Shown: piece by piece, positions 1-64,000 of the stretch
Layout of the letters: every line of letters starts with the position of its first letter
Numbering within the stretch: position 1 is the stretch's first letter
NCBI GenBank assembly: GCA_015059155.1
Contig: SVAX01000001.1
Span: 90,247 to 154,246 of the forward strand
Direction: 5' to 3'
DNA from: Bacillota bacterium
GTDB taxonomy: Bacteria; Bacillota_I; Bacilli_A; RF39; UBA660
DNA: 64,000 nt
Program-made: the position numbers and the translations under genes
Notes under the pieces: generated by a model
What the model was told of the DNA's origin: nothing
Database searches by the model: none
The model's input: only the letters and a program-made list of their open reading frames with translations

Positions 1-1377
1 TTTAGTTACTATATTAGTTTTTTCCTTTGTAAGTTCTAATTCTAATTTATTTATTTTAGTCATTAATTTATTTTCTTTTTCTTTATAGTTAGAAGCACTC
101 TCATAATCTTTTTTTATTAAATAATTCTTTTTTATTTTAATAAGTTCATTTAATTCTTTAGTAAGAACATTATATTTTTTTAACTTTTTATTTTCTTTTA
201 AAGATACATGAGCAGATACTTCATCTAATATATCTATAGACTTATCTGGTTGATATCTATTTTTTATATATTTATCTGATAATTCTATTATATAATCTAT
301 TATTTCATCACTTATTAAAGTTTTATGAAAATTAGAATATGTATCTCTTAATTTAAGTAAAATTTCTTTTACTGTTTTTTTATCAGGTATAGTTACCTCT
401 ACTTTTTGAAACCTTCTATCCAAAGCTTTATCTCCGGATATAAATTTTTTATATTCATTTGTAGTAGTAGCACCTATACATCTCATTTTATTTCTTGCGA
501 GTGCGGGTTTAAATATATTGGAAGCATCAATAGCTCCTTCTGCTCCTCCAGCTCCTACTAATGTGTGTATTTCATCTATAAAAAGTATTATATCATCATT
601 TTCTTCTAACTCTTTTAATATCTTATTTACTCTTTCTTCAAATTCTCCTCTATATTTAGTTCCGGCTACTGTTGTTGCCATATCTAAACTTATTATTCTT
701 TTATTTTTTAAGTTATTAGGTACTTCATTATTACTTATCATTCTGCTTAATTCTTCTACTATTGCAGTTTTACCTACGCCAGCTTCTCCTATAAGTACAG
801 GGTTGTTTTTCTTTCTTCTACTTAATATTTCTATTACTCTATTAATTTCTTCATCCCTTCCAACAACTGGATCTAGTAATCCTTCTTTAGCTTTCTTAGT
901 TAAATCTACACCTAATTCATCTATTAATAATTTTTTATTCTTATTTTTCTTTATAGGAAGTTTATAAGCAAATTCATGATATAAATCATCTAAATCTATA
1001 TCCATACCAATAAGTATTCTAATAGCTATACCTTCTCCTTCTTCTAACATACTAGAAAAAAGATGTGATATAGTTACATTTCCATTATTATTTTCTTTAC
1101 TATCATATAATGCATTTTCCATTATTCTTTTTAAAAGTGGTGTATATAAAAAGCACTCTGATTCTTTACTACCTATACCGACTATATCAATTAATTCATC
1201 TTTAAATTTTTTATAATCTAAATTATATTCTTTTAATTTTTCACTTATTTCATTTTTATCTTTTAGGATTGAAAGTAGAAGGTGTTCACTACCTACATAA
1301 GGATGTTTTAATTTTTTCATTTCTTCTTTTGCAGCTATTAATATTTTTCTTGCCTCTTCAGTAAAACTATTATACAT
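1..1377 (-). CDS. clpC: ATP-dependent Clp protease ATP-binding subunit ClpC, N-terminal 459 codons (3' end runs off the window)
   Basis: Absent from the ORF track because it is open at the window edge. My translation from ATG at 1377 (RBS AAGGAGGG 1383-1390) gives MYNSFTEEARKILIAAKEEMKKLKHPYVGSEHLLLSIL (Clp_N). It also shows Walker A GEAGVGKTA, Walker B IILFIDEIH and a UVR-like linker KKDYESASNYKEKENKL. Confidence 0.8.
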   Translation of the reverse strand, partial: MYNSFTEEARKILIAAKEEMKKLKHPYVGSEHLLLSILKDKNEISEKLKEYNLDYKKFKDELIDIVGIGSKESECFLYTPLLKRIMENALYDSKENNNGNVTISHLFSSMLEEGEGIAIRILIGMDIDLDDLYHEFAYKLPIKKNKNKKLLIDELGVDLTKKAKEGLLDPVVGRDEEINRVIEILSRRKKNNPVLIGEAGVGKTAIVEELSRMISNNEVPNNLKNKRIISLDMATTVAGTKYRGEFEERVNKILKELEENDDIILFIDEIHTLVGAGGAEGAIDASNIFKPALARNKMRCIGATTTNEYKKFISGDKALDRRFQKVEVTIPDKKTVKEILLKLRDTYSNFHKTLISDEIIDYIIELSDKYIKNRYQPDKSIDILDEVSAHVSLKENKKLKKYNVLTKELNELIKIKKNYLIKKDYESASNYKEKENKLMTKINKLELELTKEKTNIVTK

Positions 1378-1441
1378 ATAATCCCTCCTTTAATATTCTA
1401 TGACTATAATGAATAAAAATAATATTTTTTATTCAACAAAA

Positions 1442-1612
1442 TTATCTATAAATTATCATCGCACTAAAACAATAAATTTGTTCTTCACCACATATATTAA
1501 GTGCGACTTGATACTTAATATCTATCAGTTCTACTTCCTTTTCACTCAAGAATTTATTAATACTTTTTTCTAAATCTAATTCATGAGATTCATCAAATAA
1601 TTTTACTTTCAT
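1442..1612 (-). CDS. Small 56-aa protein, Cse60-family-like
   Basis: Below the ORF-track size cutoff. Translation: MKVKLFDESHELDLEKSINKFLSEKEVELIDIKYQVALNICGEEQIYCFSAMIIYR. The pattern V/KLFDE.HE.DLE..IN.FL...IDIKYQV....EQIYCFSA matches my recollection of the Bacillus YteV/Cse60 family. Confidence 0.5.
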   Translation of the reverse strand: MKVKLFDESHELDLEKSINKFLSEKEVELIDIKYQVALNICGEEQIYCFSAMIIYR

Positions 1613-1663
1613 AAAAAAATCACCACTATTATTGTAATAGCAGTGACTATATTTTTTTGTCGT

Positions 1664-2908
1664 TTAATATGTTGAAACTCTATTATAGAAGTAAGCGCCT
1701 TCTTTAGGGAAATTTATAACATCTCTTGGATTAAAGTGTTTAGCATTGAACTTTGTATAAAAACCAGGGCCAGACGGTATGTTTGTACGGGCAAGTTGGA
1801 AATGTAGGTGTGTTCCAGTTGAACAAGTATCCCACCATTCATATTTAGAGCTTCCTCCTACTGTTCCTATTACTGTATTAGGTGTGACTACATCTCCTAC
1901 ACTTACATTAATTGTAGATAAATGGAAATATCCTGATGTATAATCTTTTCCATTTACATGGTGATGAATATACACCATATTACCACCACAAGAAGCTCTA
2001 TAAGTTATATAAGCAACTATTCCGTAGGCTGTTGAATAAACAGGTGCACCATGTCCAGTTTGAGAAATATCCATACCATAATGTTGCATAGCATATCCCC
2101 AAGGATAATAAATTCCATAGTTTGCAGATACCTTACCTTCTGTAACAGGTCTATAGAATCCAGAACCACTTATTTCTATTTCTATATTTTCCATAAGTAT
2201 TCTATATAAACATTCATCAACATCTTCATCCATACCACAGTTTAAATCATTTTCATAAAAATTTATTAATTCTTTAGTAGATTTAATATCATCTTCAACT
2301 GTAACATGTTCATCCATTATTTCTCCAAGTTGATTACCTAATGATTTTAATTCCTCTTCAAGTTTTTTCTGTTTTTCATTTAATTCTACAGTTTTATTAG
2401 ATAAATCTATTTTCTTTTGTTCGTTTTCTTTTATTTTAGCATTATATTCATCAACTAATTTATCATTATAATCAGAAAGTTGTTCAGCTATGGCCATTCT
2501 ATAGATAAAGTCTGTAAAATCAGCAGCTTCAAAAATATATTCTAAATATGCAGATTCGCTACTTGATAATTGATAATAATTCATAATGTTTTTTATTTCT
2601 TTTTCTTTTTCCTCTATTTCAACATTCAATTCTTCTATTTCTTTAGTTAAATCTTTCATTTGCTGATTTATATTAGCTATTTCAACATTTATATTACCAA
2701 TATTTTTTTTCTTATTTTCTATTTCTTGTTCTGTTAATTTCTTTTCATTTTCAACATTAGCTTGTTGTCTTTGTAATTCAGCTAACTCTGATTTTAAGTC
2801 TCTCAAAGTCTTAGCTTCAACCACTTCTTTTGTAGGAATTGAAAAATTAACTACTAACAAAATTAAAACTAATAATAAATATCTTCCTTTTTTTAATATG
2901 TTTTTCAT
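1664..2908 (-). CDS. M23-family peptidoglycan metalloendopeptidase with N-terminal signal anchor and long coiled coil
   Basis: HxxxD (HYGMD) and HxH (THLHFQL) M23 motifs in the C-terminal domain. The N-terminal ~200 aa is E/K-rich heptad-like sequence. Confidence 0.8.
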   Translation of the reverse strand: MKNILKKGRYLLLVLILLVVNFSIPTKEVVEAKTLRDLKSELAELQRQQANVENEKKLTEQEIENKKKNIGNINVEIANINQQMKDLTKEIEELNVEIEEKEKEIKNIMNYYQLSSSESAYLEYIFEAADFTDFIYRMAIAEQLSDYNDKLVDEYNAKIKENEQKKIDLSNKTVELNEKQKKLEEELKSLGNQLGEIMDEHVTVEDDIKSTKELINFYENDLNCGMDEDVDECLYRILMENIEIEISGSGFYRPVTEGKVSANYGIYYPWGYAMQHYGMDISQTGHGAPVYSTAYGIVAYITYRASCGGNMVYIHHHVNGKDYTSGYFHLSTINVSVGDVVTPNTVIGTVGGSSKYEWWDTCSTGTHLHFQLARTNIPSGPGFYTKFNAKHFNPRDVINFPKEGAYFYNRVSTY

Positions 2909-3543
2909 TATTCCTTCATCTCTTTCCTTATTTTTTTGTAATCTTTACAATATTTACTAACTAAATTCCAAAAGTTTTTAGAATGATCAAAATGAATTAT
3001 ATGAGATAACTCATGTATAATAACATAATCTATTTTTGATATATCGTATTCTATTAGTTTAGAATTTAAAGTTATTGTATGATTTTTTCTATTATAAACT
3101 CCCCATCTAGTTTTCATGTTCCTAATTTTTAATATTGGAGATTTTATATTTTCCTTAAAATGATTAAAAACATATACATATCTTTCATCAAATATTCTTA
3201 TAATTTCTTCCTTTTTCCATTTTTCTAACATATTTATATCTTTTGTATATATTTCATCATCTGCTATTAATACTTTTTTTGTATCTTCCCTAATAATTAT
3301 ATCATATGAATTACCTAAATAAAAGAACTTATTACTCTTTTCATTTTGTTTTTCAATACGTTTTACCATTTTTTGTAAAGCCTTAGTATTTTCATTTAAA
3401 ACCTTTAATATCATATTTTTGGTAGTCAAATAATTACAAGTAACATAAATCTTACCATCTTCTTTAACTCTTATATATAAATTTTTGTTATTCTTTTTTT
3501 CTATTACAACATCATAACTTATACCATCTAATTCATACTTCAT
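2908..3543 (-). CDS. YgjP-like DUF45/M48-type zinc metallohydrolase
   Basis: HELSH motif (VIIHELSHIIHFDHSKNFW) near the C-terminus, of typical DUF45 length. Its stop overlaps the start of the M23 gene. Confidence 0.7.
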   Translation of the reverse strand: MKYELDGISYDVVIEKKNNKNLYIRVKEDGKIYVTCNYLTTKNMILKVLNENTKALQKMVKRIEKQNEKSNKFFYLGNSYDIIIREDTKKVLIADDEIYTKDINMLEKWKKEEIIRIFDERYVYVFNHFKENIKSPILKIRNMKTRWGVYNRKNHTITLNSKLIEYDISKIDYVIIHELSHIIHFDHSKNFWNLVSKYCKDYKKIRKEMKE

Positions 3544-3593
3544 GATTTCACCTATATTAATTATAACACATTACAAAAAAAGAATAAACTAAG

Positions 3594-4265
3594 TTATTCT
3601 TTATCAAACGAAACATATATTTTACTTTCTACATTATTATAGTTTCCAGTTATCATAATTAAATACCTACCTTTTTCTACTATATATTCAGTTATATCAC
3701 TAATAAGTTTTCCATCATAAAGAATTGTTTCTTTACCTCTATGTGTTCTTTTGATATGTAGATTATATGTTGTATCAAAAGTTTTTTCTTTAATATATTC
3801 TTGTTCTGTATTACAGCTAATTTTATAATTTATCTTTTCATTTTCCTCTAATGATGGCATTTGTGCATAACAATTATAAGAATTTATTTTTAATTTATAA
3901 TATGGACTATCTTCAATATCCTCATATATGTCTAAAGTACCTATATACACCCCATGATAGCGTTGTACAAAAGATAAGAAGTAAGGTATTATTGTAATTT
4001 TCTTTTCATCTTCGACTTCTACAGTCATATCTAAATCATTTAAATATACTTCATATAGTCTATTGTCTTTGTATTCAAATGGAATAGGTATTACTATTTC
4101 ACCTACTATAAGTTTTATAGCAAATAATATAAAAATTATTATACATAAAATATATATTATTTTACTTTTTCTTTCTTCTTTTAGTTCTTGAACTGATTTA
4201 AAATATTTACTTGCAGCTTTTCTTCTTCTAATTTCTTTATCTTTTTCTATATCTTTATTATTCAT
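3594..4265 (-). CDS. Hypothetical membrane-anchored protein
   Basis: Basic N-terminus followed by one TM helix (IIYILCIIIFILFAIKLIV). No recognisable motif. Confidence 0.45.
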   Translation of the reverse strand: MNNKDIEKDKEIRRRKAASKYFKSVQELKEERKSKIIYILCIIIFILFAIKLIVGEIVIPIPFEYKDNRLYEVYLNDLDMTVEVEDEKKITIIPYFLSFVQRYHGVYIGTLDIYEDIEDSPYYKLKINSYNCYAQMPSLEENEKINYKISCNTEQEYIKEKTFDTTYNLHIKRTHRGKETILYDGKLISDITEYIVEKGRYLIMITGNYNNVESKIYVSFDKE

Positions 4266-4303
4266 AAACTTCTCCTATTACTATAAACAGTATAACATAA
4301 AAA

Positions 4304-5134
4304 TTATTCTTTATCATATTCTTCTAAAAAACTTTTTTTATTACCATCTTTAGTAGTTCCAAGTACACAGTTTAAATTTACATTATCTAAACTTTTAAAG
4401 ATATTGTGATCTATATTTTTATTAACTTTTTTTAAATCTTTAATTAATTGTTTTATTTCTTTTCTTTTGCTTGTATTTTCAAAGTCATTAGAATTCTTTT
4501 CTGTAAATTTACAAGCACAGTTTAAAAATGTTAATTCATTAAATTTAGCCCAACTAATTATATCTTCTTCTTTTACTAGATACAAAGGTCTTATAAGCTC
4601 TAATCCTTCAAAATTAGTACTATGAAGTTTAGGCATCATTGTTTTAATCTCTGAACCATAAAACATTGATAACAAAGTTGTTTCTATTACATCATCAAAA
4701 TGATGCCCTAAAGCTATTTTATTGCAGCCTAATTCTTTAGCTTTACTGTATAAAAACCCTCTTCTCATTCTAGCACATAAATAACAAGGACTATCGCTTG
4801 ATATATTATCAACTACATCAAATATATCACTTTCAAATATTTCTATTGGTATATTTAATTCTTCTGCATTCTTTCTTATTAATTCTATATTTTCTAATTT
4901 GTATCCTGGATTCATTACTACATAATGGGCATCAAATTTAAATTTACCATGTCTAATTATTTCTTGAAAGCATTTAGCAAGTAAAAATGAATCCTTACCT
5001 CCACTTATACATACCATAATTTTATCATTTTCACTTATAAGCTCATATTCTTGTACAGCTTTAACAAACTTACTCCATATTTCTTTTCTATATTTTTTTA
5101 TTATACTTTTTTCTATATCTTTATATTTCTCCAT
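4304..5134 (-). CDS. ttcA: tRNA 2-thiocytidine biosynthesis protein TtcA-family PP-loop ATPase
   Basis: PP-loop SGGKDS, CYLCARMRRG and a second Cys cluster (NCACKF). The track start at 5149 is a TTG that contains the RBS, so ATG at 5134 (MEKYKD) is more likely. Confidence 0.75.
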   Translation of the reverse strand: MEKYKDIEKSIIKKYRKEIWSKFVKAVQEYELISENDKIMVCISGGKDSFLLAKCFQEIIRHGKFKFDAHYVVMNPGYKLENIELIRKNAEELNIPIEIFESDIFDVVDNISSDSPCYLCARMRRGFLYSKAKELGCNKIALGHHFDDVIETTLLSMFYGSEIKTMMPKLHSTNFEGLELIRPLYLVKEEDIISWAKFNELTFLNCACKFTEKNSNDFENTSKRKEIKQLIKDLKKVNKNIDHNIFKSLDNVNLNCVLGTTKDGNKKSFLEEYDKE

Positions 5135-5218
5135 AATAACTCCTAACAACTATATTATACTATAAAGAAAAAGAATATCAAACTATTCTTTTTATATTAA
5201 ATTTCTTTATTTTTTTAC

Positions 5219-6628
5219 TTAAAATCTAAAATATATAAATGGATTATATGTTACTTTTACCAAGAAGAATACTGATAATACAAACAGCATAACCATATAT
5301 ACATTTATTAAAACATGTTTAAATGTATTTTCTTTTTCACATTTAGTTATAAATTTTCCAACAAAAGGGAACATTCCTATTAAACCTAATACAAAATATA
5401 TGGCATAATTAAAAAGTTCATAATTTTCGCGAGAAAATTGTAACCAATTTGTTTTTTCAAATATAAACATTTTATTTAATATTGATAAAATATTTTCTAA
5501 TTCTATATTTCTAAATATTGTCCAACCAACCACAATTAATATAAAACTATATATCCACTTTAATATATTAGGTAATTTTTTTAATAACTTATTCAATAAT
5601 ACTTTTTCAATTAATAATATTATTCCAAAATAAAGTCCCCATATTATAAAGTTCCAACTAGCACCATGCCAAAAACCTGTTAAAAACCATACTATAAATA
5701 TGTTTCTTATAAATTTTAATTTACACACTCTATTTCCGCCTAATGGTATATATACATAATCTCTAAACCAACTTGATAAACTTATATGCCATCTTCTCCA
5801 AAAATCTGTTATTGATTTTGATATATATGGATAATTAAAGTTTTCTAAGAACGTAAAACCAAATATTTTACCTAAACCTATTGCCATATCAGAATATCCT
5901 GAAAAATCATAATATATTTGAAGAGTATAAGCAATCATACCTATCCATGCTACGCCAGTTCCATATAAACCTATTTCAGAACTCGCAATTATTTGATCAG
6001 CAATAACTGCTAAATTATTTGCAAGTATAACTTTCTTTGCTAAACCAATTACAAATCTCCTTGTTCCAGTAATTACTTTTTCTAATGAATGTTTTCTGTT
6101 TTTTAATTCTAATTCAATAGTTTCATATCTTACAATAGGGCCCGCTATTAACTGAGGAAATAAAGCCACATACGTTCCTAAATCAAAAATATTTTTTTGA
6201 ACTTTAACAGTCCCTTTATAGACATCTATTACATAAGATAATAATTGAAATGTATAGAAACTAATTCCTATTGGTAGAATTAATCCTAATGGTGTAATTT
6301 GCAAAGTAAATATTTTATTTATATTTTCTATAATAAAATCCAAATATTTAAATATCATTAAGCATCCAACATTAACTATAATACTTAAGATTAATATAAA
6401 TTTAGATATTATTTTTTTATTTTTTGCTTTATCTATAAGAATTGCTAAAATATAATTAATTATTATAGATAATATCATAAGAATAATATATTTGGGCTCT
6501 CCCCAAGCATAAAATAAAAGAGAAAAAATTAGTAAAATCATATTTTTATATTTATCATTGCTTATAAAATAGAAAATCAATGTAACAGGTAGAAAAAATA
6601 ATAAAAATGTTAAACTACTAAATACCAT
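5219..6628 (-). CDS. MBOAT-family membrane O-acyltransferase (AlgI/DltB-like)
   Basis: Polytopic membrane protein with FWRRWHISLS and WHGASW motifs typical of MBOAT. Confidence 0.8.
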   Translation of the reverse strand: MVFSSLTFLLFFLPVTLIFYFISNDKYKNMILLIFSLLFYAWGEPKYIILMILSIIINYILAILIDKAKNKKIISKFILILSIIVNVGCLMIFKYLDFIIENINKIFTLQITPLGLILPIGISFYTFQLLSYVIDVYKGTVKVQKNIFDLGTYVALFPQLIAGPIVRYETIELELKNRKHSLEKVITGTRRFVIGLAKKVILANNLAVIADQIIASSEIGLYGTGVAWIGMIAYTLQIYYDFSGYSDMAIGLGKIFGFTFLENFNYPYISKSITDFWRRWHISLSSWFRDYVYIPLGGNRVCKLKFIRNIFIVWFLTGFWHGASWNFIIWGLYFGIILLIEKVLLNKLLKKLPNILKWIYSFILIVVGWTIFRNIELENILSILNKMFIFEKTNWLQFSRENYELFNYAIYFVLGLIGMFPFVGKFITKCEKENTFKHVLINVYMVMLFVLSVFFLVKVTYNPFIYFRF

Positions 6629-6631
6629 GTT

Positions 6632-7807
6632 CTACACTCCTAACTCAAATTCTTTTTGTACAAAGAAATTAAAATCTGATATAAATAATATTTTATCTAT
6701 ATTATTTTCTTCTACATATTTGTATATATCAAAATCTGGATATTGTCTTAAATCCAATATATAAGTTTTATTAAAATGACTTGCTATTAAAGGATTAATT
6801 GGATTAGAAAACGAACTTGATAACACTAATAAATTTTCTTTTGTTTTATCATTGTAATCATATTTAACCTCTTTTGGATCTCCACCATAAAAATCACTAT
6901 AATAAGAATTCAATGGTGATGTGTTAAATATTCCATCATAATATTTCCTATAATTACCATAATTAGTTTCATTTCCATTTACATATTCTTTATGCTCTTT
7001 ATAATTAAATTTATACCCTTTAAATGTTTCTTTAATATCAAATAATGATAAATTCCTTGCAGTAGAACCATAGAATGTTGTATCTGAAAATTCTAATAAT
7101 TTTTCAGGTTTTATAACTTTTTTTATTTTAAACATATTTGCGATATCAAGATATGCTTGGTAAGACCCTTCATAATTCCAATGATGGTCTGTTTTATAAA
7201 AATATTTTTTATATGTTTCATATGACTCTATTTTCAAATAATCTAATTCATTATAATTTTCCAAATTTTCTTCCAAATATGAATGTAAATCCATAACATA
7301 TTCATTCGTTCTAAAATCAATATTAAAAGATCTATTAATAATATAATAATATACATCAAAATCATTGTTTATCTTATTTAATTCTTTGACTCTAAATTTA
7401 AAATAGTCATGATTATTTAAATCGATTGGTTGTGGCCCATTCATAAGATAATCACCACAATCAAAAGTATAAAAACCGTTACCAACAGATACATATTCAT
7501 TTTTGCATATATTATCACTAGTATGTAATGCATTTATTCTATTTAAATAATTATTCATTACCCTTTTTATAGTTTCTCCTCCGATAAACTGATCTGATAA
7601 AGCTCCTTCAAAATTATCTTGAAATTCACCAGAAAAAAAATTATTAATTTGAAATAATTTAAATTGTTCTAAAGTTCGGTTTTCAACCATTGAATTTTCC
7701 TTTTGAGTTCTAATCATAGAAATAAAACCACACGATAATATAAATATTATTAAAATTAATAAAACTATATCACTCACATAAGTTATACTATTTTTTAAAT
7801 TTTTCAT
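6632..7807 (-). CDS. DHHW-family (AlgX/AlgJ-like SGNH) protein, partner of the MBOAT acyltransferase
   Basis: N-terminal TM anchor and a KTDHHWNYEGSY motif. It lies immediately upstream of the MBOAT gene. Confidence 0.7.
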   Translation of the reverse strand: MKNLKNSITYVSDIVLLILIIFILSCGFISMIRTQKENSMVENRTLEQFKLFQINNFFSGEFQDNFEGALSDQFIGGETIKRVMNNYLNRINALHTSDNICKNEYVSVGNGFYTFDCGDYLMNGPQPIDLNNHDYFKFRVKELNKINNDFDVYYYIINRSFNIDFRTNEYVMDLHSYLEENLENYNELDYLKIESYETYKKYFYKTDHHWNYEGSYQAYLDIANMFKIKKVIKPEKLLEFSDTTFYGSTARNLSLFDIKETFKGYKFNYKEHKEYVNGNETNYGNYRKYYDGIFNTSPLNSYYSDFYGGDPKEVKYDYNDKTKENLLVLSSSFSNPINPLIASHFNKTYILDLRQYPDFDIYKYVEENNIDKILFISDFNFFVQKEFELGV

Positions 7808-7834
7808 ATATTACTACTCCTTATTACATATTAA

Positions 7835-7911
7835 TGGCGTCCCCGAGAAGATTCGAACTTCCGACACCGGCCTTAGGAGGGCCGTGCTCTATCCAGCTGA
7901 GCTACGGGGAC
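7835..7911 (-). tRNA. tRNA-Arg (anticodon CCU)
   Basis: The reverse complement folds as a cloverleaf by hand. Acceptor GTCCCCG/CGGGGAC, D arm GCTC..GAGC, anticodon stem CGGCC/GGCCG with loop CTCCTAA, T arm GGAAG-TTCGAAT-CTTCT, discriminator G and encoded CCA. Confidence 0.9.
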
Positions 7912-8240
7912 AAATAATAATTATGGCTTTATTATAACACATTTTCGTTGTTTTTAGTCATTTAATCAATTTTTTTGAATTTTTTAATATTTTACAAAAA
8001 CTAAACTTTTTTAGATTTATTATATCTTAATTTTTATCTACAACAACAATGCATTTATATTGTTGTTTAGAATCAAAAGTGTAAAAAATACTTACGATTT
8101 TTCAAAGTTTATATTTTCTAAAAAAATTTTTAGTTCCATAATATTTATCTTTATTAAAAGGTTTTCTTAAAAACTTTTTGGAAAATTTATATTCTATCCT
8201 AATAAATAATCAATACAAATAAAGACTTAAATTAATAAGT

Positions 8241-8753
8241 CTATTTTATAATATTTAATATAAATAATAAATATAAATTTAAAATATATGAAAATTTATA
8301 ACTAAACTTTTTGGAAAATTCTCCAAAACTTAATACTTTATCCACTAAACTAACAATCCAGCTTTCTGCATATTTAGGAATTCTATAATCTACAGGGAAC
8401 ATATGAGTTTCAATAATGTTAATTTCTTTTTCTGATAAGTCAAAATAAGTAATCGCATTATTTACAGCATCCTTAGGATGTTGTGTTGAAAATAATTTAA
8501 TTTTGTCTTTTATTTTATTACACTCACTAATTTTATCAGTATAGAAATCATGAAGAAGTCCCCCTCTAGCAACATCTCTGTAATCAAGTTTTAAGGACTT
8601 TGCTATTTTATATGAGTAATATGAAACTTTCATAGAATGATCTAATCTAGTAGTATTGTGATGTTTAATATTATCAATTTTTTTGAATTTTTCGTTTTTA
8701 ATTATATTATTTATAATAAATAGGTATTCTTCATCGTCAATATATTTAGCCAT
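8241..8753 (-). CDS. HD-domain phosphohydrolase
   Basis: H...HD motif (RLDHSMKV ... GGLLHDFY) and a C-terminal hydrophobic tail. Confidence 0.6.
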   Translation of the reverse strand: MAKYIDDEEYLFIINNIIKNEKFKKIDNIKHHNTTRLDHSMKVSYYSYKIAKSLKLDYRDVARGGLLHDFYTDKISECNKIKDKIKLFSTQHPKDAVNNAITYFDLSEKEINIIETHMFPVDYRIPKYAESWIVSLVDKVLSFGEFSKKFSYKFSYILNLYLLFILNIIK

Positions 8754-8865
8754 ACCTTTAATCTCACCTCAAGCACTACTACATTATATCATGATTTTTA
8801 TAAATTTATAATGATTTTTGTTACCAATTTTTTGTAGTTTAAAAAAAAGCCTCTAAAATAAAGGC

Positions 8866-9936
8866 TTATTCAATAGTTAAATTTTTTTCAGTTGGTTGAA
8901 TCTCTATATAAGTATTTCCATCGTTTACTTTTATTTCAGTACCATCTTTATATTTATATATAGTTTTGCTGTTTCTTGATGACTTTTCCCAAGTAATTGG
9001 AACTGCATAACCCTCAGATATATACCATCCAGTACCATTTCCAATGTTCTCTATGGTTTGTCTACCTTTTGTATCTCCACTAATTGTATAATTTTCTACT
9101 TGATATGTAATTATATTCTTAGCAGTATATTGTAATCCTGTAATATAGTCTTTATGGATAACATTATTTTGGAATCTATTATATACTTTATTAATACTAT
9201 CATATTCAAAAGAAGTTGATCTACTGGCAGAAAATTCGATATATACTTTATTGGCTGGAACAGCTCCATCCATATTAGAAGTATTTACAGATTTAACACT
9301 ATATTTTAATAATGGTTTTTCATCAGTAGTTGTTCTATATCCATAGTAATTAGCACCTTCCATTATATCAGTAGTAGTTGTGAAAGCTGTATGTTCTGAA
9401 GCAAGACCTAAAGATCTATCTCTAGTATATCCATTATAACTCATAAAATTAATATTATTTACACCATGTTTTTTAATATCCGATTGAGCTTGTGGACTCC
9501 ATCCAAAATGAACATATATTGCATCATTCTCTAAAGCATAATCTAGAAAATAATGTCTTGAAGATCTAACTGAACCAATTCTATCTAAACTCTTATCTTT
9601 ATATAAAGCCATAAGTCTAGTATATCCACCTTCTACTATTATTTCATATACCATATAAGCATCTTGAATTCCACTTTGATATCCCCATACTGTTTTAATA
9701 TTGTTTATCATAACAGCATAAGGTCTAGTATTAGACTCTAAATCTAATATTTTAAGTTTTTCTTCTACTTTTGGTTCTTCTTTTTTTATAGTATCGTTAC
9801 CTTTAGTATTTGTTTTTTCTTTATTAACATCTAAATTTAAACAAATAATACTAGCTACTATCGCAACAAAAATTACTCCAATAACACTAAAAAATCTTTT
9901 CCCTTTTTTGCTTAATCTTCTTTTTCTTTTTGCCAT
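8866..9936 (-). CDS. DUF3048 (YerB-like) membrane-anchored protein
   Basis: N-terminal anchor followed by RPYAVMINN...GIQDAYMVYEIIVEGGYTRLMALY, as in the YerB/DUF3048 family (from memory). Confidence 0.6.
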   Translation of the reverse strand: MAKRKRRLSKKGKRFFSVIGVIFVAIVASIICLNLDVNKEKTNTKGNDTIKKEEPKVEEKLKILDLESNTRPYAVMINNIKTVWGYQSGIQDAYMVYEIIVEGGYTRLMALYKDKSLDRIGSVRSSRHYFLDYALENDAIYVHFGWSPQAQSDIKKHGVNNINFMSYNGYTRDRSLGLASEHTAFTTTTDIMEGANYYGYRTTTDEKPLLKYSVKSVNTSNMDGAVPANKVYIEFSASRSTSFEYDSINKVYNRFQNNVIHKDYITGLQYTAKNIITYQVENYTISGDTKGRQTIENIGNGTGWYISEGYAVPITWEKSSRNSKTIYKYKDGTEIKVNDGNTYIEIQPTEKNLTIE

Positions 9937-10018
9937 AATATTATCACCATATTAAGTATACCAAATAAATTTAGTTTTATAAAGAAAAAAAGGAAAATTT
10001 ATTTTCCTTCACAAACTA

Positions 10019-11050
10019 TTATTCCTCAGGTGTTGCATTACCTATCTCTAGAGCATCATTTTTTTCAAAATAGTTTCTAACTTTTTTCTCTATTTCTTCT
10101 CTCATTTTTGGATTTTTCTTAAGCCATTCTTTTACATTTTCTTTACCTTGACCTACTTTATCTCCGTTATATGAGTACCATGCTCCACTTTTATCAAGTA
10201 CTCCAGCTTCAACACCTAAATCAACTATTTCACCTGTAATTGAAACTCCTTCTCCATATATTATATCAACTGAACAAGCTTTAAATGGAGGCGCCATTTT
10301 ATTTTTTACTACTTTAATATTTGTTCTATTTCCAATAGCATCACTACCTTGTTTAATTTGTTCACCTTTTCTAATTTCTAATCTTACAGAAGAATAGAAT
10401 TTTAAAGCTCTCCCTCCTGGCGTTACTTCAGGATTTCCAAACATTATACCAACTTTTTCACGTAATTGGTTTATAAATATCACAACTGTATTTGTTTTAT
10501 TTACAATACCTGATAATTTTCTTAAAGCTTGACTCATTAAACGAGCTTGAAGTCCAACATGAGAATCTCCCATTTCTCCCTCAATTTCTGCTTGAGGTAC
10601 TAAAGCAGCAACTGAATCTACTACGATTATACTAATTGCGCCACTTCTAACTAGTGCTTCACAAATTTCTAATGCTTGTTCTCCATTATCTGGTTGAGAT
10701 AATAATAAATCATTTATATTAACTCCAAGTTTAGAAGCATATACAGGATCTAAAGCGTGTTCTGCATCTATAAATGCAGCTCTTCCTCCTTTTTTTTGAG
10801 CTTCTGCAATTGCATGAAGTGCAAAAGTAGTTTTACCACTTGATTCAGGACCAAATATTTCTATAATTCTACCTTTAGGATAACCACCTATTCCAAGAGC
10901 AATATCTAATGAAATAGATCCACTTGGTATAGTATCTATTTTTTGGTGTCCCCTTTCACCTAATTTCATCACAGCCCCTTTTCCAAATTGTTTTTCTATA
11001 TCTGATAAAACTTGATCTAATGTCTTATCAGTACTAACTGATTTAGCCAT
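10019..11050 (-). CDS. recA: Recombinase RecA
   Basis: Full-length RecA. Walker [10 protein letters not shown], plus FIDAEHALD and [13 protein letters not shown]. Confidence 0.97.
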
Positions 11051-11080
11051 TTATATTTCCTCCTTTATAATTACAAATAC

Positions 11081-11131
11081 ATTATACTAAACCTTAAAAC
11101 ATTTGTCAATACTTTTTACGAACATTTGTAT
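11081..11131 (-). promoter_or_regulatory. recA sigma-A promoter with SOS(Cheo)-box-like operator
   Basis: On the minus strand: TTGACA (11104-11109), 17-nt spacer, TATAAT (11081-11086). Directly upstream is ATACAAATGTTCG (11119-11131), whose right half matches the Firmicute LexA box CGAACNNNNGTTCG. A second, weaker copy (GACAAATGTTTT) overlaps the -35. Confidence 0.5.
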
Positions 11132-11177
11132 AGTTTTTCTGCGCCCAATTTTTTACAGAAATAAAAAAAGAGTAATT

Positions 11178-11795
11178 TTAATCACTCAATTTTTTCTCAT
11201 ATATCTTATCATAATCAATTATAAGCCATTTACCATTAACTTTTTCATATGACAATAATATTATTCTTTCAACTTTTTCTAAATTACTACCACTAACTAT
11301 TTGATTATCAACTTTCTTATAAGAAAAGCAATTAATAGTAACTCTAAATTTTAATTTTTCTTTATTATATTCTGTTATAGAATAATTTATTAATTCAATT
11401 CCATCAGTTATTTCTGCAAATCCTCTATTTTTAAAAATTTCTATTTTGTTTATACTAAGCTCTTTTAAATAACCAACTAATATATTATCCAAATTAGTAT
11501 CAGATTCTTTAATTTTATTTTCTAGTTGTAAATATGTGTCATACAATTCTTTCATAAGTAAATCTACATCTACTTCGTTATCTATACTATTTATATCCTC
11601 TTTTGTTAAGCCGTTTTTGACCTGAAAAGTAAGATTTTCATTTTCTTTTATTAATTTACTTATTTCTTTATATTTTTTCTTTTGTTTTCTTTGAAATCTA
11701 CTAGACGTTATAATGCCAATAGAACATAGTATTATAACTATTGAAACTATAATAGTTAATATTGCATTAGACATATTTAAATCCACATTAACCAC
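11178..11795 (-). CDS. Hypothetical membrane-anchored protein (possibly Tim44/NTF2-like C-terminal domain)
   Basis: Single N-terminal TM helix. The fold assignment is only an impression. Confidence 0.4.
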   Translation of the reverse strand: MVNVDLNMSNAILTIIVSIVIILCSIGIITSSRFQRKQKKKYKEISKLIKENENLTFQVKNGLTKEDINSIDNEVDVDLLMKELYDTYLQLENKIKESDTNLDNILVGYLKELSINKIEIFKNRGFAEITDGIELINYSITEYNKEKLKFRVTINCFSYKKVDNQIVSGSNLEKVERIILLSYEKVNGKWLIIDYDKIYEKKLSD

Positions 11796-11834
11796 TCCAT
11801 TATTACTATATACATTATAAAGTAAAAAAAAGAA

Positions 11835-12326
11835 TTATTCAACTCTTTTTATATTAAATATTTTAGATAATAAATTAACTATTACAAATAATATAATTCC
11901 ATATATTACATTTACTAATAAAGAATTATAAATACCTTCAATTAAACTAAATTCATTAAATTTAATTATATCTATTATACATAGAAGCAAGTAACTTATT
12001 ATTCTATAAAATATTATATTAATTATATTTATAAAATTTGAATTAAAAATATTATAATTCATATAATTGTAAATTATTATTATTAAGCCACTACAAAATC
12101 CAAAGCTTATTGTATTTATAAAAGTTGAGTTTGTTAAAGATATGTCATAAAAAAGGCCACAAATAATACAAACTATTACGAAATTAAATTTATTGTTTTT
12201 AAAATAAGGATAGAGTATAGAAAGGGATGTTAAAAGAAATAAAGGAATTAAGAAACTATTAGTATTTACTATATTAGAAAAAGCAGCTTCAAATAAAAAG
12301 GAAAAAATTATTATAATGTAAATCAT
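11835..12326 (-). CDS. mreD: Rod shape-determining protein MreD
   Basis: Small polytopic membrane protein translationally coupled to, and directly downstream of, mreC. Confidence 0.6.
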   Translation of the reverse strand: MIYIIIIFSFLFEAAFSNIVNTNSFLIPLFLLTSLSILYPYFKNNKFNFVIVCIICGLFYDISLTNSTFINTISFGFCSGLIIIIYNYMNYNIFNSNFINIINIIFYRIISYLLLCIIDIIKFNEFSLIEGIYNSLLVNVIYGIILFVIVNLLSKIFNIKRVE

Positions 12327-13171
12327 TATTCTTCTGCCTTTCTATTTAAAACAGTAACAATACTTATATCTTCAAAATTAACAGATGGTATTACTTCTAC
12401 AACACTATTCAAATCATATTCATCTTTAACTACTCTAGATACTTTACCTATTAATATTCCACTTGGAAAATAATCAGTAAGTCCTGTCGTAGTAACTAAA
12501 TCTCCTTCTTTTATATTGTTTGAATTAGTTATTCCTTCTATTTTATATATATTATATTCTTTGTCATAGCCAATTAATAAACCGTATAAATATTCATTAT
12601 TAGAGTTTATTTTCACGGATATTTTATTACTGATTTCATCGCTAGTTATAAGTTTTATAGTACTAGAAAAATTACTTACACTTGTAACTTTTCCTATTAA
12701 ACCATTAGATGTGATTACTGCATCTCCTTTTTTTACTCCATTTTTACTACCTTTATCTATTGTGATGTTGTTATACCAATATCCTATATTTCTATTTACT
12801 ACAGTAGCATTTACATATGTATATTCTGATAAGGTAGCATTAAGATCTAAAGTAGATTTTAATTCAGTTACTTCTTTTTGTAATTCTTCTATTTGTGCAT
12901 AATATAAATCTGTTTTTTCTACTTTTTCTTTTAATTTAGTATATTTTTTATATAAATCTTGTTTTTCATTAAATACTTCTAATTCATCACTAACAAATTT
13001 AATAGGTGCATAGAATATTTTTTGAATAAAAGTTGTTGTATCTTTTATTGCTTTTTCAAAGAAATTTAAATCTTTATTATCATCAATAGTATAAGATGAT
13101 AAACCAAGAAGAATAGCAAATGATACTATTATTATAATTGTATATTTTAATTTGTTATTTTTTCTTTTCAT
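12326..13171 (-). CDS. mreC: Rod shape-determining protein MreC
   Basis: N-terminal anchor, a coiled coil, then beta-rich domains (GDAVITSNGLIGKV..., GDLVTTTGLTDYFPSGILIGKV) characteristic of MreC. Confidence 0.85.
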   Translation of the reverse strand: MKRKNNKLKYTIIIIVSFAILLGLSSYTIDDNKDLNFFEKAIKDTTTFIQKIFYAPIKFVSDELEVFNEKQDLYKKYTKLKEKVEKTDLYYAQIEELQKEVTELKSTLDLNATLSEYTYVNATVVNRNIGYWYNNITIDKGSKNGVKKGDAVITSNGLIGKVTSVSNFSSTIKLITSDEISNKISVKINSNNEYLYGLLIGYDKEYNIYKIEGITNSNNIKEGDLVTTTGLTDYFPSGILIGKVSRVVKDEYDLNSVVEVIPSVNFEDISIVTVLNRKAEE

Positions 13172-13210
13172 TTTATCACCTATTTTTATTATAGTACATT
13201 TTAAATTGTT

Positions 13211-13900
13211 TTAAAAGCAAATATCATTATTTTCTAAAAAACTATAATAATTATTTTTACATATTATTATGTGATCAAGAAATTTTATCCCTAATATTTT
13301 AGATGCTTCTATTAAATTGTTTGTTATTTCATAATCTTGTTTACTTGGAAGTGGATTACCTCCTGGATGATTGTGCACACAAATAATAGCACTTGCACCT
13401 AGTAAATAAGCTTCTTTAAATATTTCTCTAGGGTGCACTAAACTATAGTTAACGGTACCTATAAAAAGTAATTTATCTCCTATAATTTTTTTACCATTAT
13501 CTAAATATACAGCATAAAAATATTCTTGTTTTTTATCACCTATTTTATTTTTGTAATATTTATACACAATATCAGCACTCGTTAATTTGACATTTTTTAA
13601 AGTATCCACTTCTCTATTTATTCTTTTACCAAGCTCTATACAAGCGAGTAAATTACAAGCTTTACTCATTCCTATACCTTTAAATTTTTTAAGAAATTCA
13701 AAATTAATATCATTTAATTTTTTTAAATTTTCTATTTTACTTAATAATTCACTACCTAAATCTTTAGCCGAATTACCTTTAGTTCCTGTCTTAAATATTA
13801 TAGCAAGCAATTCTTCATTGCTTAAAGTTTCTACTCCATATTCAATTAACCTTTCACAAGGTCTATCAGCTTTAGGTATATCTTTTATTTTAACCCCCAC
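13211..13900 (-). CDS. radC: RadC-family JAB/MPN domain protein
   Basis: HhH N-terminus (LSNEELLAIIF) and JAMM motif HNHPGGNPLPSKQD. GTG start preceded by GAGGAGG. Confidence 0.85.
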   Translation of the reverse strand: MGVKIKDIPKADRPCERLIEYGVETLSNEELLAIIFKTGTKGNSAKDLGSELLSKIENLKKLNDINFEFLKKFKGIGMSKACNLLACIELGKRINREVDTLKNVKLTSADIVYKYYKNKIGDKKQEYFYAVYLDNGKKIIGDKLLFIGTVNYSLVHPREIFKEAYLLGASAIICVHNHPGGNPLPSKQDYEITNNLIEASKILGIKFLDHIIICKNNYYSFLENNDICF

Positions 13901-14351
13901 TAATTACTACCTCCTCATATTTAATCAATGTTTGACTTATAATAGATGCAATAGCAGTTTTATCATCTGTATTTTTTAATACTTCATCATAATTTACTAA
14001 TAATTCCAAAAATTCTTTATTAGTTATTCCAAATTCTTTTATAATCGCATCATATCCCAAGCTTTTATAATAGTTAACTATCTTTTTTGCATTTTCTTCT
14101 AATTTTGTTATTCCTACATATACATAATATAAATTGTCTTGCTTATTATAAACATAATTTTGTAGGTTTATTGTATTATCTTCTAAACTTTCTAAGCTAG
14201 AAAAAACACCGTATTGTATAAAGTATAAATTTTCTCCAGAACTTGATACTACTTTTATTCCTTCAAAATCATCATATTGTTTTAGAAAAAAAGCAGAAAG
14301 AAAAAAACCAATGATTAGGGCTACTAGGAATGTTAATAAATATTTCTTCAT
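13890..14351 (-). CDS. Membrane-anchored protein with SPOR-like C-terminal domain
   Basis: N-terminal TM helix. The C-terminal region (YFIQYGVFSS...YYVYVG...A..I...L...GYDAIIKE) resembles SPOR repeats. Confidence 0.4.
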   Translation of the reverse strand: MKKYLLTFLVALIIGFFLSAFFLKQYDDFEGIKVVSSSGENLYFIQYGVFSSLESLEDNTINLQNYVYNKQDNLYYVYVGITKLEENAKKIVNYYKSLGYDAIIKEFGITNKEFLELLVNYDEVLKNTDDKTAIASIISQTLIKYEEVVISGG

Positions 14352-14401
14352 ATTATCACCAATTTTATTGTAGCTTAATCATTAGTTTTATTTTGTCGAA
14401 A

Positions 14402-16573
14402 TTAGTCTTCAGAGCTTTCTTTCTTTACGAGAACTTCTCTTGGCTTAGAACCATTTTGTGGTCCTACTATACCCCTATCTTCAAGTAAATCTATACATCT
14501 TGCAGCTCTATTATATCCAAGTCTAAATCTTCTTTGTAATAAAGATGCACTAGCTTTACCTTGTTCTATAACAAAATCTACTATTTCATTATATAGAGGT
14601 TCTTCATAATCATCTTTACTATCTAACATTGTAGTTGCTCCCTTTTCTTCATCAGACATTAATAATGTTTCATCATAATGAGCTTTTTGTTGATTGCATA
14701 CATACTCTACGATAGCTTTTGTTTCTTCTTCTGATATGAACGTTCCTTGAATACGAAGTGGTGCGTTAGTACCTTGTGGTAAGAAAAGCATATCACCTTT
14801 ACCTAATAGTTTTTCAGCACCTACCATATCAAGTATTGTTCTTGAGTCAATACCACTTGATACTGCAAATGAAATACGAGATGGTATGTTTGCTTTAACT
14901 ACACCAGTAATTACATCTGTAGATGGTCTTTGAGTCGCAACTATTAAATGAATTCCTGCAGCACGTGCCATTTGTGTTATACGCATAATTGAATCTTCTA
15001 CTTCCTTTGCAGCAACTAACATCAAATCAGCAAGTTCGTCTATTATAACAACTATAAAAGGCATACGTTTTTCTTTTTGATCTTCAGGTAACCCTTCGTT
15101 CTTTTTATCTATATAAGTATTATAACTTTCTATATTTTTAGTTTTGCTTTCTTCAAATACATCATATCTTCTTTCCATTTCAGCAACTATTCTTTTCAAA
15201 GCAACATTAGCTCTTTTTGGGTCAGTTACTACTGGAGCCATTAAATGAGGTACTCCATTATATATAGAAAGTTCTACTTTTTTAGGGTCTACAAGTACAA
15301 GCTTTACTTCATCTGGCTTAGTTCTCATTAATATTGAAGCAAGTATACTATTTATACATACAGACTTACCACTACCAGTAGATCCAGCTACTAAAAGGTG
15401 TGGGGTTTTGTTAATTTCCATCCACTGTGGATTACCCATTATATCTCTACCAAGTACTGTAAGTAATTTAGAATTTGCTTTACTAGCTGGAACACTAGTT
15501 AAAACTTCTCTAACACTTACCATAGATATTTTTTTATTAGGAAGTTCTATTCCAATAGTACTCTTTCCAGGAATCGGAGCTTGAATACGCACATCTTTAG
15601 CAGCAAGTGCTAAAGCAATTTCCCTATTTAAACTAAGTATTTTACTTACCTTTGTTCCTGCTTTTATTTCAAGTTCATATTGAGTTACTGCAGGTCCCAC
15701 ATGAGTATCAACAACTCTAGATTCTATTCCAAAATCTTTTAATACTTGAATAAGTATTGGTATATTATTTTTTATAGCAAGTTCATTTTCTTTACTATCA
15801 GTTTTAGTTGGTTTATTCAAAAGTGAAATTGGAGGATAAACATATCGTTTGTTTGGTTTATCATCAATTGCAGGTACTACTACCGGTACTTCTTCTACTT
15901 CTTTTATTTCTTCTACTACTTCTTCTTTATCTTCTTTTTTCTTCTTATCTTTCTTTTGAATATGAACTTTACCAGCTACCTTTTTAACTTCATCACCAGT
16001 CTTCTTCATTAATTCAAAAATAGAAAGACCTGTATAGATTATAATACCACATATTATTAATGCTATACATATAAATTTAGTTCCATTAAGTGTTAAAAGC
16101 GAAGTAAATATACTTATGAAGAGTGCTCCAATTATTCCTCCACCTGTATTAGAAGCACCATAATTAGTTTTAATATAACTCATTACATTATCAACTGTAT
16201 CTTTTAATATATTTATTCCATCTTTCATTATATTAAAATTATTAGGGTCTATTTCTTCTGTGTTGATGTAATTCATGTGAAGTAAAGTTAGTGTACCTAT
16301 TAATATAATAAAAATTCCTATTGTTTTACCTGTAAGAATTTTTGGTATTTTTCTCTTTACAATAGTATATATTCCTACCCCACCTACTGCCACTAAAAAT
16401 AATGCCCATAGTGTTCCAAATAAAAAGCACGAAAAACCTTTTATAAATTCTGCAACTACTCCGAAAGGACATAATCCTATTATAGCTATTAAAACTAATA
16501 AAATTCCTTTTAGCTCTACTATATAACCACTTTGTTCAACATTTTCTTCTTTTCTTTTTTTCTTCTTTGCCAT
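14402..16573 (-). CDS. ftsK: DNA translocase FtsK/SpoIIIE
   Basis: N-terminal TM helices, Walker A GSTGSGKS, Walker B VVIIDELADL and a C-terminal gamma wHTH (LLQRRFRLGYNRAARCIDLLE). ATG at 16573 follows a GGAGG that lies inside the longer track ORF. Confidence 0.9.
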   Translation of the reverse strand: MAKKKKRKEENVEQSGYIVELKGILLVLIAIIGLCPFGVVAEFIKGFSCFLFGTLWALFLVAVGGVGIYTIVKRKIPKILTGKTIGIFIILIGTLTLLHMNYINTEEIDPNNFNIMKDGINILKDTVDNVMSYIKTNYGASNTGGGIIGALFISIFTSLLTLNGTKFICIALIICGIIIYTGLSIFELMKKTGDEVKKVAGKVHIQKKDKKKKEDKEEVVEEIKEVEEVPVVVPAIDDKPNKRYVYPPISLLNKPTKTDSKENELAIKNNIPILIQVLKDFGIESRVVDTHVGPAVTQYELEIKAGTKVSKILSLNREIALALAAKDVRIQAPIPGKSTIGIELPNKKISMVSVREVLTSVPASKANSKLLTVLGRDIMGNPQWMEINKTPHLLVAGSTGSGKSVCINSILASILMRTKPDEVKLVLVDPKKVELSIYNGVPHLMAPVVTDPKRANVALKRIVAEMERRYDVFEESKTKNIESYNTYIDKKNEGLPEDQKEKRMPFIVVIIDELADLMLVAAKEVEDSIMRITQMARAAGIHLIVATQRPSTDVITGVVKANIPSRISFAVSSGIDSRTILDMVGAEKLLGKGDMLFLPQGTNAPLRIQGTFISEEETKAIVEYVCNQQKAHYDETLLMSDEEKGATTMLDSKDDYEEPLYNEIVDFVIEQGKASASLLQRRFRLGYNRAARCIDLLEDRGIVGPQNGSKPREVLVKKESSED

Positions 16574-16641
16574 AAATACCTCCATAGCCTATAACAATAT
16601 TATAACATATAAATCAAAATAAAATAACAAAAATTATTTTT

Positions 16642-17538
16642 TTATACTAAATTATACATAGTATTAAAAATTCTATCATCACTACAATACTCCATTATAA
16701 ACTCATTATCTTTTTTTACTATTATTATCCCAATAGTTTTATCTTGATCTATATTTTTTATGTTTCTATCAATATAGTTCATATATTTTTTTATTTGACC
16801 TACATATTCTGCTTTTAATTCAGTAACTTTTAATTCAACAACAACAAAACAATTATACTTATAATTAAATAATAACAAATCTATATAATTATATCTATCA
16901 CCTAACTTTATTTTATATTCATCATCTATATAGCTAAAACCTTCTCCTAATTCTTTTAAAAAATTATTTAAATCCTCTAATATTAGTTGTTTCAATATTT
17001 TTTCAGTTATCTTTTCATAATTATAACTATTCTTTATTAATATTGGATTCTTTATTAAATCATTTACCTTTTGTTCTTCTTTTTTTATTATTTTTTCTCT
17101 TGTTTCTTTAGGAAGTCTTTCGTATTCATTATTCTTTATTCTAAATCTAAGCTCTCTAACAGCTAATTTCTGTTTTATTGAAATATATATGTAATAATTA
17201 ATTTTATTTATATCATTAAACCTTAATAATTCTACATAATGACTCCACGTCAATTGGCCAGACATTGTCTGGCTTTTTGATAACAAATAGAATTGTCTCA
17301 TATTTTTTAAATTAGATATTCCATATCCCTTTCCAATTTCTTTAGTTAATTTCTTTGAATACTCTTTTATTAATCTATCACCATATTTAGCTCTAGACTC
17401 TCCACCTTGAGCTTCTATTAACAACTTCCCAACATTATAATAAGTATTTAGATCATTTATATTTTTACTATGATCCTTTATTCTTTTATATACTTTGTTA
17501 TTTATTAATTGTTCTTTTATCTCATTATAATAATTCAT
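16642..17538 (-). CDS. YhcG-like PDDEXK nuclease (DUF1016) protein, copy 1
   Basis: YhcG-type N-terminal helical region and a C-terminal ...DLLLFNYKYNCFVVVELK... PD-(D/E)xK core. The likely start MNYYNE follows AGGAGG. Confidence 0.7.
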   Translation of the reverse strand: MNYYNEIKEQLINNKVYKRIKDHSKNINDLNTYYNVGKLLIEAQGGESRAKYGDRLIKEYSKKLTKEIGKGYGISNLKNMRQFYLLSKSQTMSGQLTWSHYVELLRFNDINKINYYIYISIKQKLAVRELRFRIKNNEYERLPKETREKIIKKEEQKVNDLIKNPILIKNSYNYEKITEKILKQLILEDLNNFLKELGEGFSYIDDEYKIKLGDRYNYIDLLLFNYKYNCFVVVELKVTELKAEYVGQIKKYMNYIDRNIKNIDQDKTIGIIIVKKDNEFIMEYCSDDRIFNTMYNLV

Positions 17539-17706
17539 AAAGTTACCTCCTGTTAGACAAGATAACACATACAAAATTATTAATCAAATGAACGTTTTTG
17601 TTAAATTGTAACTTTATTTTTACAGAAACAAAAAAATTACAGGTAAATTTTTAATTCCTGTAATTTTTCATAATACAATTTTATAAAAACAGTAAAATTT
17701 TATTTT

Positions 17707-18657
17707 TTACATTATAAATAAATACAAATAATAAAATACTACTACAAGTAACATAACTAAACCTTCTCTTCTTGTTAGTTCCCTGTCACTTCTTCCAAAC
17801 AAAGTAAGTAGTAAAGCTGCAAGAAGTACTATTAATAAATCTATAAGGTTAAAAGAAGTTGAAGATACTGCCCCAAATATAGTAATAGGAAGTCCTAATA
17901 CTATACATATATTAAATATATTAGTACCTATTATATTTCCTATAGCCATATCAAATTCACCTTTTTTAGCAGATAATACTGTTATTGTAAGTTCTGGTAA
18001 GCTTGTACCTATAACTATTATTGTCATGGCTATAAATTTTTGAGATATGTGTAGTGACTCAGCTATAAAAACCGCACTGTCAACTATTAAATCACTTGTA
18101 ACAATTATGCCTATTATTGTACATAGCATAATTATTATTGATTGTTTCTTTGTATATAATGGTTCTTTTTCATAATCTTCTTTATGCTTCCTTGTAATAG
18201 AAACTATATATAAACAAAATATAATAAATAATATAATAAGTATTATTCCATCTGTTCTACCTAAGCTATTTACAACATTCTTAAAAAAAGAATCATTCAT
18301 TAAAAAGAAAAATGCAGTTGTTATTAATAGTAATAAAGGCAACTCTCTTCTTATTGTTCTACCTTTTAATTTTATTGGTTTTACTATTGCAGATACACCT
18401 ATTATAAGTAAAATATTTATAATACAACTACCTATAACATTAGCAAGCGTCATATCAACATTACCCGATGAAATACTATTAAAAGATATCGCAAGTTCAG
18501 GAACACATGTAGAAAAAGCAGCTACAGTAAGTGCGATTACCATTTTAGGCACTTTAAAACTTTCTGCCATAGAAGTTGAAGCATCTACGAAAATATCTGA
18601 AAATTTTATAATTAGATACAGCGATAACAACAATATTAATATATTTAAAACTAACAT
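17707..18657 (-). CDS. CaCA-family cation/Ca2+ antiporter (YrbG-like)
   Basis: Ten-TM protein with two alpha-repeat regions (STCVPELAIS and GTSLPELTITV). Confidence 0.8.
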   Translation of the reverse strand: MLVLNILILLLSLYLIIKFSDIFVDASTSMAESFKVPKMVIALTVAAFSTCVPELAISFNSISSGNVDMTLANVIGSCIINILLIIGVSAIVKPIKLKGRTIRRELPLLLLITTAFFFLMNDSFFKNVVNSLGRTDGIILIILFIIFCLYIVSITRKHKEDYEKEPLYTKKQSIIIMLCTIIGIIVTSDLIVDSAVFIAESLHISQKFIAMTIIVIGTSLPELTITVLSAKKGEFDMAIGNIIGTNIFNICIVLGLPITIFGAVSSTSFNLIDLLIVLLAALLLTLFGRSDRELTRREGLVMLLVVVFYYLYLFIM

Positions 18658-18730
18658 AACTTTCTCCCCAACTATTTTTACTCTATAAATAGTATAACAC
18701 AATTTTAAAAAAATAATATATAAAAAAGCG

Positions 18731-19987
<1,257 letters not shown>

Positions 19988-21319
19988 CTATTCTAAATTG
20001 TTTACTGTCTCTTTAAATTTTTCTCCTCTTTTTTCAAAATCAGCAAATTGATCCCATGATGCACAAGCAGGACTTAAAAGTATTGTGTCTCCATCATTAG
20101 ATATGTTATAAGCAAACTTAGTAGCTTCTTCTAATGTGTCAACTACTGTTGCATTTACTTTACAACTATCTGCAAACTCTTTAATTCTATTTTTAGTTTC
20201 CCCATAACAAACAATATGAGTTACATTAGTTAAATCATCTTTTAAATCTTCAAAAGAATGTCCTCTATCTAATCCACCTAATAAAAGTACTACCGGTGTA
20301 TTAAATGCATTTAAAGCTATTTCAGTAGATTTTACATTTGTAGCTTTTGAATCATTATAAAATTCTCTACCATTTATTTTAGCAACAAATTCTATACGGT
20401 GCTCCACACCTGTAAATTTATTTAATACTTCTTTTATCGTTTCATTAGATATACCAAGTTCTTTAGTAGCAATTATAGCACACATAATATTTTCATAATT
20501 ATGCATACCTTTTACTCTTATTTCATTTAAATTTATGATCTTTTCATCATTATAGTAAATAGCATTTTCTTTTATACAACAATCACTTTCTTCACTACTA
20601 GAAAAATATTTTTTATTGCTTTTAATATCTTTTGTAGATTCATATACATCTTTATTTGATTTATTTAATATAGCTATATCATTACTAGTATGGTTCATAA
20701 ATATTCTAAGTTTATGATCTATATAATTTTCATAAGTACCGAAGAAATCTATATGTACCGGAACTAAATTAGTTAATATACTAACATTAGGATTAAAATC
20801 ATAACAATCGTGTAGTTGTTGAGCAGATATTTCAAGAACCACTACATCATTAGGTTTTACATTACTTACTATTTGTGATAAAGGATAACCGATATTTCCT
20901 CCTAAATGTACTTTTTTACCCATAGCTTTTATAAATTCATATATAATAGTTGTCGTAGTAGTTTTACCATTAGCGCCTGTTATAGCAATAACAAAAGCAT
21001 CTTTAGGTAAATAATGATAAGCTACTTCTACTTCATTTACTACTTTTATTCCCATATCTATAGCTTTTAATATTAAAGGATGATCATATCTAATTCCAGG
21101 ATTTTTTATAACTAAATCAAAACTAGAATCTAATAATTCTATCGGATCTTCACTTTGTATAAAAGATACACCTAATTCTTCTAATTCTTCTATATGGTTT
21201 ATATCTTGTTCTTTTTTATCAGTAACAACTATTTTATTATTATATTTACTAAGTAATTTAGCAACCTCATATCCACTTCTAGCCATCCCTAGTACAAATA
21301 TTTTTTTATTTTCAAACAT
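19988..21319 (-). CDS. murD: UDP-N-acetylmuramoylalanine--D-glutamate ligase MurD
   Basis: N-terminal Rossmann GMARSG, P-loop GANGKTTT and Mur-ligase C-terminal domain motifs. Confidence 0.9.
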   Translation of the reverse strand: MFENKKIFVLGMARSGYEVAKLLSKYNNKIVVTDKKEQDINHIEELEELGVSFIQSEDPIELLDSSFDLVIKNPGIRYDHPLILKAIDMGIKVVNEVEVAYHYLPKDAFVIAITGANGKTTTTTIIYEFIKAMGKKVHLGGNIGYPLSQIVSNVKPNDVVVLEISAQQLHDCYDFNPNVSILTNLVPVHIDFFGTYENYIDHKLRIFMNHTSNDIAILNKSNKDVYESTKDIKSNKKYFSSSEESDCCIKENAIYYNDEKIINLNEIRVKGMHNYENIMCAIIATKELGISNETIKEVLNKFTGVEHRIEFVAKINGREFYNDSKATNVKSTEIALNAFNTPVVLLLGGLDRGHSFEDLKDDLTNVTHIVCYGETKNRIKEFADSCKVNATVVDTLEEATKFAYNISNDGDTILLSPACASWDQFADFEKRGEKFKETVNNLE

Positions 21320-21336
21320 AATATTCCTCCTTTATA

Positions 21337-21786
21337 TTATATGTCACAAATAGCTCCTTTAGATTCATAAATCTTAACTACACCACTAGTTGTTAATCTA
21401 TTTGATATAACATAATTTTTATCTATTTTTTGATCTTTAACCATTTTTTCAATATCCACTAAACTCATATCTATAGTAGCACTTATATCAACACTATTTT
21501 CTTGTTTTGTTACTTTATATGCATGTCCTCCATAAAGATCGTTTAGATTATAATATTCTAAATTTTTATACTCATCAAAATAATTTACAATATATTCATC
21601 ATTTGATACATATTTTTCTTGTTTTTCTATTTTAGTTACATAATTATCTTCATAGTAAATTTTATAAGTTCCTGTCATATTATAATTATTTATATTGTTT
21701 TCAACATCTACATTACAAGTTCTATATTCTTGCCTACTACAACCTACAAGAAATAAAACAAATATAAGACTCATTATTTTTTTCAC
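21337..21786 (-). CDS. Hypothetical lipoprotein
   Basis: Signal peptide with lipobox LVGCS. Confidence 0.5.
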   Translation of the reverse strand: MKKIMSLIFVLFLVGCSRQEYRTCNVDVENNINNYNMTGTYKIYYEDNYVTKIEKQEKYVSNDEYIVNYFDEYKNLEYYNLNDLYGGHAYKVTKQENSVDISATIDMSLVDIEKMVKDQKIDKNYVISNRLTTSGVVKIYESKGAICDI

Positions 21787-21858
21787 TGTATCACCACTTT
21801 AATTATATCACTTTTTATATCCAAAAGAAAAGAACAGTTATAAAAACTGTCATTTATT

Positions 21859-22302
21859 TTAATTATTATTAACTTTTATTTTACAATTTATAAGTTTTTT
21901 TATAATTTTTCTATTATATTTTTGTTTACTATCTACATTTATAGCTATATCAACAACTTCCCATACAGCTACCCAACCAATTATTAAAATTAATTCTTTT
22001 ATGATTTCTGGTTGTGTTATTGTTGAAAATATTAAAAATAACATACCTACTATAAAAAGTATTATTTGTTTATTATCATAAAATTTATCAATAATTTTAG
22101 TATTCTTATAAGAATTTTCCAAACCATCTTTTATAAGTTTATCTATATTATTTATATCTAATTTAGTATTTATAATGATTTCTATATCATCTTTTACTCT
22201 TGCTTCTTCTACTAAATATTTTAGTAAATCATTAGACACTTTATTACTATATTTTTCAAATAAATCTTTTTCTCTTCTTATATTAACTATTATACTCTTC
22301 AT
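21859..22302 (-). CDS. Hypothetical membrane protein
   Basis: Two central TM helices and no recognisable motif. Confidence 0.4.
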   Translation of the reverse strand: MKSIIVNIRREKDLFEKYSNKVSNDLLKYLVEEARVKDDIEIIINTKLDINNIDKLIKDGLENSYKNTKIIDKFYDNKQIILFIVGMLFLIFSTITQPEIIKELILIIGWVAVWEVVDIAINVDSKQKYNRKIIKKLINCKIKVNNN

Positions 22303-22312
22303 ATTTCATCTC

Positions 22313-22690
22313 TTATTCACAAGTTTGTCCAATATTATATTTTATGTTAAAAGTAGTAAATATAGTTCCACCTTTTACTTCATAATCAAATATAGTAACA
22401 TTGTGATTAATATCATAATATACTTTTTTACCATTGCAATCAAATTCCATATAATTTTCTACCATGTTATCTAATTCCTTTTGTATTGAATTTTTACCTC
22501 TAAGTGTCTTAAAAGTAGCTTCATAAGTACAACACTCATCTTCTAAAGTTGAAAGTGCTGGAACCTCTATTTTCATTATATTAGCTCCCATAGTAGCTTC
22601 TTTAGTACCAAAAGAAATAGTTTTTATACCTACTAAAGCTAAAATAAGAACTACTAAAATTGATATTATTATTACAATATTTTTTTTCAT
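22313..22690 (-). CDS. Hypothetical secreted or membrane-anchored small protein
   Basis: N-terminal hydrophobic helix and no recognisable motif. Confidence 0.4.
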   Translation of the reverse strand: MKKNIVIIISILVVLILALVGIKTISFGTKEATMGANIMKIEVPALSTLEDECCTYEATFKTLRGKNSIQKELDNMVENYMEFDCNGKKVYYDINHNVTIFDYEVKGGTIFTTFNIKYNIGQTCE

Positions 22691-22828
22691 ATATATTCCT
22701 CCTCTATTATTATCATTATAACTAAAAAAATTTAAACAATCAAGATTTTATTAATTTATTAATATTACTTTACTTTTTTTAGACAAAAAATAAGTAATTA
22801 ATTTTACCTATTTCTTTTGTATAAAAAC

Positions 22829-23704
22829 TTAATTTTCATCTACTTCTATTGGATTTACATGTATTACTGTTAAGTATATTTCTTCTAACTTTTTACCTAT
22901 TTCTTTTTCTAAATCATCAGCTATTTTATGACTTTCAAACGTAGATAAATTCCCATCTACATAAATAGTAAAAGAAATTTGATATTTATATCCTACTGGA
23001 GTTGAATTAAAATGTATTACTTTTTTTATTTCTTCATGAGATTTTATAATTTTATATACTTTTTGTTTTGTTTCATTAGATATAGATTTATCCATTAAAA
23101 CATCATAACTTTCTTTAAATATTTTAAAAGATGTTAAAATCATCCAAATAGATATACCTACACCTACCACTCCATCAAACCAATATATATCTACTAATGT
23201 AAGTAAACAAGCAATTAAGTTACAAAGTGTTATAACACAGTCATTTCTATGATCCTTAGAATTAGCCTTTATAAGTAAGTTATTATATTTTTTAGACAAT
23301 TCATTTGTATAAATAAATAAACATAATTTAGTTATTATTGTTACTATACAAACAACAATTAACCATATAGAAAATTCATATTTACTGTGATAAAAAATAG
23401 AATAAAGGGAATCTTTGAATACAAATAAGCCCATTAATATCATAGCTATACTAATTAGCATTGAATAAATATATTCAGCTTTACCATGACCTAAGTTGTG
23501 ATCATCATCTCTAGGAATGCTAGCTACTTGATTACCTATAAAGGTCATTACACTAGATATTATATCTCCCGCACTATTAAACGCATCCGCAATCATAGCT
23601 TGACTATTAGTAATAAAGCCAATTATAGATTTTATTATAAGTAAAAACAAATTACCTACAATTCCTAATATACTAGCAATTTTAACACTTTTAAAACGTT
23701 TCAT
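22829..23704 (-). CDS. Cation diffusion facilitator (CDF) family transporter
   Basis: ADAFNSAGD and HxxxD-type metal sites, six TM helices and a C-terminal cytoplasmic domain. The likely start MKRFKS follows a G-rich RBS. Confidence 0.85.
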   Translation of the reverse strand: MKRFKSVKIASILGIVGNLFLLIIKSIIGFITNSQAMIADAFNSAGDIISSVMTFIGNQVASIPRDDDHNLGHGKAEYIYSMLISIAMILMGLFVFKDSLYSIFYHSKYEFSIWLIVVCIVTIITKLCLFIYTNELSKKYNNLLIKANSKDHRNDCVITLCNLIACLLTLVDIYWFDGVVGVGISIWMILTSFKIFKESYDVLMDKSISNETKQKVYKIIKSHEEIKKVIHFNSTPVGYKYQISFTIYVDGNLSTFESHKIADDLEKEIGKKLEEIYLTVIHVNPIEVDEN

Positions 23705-23840
23705 AATATCCCCATCTCTATTAAAAAATATTATTTTAATTATCATATATTACTCTATTGATAAGACATAAATACATTATAACATATTTTTTATAATATT
23801 TTTTCAATAATTTTATCTAATATTCTTTTATCTATCACAA

Positions 23841-24340
23841 TTATTCTAACCTAGCTTCTTTTATTAATTCTATTATTAAACTATAAGCATCATATATTTT
23901 TCCATTAAAAGATATCTTTTTATTTTCTATCTTTTTTGGTTCTAGCCTATCAAATAATTCATCTAATTTACCTTTACATTCGATTATTTCGTATTCTACT
24001 GTAGTTAATCTTCTAAACATATCTTTATTTTCATTTATGAATTTTCTCATATTTATAAATGCATTAATTATTTTCTTACTTATTTGAACAGCTATATCAC
24101 TTTTTAACATCCCAGAAAGCATCATTATTCCATATTCTCTAAATACATACGGTAAATATCTCCTACCACTATACTCACTATTCAAACTTGAGGTGCCAAA
24201 ATGTCACCTCAAGTTTTTATATTCGATTTCTGTTAATTGAAAACAATAACTTTCTTGAAATCTTTCTTTATTTCTTTGAACTTGTCTATTTAAATATTTA
24301 GTCTCAAATCCATAAAGATTAGCTACATCTCTTGTATCTA
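23841..24340 (-). pseudogene. ORF6N-domain (phage anti-repressor-like) gene remnant with an in-frame TGA
   Basis: Upstream of the track ORF the frame continues as CHLVDTRDVANLYGFETKYLNRQVQRNKERFQESYCFQLTEIEYKNLR*HFGTSSLNSEYSGRRYLPYVF. This is a typical ORF6N sequence interrupted by TGA. The N-terminus is cut off by a TAG that abuts the neighbouring gene. Confidence 0.6.
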
Positions 24341-24350
24341 CCAAATGGCA

Positions 24351-25376
24351 CTATTCATTTTTTATATCAATATACATGTTTATATCTTGTTCAGTAGGTA
24401 GTTTATCTAATATATCTTTTTGAACTTTATTAATAACATTATATGACGCAACACCAATTGGAACACTTATGAAATCAAGTGCCCACTCAACCGAAAGTTT
24501 ATCTTTTTCTTTGCATAATAATAATCCTATCGTTTGATTATCTTGTTCTTTTTTTAATATCTTGTCTACTGCTGTAACATAAAATCCTAATTGCCCTATA
24601 TATTCTGGTTTAAATTCAGTTGCTTTTAATTCTACAACTATATAACATCGTAAATCTAAATGATAAAATAACATATCAATATAATAATCCTGATTATCTG
24701 TACTTATTTTATATTGATTACCTATGAAACAAAAAACTTTGCCTAGTTCTAAAAGTACATCTCTTATTTTTGTAACCATGTGTTCTTCTAAGTCTTTTTC
24801 TACATAATTTTTCTTTAATCCCTCCAATTCAAAAATATAAGGATCTTTTATTATTTCATTAGCTAAATCACTATTATTTTTTAATTCAATATTTTGATTA
24901 AAATTAGTAAATTTATTAGATAATTTTTTTCTTTCATATAACCCTAATTCAATTTGATGTACAAGAACTGTTTTTGACCAACCATTTTTTAAGCATTCCT
25001 CTGCATACCAGATTCTTTTATTCCTGTCTTTAACCTTTTCTAATAATATATAATTATGAGTCCATGGTAATTCTGCCACTGCTTGTGGCAGAATTAAAAA
25101 ATCTTTATATTGCTCATAAAACGCTTTCATTCTCCACAAATTTCTTTCTGAAAATCCAGTTGAATTAGGAAATTCTAACTTTAAAGATTTGGATAGTATT
25201 AATATAAAATTATTTCCATACTTAGTATTTTCACTTATATTTTTACCCATTCTAAAATACATATTTATTAATTCTCTATTTGCATTATACATTATTTTAT
25301 TTCTTGTATTAATCACATCTTGCTTAATAATATCAATAGTTTTTATAATTTCTATTTTTTCTATATTTTCTATCAT
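24351..25376 (-). CDS. YhcG-like PDDEXK nuclease (DUF1016) protein, copy 2
   Basis: Same architecture as 16642-17538 (...IDMLFYHLDLRCYIVVELK...). The start MIENIEK follows AAAGGAG. Confidence 0.7.
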   Translation of the reverse strand: MIENIEKIEIIKTIDIIKQDVINTRNKIMYNANRELINMYFRMGKNISENTKYGNNFILILSKSLKLEFPNSTGFSERNLWRMKAFYEQYKDFLILPQAVAELPWTHNYILLEKVKDRNKRIWYAEECLKNGWSKTVLVHQIELGLYERKKLSNKFTNFNQNIELKNNSDLANEIIKDPYIFELEGLKKNYVEKDLEEHMVTKIRDVLLELGKVFCFIGNQYKISTDNQDYYIDMLFYHLDLRCYIVVELKATEFKPEYIGQLGFYVTAVDKILKKEQDNQTIGLLLCKEKDKLSVEWALDFISVPIGVASYNVINKVQKDILDKLPTEQDINMYIDIKNE

Positions 25377-25455
25377 ATTTCTCCTTTCCAAATTATACAA
25401 ATAATATTTGCGTATTTATTAAATACTGATATTGTTGAACCAATATCGTAGTGTA

Positions 25456-25572
25456 TTACCATCTTGTCATAAAAATAGTTGTGACATTTGATTCTTGATA
25501 TTCGCTATCTATCATAACCTGTTTGCCTCTTATTTCATATATTAAATTTTCTATTTTTATTTTTTCTAACAT
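25456..25572 (-). pseudogene. Second short ORF6N N-terminal remnant (38 codons)
   Basis: MLEKIKIENLIYEIRGKQVMIDSEYQESNVTTIFMTRW. IRGKQVMIDS is the canonical ORF6N N-terminus and the rest is degenerate. RBS AAAGGAG lies upstream. Confidence 0.45.
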
Positions 25573-25766
25573 AACTACTCCTTTCAGTTATTACATTAAT
25601 ACCATACTTATAAAAATAAATCAAAAACTAGTTTTTAAATTTTTGTACTATAAAATTAACAGGATTTATTTATTTTTATAAATTTCAAAAGAAAACTGCA
25701 AAAAATAATAAACAATATTATAAAAACTGTAATAAAACAAAAAAACTCAAATTTCTTTGAGTTAAT

Positions 25767-26393
25767 TTATTTATGACTATCTTTCCATTTTTTATATTCT
25801 TTTTTCATACATACCCCACAAGGTCTATAGCCCAACTGTTTAGCAACTTCTTCATTTTCAAAAAAAACTCTATTACTAATATAATACCCTTTTCCTATCC
25901 AACTTAAAGCACTTTTACAATCTAATTGCCCATATATTTTTAATTTTTTATTACCACCTAAAGTTCCAGGTATTTTACTTAAAACTATTCCATCTAAAGT
26001 TAATAATTTATAATGCTTTTTACCATACTTTATAAAATTATTTTTAACTCTTTCTAATAAAAGTTTATATCTATTCTTTGTATCTTCATTAGAAAGAAGA
26101 TATTCTCTAGTTCTTTCTTCTCCATTTTTATAATCAGGTAATTCATTAAATTGAAATACAGTTAAATCAACTATTTTTTCATTTATTAAATTATAATAGT
26201 GACTCCCTGTTTCACTTTCACATCTCATAATTTTTCCACCTAAAAAATCATTTAATACTAGAGCAGTAATCGCACATTGTCCTAAAGTTTTATTTTCTTT
26301 ATTCCACTTGTCTCTTAAACTAGGATAACAAGTATCTTTATTAAAAGACTTACTAACTATTTCACACACTTCATCTATTATCATAAACATCAC
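25767..26393 (-). CDS. YunG-like domain fused to an Ada-type zinc-binding domain
   Basis: The N-terminal half (WNKENKTLGQCAITALVLNDFLGG) recalls B. subtilis YunG. The C-terminal LGYRPCGVCMKKEY resembles the Ada_Zn_binding motif. Confidence 0.45.
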   Translation of the reverse strand: MMFMIIDEVCEIVSKSFNKDTCYPSLRDKWNKENKTLGQCAITALVLNDFLGGKIMRCESETGSHYYNLINEKIVDLTVFQFNELPDYKNGEERTREYLLSNEDTKNRYKLLLERVKNNFIKYGKKHYKLLTLDGIVLSKIPGTLGGNKKLKIYGQLDCKSALSWIGKGYYISNRVFFENEEVAKQLGYRPCGVCMKKEYKKWKDSHK

Positions 26394-26428
26394 AATTTTA
26401 TTTTATCATTTATAAATTAATATGTAAA

Positions 26429-27286
26429 TTATATTTTAATTAGAATTACACCTACTATTATAAGTATACTCGCAATTATCTTTCTAATTAAATTACTCTT
26501 TTCTTTAAGTAAAAAGTAAGAAACAACAATATTTAAAATAACTGTTAAACTAGTGAGAGGTGCGACTACTATCACATTACCTAACTCGTAAGATTTCAAT
26601 TTAGATATCATCATAAGTGTCCAAGATATACTAGTTAAAAACAGAATGATTTTATTAGCTTTTTTATATTCATTAACTATTTCTTTTATTTTTATTTTTT
26701 CAAATATAAATATTAATATTAAAGGTATTAAAAAAGTTAATAGTACATAAAAAGCTAAGTTAAATTCTTTTGAATAATTAACATCTATAAAAAGAGCAAT
26801 GGCTAAACTTATATTAGCTAGTATTCCTTGTATTAAATATTTATTAAATTTAAAATTTTCTTTTTTATAAAATACTAATATATTACTTATTATTATTATT
26901 GAAGCACCTATAATCTTATTTGAAACAAAAGGTTCTTTAAAGAACAATAAACCCATAATTATCATAAATACTGTTGATAATTGTTTTAAAATATTATAAG
27001 TAGATGCTTCTAGCCCACTTCTAGCTGTTGTACCTATACGATCATTTAAAGTATAGAATATAATAGCTAGAAATAAAAAAATATACACTTTATAATCAGT
27101 TGGAAATTTAATTTCAAATAAAGGAATCATAAGTATACAAATGATTGATGAAATAATTTGTATTAATATTGTTAAAGCACCAGCACTATTCATATTTTTA
27201 GTAATTATTTTATATCCTTGATTAAAAACAGTAGAAACAATTAAATAAATAATTATATAAAATTTAAAATTGTTTAATAAATTCAT
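26429..27286 (-). CDS. EamA/DMT-superfamily transporter
   Basis: Ten predicted TM helices arranged as two EamA-like halves. Confidence 0.65.
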   Translation of the reverse strand: MNLLNNFKFYIIIYLIVSTVFNQGYKIITKNMNSAGALTILIQIISSIICILMIPLFEIKFPTDYKVYIFLFLAIIFYTLNDRIGTTARSGLEASTYNILKQLSTVFMIIMGLLFFKEPFVSNKIIGASIIIISNILVFYKKENFKFNKYLIQGILANISLAIALFIDVNYSKEFNLAFYVLLTFLIPLILIFIFEKIKIKEIVNEYKKANKIILFLTSISWTLMMISKLKSYELGNVIVVAPLTSLTVILNIVVSYFLLKEKSNLIRKIIASILIIVGVILIKI

Positions 27287-27331
27287 ATAACCACCTATTT
27301 AATTATATAAAAAAAAGGATAAATTATCCTT

Positions 27332-28120
27332 TTAAACTCCCATTGTCATAGTTTCTGGTAATGTACTACCACCATCTATTACTATTCCTTGAGCAGTAAT
27401 ATAACTAGATTCTTGACTTGCTAAAAACGCAGCTAACTCACCTAATTCTTCTATTGTTCCAAGTCTTTTCATAGGTATTGCACTAGCAATTCCATCTACT
27501 ACTGATTCTGGATTATCTGGATTTGATATAACAGCCATATTATCTACCATAGGTGTTCTTATATATCCTGGCATAATTGCATTAACTCTTATATCATCAT
27601 TAACAAGTTCTGCAGCAAGTCCTTTAGTAAATCCTATTATAGCAGATTTAGTAGTTGCATAAGCAACCTCACCACTATCGGCTACCATTGGTCCAGTAAC
27701 ACTAGATAAATTCACTATAGATGCTTTTCTATTTTTCATATATGGTAAACATGCTTTTGTTACATTCCAAGTACCTTTTATATTTATATCAAAATGAAAA
27801 TCTCTTAAAGTATCATCCATATCTTCAAATTTTTCTAAACGGCATACTCCTGCATTATTTACAAGTATATCAATATGTCCAAAAGTATTTACTACTTCTT
27901 GAATATATTTATTAACATCTTCCATATTTCTAATATCAACTTTATAACCTATTACTACATTATCATCACTCTTTAATGAATTTACAGTTTCATAAATTGA
28001 TTCATCATAATCAAGTATAATTACTTTTGCTCCATACTTTAGAAATGTTTTTACTATTCCAAGTCCATTTCCCATTGCTCCACCAGTTACTACAGCTATT
28101 TTATTTTCTAATTTTCTCAT
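27332..28120 (-). CDS. SDR-family oxidoreductase
   Basis: TGGAMGNGLG cofactor motif, NNAG and catalytic YATTK. Confidence 0.85.
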   Translation of the reverse strand: MRKLENKIAVVTGGAMGNGLGIVKTFLKYGAKVIILDYDESIYETVNSLKSDDNVVIGYKVDIRNMEDVNKYIQEVVNTFGHIDILVNNAGVCRLEKFEDMDDTLRDFHFDINIKGTWNVTKACLPYMKNRKASIVNLSSVTGPMVADSGEVAYATTKSAIIGFTKGLAAELVNDDIRVNAIMPGYIRTPMVDNMAVISNPDNPESVVDGIASAIPMKRLGTIEELGELAAFLASQESSYITAQGIVIDGGSTLPETMTMGV

Positions 28121-28232
28121 ATATTACCTCCATAATAATTTTAATATATTTTTTTAAATATGTCTATAATATTTTTTTATAACAAACTATATACCTCAAT
28201 TATTTAATTAAAAAAAGAGATATATCCCTTTT

Positions 28233-28847
28233 TTATTTTTCATTACAATCTTCACAAGTTGTAAGATATGGTATAACTCTATTCATGTATTTTGTTAAGC
28301 TTGCTTTTAGGTCTTTTACTTCTTCTTTAGTCCAGTATTCTTCAGGATCTTCTAATTCATTTTTATCAAGAGATGTTTCACAGTTATTTCCAACTAGTTT
28401 TCCTTCAGCATGGAAAGATACATTAGGAACAAAAAGATCTTTGTTTCCATCTTCATCTTCTTGTAATCTTGCATCAAGTAATTCTACTATTTTTTTATAT
28501 TTTTTAGTATTATTTTCTTGTTCTTCTTTAATATTAAAATAGTATACTTCTTCTATTTCCATTTCTTTGGCAGTTTCATCTAAATATTTAACATAAGCTT
28601 GACACCATTCACTTTCAGGATAACCTAAATAAATAACTCCAGTGCCTTCTTCCATAATTTCAATAATTTCATCAATGTCTTTGTAAACAAAAACATTATC
28701 TTCTGAAACTTCTTTATATTCTTTTGCAAACTTCTCTGCATCTGTCATATGTGCTTCTTTATAAGCTTTTACACCAAAGAATATTCCTAGACCAATTCCG
28801 ATCGCTACAATTAGACCTAAAGCAATAATTAAAATTCTTTTCTTCAT
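28233..28847 (-). CDS. Membrane-anchored thioredoxin-fold-like protein
   Basis: N-terminal TM anchor. The fold call is tentative and no CxxC motif is present. Confidence 0.35.
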   Translation of the reverse strand: MKKRILIIALGLIVAIGIGLGIFFGVKAYKEAHMTDAEKFAKEYKEVSEDNVFVYKDIDEIIEIMEEGTGVIYLGYPESEWCQAYVKYLDETAKEMEIEEVYYFNIKEEQENNTKKYKKIVELLDARLQEDEDGNKDLFVPNVSFHAEGKLVGNNCETSLDKNELEDPEEYWTKEEVKDLKASLTKYMNRVIPYLTTCEDCNEK

Positions 28848-28958
28848 ACCTTTACCTCCTACTTTAATTCTACTATTTTTTATATTTAAAAGTCAATAGG
28901 TAGTTATTTTTCATATAAAAAAGCGGTTTATTTTTCAAAACCGGAGTTATTAAAACTA

Positions 28959-30227
28959 CTATTTTTTAAAATTATTTAGTATTTTATTCAACCAATTACT
29001 TATTCTAACTCTATTAATATAAGTTAATATTCCTAATGCTACTATAGCAATTAATGATATTAAACTTTTCAAAAATGTTGGTTCATTGCTTTTTGAACTA
29101 TTAGAATTAACTAATTTTACTGTACTTTTAATAACATTGTATTTAGAATCTTCTTTTGTAGTTGTATATCCTGATTTAAGATATTCGGTTGGATTTGACG
29201 AATATTCTCCTCCACTTATAAATCCACTATGTATATCTTTAAATGAATCAGAGAAAGAAAATACTTCTTTTCCATTATTACTTACAAAATTGCCACCTGA
29301 TATACTCATTGAATATATTAAACTTTGGTTTCCTCTTCCTATGTATTCATATAGTACATTACTATTTTCACTAATAAAATTTCCCCTACTTATATCTATT
29401 TCAATTTTACCTTTATACCCATTGTTAGATTCTATTTGAATTGCAGTACCACTTGCTTTTATTCCATTGTTATAACCTTCTGTAGGAGTTTTATCTTCTC
29501 CATTACCTATTACTGTAGCCCCATTTATTATTAATTTTCCAGACTTTATTCCTATACCAGATTCTACTCCTTCTATATATGCATCACCTATATAAAAAGT
29601 AGAATACCCAGCTATATAAAGTCCATTCCCAGTTGATTTAATTAAAGCATCATCACTTATACTAACTACAGGATGAGCTTCTTCATCTTTTATATTACCA
29701 TTTACATATATACCTATTCCAGTTCCGCCATTAACATCATTAACTGCATTTATTTTGCCATCTAAATAAACATTAACACCATAAGATTTAGAATTTTCAT
29801 GATTAATAAAAATTCCTGACCAACCTTCTAAAGTTACATCTTTACCTACATGAACACTACTATATTTATCATTAGTAACTTCACTACTTCCTACTAACAT
29901 AATAGCTCCATAGTTAGGACTTGTTTCTTTTATCGTTCCATTACCACTTATATCTAAAAATCCACCTTTTATCATAAATACTTTTTCAGGAGCTGTTATA
30001 TCATTTCCATTAAGATTTATATTAACTTCTTTATTAATGGTTAAAGTATCTTCTAATACTACATCAGAAACTAACATAATAGTATCAGCACTAGATGCAT
30101 TTAAAATAGCCTCTTCTAAAGAATCATAATACTTATTTCCTATTTTAGCCATAGGAGTTATACTTGCACTAACAAACATTGGTAACATAAAAATACCTAT
30201 TAAACTAAATATTATTTTTTTATACAT
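28959..30227 (-). CDS. Surface protein with right-handed beta-helix-like repeats and a C-terminal TM anchor
   Basis: Signal peptide, G/N/I-rich repeats (GNG..I...G) and a C-terminal hydrophobic helix followed by a basic tail. Confidence 0.5.
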   Translation of the reverse strand: MYKKIIFSLIGIFMLPMFVSASITPMAKIGNKYYDSLEEAILNASSADTIMLVSDVVLEDTLTINKEVNINLNGNDITAPEKVFMIKGGFLDISGNGTIKETSPNYGAIMLVGSSEVTNDKYSSVHVGKDVTLEGWSGIFINHENSKSYGVNVYLDGKINAVNDVNGGTGIGIYVNGNIKDEEAHPVVSISDDALIKSTGNGLYIAGYSTFYIGDAYIEGVESGIGIKSGKLIINGATVIGNGEDKTPTEGYNNGIKASGTAIQIESNNGYKGKIEIDISRGNFISENSNVLYEYIGRGNQSLIYSMSISGGNFVSNNGKEVFSFSDSFKDIHSGFISGGEYSSNPTEYLKSGYTTTKEDSKYNVIKSTVKLVNSNSSKSNEPTFLKSLISLIAIVALGILTYINRVRISNWLNKILNNFKK

Positions 30228-30504
30228 ATTCCACCTCATTAAATCTTATTCATTTAAATAATTTGTAAAACGAAATTAATAAGTTTTATATATTGTTATA
30301 TAAATTTATTTTATCTTCATAAGTTAATTTTGACATATAAAAAACACGTTTATATGTACAAGAAACGTGGTTAATATTAATATTTACAATCCTTCTTTTA
30401 AAGAATTCTTCCATTATTTTTATTTGCTGATAGGATTTCTTTTTATACAATCTGTGTATTTTTTATTAGTATTTTATGTAGCGCCATTAACACATTATTT
30501 ATTT

Positions 30505-30909
30505 TCATTTAATTTTACTATTCGTTTTCATCTCTATTACATATTCTGCTAAAGGTATATCTGCTTGAGCTAATTCATAGTTTAATAACTCATTTTTATT
30601 TACCCATGCAATTTCAGAATGATCATGTAATTTAAATTCTCCACTAACATAATCACAACTATATAATCTTAAATCAACAATTTTAGTTGGATATTCACAT
30701 ACATTGTTAACAATAAATTTTTTAACTTTAATTTCTAATTCAAATTCTTCTAAAATTTCTCTTTCTATTGCATGTATTTCATCCTCGTTTAATTCTACTT
30801 TCCCTCCTGGAAATTCCCATTTTCCCAATACATTAGGGTCACCAGTAGATCGTTTTGCGATTAAAACTTTATCCTCTTTTTCTATTAGTGCAGCTACAAC
30901 TTTAATCAT
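30505..30909 (-). CDS. NUDIX hydrolase (MutT-like)
   Basis: Nudix box GKWEFPGGKVELNEDEIHAIEREILEEFELEI. Confidence 0.8.
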   Translation of the reverse strand: MIKVVAALIEKEDKVLIAKRSTGDPNVLGKWEFPGGKVELNEDEIHAIEREILEEFELEIKVKKFIVNNVCEYPTKIVDLRLYSCDYVSGEFKLHDHSEIAWVNKNELLNYELAQADIPLAEYVIEMKTNSKIK

Positions 30910-31111
30910 TAAAATCACCTGATTAAATTATAACATACTTTTAAGTCAAACTCTACACACGAACTAAAATAGAACTATATAACTTTTTTCTTAGTTTAAA
31001 ATAATTTATTAAAAAATCACTGCATATGTAATTTACATAACCGCATCTTTTCTTATTTAAAATCATAATTAACTTTATAAATGCTTAATTAAGGTAAAAA
31101 GAGAATTTTGA

Positions 31112-31124
31112 TCTCTTCAGGGGG
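31112..31124. repeat. Candidate attL core (TCTCTTCAGGGGG)
   Basis: Identical 13-mer to 49470-49482. On the minus strand it reads CCCCCTGAAGAGA followed by the weak terminator AGAGA-TCAAAAT-TCTCT-TTTT, interpreted as the displaced original 3' end of the target sRNA. Confidence 0.45.
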
Positions 31125-31329
31125 CACTTCCTTTTTATTAGAAAAGTTAGCAAAATGTCATTTTTTTAACAAAACAAATTTGGTCTTATAAAAAACATGT
31201 TTTGCCTTATATTTAAAGAATATCAGCACCTAAGTAGAGACCTAAATTTTTTATTGAAATTTAGTTATAATTATCTACTATATATGTCATTTATGACATT
31301 TTAGGTACCAAATATTTAATAAAAAAGAG

Positions 31330-32685
31330 CTATTTATTTAATTGCTCTTTCTTAGTTATTGTTCCAATTTTTTCAGTTACTTTTTTCTTACTATTTGTTC
31401 TAACTGATTTAATACTATCCTCATTTTTAAAAGCCATTTCTGCTCTTTTTACATATGTTATAAAATTTCCTTTATTACCACCACTATTTTTTTTGTTTTC
31501 TCCTTGTAATGAAAACTTATTATATATATCCTTAATAGTAATTCCGTTTTTACCTTTTATATATTTTTTTATCTTTCTAGTCATTTTATAATAATATTTT
31601 GACATCGTTTTACTTCTAATTGTTATTTTTGAACCATCAAAAGAAAATCCTAAAAAATTAATTATATTTGGAACATTTTCTGTCATAAATATTTCATTAT
31701 TTAAGCATTCTATTCTGCTCTCTTTATATCGATATATATTTGTTTTTTTCTCTTCCAAACTTATTTGTTTAGCTTCATTAACATTACTTTGTATTTTTTG
31801 ATATATTTGTTGTATTTTTTCATTATCATTGTTATCTAATACTAAAATGAAATCATCGGAATATCTTAAATATAAACCGTTATTCGCCATTGCGAGTTCA
31901 TTCATTTCTTTATCAAATTCAATCATGTAAATATTCGCTAATAATCCACTAAGCGGAGAGCCTTGAACTATTCCATAACTATTTTTATTTTCTTTTAGAT
32001 ATTTTTCATTTGTTTTTGTATTATTACCATTTATAAATTTCTTAAACTCATCAATGCTCATCAGAGTATCTAATTTTCTCATATAATATTTTTCAGATCT
32101 TTTATTATTCTTTACAGTGTAATAATCATATAAATCTTCAATATTAACATATTTAAATTTTGTTAAACTTTTAAATACTTTATATAGATTATCATCTATT
32201 TTAGAATTTAAAATTTTCTCTATTCTATTTTTTAATTTCTTATGATCTAAATTATCAAAAAATTTAGTAAAATCTCCTATGATAACAACTGCTTCTTCTT
32301 TTTCTTTTATAAATTCAAAAACTTCATGAGAAAAATCTATATTGCATTTTCCTCTTTCTATTCTATAAGCACCACTACATCTATCAATATCATTTTTAAC
32401 CATATATTCATTATATTTTAATCCAAGGATATGGGCATAATGTTGATAAATATATCTATCCATGTGTGCGCAATAATATATTTCTCTTTTTTTAGGTTCT
32501 TTTTTTGCATATACTTTATTATTAACTGTTTCTAATTTTTTTGATTCAATACTATAATGGATAAACGGAAAAAAGCCATGCTCTTTTATTGTATCATCAC
32601 ATTTTAGCAATCTCTTTGCCTTTTTTATACTCATTTTTTTATCAAAATGTGCATACCTTTTATACTTCAAATATTCCTTCCCCAT
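31330..32685 (-). CDS. Stand-alone reverse transcriptase (UG/Abi/DRT-like, family unassigned)
   Basis: RT motifs IIGDFTKFFDNLDH (A), GIVQGSPLSGLLANIYM (B), YLRYSDDFILV (C) and NFLGFSF (E). The upstream motif REIYYCAHMDRYIYQHYAHIL is also present. ATG at 32685 has a GGGGG SD 5 nt upstream. The track's TTG start at 32730 lies inside a hairpin and is unlikely. Confidence 0.85.
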   Translation of the reverse strand: MGKEYLKYKRYAHFDKKMSIKKAKRLLKCDDTIKEHGFFPFIHYSIESKKLETVNNKVYAKKEPKKREIYYCAHMDRYIYQHYAHILGLKYNEYMVKNDIDRCSGAYRIERGKCNIDFSHEVFEFIKEKEEAVVIIGDFTKFFDNLDHKKLKNRIEKILNSKIDDNLYKVFKSLTKFKYVNIEDLYDYYTVKNNKRSEKYYMRKLDTLMSIDEFKKFINGNNTKTNEKYLKENKNSYGIVQGSPLSGLLANIYMIEFDKEMNELAMANNGLYLRYSDDFILVLDNNDNEKIQQIYQKIQSNVNEAKQISLEEKKTNIYRYKESRIECLNNEIFMTENVPNIINFLGFSFDGSKITIRSKTMSKYYYKMTRKIKKYIKGKNGITIKDIYNKFSLQGENKKNSGGNKGNFITYVKRAEMAFKNEDSIKSVRTNSKKKVTEKIGTITKKEQLNK

Positions 32686-32695
32686 ACTTTCCCCC

Positions 32696-32746
32696 AAAAA
32701 AATGTAAGATACCCACCAAGATTGCAGCAATCTTTAACGGTGGGTA
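32696..32746 (-). promoter_or_regulatory. GC-rich composite hairpin plus U7 tract immediately 5' of the RT start codon
   Basis: RT-sense sequence is UACCCACC-GUUA-AAGAUUGC-U-GCAAUCUU-GGUGGGUA (32710-32746), then UCUUACA, U7 (32696-32702) and GGGGG (SD). The function is unknown; it could be an attenuator, a ncRNA 3' module or an RT-binding stem. Confidence 0.5.
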
Positions 32747-32892
32747 CACTACGGTTCAAAACAATAATTTCTACTAAGTTCATTATTTCAAACAAATATA
32801 ACGCTGCGCCTCCTATTATACATATAGTGTATAATAATAATATAAGAATAATAATATTCTACTATTACTATACCAATCTAAGGGAGGTCAAT

Positions 32893-33015
32893 ATGCAATA
32901 TCAATTAACATTTGTAATAAATATAACATATGTCTTAGACTGTCTTGTCTTTCTCATATTAATATTTATGAAAATTATCAATAAATACTTGACAAGATTA
33001 ATTAATCACCTTTAA
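32893..33015 (+). CDS. Candidate 40-aa hydrophobic peptide (type I toxin-like), antisense to the RT 5' arm
   Basis: SD AGGGAGGT (32881-32888), 4-nt spacer, ATG. Sequence MQYQLTFVINITYVLDCLVFLILIFMKIINKYLTRLINHL has one TM-like helix and a basic tail. Confidence 0.35.
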   Translation: MQYQLTFVINITYVLDCLVFLILIFMKIINKYLTRLINHL

Positions 33016-33174
33016 ACCTAATCGCTTAAAGTACTATATATTATATATTTTTTAGTGTTTTTTTACAATATTTTGCCGCTTTTTTCTATAATTTTTAATA
33101 TAAAATTTTAAATTTCTTGACTTTTTTCTTATAATAAGTGATTAATACAATACCTTTTGAAAGGAGGTATTTAT

Positions 33175-33435
33175 GTGAAAGCTAAAGAAATATTAAATAT
33201 ATTAGCTACTCCTTGGTGTTCTAATCAAGATATTATGAAAATTGTTAATGTATCCTCTTCTACTGCTAGTAAAATTAAAAGATGTATTGAAATTGAATTT
33301 AGAAAGAAGTATCCAGACAAGTTTATGCCTGCACATTGTGTTCCAACTAAGGATGTAATTAAATACTTTGATATTGATATTGAATTTCTAAAGAGCTTAG
33401 CCTCTATTGATTTAGATGATATTGATAAAAAATAA
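33175..33435 (+). CDS. Small excisionase/MerR-like HTH protein (86 aa)
   Basis: GTG start 7 nt after AAGGAGG; the track's TTG start at 33157 contains that RBS. ILNILATPWCSNQDIMKIVNVSSSTASKIKRCIE looks like a winged HTH of the Xis/AlpA type (inference). Confidence 0.45.
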   Translation: MKAKEILNILATPWCSNQDIMKIVNVSSSTASKIKRCIEIEFRKKYPDKFMPAHCVPTKDVIKYFDIDIEFLKSLASIDLDDIDKK

Positions 33436-33455
33436 AAGTCCAGGACTTCCTGAAC

Positions 33456-34346
33456 TTATTTCTTATTTACAATTAAGGATTGCTTAATTAAAGGAATAAC
33501 GTTATCTATATCTTTTTCAGAATCAATCATTACCCAATAATCACCATTGCCCCAATGTCCTACTGTACTTATATCTCTTGTTATATTTAAAGGATCTTCT
33601 AAAGTTCCTTTTTTCATGTTTATATATACTCTTATTTCATTCTTCTTAAATGCTATATCTATTATGTTTGTTGCACCTTTAAATGCTATATACATTTTTT
33701 TGACTTCAATATCTATATCATCTAATTGTAATACTCTTTCTTTTAGAATTTCATATAATCTTTTAACTTCATCAGACACATTAGAAAAATGGTCATCCTC
33801 TGTATATACTTTTATTTCTTTAGTTACTGATGCACTGTTATCAATTTTTACTTCTTCTATTTTTACATTACTTGTTTTTTGTATATGTTCTATATCAACT
33901 ATATTATCTTCATATCTTGTAACTTTATATAAGTCTACTGGTATATTTTTAAAATCTGTTGCATTAAGTTGATAAGATGTGAATACTGGAGATACAAATA
34001 TTATTCTTGATTGGCTCCAATCAACATCATTTATATTTATATATTTATTTAATTTCAAATTATATTGAAGAACAAAATCAGCTTTTCTTTCTAATAACAA
34101 TTTTAAATATGTATATCCTTGATCTACTAAACTATGATTTTTAACATTTTTATATTCAATTATCTTAAATGAATTAGTTTCTTCATCAAATGCAACTGTA
34201 TCTAATCTAAAGCTTCCAACCACGAATTCAGTTGCAACAAATTCTAAACCAAGTATTTCTTTTAAATGTTCTTCAAAATAAGTTTGAAGTTCTTTTTCAT
34301 TAACAAAATCTTTTTCTTTTAACTTTTCATTATTTTTTAATATCAT
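33456..34346 (-). CDS. PD-(D/E)xK (NucS/DUF91-like) nuclease domain fused to a DUF5655-like C-terminal domain
   Basis: N-terminal half: E..LQ..FEEHLKEILGLEFVATEFVVGSFRLDTVAFDEETNSFKIIEYK..........QGYTYL. C-terminal half: MYIAFKG...IDIAF.....RVYINMK...EDP...RDIS.VGHWGNGDYWV. Domain names are from memory. Confidence 0.5.
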   Translation of the reverse strand: MILKNNEKLKEKDFVNEKELQTYFEEHLKEILGLEFVATEFVVGSFRLDTVAFDEETNSFKIIEYKNVKNHSLVDQGYTYLKLLLERKADFVLQYNLKLNKYININDVDWSQSRIIFVSPVFTSYQLNATDFKNIPVDLYKVTRYEDNIVDIEHIQKTSNVKIEEVKIDNSASVTKEIKVYTEDDHFSNVSDEVKRLYEILKERVLQLDDIDIEVKKMYIAFKGATNIIDIAFKKNEIRVYINMKKGTLEDPLNITRDISTVGHWGNGDYWVMIDSEKDIDNVIPLIKQSLIVNKK

Positions 34347-34463
34347 TTTTATCACCAAAGTACTTCCTTCAATTACAATTATAACATAAATTATTATGAT
34401 TTTTATTTAGACTAATGTGATTCTAACAATTTGCGTAATAAAAAATCTAGATTTCTCTAGATT

Positions 34464-35186
34464 TTAACACATTTTATTATCATTAAGTATTTTATTCAAG
34501 GAATTATAATATTGCTCCCATTTAGGACAATAATAATCCATCAGTTCTCTAAAATGATCATTATGTTTTTTTTCGATCAAATGTAATAATTCATGTATAA
34601 TAACATATTTTATTTCTGAATCATTCTTTTTAGCTAAATCAACATTAAATATTAATGATTTCTTTTCACTATTACAACTACCCCATTTATTTTTCATTTT
34701 TCTAATACTATACCCTTCACTTTTAACTTCTATTAAATTTTCTAATTCAGGCAAGTATTTATTAATTTTAATAGATAATTGTTCTTTATAGAAAGAATTC
34801 ATAAGTTTTTCTTTATTTTCAACACTTGATGATTTTCTCACATACATAACTAATGATTTAGTATTTTCTATTTTTACAGAAGGTGCATTTGAATCAACAA
34901 CTTTTAATAGGTATCTTTTACCATTTAAGTAATGATCCTCACCTGATATGTATCTTCTTTTTGTTAATCGTATTTGCTCTTCATATTTTTTTAATCTTTC
35001 TTTTATCCATTCTTCTTTTGATATAACCATTCTTTTAATGGTCGCTATCTCCATTTTTTCTGGAACTGAAGCCTTAATTTGTAAATTAGGATAAACACGC
35101 AAATTTATATTTTTAACTTTTTTTCTTTGTATATCTACATTAAAACCATTAATAAGCATATTTAATATCCTCTTGTATTTTTCCAT
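34464..35186 (-). CDS. M48/DUF45 (YgjP-like) zinc metallopeptidase associated with the type I R-M operon
   Basis: HELLH motif (VIIHELLHLIEKKHNDHF). It abuts or overlaps the hsdR stop. The true start is possibly MLINGF at 35159. Confidence 0.7.
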   Translation of the reverse strand: MEKYKRILNMLINGFNVDIQRKKVKNINLRVYPNLQIKASVPEKMEIATIKRMVISKEEWIKERLKKYEEQIRLTKRRYISGEDHYLNGKRYLLKVVDSNAPSVKIENTKSLVMYVRKSSSVENKEKLMNSFYKEQLSIKINKYLPELENLIEVKSEGYSIRKMKNKWGSCNSEKKSLIFNVDLAKKNDSEIKYVIIHELLHLIEKKHNDHFRELMDYYCPKWEQYYNSLNKILNDNKMC

Positions 35187-38100
35187 AAATTAAAAATTTC
35201 ATCTATCTTGGATTCATCATTAACAATGGTTTTTATTAAAAATTTTACTTCCCTTTGCTTCATTTTAGAATCCATAAAATCCTTTGGCACAGAACTTATC
35301 AATGCATCGTACAATAATAGAGTGTCTTCTTCATTTTTATCTAAAACGTCATATAATCCTCTTAATCTTACATTATGTATTGATGATGGATATTCTCCAC
35401 TTGTTTCAGGATTTTTAACTTTCATAACAAGATCAACTAAATGTTTTATATAATCTTGATAATCTAAATTTTGATCTTTTTTCATATCGATTAATTCTTT
35501 TAGTAATTCAGACATTTTATTATAATATCTAGGATTTATTGGTGTATTGTTAATAATTGTTGAAGCAATGTTTGCCTCAATAGCTAAAGCAACAGACTTT
35601 TTATTCTTTCTAACATTATTTGGTAATGTTTGTGTTGCCTTTTCTATTCCGCTTGCAACTATTACATCCAACAAAGTGGCCTCATCCAACTTATATTGTA
35701 GTTCTGATGCATCAGCATTTATATAATTATCAATCATATATCTCATAGCACCATCATAATTTTTTAATTCAATATAATCTCCTGCAGCCTTCATAACTTC
35801 ATCTCGTGCTGAATTATAAAAATCAACTTGTTCTTTGATAGATTTACTAGCTTCTTTTGTGTAACCGGCTTTTGTCATTTCATCAGCAATATTTGTATAT
35901 GCAATAACTAAATTAGATACAGCATTATAAAATTCAATTCTTTTGCTTTCTGTAGCTTTTAATTGTTCTTCACGAGATTCGTCTATACTCAATTCTTGAC
36001 CAACAAAATGATGCAAAAATTCAAGAGTACCTTTTGGCTCATCAATTGGTTCACAAATAACTTTTACTTGTTTTAATGCATTATCAAGTCTACTCTTGCA
36101 AAATTCCAATCTATTTTTTAATAATCCTGTAATATCTTCTTTTTCAAAATTATCAAATGCACCTGAGGTATAATCCTCAACAGCTCCTTCTATACTTTCA
36201 AACAAGTCCTTATAATCAACAATGTATCCTAAATCTTTATCCTTATCCAATCTATTAACGCGACATATTGCTTGGAACAACCCATGATCTTGCATCTTTT
36301 TATCAATATATAGATATGTTGCAGATGGTGCATCAAATCCTGTTAATAACCTATCAACAACTATTAACAATTTCATTTCTGATGGAACATTTATAAACTT
36401 ATAAATCGCATCATCTTCAAAACAACTTGAATGTTCGTCATGTTCCGAATCACTTCTAAGTTTTGGATATTTAGCTTTGTTCCACATTTTTTCATAAACA
36501 TCATATATTTTTTGTTTATCAGATAATGTAAATTCTCCTGTAGATTCACCTTTTATATCTGCGATATATGGTGAATAAGATGAAACTATTGCACATTTAG
36601 TAAATCCTTTTGCTTGAAATATTTCCCAATATCTACAAGCTTCATATATTGAACTAGCAACAAGTATCGCCGTTCCTTTCCCTTCTGCCAATCTTGATAT
36701 TTTTTCAAAATCAAAAATTATATCTTTTACGATTTCTTCTAATCTAGATTCAGAACTTGTTATATTTTGTAAAGTTCCCCATCTTTCTTTTAGTTTTTGT
36801 TTAGCAAATTCATTTAATCCTTCTGTTTTACTTTCAAACCATTCATCAATCTTTGCTGGATTATTTATTCTTTGTTCTACATTTCTAGATTCATAACATA
36901 AATCAACAACAATCCTATCTTTTACAGCTTGGTCAAATTTATAGGTGTGAATATATTTACCAAATTTTTCTAATGTTGTTGCTTTATTTTTCTTCATTAA
37001 TGGCGTTCCTGTAAAACCAATAAATGTTGCATCAGGTAACAATCTTTTCATTTCATCATGTAACATTCCTGCTTGACTACGATGGCACTCATCAACAAAA
37101 ACAAATATATTTCCTTTAGCTTTAAAATCATTATTTTTATATGCATTTAATTGTTTAATATAATCTGCATAGTCTTTATCGGAATCTTCATCTACTGATG
37201 CCCCAACCTTATGTATTAATGAGCATATTAAGTTACCACTACTGTAATCATTTAGAGATTCAAGCAAATTACTACAACTTGTAGCTCTATGTATCTTGGT
37301 TTCTCCAGTATTAACAAATACATCTTTTATTTGTTTATCCAATTCTTTTCTATCTGTAAATATTACTACCCTTGAATCATCTACATTAGATAATATCCAT
37401 TTTGCCAATAATACCATTGACAAAGATTTTCCTGATCCTTGAGTATGCCAAATGATACCGCCTTCATTTCTTTGAACAAATTCTCTAGCATTTGTTACAC
37501 CAAAATATTGATTATATCTTGGCACCTTTTTAATTCCACTATCAAATAAAATGAAATTATCAATTAAATCTATTAATCTCTCTTTTTCAAATAATGAAGG
37601 TATTTGTTGATCTATTAGAAAATCACTTGTATCTATTAATCTTTTCACTTTTTCATGTAATTTTCCTACGGCATGTATATCTTCAATCCATGGTAAATAA
37701 TATTTTGCTGGAGTTTTTGTTGTCGCATATTTTAATCCTTCTGTATCATTTCCAGCAACTAATAATTGAACTGTTGTAAAGAATCTTTCTATAAATCTAG
37801 GATCTTGATTATCTAAGTTTTGTCTAATTCCTTCATTTATAGAGACAGTACTTCTTTTTAATTCGATAACCGCTAAAGCAATACCATTTATATATACAAC
37901 TATATCTGGTCTTTTTTCATTTTGTCCTTTTACAGTTACCTCTTCAGCTACGTAGAAATCATTGTTGGAAAAATCATTATAATCAATAAAGTATACCTTT
38001 TCATCTTTTTCGCCAACATATAATGATATTCCTTTTCCATACTTTAATATTTCATAAAACTCTTTATTAACCTCGTATAAAGATTTTGATTCATTATGAG

Positions 38101-38308
38101 CAATCTTCTTTAATTCGGCAATTGCTTTTTTTGATATTTCTTCTGAATATTTTTTTGTTAAAAATTTAAGTAATAAATCTTCTTCAATATTCGAATTGTT
38201 TTCTCTATCTTCATAATTACCTAGATAGGTATATTCCAACTTTTTTTCAAATACTTCATGCAATATTCGTTCTTGAGTTTTTATTTCTTTTTCATTAACT
38301 CCACTCAT
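35162..38308 (-). CDS. hsdR: Type I restriction endonuclease subunit R
   Basis: N-terminal PD-(D/E)xK (PDIVVYINGIALAVIELK), helicase motif I HTQGSGKS, motif II FVFVDECHRSQ and FIGFTGTP. The likely start MSGVNE follows AAGGAG. Confidence 0.9.
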   Translation of the reverse strand: MSGVNEKEIKTQERILHEVFEKKLEYTYLGNYEDRENNSNIEEDLLLKFLTKKYSEEISKKAIAELKKIAHNESKSLYEVNKEFYEILKYGKGISLYVGEKDEKVYFIDYNDFSNNDFYVAEEVTVKGQNEKRPDIVVYINGIALAVIELKRSTVSINEGIRQNLDNQDPRFIERFFTTVQLLVAGNDTEGLKYATTKTPAKYYLPWIEDIHAVGKLHEKVKRLIDTSDFLIDQQIPSLFEKERLIDLIDNFILFDSGIKKVPRYNQYFGVTNAREFVQRNEGGIIWHTQGSGKSLSMVLLAKWILSNVDDSRVVIFTDRKELDKQIKDVFVNTGETKIHRATSCSNLLESLNDYSSGNLICSLIHKVGASVDEDSDKDYADYIKQLNAYKNNDFKAKGNIFVFVDECHRSQAGMLHDEMKRLLPDATFIGFTGTPLMKKNKATTLEKFGKYIHTYKFDQAVKDRIVVDLCYESRNVEQRINNPAKIDEWFESKTEGLNEFAKQKLKERWGTLQNITSSESRLEEIVKDIIFDFEKISRLAEGKGTAILVASSIYEACRYWEIFQAKGFTKCAIVSSYSPYIADIKGESTGEFTLSDKQKIYDVYEKMWNKAKYPKLRSDSEHDEHSSCFEDDAIYKFINVPSEMKLLIVVDRLLTGFDAPSATYLYIDKKMQDHGLFQAICRVNRLDKDKDLGYIVDYKDLFESIEGAVEDYTSGAFDNFEKEDITGLLKNRLEFCKSRLDNALKQVKVICEPIDEPKGTLEFLHHFVGQELSIDESREEQLKATESKRIEFYNAVSNLVIAYTNIADEMTKAGYTKEASKSIKEQVDFYNSARDEVMKAAGDYIELKNYDGAMRYMIDNYINADASELQYKLDEATLLDVIVASGIEKATQTLPNNVRKNKKSVALAIEANIASTIINNTPINPRYYNKMSELLKELIDMKKDQNLDYQDYIKHLVDLVMKVKNPETSGEYPSSIHNVRLRGLYDVLDKNEEDTLLLYDALISSVPKDFMDSKMKQREVKFLIKTIVNDESKIDEIFNLWKNTRGY

Positions 38309-38321
38309 AAGAATCTCCTTC

Positions 38322-39557
38322 CTATACAAACATATCATTTAATAATGATTGCTTAATTTTATTTAATTTATCGTGCTTACGTTGATGAAGAGTGATAAGG
38401 TTATCTATACTTATAAATAGTTGAGATATTATTTTTTGTTCTTCTAATGTTGGAATCATTAGATCTTCTTTTTTTACTGCATTATATTGCAAATGTACTA
38501 TTGTTAAACCTTGTGCTTGTTTTGCAAATGAATGCTTTACAGGTATAAAATTATTAATATAATATGATATAAAATTTCCATCTATATTTTTATAAGGCCT
38601 AATTCCAAACAAATCCCCGCCAACCATTATATTTTCTTGATTAATGCATGATGGAGCGATAAGAGAAACACTATCTACAGTAGTTGATGTGGGAAATAAA
38701 ATATCATTAACCTCAGTTTTAGTTGCTTCTCTATTTGTTCTAGATTTAACGTTAAAAATTCTTTCATTAAATTTAGTATATAGATCACCATATAGAACAC
38801 ATTTATACTTTCCATCTTCAATTAAATCAGCATATCCTAAAGTTCTTGTTGAAAAATTATCACCTATTTCTTCTAACTTACGTTGTTCCCAATCATCAGT
38901 AAATCCTTTAAATCTAATTTCAGGAATAACTGAATTATTTTGAGGGAACATTTTTTCCAATAAAGACTTTTTTAGTTCTATAAGTTTATCATACTTACGT
39001 TGATGAAGAGTGATAAGGTTATCTAAACTATCTAACATAGTACCTATTTTATGTGCCTCTGTATCCTCTGGATAAGATATTTCAAAGTTACTTACTTGTT
39101 CTAATGATAGATTTGGCTGTGCTCCAATAGTTGGATTTTTCTTTATAAAATCAGATATAGCCTTACCCTTTAAGAACGTTTTAATATAATTTAAATCACA
39201 TTCTTTCAATCTTATTATTGCTAAAGCTTGATTGGTATTAGCAGGTAAAATTTCTTTATTTATAAGGCTCACACGGCCTAGTGTCCCTGCAATAGAAAAT
39301 AATAAATCGTTTTCTTTTAATTGAGATCTTCTTAAATATCCATTATGTTCTTCTTCAGTTATTTTTGTAGTTGATTCAATAAGTCCGGTACTTGGATTAA
39401 TATTTTCTATTTTAATAAAATTAATATCTCCATTTCCAGATTTATCTAAAGGAGTTGTTCCTTTTGTGATAATTGATGTAATATCTTTTAACTTACGTTG
39501 TTCCCAATCATCAGTAAATCCTTTGAATCTAATTTTTGGCTTTAATTCATTATTCAT
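38322..39557 (-). CDS. hsdS: Type I R-M specificity subunit S (two target-recognition domains)
   Basis: Duplicated conserved regions IRFKGFTDDWEQRKL (twice) and LITLHQRK(Y/H)DKL (twice) flank two divergent TRDs. Confidence 0.9.
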   Translation of the reverse strand: MNNELKPKIRFKGFTDDWEQRKLKDITSIITKGTTPLDKSGNGDINFIKIENINPSTGLIESTTKITEEEHNGYLRRSQLKENDLLFSIAGTLGRVSLINKEILPANTNQALAIIRLKECDLNYIKTFLKGKAISDFIKKNPTIGAQPNLSLEQVSNFEISYPEDTEAHKIGTMLDSLDNLITLHQRKYDKLIELKKSLLEKMFPQNNSVIPEIRFKGFTDDWEQRKLEEIGDNFSTRTLGYADLIEDGKYKCVLYGDLYTKFNERIFNVKSRTNREATKTEVNDILFPTSTTVDSVSLIAPSCINQENIMVGGDLFGIRPYKNIDGNFISYYINNFIPVKHSFAKQAQGLTIVHLQYNAVKKEDLMIPTLEEQKIISQLFISIDNLITLHQRKHDKLNKIKQSLLNDMFV

Positions 39558-42006
39558 TGGCATCACCACCAAGTTGATTAATGAATTCGCTGAATGCTTT
39601 TAAGTCATCATCATCTCCGACTAAATCTTTTAATAATGAAGATAGTTCTTTTTCTTTTTCTTCTATTTCATTATTTAAATCTGTAAGAGTTGATTCATAT
39701 TCATCATCTAAATTTGTAATACCGTTTGCTAAGTTGTTAATTAAATTACTCATGCAAGTATTAAATTTATTTTCTATAGATTCAAACCATTTATCATAAA
39801 CTATGATATTTTTACTTTCTTCTTCAGTTAAAGAATTATATTTTTTAATAACTTTATCATTTAATAATTCTTGTTTATCTTTTATTTTTTTCTTTAATTC
39901 TTTTTGTTCAGATAAGTTATTTAATAAATTGTTAATTAATTCTATATCCTTATCCTCTACTTCTTTTTTCAAATCTTTTAATGCTTTTTCATTAACCTTT
40001 TCGTCATCATTAAATAATTGTTCATCACCTGTATTTTCTTCAACAATACCATCAAAATCAGATATTAAATTATTTAACTTATTATTTAATTCATTAATTT
40101 CATTATTTTCATTTTTAAAATATTTGTTTATAACAATATCTTTTGGTAACAATTCAGAATCAAATTCATTTTTCTTTATATTACCTTTTTTATCTTTAGC
40201 AAATGTTAATGATGGAATCCATCCATTATCAGTTACCATATATAAATCATCTTTAAATGTTTCTTCATAATATTTCATCAGATATTCATAAGCATCATAT
40301 TTATTAATTAAAATATCATCATTAAATATTTCTAATAGTTTATCTGATATTGTTTCAATTAATTCTTTTACTCTTATAGTATTGTCTAAGTTCAATAATT
40401 TGTCTTCAATATCTTTTTCCCATGATTTAATTCTTGTTCTAACTGTTTCAAAATAATCATTTATTTCATTAGATTGTTTTATTATTTCAGATATATTATC
40501 TTTATCAACATTTAAATTGTAATAACCTTTTTTAGAATTATTTGAGAATAACTCATTCTTTAAATTAGGAGCTACTTTCCAATAATTATCAAATCCATTA
40601 ACATCTATCACAGGAATTCCGCCTAACAAATGAGCTTTTAAATCTGGTTTCATTTCTTCAACAGATGCATCAACATATCTAGGAATATTTAAGTTATACT
40701 CTTCCGCTTCAATATCTTCTATCGGAATGTTCTTAGAATATTTATCTTCTTCTATCCTTCCAGTATATATATCTATTATTTTCTTTATATCTTGTTCTCT
40801 TAATTTATTTTTATTACCATCTTTAACAAAATTCTTGCTTGCATCAATAATAAATACATTTTTTCTATAAGGCGCATCCTTCTTATCTAGTACAATAATA
40901 CATGCAGGAATTCCTGTTCCATAGAATAAGTTAGCAGGCAATCCAATAATTCCTTCAATATATCCTTTTTTTATAAGATTTGTTCTTATAAGTTCTTCTT
41001 GTCCACCTCTAAATAAAACCCCGTGAGGTAATATTATTGCAGCTCTACCATGATCTGGATCCATAGATTTTAACATATGCAATAAGAAAGCATAATCTGC
41101 ACATCCTTCTGGTGGCATACCAAATCCAGTAAATCTATCATATGTCTCTTCTAAGTCTGTACTCCATTTTTTTACCGAGAAAGGAGGATTCGCTACACAA
41201 AAGTCAAATGTCATAAGTCTTCCATTTTCTAAAAGTTGAGGATTAGTTAAAGTATTACCGTTTGTAATTCTTGCTGTTTCATTCCCATGTAAAAACATAT
41301 TCATAACACAAAGTCCAGTTGTATTAGCATCTTTTTCTTGCCCATATAAACGAGCAATTTTTCCCTTACCAACTTCTGCGCCTGCTTTTAACAATAACGA
41401 TCCTGAACCACAAGTCATATCGTATATAAGGACATTTTTATCTGTATCATTTTTCTTGAAACTTGAAATATTTAAAATTTTTGCCATAATTCTAGAAACT
41501 TCAGATGGAGTATAAAATTGACCTTTACTCTTTCCGGCTTCACTAGCAAATTTCTTCATTAAGTATTCATAAGCATCACCAAGAATATCATCATCATCAG
41601 CTCTATTATTACTAAAATCCAAATCTTTATCTTGGAATATTTCGATTAGTCCAGTTAATGCATCTACCATATCCTTGCCTTTTCCAAGCTTATTTTCATC
41701 ATTAAAATCTACAACGTCTATAATGCCTTGTAGGTCATTCTCTTCTGCAATTTTAGCTAATATTGTATTAAATTCTTCTCCTATATTCTTCTTACCTTTT
41801 AAAGATATCATTGTATTAAAATTGGCATCATTAGGAACTTCAATTAATGAATTTTCTTTTCCATAATATTTATCAGTAATAACTTTCATAAATAAAACGA
41901 TTAACACATAATCCTTATATTGTGTAGCATCCATTCCACCCTTACTTCTTAACGTATTACAACTATCCCATAATTTACTATATAATGAACTTTTTTTAAC
42001 AGCCAT
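39550..42006 (-). CDS. hsdM: Type I R-M methyltransferase subunit M with a ~300 aa coiled-coil C-terminal extension
   Basis: HsdM_N region, AdoMet motif YDMTCGSGSLL and catalytic NPPF (CVANPPFSVKKW). The C-terminal third is E/K/N/L-rich. Confidence 0.9.
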   Translation of the reverse strand: MAVKKSSLYSKLWDSCNTLRSKGGMDATQYKDYVLIVLFMKVITDKYYGKENSLIEVPNDANFNTMISLKGKKNIGEEFNTILAKIAEENDLQGIIDVVDFNDENKLGKGKDMVDALTGLIEIFQDKDLDFSNNRADDDDILGDAYEYLMKKFASEAGKSKGQFYTPSEVSRIMAKILNISSFKKNDTDKNVLIYDMTCGSGSLLLKAGAEVGKGKIARLYGQEKDANTTGLCVMNMFLHGNETARITNGNTLTNPQLLENGRLMTFDFCVANPPFSVKKWSTDLEETYDRFTGFGMPPEGCADYAFLLHMLKSMDPDHGRAAIILPHGVLFRGGQEELIRTNLIKKGYIEGIIGLPANLFYGTGIPACIIVLDKKDAPYRKNVFIIDASKNFVKDGNKNKLREQDIKKIIDIYTGRIEEDKYSKNIPIEDIEAEEYNLNIPRYVDASVEEMKPDLKAHLLGGIPVIDVNGFDNYWKVAPNLKNELFSNNSKKGYYNLNVDKDNISEIIKQSNEINDYFETVRTRIKSWEKDIEDKLLNLDNTIRVKELIETISDKLLEIFNDDILINKYDAYEYLMKYYEETFKDDLYMVTDNGWIPSLTFAKDKKGNIKKNEFDSELLPKDIVINKYFKNENNEINELNNKLNNLISDFDGIVEENTGDEQLFNDDEKVNEKALKDLKKEVEDKDIELINNLLNNLSEQKELKKKIKDKQELLNDKVIKKYNSLTEEESKNIIVYDKWFESIENKFNTCMSNLINNLANGITNLDDEYESTLTDLNNEIEEKEKELSSLLKDLVGDDDDLKAFSEFINQLGGDANE

Positions 42007-42212
42007 ATTCTTTTACCTCTACTTCCAAATTTCTCTCTTTATACACTTTTTAACATTATTAACATCAATAACAATTTCATATATAATTATAACATAAAAA
42101 TTACTAAAATTTAATTTTTGGCCGGATTTTCCATACAAATTTCACAATTTGATTAATACCACTTGCATTATTTTTATATTAGAGTGATTAATACAACAAC
42201 TTGGAGGTGTCT

Positions 42213-42542
42213 ATGATTAGAAAGACTACTAATGGAAATATTAGCGATGATGAATTTGAAGCTGTATTAAAACCTTTTCTTGATGACTATGATAATTTTA
42301 TTTACTCTTATGTAATGCCAGAAATAATTGCATACTACATAGCTAATTCGTTTAATAGAAATTCAATGTATTCTGGTACATTTAATCAACATTATAATTC
42401 TGCTAAAGACATGCTTAACTTATTTAATGAAGATTATGAAACTGTTAAGGCTGAAGTATTTAAATTATTAAAGATAAAATATGCTTTACTTGTTGTCAAT
42501 GAAAATCCATTAGAATTAAAAAGAATTGAGTATGAGTATTAA
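42213..42542 (+). CDS. Hypothetical protein (109 aa)
   Basis: ATG 5 nt after TGGAGGTG and no recognisable motif. It shares a 13-nt promoter-proximal motif with the gene at 33175. Confidence 0.45.
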   Translation: MIRKTTNGNISDDEFEAVLKPFLDDYDNFIYSYVMPEIIAYYIANSFNRNSMYSGTFNQHYNSAKDMLNLFNEDYETVKAEVFKLLKIKYALLVVNENPLELKRIEYEY

Positions 42543-42650
42543 TGCTTGTACTCTTTTTATTGTAGTAGTAATAGTACAATAAAATATTCTTTTCTTATTC
42601 TATTCCTTATCCATATTCTTATCCTTATCCTAGGAGGTCAATGATTATAG

Positions 42651-42704
42651 TTTGATTTTTATTTTGATTTTATTTTGATTTCTATTTGATTTTAATTTCA
42701 TTTT
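42651..42704. repeat. Five tandem ~11-bp repeats (consensus ATTTTGATTTT)
   Basis: TTTGATTTTT / ATTTTGATTTT / ATTTTGATTTC / TATTTGATTTT / AATTTCATTTT read directly from the sequence. One unit per helical turn. Confidence 0.7.
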
Positions 42705-42740
42705 CCAAAAAACTCACGGAAAACTAACAATTGTGTGAAT

Positions 42741-42800
42741 GTTGGTGGGCTGTGGGTGTGGAAAAAAGTTATTTCTTTAGTTGTTACTCCCCCGGGGGGG
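42741..42800. other. GC-rich block in AT-rich spacer: G-tract run plus C5G7 palindrome
   Basis: GTTGGTGGGCTGTGGGTGTGG (42741-42761) and CCCCCGGGGGGG (42789-42800). Function unknown. Confidence 0.3.
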
Positions 42801-42827
42801 ATGTCTATATTTTTTGTTAATATTAAT

Positions 42828-42852
42828 AAAAAAGATTCATCATAAATGAATC
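42828..42852 (-). terminator. Intrinsic terminator of the Panacea TA operon
   Basis: Minus strand: GATTCAT-TTATG-ATGAATC followed by U6. Confidence 0.6.
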
Positions 42853-42862
42853 CTTCAATATT

Positions 42863-43531
42863 TTATTTTATTAATTCCTTTAGCATATCAATAATATCAT
42901 TGGATGTTAAATTATTATTATAAGTATGTTCTTCAATTATAATTTTTAAAAAATCATTTATATTTTTTTCTTCTAATGAAAGCTCTTTTTCATTTAACTT
43001 TGCAAAACTCGATGGATATTTGTATCCTTGTTTTGCCTTTGGGTTTCTAGAAGATTCTATACATATCATATGATTACAATCTATAAACAAAGGAAATATT
43101 ACATTATCAATTTTATAACAAATAACTCTTTTACCATCAGAAATTTGAAATTCAAAATACTCGCTTTCATATTCTTCAATTTTTTCTTTTGGGAAATGAT
43201 ATCCATTTAACAATACTTTTTCTATTCTATTAATTATCTTATCATCATCTAATTTATTTAAGTGGTACTCTTTCTTTGTAGCTATCGAAAATAATTCTTT
43301 ATAATTAAGATTAGAAATACTAATAATTATATTGAAGAAATCAGAAACTGCATTTCTACTACTTTCTTCATTAAAATAATGATTATTGAAATTATCGATT
43401 TGTATACTATTAGTTTGAAAATCAGCAAATGAAAAAGATACCTTTTTATCATCAATATTAGTATGCCTACTAGCATTGATATAGGTATCCTGTTTTAAAT
43501 TAGGTGTAGCTTTTATTTTTGCATTATTCAT
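42863..43531 (-). CDS. Uncharacterised putative toxin partner of the Panacea-domain antitoxin (222 aa)
   Basis: Overlaps the upstream DUF4065 gene by 8 nt. The stretch YFEFQISDGKRVICYKIDNVIFPLFIDCNH is faintly RelE/ParE-like (weak impression). Confidence 0.4.
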   Translation of the reverse strand: MNNAKIKATPNLKQDTYINASRHTNIDDKKVSFSFADFQTNSIQIDNFNNHYFNEESSRNAVSDFFNIIISISNLNYKELFSIATKKEYHLNKLDDDKIINRIEKVLLNGYHFPKEKIEEYESEYFEFQISDGKRVICYKIDNVIFPLFIDCNHMICIESSRNPKAKQGYKYPSSFAKLNEKELSLEEKNINDFLKIIIEEHTYNNNLTSNDIIDMLKELIK

Positions 43532-43997
43532 GAGCTAAATTATTAAAATATATAAATATATCTTTCTTGCTGATTTCTTTGTTCGAATAATCTAATGCAG
43601 ACATACCTTTTCTTGCATTTTGCCATGGTAATTCATGATGAGTCATATATTCTAATTGATCTGCATCAAACTTTCCATATTCTTCCCATATGTGTTCCAA
43701 AAAAGGAATAATTGAGTCATTCTCAAAAATCATATGTTCTTCATTTTTTGGTACTTCATGCCAGTTAAAAGTTCTGTATTCGTTATATAATGTTTTAAAA
43801 ACTGGTCCATGTATCCATGCTTCAGGCGTTTCATCAAACAATAAAGAGTTTATCTCATTTTCATTTTCGTTATTTAAAGCTATAAACCAAGAATAAGAAT
43901 AATACACTAATTTTTGTATTTTCTTAGGTGTTAATTCAGATTTGGTCAAAAAATATTTAGCTATAATCTTAGCATTTATCATATTGTCTTTAATCAT
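43524..43997 (-). CDS. Panacea/DUF4065 (SocA/GepA-like) antitoxin-type protein
   Basis: AKYFL......TPKKIQKLVYYSYSWFIAL......LF.E..EAW.HGPV....Y matches the DUF4065 signature. The start MIKDNM follows GAGGTGA. Confidence 0.7.
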   Translation of the reverse strand: MIKDNMINAKIIAKYFLTKSELTPKKIQKLVYYSYSWFIALNNENENEINSLLFDETPEAWIHGPVFKTLYNEYRTFNWHEVPKNEEHMIFENDSIIPFLEHIWEEYGKFDADQLEYMTHHELPWQNARKGMSALDYSNKEISKKDIFIYFNNLAHE

Positions 43998-44099
43998 AAT
44001 TATCACCTCTCCTACTCTATCCTACTATTATAAGTATACTACAATATCTCCCATTTGTGAATGTTATTGTACATCAAAAAATTTTTTTTGTAAATATAT

Positions 44100-44450
44100 T
44101 TAGAATTCTTCTATTATTAATTTATATAATTCATCTTTAGATATTTTTTTCATTTCTGCTTGTTTATGATGATATGAGCATAATGTTATTAAATTACTTC
44201 CATCTAATTTCAAATCATAATCTTTATCAATTGGAATGATATGATGAACTTGTAAATCATCATAATTATATATACTATCTTTTAAACATACTTGGCATAG
44301 ATATTTATCTCTTTTCTTTATTTGTTCTCTTTTAACAATCCATGCATTACTATTTCTAAATTTACTAGCTTTAGTATTCTTTTTATAATATCTTTTACAC
44401 ATATTATCTTCGTGATGTATTCCACCACATATAGTACATGTTCTATACAT
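44100..44450 (-). CDS. Phage-type HNH endonuclease
   Basis: CxxC...(YLCQVC)...LQVHHIIPI...NLITLCSYHH HNH/zinc motifs. Confidence 0.8.
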   Translation of the reverse strand: MYRTCTICGGIHHEDNMCKRYYKKNTKASKFRNSNAWIVKREQIKKRDKYLCQVCLKDSIYNYDDLQVHHIIPIDKDYDLKLDGSNLITLCSYHHKQAEMKKISKDELYKLIIEEF

Positions 44451-44502
44451 TTAATTCTCCTTTCTAAAAAAGAATCCTATTATAGGATCCTATAGTTGTA
44501 TA

Positions 44503-45336
44503 TTAATAAACCGTATCGTAATATTGCGATGACCAGTCAACTTCATTTCGTTCCCAATTACCTTCTAGATATTCTTCAAATTTATCACTAAATAAAGTTA
44601 TTGGTCTTAAGTATTCTTCTAATCTTCCGTTTGATAACCAACATTGAGTCATTTTATCTATCACTGTATAAAAATCATCTAAAGTATAACCTTCACTTAA
44701 TCTTAATTTTATTAAATCAACTGTTTTTTTGCTTCCTGGTTTAAAATTTTTAAATGTTTTGTTATTCAAATAAGTCACTACTTGATAACATATATCCTGC
44801 AACGCAGGATTGGGTTTATCTTCTTGTCGTACTAAAAGACGACTATTATTATTAATATTATTTATTGTTTCTATGCTCTGATTTCTAGTTTCTAATATAT
44901 TATTTCTTTCTTCTATATCTGGTGGACAATTGTCTTCTTTGTTATTGTCCTTTTCTTTTTTCTTCTTTCTTTGTTTTTCTTTCTTTTCAGCTCCAACAGT
45001 TTGATTAGTATAATTAAGTGCTTCTTCTATAAAGATCATATTATCTTTTAATTCAATAAGACCTACTTCTTTTAATTTGGTCATTCTATCCTTTAAATCA
45101 TCTATGTCTGTATTAGTCTTTCTGCTTAATTCTTCTACTGAATATGGTTTTAACTCTCCTGCTATTAATTTACATAAATATCCTTCTTTATTAGTAGCTA
45201 AAGTAATTAATCTTAAATATAAAATTACTGTATTAGCTCCATCAAAATCAGATAATAATTCTTCTATTTCATCTTTATCAAAAAAAGTATTAGGAAACTT
45301 GAAGAAATACATTTTAGTTCTATTATAATCTGCCAT
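44503..45336 (-). CDS. Phage replisome organizer / DnaD-like replication initiation protein
   Basis: The N-terminus (FFKFPNTFFDKDEIE..L......G...VILYLRL) resembles the replisome-organizer N-domain. The C-terminus (YLN......FKP.SKKT..LI..RL.EGYTLDDF..VID) resembles the conserved phage C-terminal/DnaD-like domain. Confidence 0.65.
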   Translation of the reverse strand: MADYNRTKMYFFKFPNTFFDKDEIEELLSDFDGANTVILYLRLITLATNKEGYLCKLIAGELKPYSVEELSRKTNTDIDDLKDRMTKLKEVGLIELKDNMIFIEEALNYTNQTVGAEKKEKQRKKKKEKDNNKEDNCPPDIEERNNILETRNQSIETINNINNNSRLLVRQEDKPNPALQDICYQVVTYLNNKTFKNFKPGSKKTVDLIKLRLSEGYTLDDFYTVIDKMTQCWLSNGRLEEYLRPITLFSDKFEEYLEGNWERNEVDWSSQYYDTVY

Positions 45337-45604
45337 ACTTTAACGTAGCATTTTCTCTTTCTTTTATGCAGTAAGGTTCAATACTTTTCCAATCATCAGA
45401 TTCTTTAATATCTCTTGATGGTTCTAAACCTAAAAATACATAGTTACATACTGCATAATAGAATTTATTAACTTCAAAATTATGTACTCTTTCTATTTCA
45501 TAATATACTTTCATAAAATCTGGAATTTCGCCAATATCCGGTTTCTTTTTATATACTTGTCTAATAAAATTATAAAAATCTTTTTGTTCTTTATTCTTTG
45601 TCAT
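45323..45604 (-). CDS. Hypothetical phage-like protein (93 aa)
   Basis: Lies between the cro-like gene and the replisome organizer and overlaps the downstream gene. No recognisable motif. Confidence 0.45.
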   Translation of the reverse strand: MTKNKEQKDFYNFIRQVYKKKPDIGEIPDFMKVYYEIERVHNFEVNKFYYAVCNYVFLGLEPSRDIKESDDWKSIEPYCIKERENATLKYGRL

Positions 45605-45617
45605 TTCTTTTACCTTT

Positions 45618-45651
45618 CTTTATCGTATTCTTGTTTTATAGTTTGTCAGAC
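45618..45651. repeat. Left arm of a 34-bp inverted repeat (33/34 identical to the reverse complement of 46751-46784)
   Basis: CTTTATCGTATTCTTGTTTTATAGTTTGTCAGAC. It covers the stop and last four codons of the cro-like gene plus 18 nt of downstream sequence. Confidence 0.9.
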
Positions 45652-45872
45652 CATGCTCTTGCTATTACTAAATCTTTGTAATCTTCTGAATATACAATAT
45701 CGCCATATTTTACATTGTATAAACTTAATATCTCACTTAACTTTTTAAAGTCTGGATGAGTCTTTTTATTTTCATAACTTCTTAAGGTTTCGCTACTAAT
45801 ACTTAATTTTTTACTTGCTTCCTTAAGAGTAAATCCAGCATTGATCCTTAATGCTCTTAAAGATATTTTCAT
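45636..45872 (-). CDS. XRE-family HTH regulator (Cro-like)
   Basis: LRINAGFTLKEASKKLSISSETLRSYE HTH. Divergent from the cI-like gene. Confidence 0.75.
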   Translation of the reverse strand: MKISLRALRINAGFTLKEASKKLSISSETLRSYENKKTHPDFKKLSEILSLYNVKYGDIVYSEDYKDLVIARAWSDKL

Positions 45873-45903
45873 TTATATTAACCTCCTTTCTACCTTCAAT
45901 ATA

Positions 45904-45999
45904 ATTATATAACTTATGTTCGTATTTGTAAAGAATTTTGTGTCATTTTCAACATTTTCTTTTTTATAACTTGACATTTTTAGCCAAAAACGTTAACAT
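45904..45999. promoter_or_regulatory. Divergent cro/cI promoter-operator region
   Basis: Minus strand: TTTACA (45927-45932), 17 nt, TATAAT (45904-45909). Plus strand: TTGACA (45971-45976), 17 nt, TAACAT (45994-45999). Repeated TATAACTT elements lie between them. Confidence 0.5.
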
Positions 46000-46021
46000 G
46001 TAATTGTAGGAGGTAGAAGCT

Positions 46022-46699
46022 ATGAGAAAACGTGAACAAAGAGAAATAATAGCTGTTAATCTTAAAGATTTATTAAAATCTAGAAAGATAACCGCTAAAC
46101 AAGTTGCTAAAGATTTAAATGTAAGTTATTCTACTTTTGGAGATTGGACAAGAGCTAGAACATTACCAAGTCCTAATCAATTAAAAGATGTTGCTGATTA
46201 CTTTAAAGTATCTATTGCTAACTTAACTACTCTAAACGAAGATTTAATAAATCCTGTTAGTGACTCTGAAGTTCTTGATAGCAAAATTCGTATAGCTGTT
46301 TTAGAAACATCTGAACAATTTGGCGAAGAAACTAATAGAACAATTAGATGGGAGTATATTCCTAAGTTCTTACCTGGTGCAGATGATTCAATAGGAATTA
46401 TGCTTAATGATGATTCTATGGAACCTGAATATCATAAAGGTGATATTATCATCGCTAAAAAAGTAAAATATTTAAATACAAATGGTGATTACATTTTAGA
46501 ATCTTATGATGGTGACGAATGGCTTCCAAGTATTCAATTTGCTAGAGTTATTAACAAAGGTGGACAAGTAATTATTACTCCATTGAATATTGATAATGAA
46601 AAATGTTATGTACCGGAAAGATTAACTGAAGAGCAATATTTAAAAAAATATAAAAATAAATATTCTATTATTAGATTAATAAGAGATTATACAAAATAA
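46022..46699 (+). CDS. CI/LexA-like repressor (XRE HTH plus S24 peptidase domain)
   Basis: N-terminal HTH (ITAKQVAKDLNVSYSTFGDW) and a C-terminal S24 domain with DDSMEP and GDIIIAKK (Ser/Lys dyad). Confidence 0.8.
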   Translation: MRKREQREIIAVNLKDLLKSRKITAKQVAKDLNVSYSTFGDWTRARTLPSPNQLKDVADYFKVSIANLTTLNEDLINPVSDSEVLDSKIRIAVLETSEQFGEETNRTIRWEYIPKFLPGADDSIGIMLNDDSMEPEYHKGDIIIAKKVKYLNTNGDYILESYDGDEWLPSIQFARVINKGGQVIITPLNIDNEKCYVPERLTEEQYLKKYKNKYSIIRLIRDYTK

Positions 46700-46705
46700 A
46701 AAAAA

Positions 46706-46727
46706 ATCTCGTATTGGCGTACGAGAT
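46706..46727 (-). terminator. Hairpin with U-run on the minus strand only
   Basis: ATCTCGTA-TTGGCG-TACGAGAT is preceded by A7 on the plus strand. It would therefore terminate minus-strand (antisense-to-cI) transcripts. Confidence 0.4.
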
Positions 46728-46750
46728 CAAGAAATACCAAATATGTTTAA

Positions 46751-46784
46751 GTCTGACAAACTATAAAACAAGAACACGATAAAG
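46751..46784. repeat. Right arm of the 34-bp inverted repeat
   Basis: GTCTGACAAACTATAAAACAAGAACACGATAAAG. It has one mismatch to the reverse complement of 45618-45651 and lies 100 bp upstream of the integrase start. Confidence 0.9.
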
Positions 46785-46883
46785 TGCATTGGTTTTTCCA
46801 TGCTTTAATTATAACATAATTTGAAAAAATTACAAGTTTTCGGCATATTTTAGGTATTTCTTATTTAAAGAAAGGAAGATATT

Positions 46884-47993
46884 ATGCCTGTATATAAGGA
46901 TGAAAATCCAACTAAAGATGGAAGACAATGGTTCTTCCGAACAAGATATAAAGATTTAGATGGTACTAAAAAACAATATCATTCAAAAAAGTATGCTACA
47001 AGACGTGAAGCTCTAGATGCTGAAGCTGAATTTAAAATCAAAGCTTTAGAAGAAGCAAATGTTAGTACTGTTACTTTTAAACAAATGATTGAATTATTTA
47101 TCGAACAAAGATCTTCTATTGTTAAAGAAACTACTATGTACAATTATCATAATAAAAGAAGATTTCTTGAACCATTATATAATATCAGATTAACTAATTT
47201 TAATATTGAAACATACGAAAGATGGAGACAATATATTAATAGATGTAACATCTCTACTCGTTATAAAAATGATATTTATAAGTTTTTAAAATCTATATTA
47301 AACTATGCTACTGATTGGTATGGTTTTAACTTTGTGCATATTTATAGAAAAATGCAAAATTTTAATAATCCAAATGAGATGCCTAAAGAAATGTTATTCT
47401 TTACATATGATGAATTTCAACAGTTTCTATCCGTTGAAGAAGATATAAAATTTAGATGTGGATTCCAACTACTCTACTATTGTGGATTACGTATTGGCGA
47501 ACTTAAAGGGCTTACCTGGAAAGATATAGATTTTGAAAATAAAACTGTTAGTATAAACAAGCAAATAACAAAGCAATCTAGCCGTGAAAACTGGCGATTT
47601 GTGCCACCTAAAACCAAAAAGAGTAATAGAGTCTTACCTCTTACAAAAGTTCTCTTAAACGACCTTAAAACGTTAAAAGAAAGCGATAAAGAAATACTAT
47701 TTGGATTCAATGATAAATTCTTCGTTGTCGGTGATATTGCACCAGCTAGTAACAACAGATTCTCTGATCGTAAAAATAAGAATTGTGAAAAAGCTGGAGT
47801 AAAACAAATACGATTACATGACTTTAGACATTCATGTGCATCTTTATTAATTTATAAAGGTGCTAGTATTAATATGGTTTCTAAATTCTTAGGTCATTCT
47901 AAAATTGAAGAAACTCTTAATACTTATACTCACCTATATTCAAACGCTTTAAGTGATATTACAAATTTGATTGATGAAATGAATGAAAGCTAG
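46884..47993 (+). CDS. int: Tyrosine recombinase / phage integrase with N-terminal arm-binding domain
   Basis: KDGRQWFFRTRYKDLDGTKKQYHSKKYATRREA (arm-type domain). Catalytic residues: GLRIGEL (R), HDFRHS (HxxR) and GHSKIEETLNTYTHL (H...Y). Confidence 0.9.
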   Translation: MPVYKDENPTKDGRQWFFRTRYKDLDGTKKQYHSKKYATRREALDAEAEFKIKALEEANVSTVTFKQMIELFIEQRSSIVKETTMYNYHNKRRFLEPLYNIRLTNFNIETYERWRQYINRCNISTRYKNDIYKFLKSILNYATDWYGFNFVHIYRKMQNFNNPNEMPKEMLFFTYDEFQQFLSVEEDIKFRCGFQLLYYCGLRIGELKGLTWKDIDFENKTVSINKQITKQSSRENWRFVPPKTKKSNRVLPLTKVLLNDLKTLKESDKEILFGFNDKFFVVGDIAPASNNRFSDRKNKNCEKAGVKQIRLHDFRHSCASLLIYKGASINMVSKFLGHSKIEETLNTYTHLYSNALSDITNLIDEMNES

Positions 47994-48010
47994 GATCTCT
48001 CCTAGCCTTT

Positions 48011-49045
48011 TTATTTTTCATTGTCCAAGAAGTATTTTATTTGTTTCATTAACTTTTCATCTTCAGAATCTTCTAATACTTCCCAATTATATTTACCACT
48101 TATATCCAATATAGGAACCAACTCTATTTCACCATAGTTATTAACAATTTCAAAATTTTGTTCTATTATCCCTAAACAAAGTGAATAATTAAATTCCATA
48201 ATTCTTTCCAATAAATTTTTATTTGGATTTTTGTACATTATTTTATAAAATCTATTAAATTCATTATTTCTAATAGATAATATAACTGCATATATGTGTT
48301 TACAATAAAACTCACAAGGACACGAACAATATACACGCATTTTTTCTTCTGATTCATTATAATTTATTACAACCACATATTTTTCGTTTCCTTCAACAAT
48401 TGCAAAATAACGATCATCTATCTTTTCTAAAAATTTAACTTTAGATTCTTCATAATATTTTTTCCCTCTTTGACAAATTTGATAACTAAATAACTTATCT
48501 ATATCTCCTTTAAACAAATTGAAATCAAATTCTCTTTTATATTCATATCTTTCTGTAGTATCAGTTAACTGAGCCATAGTTTCATAAAGAAACGATTCGA
48601 ATTCCTTTGGCATATTCCTAAAGATAAAAATAAATAAATCTAATAAGTGTCCTAATGACTTAGGCAAATACCTTTTAAATTTAACATTTATTTCATTATC
48701 TACAGCTGTTTTAATATTCGCTCTCAACCATACAATATCTTGTTCACCGATCAGTTCATCTTCAAATATAGAGGAAACTTTAAATCTTAAAAAATCCTCT
48801 CTAATCATATTAATAACAGTATGAGAAACATATGTACAAGACATATATCGATCAATATTTAAATCAGTTATTTGAGATAATTTAAACCATCTTAATTTAT
48901 ATGAATCATTCTTTTTATTATAAGTTAAAATTATATAAACATCATGTCCTTCATAATTTAATAATGATAATTCTAAAATTTTTTCTTCTTTTTTATAATA
49001 TTTTTTTATTAGATCAATTTTTTGTTTATTATCCAAATTTTTCAT
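48011..49045 (-). CDS. SWIM zinc-finger protein of unknown function
   Basis: CSCPCEFYCKHIYAV (CxCx..CxH SWIM signature). The start MKNLDNK follows GGAGG, and an extended -10 TGGTATAAT lies at about 49089-49097. Confidence 0.6.
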   Translation of the reverse strand: MKNLDNKQKIDLIKKYYKKEEKILELSLLNYEGHDVYIILTYNKKNDSYKLRWFKLSQITDLNIDRYMSCTYVSHTVINMIREDFLRFKVSSIFEDELIGEQDIVWLRANIKTAVDNEINVKFKRYLPKSLGHLLDLFIFIFRNMPKEFESFLYETMAQLTDTTERYEYKREFDFNLFKGDIDKLFSYQICQRGKKYYEESKVKFLEKIDDRYFAIVEGNEKYVVVINYNESEEKMRVYCSCPCEFYCKHIYAVILSIRNNEFNRFYKIMYKNPNKNLLERIMEFNYSLCLGIIEQNFEIVNNYGEIELVPILDISGKYNWEVLEDSEDEKLMKQIKYFLDNEK

Positions 49046-49447
49046 AAAAGACCTCCAAACATCAAAAAACAAGTCGTTCTAACCTATAAATATTATACCA
49101 TAAAAAAATCGATTTTTTCATCGACTACATTCCCCCTGTAGAAGTCTTTCCGCTCTCTTCTGGTGGATACCATAAATTGAAATCCGCTCACTTCTACCTG
49201 AAGACTGCCCAAATACTAATTTTTCCTTTATTTTACGGGCTTTTAATTAGTCAAAAATCAGTTTAGATACGAATTAGGTACAATTTATTTTATTTTCTAC
49301 AAAATTCACTTGGTACCTAACACAATGCTCGCAAAGTCTTATAATTCCTAGGAAAAGTTGTAAATATGCTAATTATTTTTGGACATTTTTGTTACCTAAA
49401 ATTGAAAAGGTCAAATCGCGCAAACCTTATAAATACTGGGTTTAAAC

Positions 49448-49543
49448 AAAAAAATGAGAGCCTTTCGGCTCTCTTCAGGGGGTTTTGGTTGTGTGTCCTT
49501 CACATATAAGCTTCGTAAAGAACACTAGGTATGTTTCCATACC
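49448..49543 (-). ncRNA. Candidate ~95-nt small RNA, the proposed integration target of the island
   Basis: Minus-strand promoter: TTGACT (49573-49578), 17 nt, TATACT (49550-49555), followed by TATAAT. Hairpin 1 is GGTATG-GAAA-CATACC. Hairpin 2 is GTGTTCTTTAC...GTGAAGGACAC (11 bp including 2 G.U). Then come a single-stranded ACAACCAAAACCCCCTGAA and the terminator GAGAGCC-GAAA-GGCTCTC plus U7. I do not recognise the family. Confidence 0.4.
49470..49482. repeat. Candidate attR core (TCTCTTCAGGGGG)
   Basis: Identical to 31112-31124 and lies inside the 3' part of the candidate sRNA. Confidence 0.45.
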
Positions 49544-49582
49544 ATTATAAGTATAAAATATTTTTTTAAATTAGTCAAGATA

Positions 49583-51565
49583 CTAATCTAAATTTACTGA
49601 ACTATTAAGTAAATTTACTAAATTTTCATATTTAATTATTTTATTTGTTTCAAGTAATTCTAATGTATCTTCTTTAGCTTTAAGTAATATATTAAAATCT
49701 GTTTTAAAGTCAGCAAGTCTAAAATTCATATCACCACTTTGTCTTACACCAAATAAATCACCACTACCTCTTAATTTAAAATCTTCTTCACTTATTTTAA
49801 ATCCATCTGTAGTTTTAGTCATTATATCAAGTCTTTCTGCTTCCTTATCGCTTACAAGAACACAATAGCTTTGTAAATCATTTCTACCTACTCTACCTCT
49901 TAATTGGTGTAGCTGAGAAAGACCAAACCTATACGCATCAAATATAACCATCATAGTAGCATTTTTAACATCTACACCTACTTCTATAACAGTAGTACTT
50001 ATAAGAATAGTTATATCTCCATTTTTAAAATCTTGCATTACTTTATCTTTTTCAGACTTTTCCATCTTACCATGCATTACACCTATTTTACATATTTTTC
50101 CAAATGCACTTGTCATTTTTTCTTCTAACTCATTTACATTTTCTAAATCAATTCTATCTGATTCTTCTATTAAAGGGGCGATTACATATATTTGATGTTT
50201 AGCTTTAATTTCTTGGTACATTAATTCTAATAATTCTTTTATTTGATTACTTGTTTTTAAATTAGTAATTACTTCTTTTCTACCGCTTGGCATAGTTTTA
50301 ATACTAGATACATCCATATCTCCATAAATAGTTAAAGCATAAGTCCTTGGTATTGGTGTTGCACTTAAATAAAGTATATCAGGGGTTATTCCTTTATTCT
50401 TTAAATTACTTCTTTGATTTACACCAAAACGGTGTTGCTCATCTGTTATAACTAGTCCTAAATTATTATAGTTTACACCCTCACTTATCAAAGCATGTGT
50501 ACCAATAATTATATCTATTTCTTTATTCTCTAATTTCTTATAAATAGCTTTTTTTTCGCTAACTTTTAGTGAACCTGTAAGTAATTCTACATTTATATTA
50601 TAATCTTTAAATATATTTTTTAAGTTAATTAAGTGCTGGTTAGCAAGTACTTCTGTTGGCGCCATAAGTGCTCCTTGATAGCCACTTAAAAAATTTATAT
50701 ATAAAGCAATAATAGCTACTATAGTTTTACCACTTCCAACATCACCCTGTACAAGTCTATTCATTCTATTTATATCAGTTAAATCTTCATAAATTTTATC
50801 CACACATTTACTTTGATCTTCAGTTAATTCAAATGGTAAACTTTTTATAAAATCTATTACTAATTTTTTATCTACAACTCTACTTAAACCTACTTTATTT
50901 TTCTTATTTCTTTTTAAACTATTCATCTTTAACATAAATAAAAATAATTCTTCATATTTTAAATATGCTTGTGCTTTTTTTAAATCTAATTCACTCTTAG
51001 GATTATGTATGTTTAATACTGCTTCTTCTTTTTCTATTAGTTTATATTTTTCTTTTAGATATTCTGGTACATATTCTTCTACTTCATAAAAATCTATATT
51101 ATTTATATATCCTCTTATTTGATTACTACTAATACCACCTATTGCATGATATATGGGTTCTATTACAGGTATATTAGGTAATTTACTAAATCTAATATCA
51201 CTGGCTACTATAGTATTATGTATTTTATCAAATTTACCTATTAAAGTAAGTGTTGCTCCAGGATTTATTTTACTCTTCAAAAATCCTCTATTAAATATAA
51301 CTACATTCATTAAGTAGTTCCCTGTATTAAATTTAAAAGACATTTTATTCATTTTCTTGTTAAAGAAAAATACACTAGGCTTACTCTCTACTATACCATC
51401 TATAATTATTTTATCATCTTGCACTAGTTCTTCTATATTACTTCTTTTTATTACATCATACCTAAAAGGATAATAACTAATTAAATCTTTTGTAGTCATT
51501 ATCCCATTACTTTTTAATATTTTTTCTGTTTTAGGACCTATTCCCTTTAAAGTTCCTATATCCAT
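49583..51565 (-). CDS. recG: ATP-dependent DNA helicase RecG
   Basis: Wedge-domain N-terminus plus helicase motifs GDVGSGKT, DEQHRFG and QLRGRVGR. Confidence 0.9.
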   Translation of the reverse strand: MDIGTLKGIGPKTEKILKSNGIMTTKDLISYYPFRYDVIKRSNIEELVQDDKIIIDGIVESKPSVFFFNKKMNKMSFKFNTGNYLMNVVIFNRGFLKSKINPGATLTLIGKFDKIHNTIVASDIRFSKLPNIPVIEPIYHAIGGISSNQIRGYINNIDFYEVEEYVPEYLKEKYKLIEKEEAVLNIHNPKSELDLKKAQAYLKYEELFLFMLKMNSLKRNKKNKVGLSRVVDKKLVIDFIKSLPFELTEDQSKCVDKIYEDLTDINRMNRLVQGDVGSGKTIVAIIALYINFLSGYQGALMAPTEVLANQHLINLKNIFKDYNINVELLTGSLKVSEKKAIYKKLENKEIDIIIGTHALISEGVNYNNLGLVITDEQHRFGVNQRSNLKNKGITPDILYLSATPIPRTYALTIYGDMDVSSIKTMPSGRKEVITNLKTSNQIKELLELMYQEIKAKHQIYVIAPLIEESDRIDLENVNELEEKMTSAFGKICKIGVMHGKMEKSEKDKVMQDFKNGDITILISTTVIEVGVDVKNATMMVIFDAYRFGLSQLHQLRGRVGRNDLQSYCVLVSDKEAERLDIMTKTTDGFKISEEDFKLRGSGDLFGVRQSGDMNFRLADFKTDFNILLKAKEDTLELLETNKIIKYENLVNLLNSSVNLD

Positions 51566-51575
51566 AAAAACACCT

Positions 51576-52094
51576 CTATATTATATTAGATAAAAGTCCA
51601 AATGATAGCAACATCATTATAATAGATGCGATAAATACACCTAGTAATGCGGCAAGAAATGATTTTTTCTTATCCATTTCAAGTACACTAGCTATTAAGC
51701 ATCCAGTCCAAGCACCTGTTCCTGGTAAAGGTATACCAACAAATAAAACAAGTCCCCAGTAACCATACTTTTCTATTTGACCTTTATGTTTATCTACTTT
51801 TTTATCTAGCCACTTAGCTACACCATTAATCTTATTATTTTTACTATTTCTCATCCAATTTAATATTTTATTTATGAGCCATAATATAAAAGGGATTGGT
51901 AAAATATTGCCTATCATACAAATTAAATAACTAATCCATGGATCCATATTAAATAAAGAAGCAGCTATTAATCCACCTCTAAGTTCAAGTATTGGACACA
52001 TTGATATTATAAATACTATTATTTCTTTTATAAAAGGGATTGCAATTAAACTTCCTAAACTCCCTACAATACCTTTAACAATTTTATCTGCCAT
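51576..52094 (-). CDS. Small multidrug export protein family (COG2426-like) membrane protein
   Basis: CPILELRGGLIAA motif and four to five TM helices. Confidence 0.55.
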   Translation of the reverse strand: MADKIVKGIVGSLGSLIAIPFIKEIIVFIISMCPILELRGGLIAASLFNMDPWISYLICMIGNILPIPFILWLINKILNWMRNSKNNKINGVAKWLDKKVDKHKGQIEKYGYWGLVLFVGIPLPGTGAWTGCLIASVLEMDKKKSFLAALLGVFIASIIMMLLSFGLLSNII

Positions 52095-52216
52095 TATTTA
52101 TCACTCCTATTCAATTATAACATATTTTTATGCTAAAAATATAATAATATAAACTTTTTTTATTTTTTTAAGAAAAAGTGTTGACAAAATAACTTTTTTG
52201 GATTAGTATATTAAGT

Positions 52217-52310
52217 ACCAATTCGGAATTAGGCGAATTGGTGCTAGTATCACACTAGCCAACCCCTTTTTATTCTTTTATAGAAACTGCTCAGGGGGCA
52301 GTTTCTTTTT
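52217..52310 (+). ncRNA. Candidate small RNA with its own promoter and terminator
   Basis: TTGACA (52181-52186), 17 nt, TAGTAT (52204-52209). Hairpins are ACCAATTCG...CGAATTGGT and GCTAGT-ATCAC-ACTAGC. A C-rich single strand (CCAACCCC) follows, then the terminator GAAACTGC-TCAGGG-GCAGTTTC plus T5. No plus-strand ORF follows. The terminator may simply be the bidirectional hemW terminator. Confidence 0.3.
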
Positions 52311-52326
52311 GTTAACAAAAAAAGAG

Positions 52327-53412
52327 TTAATCAATAAACTCTACTAATATATCATTAGAAACATATATGTAATCTGGATTTATATATATGTTTTTTTCAT
52401 CTTCTAATAAATTATTACACTCTAGTAATTTATTAACTACCTCTATATTTTTTATATCTTTATTATATTTATTTTTAAATATTTCCTTATTAATACCATT
52501 AATCTTTCTAAGTCCTAGTATAAATTCATTTTCTATGATTTCATTTAAATCTAATTTATGAGATTCTTTTACGTATTCACCACTTAAATATCTATTAAAA
52601 CTTCTAGTATTTTCATATCTTATATTATCTATATACCCACTAGCACCCAATCCAAATCCATAATACTCATTATTATTCCAATAGGTTAAATTATGTTTTG
52701 ATTCATAACCAACTTTTGAAAAATTACTAATTTCATAATGATTATAACCATTATCTTTTAACTTATTACATATAAGTTTATACATTTCAAAATCTATATC
52801 TTCATCTATATTATTATAATTATTAATATATATTTTAGTATTAGGTTCTATTATAAGAGAATATGTAGATATATGCGTTATGTTTAATTTTAAGAATTCT
52901 TCTATATCCTCATTTAATTCTTCTAATGTTTGATTAGGTAAACCATATATTAAATCAATATTTATATTTTTAAATCCTATTTCCTTAGCTAAATTTATTT
53001 TTTCTATTATTTCTTGTTTAGTATGATTTCTATTTAAAAAAGTTAAATATTTTTCATTAAAAGTTTGAATACCTATACTTAGTCTATTAACTCCATTATC
53101 ATAAAGTAATTTTAATTTATCTTTTGTAATATTTTCTATATTACATTCAAAAGTAAACTCATACTCTTTATTCCTATTTAATACTTTTATTATGCTAAAC
53201 AACTTAATCAATTGTTCTAAATTTAAGCAACTTGGAGTTCCTCCACCAATATAAATTGTATTTAAAATTTCACCTTTATATTTAGTATTTATTTCTTTTT
53301 CTAAAGCATTTAAATATTTATTTATCCATTCATCATTTCTAATAAATTTACAAAAATCACAATAACTACAAATAGTATCACAAAAAGGAATATGTATATA
53401 AGCTGATTCCAT
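52327..53412 (-). CDS. hemW: Radical SAM heme chaperone HemW (HemN-like, oxygen-independent coproporphyrinogen oxidase family)
   Basis: CDTICSYCDF (Cx3Cx2C), GGGTPS and the HemN_C region. Confidence 0.85.
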   Translation of the reverse strand: MESAYIHIPFCDTICSYCDFCKFIRNDEWINKYLNALEKEINTKYKGEILNTIYIGGGTPSCLNLEQLIKLFSIIKVLNRNKEYEFTFECNIENITKDKLKLLYDNGVNRLSIGIQTFNEKYLTFLNRNHTKQEIIEKINLAKEIGFKNINIDLIYGLPNQTLEELNEDIEEFLKLNITHISTYSLIIEPNTKIYINNYNNIDEDIDFEMYKLICNKLKDNGYNHYEISNFSKVGYESKHNLTYWNNNEYYGFGLGASGYIDNIRYENTRSFNRYLSGEYVKESHKLDLNEIIENEFILGLRKINGINKEIFKNKYNKDIKNIEVVNKLLECNNLLEDEKNIYINPDYIYVSNDILVEFID

Positions 53413-53996
53413 TATTTTTTACTTTTCATTTTTTGAGATCTAATATCATAAAAATATCCAGATAATAATTCTAATTTATCTCTTAATATTTCATTTGTTG
53501 TAAACTTATCTCTTTTTTCTAAACTTGTTCTATTAATGCCATAGTACTGTGAAAAACTTGATCTAGGAATAACATTTTTTATTCTATACCTAGTTATTAT
53601 ATCAATTTCTTCTTTTGTTAAGTTCTCTTTTCCTAATTTATTTTTTACTTTTTCAAAATCTTTTTCTGTTTTATTTAACTCTTCTAATATAGTTATTATC
53701 TCTTCTTTTGTTCCTTCTTTTGTTAATTTATTATAACGTTTTATAAAATTAGCTGCTCTTTCATAAGAAATTCTAGAAACAGTTTCTCTCTCATTTATAG
53801 TTTCACAAAAGAATAAATATTTAAATTTATCTAATATTTCATAATTATTATCTATTGAATCACAAATATTTTTATAAACTTCTAATTTTATTGCTTCATT
53901 ATTCTCTTTCCCTAATATTTTACAAACATTATCTAAAGATAATCTAAATTCTAGTGCCATTTTACCTATAAATATATATAATTTTTTATTTTTCAT
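53412..53996 (-). CDS. Hypothetical protein (194 aa) between lepA and hemW
   Basis: Start and stop codons overlap both neighbours. No recognisable motif. Confidence 0.4.
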   Translation of the reverse strand: MKNKKLYIFIGKMALEFRLSLDNVCKILGKENNEAIKLEVYKNICDSIDNNYEILDKFKYLFFCETINERETVSRISYERAANFIKRYNKLTKEGTKEEIITILEELNKTEKDFEKVKNKLGKENLTKEEIDIITRYRIKNVIPRSSFSQYYGINRTSLEKRDKFTTNEILRDKLELLSGYFYDIRSQKMKSKK

Positions 53997-55804
53997 TAAT
54001 CTTCCTCCATAGAAAGTACTGCTAGGAATGCTTCTTGAGGTACTTCTACACTACCTACCATTTTCATTCTTTTCTTACCTTCTTTTTGTTTTTCTAATAA
54101 TTTTCTTTTTCTAGATACGTCTCCACCATAACATTTAGCAAGTACATTTTTTCTAACTGCTTTAATGTCACTTCTAGCTATTGCTTTCGTACCTATTACT
54201 GCTTGTATTGGTATTTCAAATTGCTGACGCGGTATCAACTTTCTTAAATTTTCAACAATTGCTTTACCTCTATTATAAGCAAAATCTTTATGTACTATTA
54301 AACTTAAAGCATCTACTATATCTCCGTTTAATAGTATATCCATTTTAACTAAATTACTTGGCTTATAACCTATTATTTCGTAATCAAAAGATGCATAACC
54401 CTTTGTATAACTTTTAAGTTTATCAAAGAAATCATATACTATTTCTGATAAAGGTATTTCATAATGTATATTTACACGTGTAGTATCTATATATTCCATA
54501 GATACATAGTTACCACGTTTATTTTGACATAATTCCATAATAGGTCCAATATATTCACTAGGTACGAATATATTAGTTTTTATATAAGGTTCTTTTATTT
54601 CTTTTATTTTTTGTCTTTCAGGCATTTTAGCAGGGCTATCTACATAAACCGTACTTTTATCAGTCATTAATACCTCATAAACAACAGAAGGTGATGTAGC
54701 AATTAAATCTATACCAAATTCTCTTTCTATTCTCTCTTCTATTATTTCCATATGAAGTAATCCTAAAAATCCACATCTAAACCCAAAACCTAATGCTTGT
54801 GATGTTTCTGGTTCAAACTCTAATGAAGCATCATTAAGTTTTAATTTTTCTAAAGCTTCTCTAAGATCAGGAAACTTGTTTGATTCTATTGGATAAAGTC
54901 CACAAAATACCATAGGTTTCATTGGTTTATATCCTGGTAATGGTTGTAAACTAGCATCTTTTTCTAAAGTAATTGTATCTCCAACTTTTACATCTTGTAT
55001 TTTCTTTATACTAGCACATAAATAACCAACTTCTCCAGTAGTTAATTCATTTTTCTTAGTTACATGCGGAGTATTTACACCAAGTTCAACTACATCGTAA
55101 ACTGTGTTAGTGGCAAACATTTTTATTTTATCTCCTACTTTAACACTACCATTAACTATTCTAATTAAAGTAACTATACCTCTATAAGAATCAAAATAAC
55201 TATCAAAAATTAAAGCTTGTAATTTTTCTTCTTTTTTGCCTTTTGGAGCAGGAACTCTATCTATTACTGCTTCTATTAAGTCTTTTATTCCTATACCATT
55301 TTTCGCACTACAAAGAATTATTTCATCCTCATTAAAACCTAAATTATCTTTTAATTCTTTTTTTACCTTTTCTACATCTGCATTAGGTAAATCTATTTTA
55401 TTTATAACAGGAATAATTGTTAAATCATTTTCCATAGCTAAATATAAGTTGGCTAAAGTCTGAGCTTCGATTCCTTGTGCAGCATCTACAACAAGAATAG
55501 CTCCTTCACAAGCAGCTAAACTTCTTGATACTTCATAAGTAAAGTCCACATGTCCTGGAGTATCTATTAAGTGAAGTGTATAATCTTCTCCTTTGTAATT
55601 ATATTTTAACTGCACTGTATTCAATTTAATTGTTATTCCTCTTTCTCTTTCAATATCCATACTATCTAAGAGTTGAGACTGTTTTTCTCTTTCTGTAATC
55701 GCACCTGTTATATCAAGTAATCTATCTGCAAGTGTACTTTTACCATGATCTATATGAGCGATTATGGAAAAATTTCTAATATTTTCCTGTTTCATTTCTT
55801 TCAC
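53996..55804 (-). CDS. lepA: Elongation factor 4 (LepA)
   Basis: G1 [21 protein letters not shown] and the LepA_C region. Confidence 0.95.
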
Positions 55805-55849
55805 CTATTAATTATTATATCAAAAAAACATATTAATTTAAATATGTTT

Positions 55850-56938
55850 TTAATAGTTTTCTAATACATATTTTTTTAAAATCTCTTTTTTATTCTCAAG
55901 TAATTTATTTACTAATTTATATTCTAAATCATTAAATATTTCTTTTAAAAACTTCCCAGGCTTTTTATTTAATAATTCACATATTTCTTTAGCTTCTATT
56001 TTTATATCTGTTTTATTATGTATATATAAATTATTATATCTTTCATTAACTATTTTTTTATCTATACCTTTTATCTCACTTACTATTGTAGATATATATA
56101 ATCCATAATTATATAAATTATTATAATTTAATATATCTTTATCTAGTAATTCATTTATTTTTATTATAGACTCCTTTTCAGTATTATTAAATGTATATTT
56201 ATTAAGTACATTAACTTGTGCCCATATACCTATTAAATAAGTAGTAGATACTATATTATCTAAATTAGATAATTCTAAATCTTCTTCAAGTTCTAATTCT
56301 TTAATTAATTTTATTCCTTTCATATGATTTGGACTAGAAAATATTTTATCTAATTCTTCTTTTTTTCTATAATAAGATAAATTTTTAAGTAATGCGCCAT
56401 GTTTTTTTATAGCTTGTTTTAAATCTTCATCTAAATCAAAATCTAATACTGTCGCAAATCTTATAGCTCTAAGTATTCTAAGAGAATCTTCATATATTTT
56501 TAAATCAGCATTTCCAACAGTCCTAATTATTTTATTATCTATATCTTCCTTACCATTTAATAAATCTATTATAATCCCATCACTATCAATACACATAGTA
56601 TTCATAGTAAAATCTCTTCTTTTTAGATCATCTAATAAATTATCAATATATTCTATTTCTATTGGTTTTCTATTATTTAAATATTTAATATCTTTCCTAA
56701 AAGTTGTTATTTCAAAACGCATTCCTTGACTTATTAAAGTTACTGATCCATATTGTTCTGTTGGAAGTATAGAATCACCAAATATTTCTTTTAATTCTTT
56801 TGGAGTAGCATTAGTACATATATCATAATCTAAACTATCTCTTCCTATATATAAATCTCTAGGATATCCACCTACTAGATAAGCTAAATACCCATGTGCT
56901 TTAATTTTTTTAAGTATGCCTAAAGCAACTTCATTCAT
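55850..56938 (-). CDS. cca: CCA-adding tRNA nucleotidyltransferase
   Basis: GGYPRDLYIG, DYDICT and RRDFTMN motifs of class II nucleotidyltransferases. Confidence 0.8.
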   Translation of the reverse strand: MNEVALGILKKIKAHGYLAYLVGGYPRDLYIGRDSLDYDICTNATPKELKEIFGDSILPTEQYGSVTLISQGMRFEITTFRKDIKYLNNRKPIEIEYIDNLLDDLKRRDFTMNTMCIDSDGIIIDLLNGKEDIDNKIIRTVGNADLKIYEDSLRILRAIRFATVLDFDLDEDLKQAIKKHGALLKNLSYYRKKEELDKIFSSPNHMKGIKLIKELELEEDLELSNLDNIVSTTYLIGIWAQVNVLNKYTFNNTEKESIIKINELLDKDILNYNNLYNYGLYISTIVSEIKGIDKKIVNERYNNLYIHNKTDIKIEAKEICELLNKKPGKFLKEIFNDLEYKLVNKLLENKKEILKKYVLENY

Positions 56939-57070
56939 TCTATCACCTATTATCATTATATCAAATTTTTTAAATTAAAGAAAGAAAAGTATGATTTAGT
57001 TTTAACTAAATCATACTTCCTTATAAATTAAAAGTACTTTTAGCGTAAATTTATTTACACTAATTATAAT

Positions 57071-59707
57071 TTAAGCTCTTTTTATCAATTTTATACAATC
57101 ATAACGATTGCCATTTTTATCTTCAATATAGCCATATACATTAAATGCACCTTTTTTAGAACTTGGTATTGTCATACTTTGTGTTTTTTCATATTTAGAT
57201 GCATCATAACTTAATCCATAATTATAGTCACTTAAAGATCCGTCTGTTATTTTTAAACTTAATTTTACAGTTACATCTTTAGTATACCAACCGTCTTTAC
57301 TAGTTCCTGTTGTCTCTATTTTACAGTAAGGATGAGGTTCGTTATTTGTGGTAATTTCAATAGCATTTTTTCCACTTGTTCTATCTTTACACATATATAC
57401 ACCATTTTCTAATGAAACACTACCGCAATAAGCATCTTCATAGAAATTTTTAGTCCATTGCGTAGATAAGCCAGAAGTATCTAAAGTCACATTTATTGGA
57501 AGCTCATTTTTATAATAACCTATATGCGCTCTTTCAACTCCCCAAACAGGTGTTTTTCCATAATCATATATACATATTGCTTCACCATTTTGATGAGGAT
57601 AACAATAGTTAGTATTTGATGTGTTTCCTAAAAGAGGATATCTTATTTTTAAAAGATCAGATGTTTGTGATTGTATATTTGTATAAGTCATATCTCCTTT
57701 TAATGTAGGCCTTTTCTTCTCATCAAAATTTGCATCAGATAATAACGTCTTTGCACCACCCTGCACTAAGAAAAGGCCTGTTGAATTAGACGGGATATTA
57801 TTTACAAATATATCAGAAGCAGATATGCTAGGAACATATAAATCATAATTAAAATCAAATGTGCTTGTAACATTATAATACAAGATTCTTGGAGATGTAT
57901 CTCCTGTTTTTATATTAAAATAAACATTATCTATATTTACATTACCATTCCAAACAGAACCATAATCTTGTCGTAAGTTAATCATAATATTGGCTTGGTC
58001 AACACTTGAATTATTTAAATTTAGATTCCCTTTACCTGTTACATTAATTGAATGTAAACCGATTATAGAATTGGAAATATCTAAATTTAGCAGTGAGAAA
58101 TGTGAGTCTATTCTATTTAGTTTAGAATTAACTATTTTCCAATTTTTTATATCACTAGTTCCGGTTAATCCACGGTAATTTTCATCCAACATATTAATTT
58201 CATAACACTCTTGTGTAGTTTCTCCTTCGTTACAAGTGTATCCTACATTCTCGAAAGTAATATTTGAGCTATAACCCATTCCTATATCATACGTGCCGTC
58301 CATACCTTCTTTACCATCAGAGGACTTACTTAAATGTACTCTAAAATTAGAATTTTTTATTGTAATATCTGAAGTTGTTTGTATAGTTAAGAAACCATTA
58401 CTATAATACATTGGTTTGTCATTATCTATAATATAATGATTCAAGTTATCAATTTCAACGTTTGGTCTGTTAATTTTTAATCCACCTTTAACAGAACATT
58501 TATTAGATGTATTTCCCGAAGCTTTACAAGCTAAAAAATCTGATGATTTAGTTATAAAATTTATATTTTTTAAAGATAATGTCTCATTGGGAATTTCAAA
58601 TACCTTAATTTGACCATTATTCTTGATATTAGTTTGTCCATTATCATACTTATATTCATATAAAAGATTGTTTGAATCACTAATTTTACCATTTGAATCA
58701 ACTTTAAAATAATCCACTTTAGTTGAAGAACCCATTACTTGACCAGTACTATTATTAATTCTATTAATTAAATCTGTAGAATCTAAACCAATATAATAGT
58801 CATATTCTTCTTTAATATTGCTTTGAATTGGTTTTAAAATTTGTGAAAAATCAGTGGTTTCTGAATTATAAGTAAAATTTCCTATATTCCTACTCATTAT
58901 AAGATATCTAGTTGCTGGAACAATAAACACTTCTGCTTTTCTTAAAGTAGCACCTGTATCATCTATTACTGTATCATCTATTATTATCGTTGAATTATTC
59001 CAATCCACATTTGTTTTTATTTCTATGGATAAATCATTTCCAGTTTCATCTTTAGGTAACGATGAAATATAATAAGTGCGATTTTTATTTGCTATTACTT
59101 CTATTCCTTTTTCATTAGCGCACTTATGAGCATAATAAATAGCCATTGCATCATTATCTTTTCCAGTTCCCATTGCATAAAAATCTTCATATGTAATATA
59201 TCCTTTTTTTGTTACTCTTTCATCACAACTAAGAGTAGCAAAAAATTTTTGATCCATATCAGCCCAAATTATTCCTTCATCTGTAATAAATGCTAGATAC
59301 GCTGATCTAAAATCATCATCTATAATTACTTTATCAATTGGTATTTTACCAGATGCAGAATATTTACCATTATCAATAACAAAATAACCAATAGTATCAT
59401 TTGATTTATTAGTAAAAAGTTTAATTTTATAATTATAACCTTTATAACTATCATTATTTTCAAGTAGTATAGCATTTTGCTCATTTTCTATATTAGAAAA
59501 AATAATGTTTTCTTTTTCTTGTTTAATGTTTTCTAACACAAATTGTTTTTCTGCATCATTAACCATTTCTTCAACATTTAATTTAAACGCAGATATCTCA
59601 GCTTTTTTTATTATACCAAGTATAATAGGTGTCGCAATCATAGCAACAATAGCTAATATTACTATTACAGCTAACAATTCTATTAATGTAAAACCCTTTT
59701 TCTTCAT
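57071..59707 (-). CDS. Very large (about 880 aa) prepilin-type N-terminal cleavage/methylation domain protein
   Basis: MKKKG|FTLIELLAVIVILAIVAMIATPII class III signal with Glu+5. The remainder is a large N/S/T/G-rich, probably beta-rich domain. Confidence 0.7.
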   Translation of the reverse strand: MKKKGFTLIELLAVIVILAIVAMIATPIILGIIKKAEISAFKLNVEEMVNDAEKQFVLENIKQEKENIIFSNIENEQNAILLENNDSYKGYNYKIKLFTNKSNDTIGYFVIDNGKYSASGKIPIDKVIIDDDFRSAYLAFITDEGIIWADMDQKFFATLSCDERVTKKGYITYEDFYAMGTGKDNDAMAIYYAHKCANEKGIEVIANKNRTYYISSLPKDETGNDLSIEIKTNVDWNNSTIIIDDTVIDDTGATLRKAEVFIVPATRYLIMSRNIGNFTYNSETTDFSQILKPIQSNIKEEYDYYIGLDSTDLINRINNSTGQVMGSSTKVDYFKVDSNGKISDSNNLLYEYKYDNGQTNIKNNGQIKVFEIPNETLSLKNINFITKSSDFLACKASGNTSNKCSVKGGLKINRPNVEIDNLNHYIIDNDKPMYYSNGFLTIQTTSDITIKNSNFRVHLSKSSDGKEGMDGTYDIGMGYSSNITFENVGYTCNEGETTQECYEINMLDENYRGLTGTSDIKNWKIVNSKLNRIDSHFSLLNLDISNSIIGLHSINVTGKGNLNLNNSSVDQANIMINLRQDYGSVWNGNVNIDNVYFNIKTGDTSPRILYYNVTSTFDFNYDLYVPSISASDIFVNNIPSNSTGLFLVQGGAKTLLSDANFDEKKRPTLKGDMTYTNIQSQTSDLLKIRYPLLGNTSNTNYCYPHQNGEAICIYDYGKTPVWGVERAHIGYYKNELPINVTLDTSGLSTQWTKNFYEDAYCGSVSLENGVYMCKDRTSGKNAIEITTNNEPHPYCKIETTGTSKDGWYTKDVTVKLSLKITDGSLSDYNYGLSYDASKYEKTQSMTIPSSKKGAFNVYGYIEDKNGNRYDCIKLIKRA

Positions 59708-59888
59708 TTTATCATTCATCCTTATTTAAATTTACCTTATATATATTCTTATAAGACTATTGTTATTATTAAATACTATTTTAATTATAACACTTATTCT
59801 TATTTTTTTCTACATTATTCTCGCAACTTTTTTTATTTTTTTGAATAAAAAAAGCAACCACATTTGTGTTTGCTTTAATTATACATTA

Positions 59889-60161
59889 TTAGTTTAATGC
59901 TTCTTTTAATTTAGATCCAGCTTTTCCTTTAACTGCAACTCTTGCAGGTATTTTAACTGTTTCACCAGTTCTTGGATTACGTCCTTCTTTAGCAGCTTTC
60001 TTTTCAGCACTGAAAGTAAAGAATCCTGTTAAAGTTACTTTTCCTTCTTTTTTTAATCCTTCTGTTACTCCACCCATGAAAGCATCAAGTGCACGAGTAG
60101 CATCTGCTTTTGTTAATCCAGCTTCTTCAGCTATATAATTTACTAAATCTGTTTTAGTCAT
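59889..60161 (-). CDS. hup: HU-family DNA-binding protein
   Basis: MTKTDLVNYIAE...GRNPRTGETVKIPA, the typical HU arm. Confidence 0.9.
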   Translation of the reverse strand: MTKTDLVNYIAEEAGLTKADATRALDAFMGGVTEGLKKEGKVTLTGFFTFSAEKKAAKEGRNPRTGETVKIPARVAVKGKAGSKLKEALN

Positions 60162-60286
60162 TATGACTACCTCCCTATCTAATTAATAAGCTATCTTGCT
60201 TACAATCTAATATTACCATATAAAAGGTAGGTTTGCAACAATTTTTGAAAAAAAACTTAATTTTTCCTTGTTTTTCAAAGAAAAAA

Positions 60287-61420
60287 CTATTTATTCTTCT
60301 TTAAATAGTTTTCTATTGATTTAAACTCCGATGTTTTTAAATCAGTTGTACTTAACTCTTCAAATAATTTCTTTTGTTTCTTATCAAGCTTACTTGGAAT
60401 TACTACATTTATTATTACATACATATTTCCTTTAGAACCAGAATGTAGATCTTCTACTCCCTTTCCTTTGAGTCTATGTTTATCTCCAGTATTAGCACCT
60501 GATTCAATTGTTAATTTAACATTACCATAAAGAGTTGGTATTTCTTTTTTACATCCTAATACTGCATCAGTAATAGTAATTGGTAGTTCTAAATATATAT
60601 CATTTCCATCTCTTTCAAAAAGTTGGTGTTCTTTTACTCTAAATTCTAAATATAAATCTCCATTTTGTCCACCATTAGAGCCACTATCTCCTTTTCCAGA
60701 TAATCTTAAACGATTTCCAGTATCAACACCTGCTGGAATTTTAACTTCTAAATCTTTGTTCTTTTTAACGCTTCCTGTACCTCTACAATGAGAGCAAGTG
60801 GATTCATAAGTTTTACCTTTTCCCTTACAATCAGGACAAGTAGTTCTAGTCGCAAATGTACCAAAAAGTGTATTTTGTTGCATAGTCACTGTACCATTAC
60901 CATGGCAGGTAGAACAAGTTTTTTCTCCTTTGCCTCCCTTACCACGACATTCATCACATTCATCAAAGAAATCTACATTTATTTCTTTTTTGCACCCAAA
61001 TACAGCTTCTTCAAATGTTAAATCAACTCTCATTAATCTATCACTACCACGACGAGCTCTAGATGAATTTCTACTAGATCCACCTCCGAATCCTCCAAAA
61101 TTAGAAAAACCTCCGCCAAAAGCTCCACCAAATAAATCACTAAAGATATCACTGAAATCAAAATCAGAGAAATCAAATCCAGCTCCACCATTCATTTGAT
61201 CAAATGCAGCATGACCAAATTGATCATATTGTTTTCTTTTTTGTTCATCCGAAAGAACTGCATAAGCTTCTTGAGCTTCTTTAAATTTTTCAGCAGCATC
61301 CGGTTCTTTAGATACGTCTGGGTGATATTTCTTGGCTAACTTTCTGAAAGCACTTTTAATTTCTTTTTCATCAGCATTCTTTGATACCCCTAAGACCTCA
61401 TAATAATCTCTTTTATTCAT
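60287..61420 (-). CDS. dnaJ: Molecular chaperone DnaJ
   Basis: J domain with HPD (KKYHPDV), a G/F region and four CxxCxGxG zinc motifs. Confidence 0.95.
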
Positions 61421-61427
61421 ACTTCAC

Positions 61428-63218
61428 CTACTTAATTAATTTTTTTAATATTTTTTGCTTCTCTTCAAATAAAGATAGAGCTTCTTCTATTGGTTTTGGA
61501 GTTTCCATATCTACTCCAACTTTCTTTAATATATTTAAAGGATAATCATTTCCACCACTGCTTAAAAATACTAAATAATTATCTCTTGTTTCAGTATCTC
61601 CTTTAAGTATGCGACTAGCAATAGATAAAGCTGCACTTAATCCAGTTGCATATTTATATACATAAAATGGTGTATAGAAATGTGGTATTCTACTCCATTC
61701 ATATCGTATATTATCATCACTTACCACATTATCTCCATAATATAATTTATTTAACTCATAATATGTATTAGATATTTCTTCTTCAGTTAAAGGAATACCA
61801 TCTTGTTCTTTTTGATGCATAATCATTTCAAATTCGGCAAACATAGTTTGTCTATATAAAGTAGTTCTTACAGTGTCCAAGAAATCTACTAAATAAAATA
61901 TCTTTTCTTCCTTTGTCTTAGCATTCTTATACATATAATCATTTATTAATACTTCATTTACTGTAGAAGCAATTTCAGCTAAAAATATAGGATAATTACT
62001 ATCTACATAGTTTTGAGATTTTGAATAATAAGAATGCATAGAATGTCCTAATTCATGCCCCATTGTGCTAACTGCATCAACAGTATCATTATAATTAAGA
62101 AGCAAATATGGATATGAATCATAACATCCCCAAGAATAAGCTCCTGATCTTTTCCCTTCACCTGGATATATGTCTATCCATTTTTCATCAAAAGCTTTAT
62201 TTAAATCATTTAGATATTTTTCTCCTAATGGTTTTAATGCTTCAAATAATATTTTCTTGCCCTCTTCAAATGGTATATTATCTTTGTCACACTTCACTAA
62301 ATCCACATATATATCATACATATGAAGTTTTTCTAAATTTAACATCTTTTTTCTTAATTCCATATAATCATACATTAAATCTAAATTTTTGTGAACTGTA
62401 TCTATTAAATTTTTATATACACTTACATCTATATTATCATTAAATAAACTTCTTTCTAATGTTGAATTATATTTTTTTACATTAGTTACAAATGAAGATT
62501 CTTTTATTTCGCCTACATAAGTTGAAGCAAGAGTGTTTTTTCTATTTTTAAAATAGTTATACATAGCATTAAATGCATTTTCTCTTACACTTCTATCCTT
62601 ACTTTTCATAAAAACAAAATAATTACTTTGAGTTAGCTTAACATCTTCACCATTTTCATTCTTTATATAGCCTAAATCTATATCAGCATTATTTATATTA
62701 TTAAATGTTTCACTACAGTTACCAAATGCATTTAAAGCACGTACATAAATATCTTCTTCTTTTTGACTTAGCGAATGTGGCTTAAAACGATATATATCTT
62801 CTAAATAAAATCTATACTCTTTTAATTTTTTATTTTCAGATATATATTTTAAAACAGTTTCATAATCACTTTCCATCATTTCAGGTTCTATAAAAGAAAA
62901 TTGTTCACTTAAGCCTTCATTTAATTTTTCAATCTTCATTTTTAAAGCTTTAGTTTTGTTATCTTTAGTATCTACATCAAAAGCCATTTTAGAATAAACA
63001 TATAATTTAGTTATTATTCTATCTTGTTCCTCAGTAGTTTTTAAGAAATTATACAAACTATCACTACTATCCATAATATGAGATTTAAATTCAAGTATCT
63101 TAGGAGTAAGTTCGTTTACCTTATCTATGTCTTTTTCTATTTCATTATTTTCTTTATACATTTTACTTAAATCCCACTTATATTCATTAGGTACTTCTGC
63201 TCTTGTCTTATATTCCAT
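61428..63218 (-). CDS. pepF: Oligoendopeptidase F (M3B family)
   Basis: HELGHSMH zinc motif and PepF-like length and N-terminus. Confidence 0.85.
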   Translation of the reverse strand: MEYKTRAEVPNEYKWDLSKMYKENNEIEKDIDKVNELTPKILEFKSHIMDSSDSLYNFLKTTEEQDRIITKLYVYSKMAFDVDTKDNKTKALKMKIEKLNEGLSEQFSFIEPEMMESDYETVLKYISENKKLKEYRFYLEDIYRFKPHSLSQKEEDIYVRALNAFGNCSETFNNINNADIDLGYIKNENGEDVKLTQSNYFVFMKSKDRSVRENAFNAMYNYFKNRKNTLASTYVGEIKESSFVTNVKKYNSTLERSLFNDNIDVSVYKNLIDTVHKNLDLMYDYMELRKKMLNLEKLHMYDIYVDLVKCDKDNIPFEEGKKILFEALKPLGEKYLNDLNKAFDEKWIDIYPGEGKRSGAYSWGCYDSYPYLLLNYNDTVDAVSTMGHELGHSMHSYYSKSQNYVDSNYPIFLAEIASTVNEVLINDYMYKNAKTKEEKIFYLVDFLDTVRTTLYRQTMFAEFEMIMHQKEQDGIPLTEEEISNTYYELNKLYYGDNVVSDDNIRYEWSRIPHFYTPFYVYKYATGLSAALSIASRILKGDTETRDNYLVFLSSGGNDYPLNILKKVGVDMETPKPIEEALSLFEEKQKILKKLIK

Positions 63219-63268
63219 AGTATCTCCTTTTTATAATTTAAGAAGTTCTAGTTGCCTAGAACTTCATT

Positions 63269-64000
63269 TTATTTTTCTTCGTAATCAGCATCCATTACAT
63301 CGTCTTTTTTAGATTTTTTATCTTTTTTATCTTCTTTTTCTTCTTCTGGTTGTTCTGCTTGTTGTTGTTTTGCAGCTTCTTCATAAACTTTAGTAGCAAG
63401 TGCCATAGCAGATTCATTTAATTTTTCAGTTTTAGCTTTGATATCTTCTATATCATCACCTTCTAAAGCTTCTTTTAAATCTTTAATTTGATCTTCAGCT
63501 TTTTCTTTATCTTTAGAATCAACTTTATCTCCTAAATCTTTAATAGCTTTTTCAGTAGCAAAAATCATTTGTTCAGCTTCATTTCTAGCATCAGCTTCAG
63601 CTTTACGTTTTTCATCAGCTTCACGATTTTCTTCTGCTTCTTTTACCATCTTATCTATTTCATCATCACTTAAGTTAGTTGAAGATGTAATTGTAATTGA
63701 TTGTTCTTTATTAGTTCCTAAATCTTTAGCTTTAACATTAACAATACCATTAGCATCTATATCGAAAGTAACTTCAATTTGAGGTACTCCACGAGGCGCT
63801 GGTGGGATATTTGTTAATTGGAATCTTCCTAAAGTTTTGTTATCAGCAGCCATTTGTCTTTCACCTTGTAAAATATGAATGTCTACTGCAGGTTGATTAT
63901 CAGCAGCTGTTGAGAATACTTGTGATTTACTAGTTGGAATAGTTGTATTTCTTGGAATTAATACTGTACAAATTCCACCTAATGTTTCAATACCTAGTGA
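63269..64000 (-). CDS. dnaK: Molecular chaperone DnaK, C-terminal part (5' end beyond the window)
   Basis: The frame stays open upstream of the track's internal Met to the window edge. Substrate-binding and lid region: [33 protein letters not shown], with an acidic tail. Confidence 0.9.

Follow-up and report, generated by a model that had tools for sequence, protein, structure and literature searches.

A probable DRT2 anti-phage locus in a Bacillota genome, with a neo frame and split promoter predicted opposite its non-coding RNA

Among the closest described counterparts of the locus analysed here is the DRT2 system of Klebsiella pneumoniae, which combines a UG2 reverse transcriptase (RT), a non-coding RNA (ncRNA) and neo (Tang et al. 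2024, PMC11100668; Wilkinson et al. 2024, PMC12039810; PDB 9C0I/9C0J), and the mechanism of which was elucidated in 2024 (PMC11100668, PMC12039810). DRT2 ranks among the oddest known immune mechanisms: the gene on which it relies comes into existence only once RNA has been reverse-transcribed. In the published work, neo could be annotated with ease only in systems related to that of Klebsiella and with more difficulty in divergent clades, which may differ in the flanking motif according to Tang et al. (PMC11100668). Here, we investigated an RT locus within a window of 64,000 nucleotides of a Bacillota bacterium (contig SVAX01000001.1), and we consider it, with a probability of roughly 85%, to be a complete DRT2 anti-phage system, composed of the RT and an upstream ncRNA that templates neo. 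The locus hence belongs to a known family and is not a new kind of system. Of the original prediction, an uncharacterised RT-ncRNA defence module, the single-gene defence RT and the structured 5' ncRNA are retained, while the term 'uncharacterised' is not, as the RT falls within DRT2 itself, one of the two systems (with DRT9) that had been offered as analogies.

The RT is encoded by an intact open reading frame, as proposed, and all four anticipated RT motifs (A, B, C and E, YSDD included) are recovered in the translation.

31330-32685, minus strand: RT gene, assigned as a DRT2 (UG2) reverse transcriptase of 451 amino acids with intact catalytic YSDD

The ATG is favoured as the start over a TTG at 32730, because homologues align from the ATG-encoded Met and because a ribosome-binding site, GGGGGAAAG, precedes it; the TTG, which would overlap with the conserved terminal hairpin described below, was rejected. 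Judged by its sequence, the protein is a member of the DRT2 family. The PADLOC Drt2 model PDLC03757 covers residues 7-445 with an E-value of 4.3e-125, and the Drt2 models reach 416.5 and 283.6 bits, as compared to at most 80 bits for every non-Drt2 RT model (RT_UG17 scores 64 bits versus 416 for Drt2). The NCBIfam Drt2 model NF041746 yields 344.7 bits, below its curated cutoff of 390, and relatives that are 33-37% identical to the RT carry the NCBI annotation Drt2. The closest PDB match is the Klebsiella DRT2 (KpnDRT2) RT, 9c0i, aligning over nearly the full length (E-value 7.8e-46, residues 7-426). Sequence identity to the Klebsiella enzyme is low. The search against defence and RT profiles that had been suggested thus separated the protein from group II introns (group_II_RT_mat, 86.5 bits versus a cutoff of 300), retrons (St85, 50.3 bits versus a cutoff of 235), and also from DGRs and the other UG/DRT families, all rejected on their HMM scores. 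A family that had been deemed unassignable by eye is consequently assignable with HMM and structure tools, as DRT2. The Lys-rich tail of about 100 amino acids, previously regarded as an extra, belongs to the enzyme and is no appendage, because the alignment to residue 426 covers the thumb region of the KpnDRT2 RT.

The surroundings of the gene agree in part with what had been described. A Type I R-M system and a PDC-S18 candidate gene adjoin the RT gene, congruent with a defence-rich island, but the gene is not isolated on its strand, since nearly all large open reading frames of the window, including those of both neighbours, are on the minus strand. The block shared with the homologous locus L001 stops at the RT stop codon, and the flank at 31125-31329 is therefore outside the shared cassette.

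Upstream of the RT gene, no convincing same-strand reading frame was expected in 32686-33156, and indeed only a 42-amino acid frame starting with TTG is found. This region instead holds a structured RNA with its own promoter, 330 nt in length rather than the roughly 470 bp first envisaged.

33068-33040, minus strand: ncRNA promoter TTGTAA-17-TATAAT, the best promoter-like site in the region, with 10/12 matches
33032-32703, minus strand: DRT2 ncRNA of 330 nt with 5' handle, template and 3' scaffold, defined by alignment and covariation
33031-33010, minus strand: 5' handle hairpin CUUUAAG...CUUAAAG; 8 pairs, 2 of them compensatory
32813-32809, minus strand: GGAGG 3' of the template, pairing with CCUCC at 32887-32883 inside the template in a pseudoknot-type long-range helix
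32790-32757, minus strand: 'tower'-like 3' scaffold hairpin of 34 nt; 9 pairs, 6 compensatory
32747-32703, minus strand: terminal GC-rich hairpin GUACCCACC...GGUGGGUAU with the tail CUUACA; 16 pairs, 3 compensatory, 98-99% paired

The extent of the RNA is outlined by its conservation, which in loci with unrelated flanks spans exactly from the promoter to the ribosome-binding site of the RT; the -35 (ATTG) and -10 hexamers of the ncRNA promoter are conserved in homologous loci, and the sequence further upstream diverges. In the RNA alignment (A2, 14 sequences, with RTs that have drifted to 48-70% identity) mean identity is 83%, a level maintained across 13 loci although their RTs are only 48-95% identical. 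A search with this alignment using nhmmer recovered, beyond the close subfamily, only the loci L128 and L058. The GC-rich structured element noted at the outset corresponds to the hairpin at 32747-32709, and the 330-nt RNA as a whole folds far better than dinucleotide shuffles (MFE z = -4.74).

Covariation was assessed against slid controls and 500 shuffles. In the RNA fold, 95.6% of the cells are paired (37-50% in slid controls) and 20 pairs display compensatory change (6-9 in slid controls), values reached in 0/500 shuffles; conservation and covariation of the upstream arm in homologous loci, the check proposed for it, are hence both present. Many conserved G-U pairs fit the RT-sense strand only. 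In the handle hairpin, the compensatory changes replace U-A with C-G in three loci. The long-range helix exhibits double changes at two pairs: it is CCUCC/GGAGG in the window, L001 and L170, and CCCUC/GAGGG in the other 12 loci, the partners always matching. A further possible pseudoknot, between GCAGC (32807-32803) and GCUGC in the hairpin loop at 32733-32719, is invariant in these loci and hence gives no covariation signal. At the other end of the RNA, the tail UAUCUUACA is nearly invariant in the RNA alignment, and the conserved CUUACA is likely the 3' end of the RNA. By analogy to the Klebsiella system, this tail may act as a self-primer, and the 34-nt scaffold hairpin may be equivalent to the KpnDRT2 tower.

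The most telling feature of the locus is located opposite the RNA and was missed in the original prediction: a promoter split into two parts, together with a ribosome-binding site and a long frame free of stops.

33002-32820, minus strand: predicted rolling-circle RT template of 183 nt, the plus strand of which equals one 61-codon neo repeat
32830-32835, plus strand: neo -10 box TATAAT (TGTATAAT), invariant in 15 loci and read in frame as Tyr-Asn
32989-32994, plus strand: neo -35 box TTGACA (TTGACAAG), invariant in 15 loci
32880-32895, plus strand: neo ribosome-binding site AAGGGAGG, 5-nt spacer and ATG (32893-32895), with Shine-Dalgarno and in-frame ATG in 15/15 loci

The template boundaries are probably correct to within a few nucleotides. 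In the linear DNA, the -10 box lacks an upstream -35 box; the -35 box is instead found 159 nt downstream, and the distance from the start of the former to the latter is 159, 156 or 153 nt across the 15 loci, always a multiple of three. The linear plus-strand reading frame from the ATG at 32893 comprises 40 codons and terminates with TAA at 33013. When three template copies are joined head to tail, the neo frame contains no stops, whereas the two alternative frames contain 12 and 42 (4 and 14 per repeat). The repeat measures 177, 180 or 183 nt and is stop-free in frame in 15/15 loci. Among dinucleotide shuffles, 0.55% yield a circular frame without stops, and the range per lineage is 0.1-1.1%. 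Net indels inside the template amount to 0, -3 or -6 in 13/13 homologues, and just outside it net changes of 1-4 nt occur.

Head-to-tail joining of the 183-nt template places TTGACA and TATAAT 18 nt apart, and among the consistent registers only this spacer preserves the neo frame. A spacer of 17 nt was discarded, as it gives a 182-nt period and is out of frame; spacers of 15 and 21 nt are in frame but produce poor promoters and have no consistent microhomology. For a promoter, 18 nt between the two boxes is a less favourable spacing than 17 nt. On the cDNA strand, the microhomology available for the jump consists of (T)AAT(ACAT), with a length of 2-8 nt that varies among loci; in the window it is 2 nt for the in-frame jump and 4 nt (TAAT) for the out-of-frame 182-nt register. 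As a positive control, the same scan was applied to proteobacterial DRT2 loci, and it returned the published geometry (PMC12039810): 120 nt, a 17-nt spacer, 6 nt after the -35 box, and TGT microhomology in L046.

Taking the steps from the Klebsiella system (PMC11100668, PMC12039810), the RT would bind the RNA via the 5' handle and the 3' scaffold and copy the template, from about 33002 to 32820, to DNA, with repeated rounds generating a head-to-tail concatemer of 183-nt units. Upon phage infection the concatemer would be rendered double-stranded, and every junction would then read TTGACA-AGATTAATACATATAGTG-TATAAT, a complete promoter; the junction expected from a 183-nt period is TTGACAAGATTAATACATATAGTGTATAAT. 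The transcript would carry AAGGGAGG-N5-ATG followed by a 61-codon frame without stop, and the resulting repetitive, hydrophobic Neo protein would arrest growth of the infected cell. For this locus, the synthesis of cDNA, its exact junction, transcription of a concatemer, the Neo protein and activity against phage are predictions by analogy.

How the jump site is set, and what is selected in neo, could differ from this scheme. ACA-type triplets flanking the template were searched for and none were found, nor is there an ACA pair at the in-frame register. It is conceivable, if unlikely, that in this Bacilli/Clostridia subfamily the jump site is set by the architecture of the RNA and not by a triplet, with neo selected only as an open frame and not for a fold. 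Two elements would make up such an architecture: the handle hairpin, which lies upstream of the template at a distance of 7 nt, and the CCUCC/GGAGG helix, through which the interior of the template is connected with its 3' edge. Two lineages, L167 and L171, carry compensated frameshifts that alter part of the Neo sequence, and because of these no selection on a particular Neo fold is evident. If the open-frame view is true, the frameshifts of the two lineages would suggest that translating any hydrophobic repeat endlessly is toxic. Structure prediction of three Neo repeats by AlphaFold2, run with no alignment, was of low confidence (pLDDT 60.6), with one long helix and one strand per repeat.

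A related and rather improbable explanation accepts the concatemeric cDNA and places toxicity in non-stop translation as such (ribosome stalling and exhaustion of rescue factors), or in any long hydrophobic repeat, rather than in a specific Neo fold. The frameshifts of L167 and L171 speak for it, as they keep the frame open while rewriting 15-35 residues. So does the weak codon-position signal in the template (variability of 0.165, 0.114 and 0.183 at positions 1, 2 and 3), with the part upstream of the ATG conserved as nucleotides and not as protein, and so does the finding that predicted Neo repeats across DRT2 clades share little except hydrophobicity and the Tyr-Asn imposed by TATAAT. On the other hand, helix-breaking prolines abolished toxicity of Klebsiella Neo (PMC11100668), and within the subfamily the repeat is largely conserved as protein (ITYVLDCL, IINKYLTRLIH).

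Microhomology is also the basis for a further, similarly improbable, version of the system, in which RT and RNA act as in DRT2 but the template jump in this lineage goes via the 4-nt TAAT repeat, giving the 182-nt period with a canonical 17-nt spacer, so that the frame shifts and a short, finite hydrophobic peptide is made. In this 17-nt register microhomology is 4 nt in the window, L001, L002 and L081 and 3 nt in L134, L161 and L168, and a 17-nt spacer is typical of most other DRT2 clades. However, in L082, L130, L167, L170 and L171 the register offers only 1-2 nt, against 3-8 nt in the 18-nt register. Moreover, in at least four independent indel histories the template has kept a length divisible by three, and this rule extends to indels upstream of the ATG, on which a finite reading frame would place no constraint; the stops of the frames other than neo, 4 and 14 per repeat, likewise disagree with it. 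An RT-independent antisense pair in the style of type I toxin-antitoxin systems, with a 40-amino acid hydrophobic plus-strand toxin (ATG 32893 to TAA 33013) repressed by the minus-strand RNA, is scarcely credible in spite of the good ribosome-binding site and membrane-like peptide of the linear frame and the equivalent antisense frame annotated by a gene caller in L166, considering that the linear -10 box has no upstream -35 box while the invariant -35 box is downstream of the frame start, that the linear stop varies in position (15-105 nt past the -35 box), that the 3n length constraint extends upstream of the ATG, and that the RNA invariably accompanies a DRT2 RT and has its RT-6 handle in common with other DRT2 clades.

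Returning to the locus as a DRT2 system that templates neo, its design, i.e. split promoter, ribosome-binding site, ATG and stop-free repeat of 3n length, is in these low-GC gut Firmicutes legible from sequence alone, in the locus as well as in its relatives. In this subfamily its parameters deviate from those of the Klebsiella prototype, with a repeat of 183 nt, a spacer of 18 nt and microhomology of the AAT type. The finding aids annotation, because gene callers miss such hidden genes; the understanding of the DRT2 mechanism is unchanged by it.

Among known systems, DRT9 and DRT10, which are other Class 2 UG RTs, are alike in that one RT is combined with a structured ncRNA beside it, from which repetitive DNA is templated, and differ in producing protein-primed homopolymers or short tandem repeats, with a SLATT effector in DRT10. 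The Klebsiella DRT2 system and the locus have several features in common. In each, one RT gene follows an RNA of about 300 nt, and a promoter upstream serves both; each RNA has its handle hairpin on the 5' side, the template in the middle and a 3' scaffold that includes a hairpin of about 34 nt, the size of the tower (PMC12039810); and in both, a promoter is formed only across the repeat junction, and a ribosome-binding site and an ATG lead into a stop-free frame of 3n length. In contrast, the RT of the window is distantly related (E-value 8e-46) and under the NCBIfam cutoff, the repeat is 183 nt (61 codons) rather than 120 nt (40 codons), the spacer 18 rather than 17 nt, and the linear reading frame 40 rather than 26 codons. 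The jump motif is (T)AAT(ACAT), without ACA-1/ACA-2, whereas Klebsiella uses ACA/TGT; the ACA motif is a feature of the Klebsiella clade.

Other Firmicute DRT2 clades (for example L004, L010, L034 and L020), with RTs 36-41% identical to that of the window, likewise occur in AT-rich hosts and display perfect TTGACA/TATAAT junction promoters, stop-free in-frame repeats with ribosome-binding site and ATG, a hydrophobic Neo, AAT/ATT-type rather than TGT microhomology and an RT-6-type 5' handle. They differ in their repeats of 123-153 nt, in the 17-nt spacer and in an RNA whose similarity to that of the window is barely detectable.

The RNA itself can also be compared with Rfam, where RT-6 and RT-12 are listed simply as sRNA families. 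A scan of the window returned no match at gathering score and none at all to RT-12, and between 30000 and 34500 the sole RT-relevant match was a weak one to RT-6. While proteobacterial scaffolds match RT-12 (RF03016), the 3' scaffold of the window does not. RT-6 (RF03027) spans the first 75 nt of the window RNA, i.e. the handle hairpin, which is the hairpin of the RT-6 motif, and UUGUCAA, the complement of the neo -35 box. Because its score is 17.1 bits against a gathering score of 46.7, the window RNA is a divergent relative of RT-6 and not a member by score; six close loci reach 20-25 bits at the same position, and the Clostridia DRT2 locus L004 exceeds the gathering score at 53.9 bits. RT-6 and RT-12 are both found directly upstream of DRT2 RT genes, each representing a fragment of the whole RNA, and these orphan motifs are thereby linked to DRT2.

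The reverse transcriptase (RT) gene at 31330-32685 (-) encodes 451 aa with motifs A, B, C (YSDD) and E as originally described, and it starts at an ATG preceded by GGGGGAAAG. A longer TTG-started version (to 32730) was rejected, since its added codons would enter a conserved hairpin and the homologue alignments begin at the ATG. PADLOC assigns the protein to Drt2 (E 4.3e-125, 416 bits, residues 7-445), with the top non-Drt2 RT model at 80 bits, while Pfam returns RVT_1 alone. NCBIfam likewise ranks Drt2 first, at 344.7 bits and under the curated cutoff of 390, and its group II intron and retron models score far under their own cutoffs. By sequence, the closest solved structure is the Klebsiella pneumoniae DRT2 RT (9c0i and five more entries of the same sequence; E 7.8e-46), and the alignment covers nearly the full length. 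As this alignment reaches residue 426, the Lys-rich C-terminal 100 aa, previously regarded as a mere tail, represent the thumb of the RT. Together with NCBI relatives at 33-37% identity that carry the name Drt2, the PADLOC assignment, NCBIfam rank and structure match point to a divergent but clear DRT2 member. DRT2-like RTs of about 38% identity are also encoded by a Clostridioides difficile phage and two gut phage contigs (CP103976.1 53340-54359; MT837010.1; MT839204.1), and plasmids from Bacillus, Lactiplantibacillus and proteobacteria carry others.

In K. pneumoniae DRT2, the RT binds a 281-nt RNA encoded immediately upstream and copies a 120-nt template over and over via a programmed jump, yielding a concatemeric cDNA; upon infection the cDNA turns double-stranded and each junction forms a promoter, the transcript of which encodes a stop-free neo ORF opposite the RNA, with a product that arrests growth (PMC11100668; PMC12039810). 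For more divergent DRT2 clades, Tang et al. found the RNA predictable and Neo annotation harder (PMC11100668). The original prediction of an RT-ncRNA module was right, as the RT falls in DRT2 and the upstream RNA is conserved and structured; the system is however not uncharacterised, DRT2 having been described already (PMC11100668; PMC12039810).

The RNA was analysed using 16 fetched loci (designated L; some are duplicate places) with RTs 48-95% identical to that of the window, 14 of them in detail; the nearest, L001, is from a Bacilli MAG of roe deer caecum (RT 95% identical). The flanks of these loci are unrelated, but the sequence preceding the RT is conserved, beginning at a promoter (-35 ATTG.., -10 TATAAT) and ending at the RT ribosome-binding site. 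Between the RT ATG and the next gene (33157-33435, +), the only same-strand ORF is a 42-aa TTG ORF. The RNA elements and consensus fold are:

33068-33040 (-), RNA promoter, TTGTAA-17-TATAAT
33032-32703 (-), conserved RNA, 330 nt
33031-33010 (-), 5' handle hairpin
within the template, four helices
32790-32757 (-), 34-nt hairpin
32747-32709 (-), GC-rich terminal hairpin
likely 3' end, conserved tail

Mean column identity of the RNA is 83% in a 14-sequence alignment, exceeding RT protein identity, and the arm proposed to be structured indeed has a covarying fold. The minimum-free-energy fold of the window RNA (z = -4.74) has the same consensus structure, on which 95.6% of cells pair, against 37-50% with the partners slid; compensatory change affects 20 pairs, against 6-9 in slid controls, and the observed values were reached in 0/500 shuffles. 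Several conserved G-U pairs are compatible with the RT-sense strand only. Moreover, a covarying long-range helix joins CCUCC (32887-32883) to GGAGG (32813-32809) in the window, L001 and L170, and CCCUC to GAGGG in the other 12 loci, the pairing being matched every time. Just 3' of GGAGG, an invariant GCAGC (32803-32807, -) complements an invariant GCUGC at the terminal-hairpin tip (32719-32733, -), a pairing that may correspond to the scaffold pseudoknot of the Klebsiella RNA.

Opposite the RNA, one + strand frame is open over 32608-33012, whereas the others hit a stop every 30-40 nt. The predicted neo gene comprises:

32830-32835 (+), -10 box TATAAT, within invariant TGTATAAT
32880-32887 (+), Shine-Dalgarno site AAGGGAGG
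32893 (+), ATG start codon
32989-32996 (+), invariant TTGACAAG containing the -35 box TTGACA (32989-32994)

The -10 box precedes the -35 box by 159 nt, an order that is sensible only with template copies joined head to tail. In 15/15 loci the distance between hexamer starts is 159, 156 or 153 nt, always a multiple of three, and thus an 18-nt junction spacer yields repeats of 183, 180 or 177 nt. All 15 also have a Shine-Dalgarno site and in-frame ATG, and three joined copies contain 0 stops in the neo frame versus 12-48 in the other frames. Dinucleotide shuffles give a stop-free circular frame in 0.55% of cases for the window unit and 0.1-1.1% for ten other lineages. Net length change inside the predicted template, relative to the window, is 0, -3 or -6 in 13/13 homologues, some indels lying upstream of the ATG and compensated sets of +2/-1/-1 and -1/-2 occurring, whereas handle/linker and 3' scaffold show net changes of 1, 2, 3 and 4 nt; hence, the coding constraint sits on the template, with ends bracketed by alignment columns 27 and 224. 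The compensated sets, in L167 (1655-1986, +2/-1/-1) and L171 (1524-1851, -1/-2), rewrite 15-35 Neo residues, the frame remaining stop-free and the length 3n. The codon-position signal in the template is weak, and AlphaFold modelled three Neo repeats with low confidence.

In the window and L001 the open frame continues 210 nt past the template, through the scaffold into the RT gene start (window 32608-32819), probably by chance, because in other loci it stops 25-79 nt before the -10 box. In L166, a linear antisense ORF of 66 aa (1657-1857, -), equivalent to a neo proto-gene, was annotated by a public gene caller; protein databases therefore contain such neo fragments, labelled as hypothetical proteins.

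When copies are joined in frame, the bases that follow TTGACA in the cDNA sense (AGATTAAT...) recur ahead of the -10 box, with a microhomology of 8 nt in L170, 6 in L082, 5 in L171, 4 in L002, L081, L161 and L167, 3 in L130, and only 2 in the window, L168 and L169. A 182-nt out-of-frame register is a minor alternative in the window, where it offers a 4-nt TAAT match. Based on the in-frame microhomology and an in-frame TAA in L167 that caps the template at <=9 nt past the -35 box, we place the 183-nt template at 32820-33002 with junction TTGACAAGATTAATACATATAGTGTATAAT, and infer the exact nucleotide. The Klebsiella-type ACA motif is absent at the window's locus.

The - strand carries nearly every large ORF in the window, both RT neighbours included, so the RT gene does not stand alone on its strand as first stated. 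The surroundings are:

33157-33435 (+), 92-aa ORF, divergent from the RNA promoter
33456-34358, PDC-S18/DUF5655 candidate defence gene, adjoining the RT region
34464-35186, YgjP-like metallopeptidase gene, overlapping the hsdR end
35162-38338, Type I R-M hsdR
38322-39572, Type I R-M hsdS
39550-42006, Type I R-M hsdM

The 92-aa ORF, without match in Pfam and PADLOC, travels with the DRT2 cassette in L001 and is missing from the other homologous loci. A 3.07-kb block (34396-31332), holding the PDC-S18/DUF5655 gene, 92-aa gene, RNA and RT, is 94% identical to L001 (1281-4354), where it follows a Type I specificity-subunit gene. Its end coincides with the RT stop codon and the flanks are unrelated, which suggests a cassette exchanged or moving among R-M-linked defence islands.

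A generic scan of all fetched loci (-10 upstream of -35 box, 16-18-nt spacer, 3n length, circular stop-free frame) reproduced the geometry published for the Klebsiella type in DRT2 loci of proteobacteria, such as L046 (120 nt, 17-nt spacer, 6 nt past the -35 box, TGT microhomology). In other Firmicute clades it detected repeats of 123-153 nt, perfect promoters at the junctions with a spacer of 17 nt, and microhomology of the AAT/ATT type. Predicted Neo repeats are hydrophobic in all but L003, and most contain Tyr-Asn, with TATAAT read in frame (LYNNN, WYNI, MVYNVS) in nearly all DRT2 clades examined; the promoter element thus forces a conserved dipeptide on Neo. Furthermore, in one DRT2 locus from Clostridia (L004 2655-2728) the handle region hits Rfam RT-6 above threshold; the window and six close loci hit it at the same position with scores below threshold. 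In proteobacterial loci (L046 2706-2843; L054 2829-2963; L055 2868-2987), RT-12 matches the 3' scaffold. Both orphan candidates seem to represent parts of DRT2 RNAs: in Clostridia, RT-6 covers the 5' handle together with the sequence complementary to the neo -35 box, and in proteobacteria RT-12 covers the 3' scaffold. Judged by its sequence, the window locus is a DRT2 system that is complete and apparently intact; it belongs to a low-GC subfamily and differs from the Klebsiella prototype in parameters.
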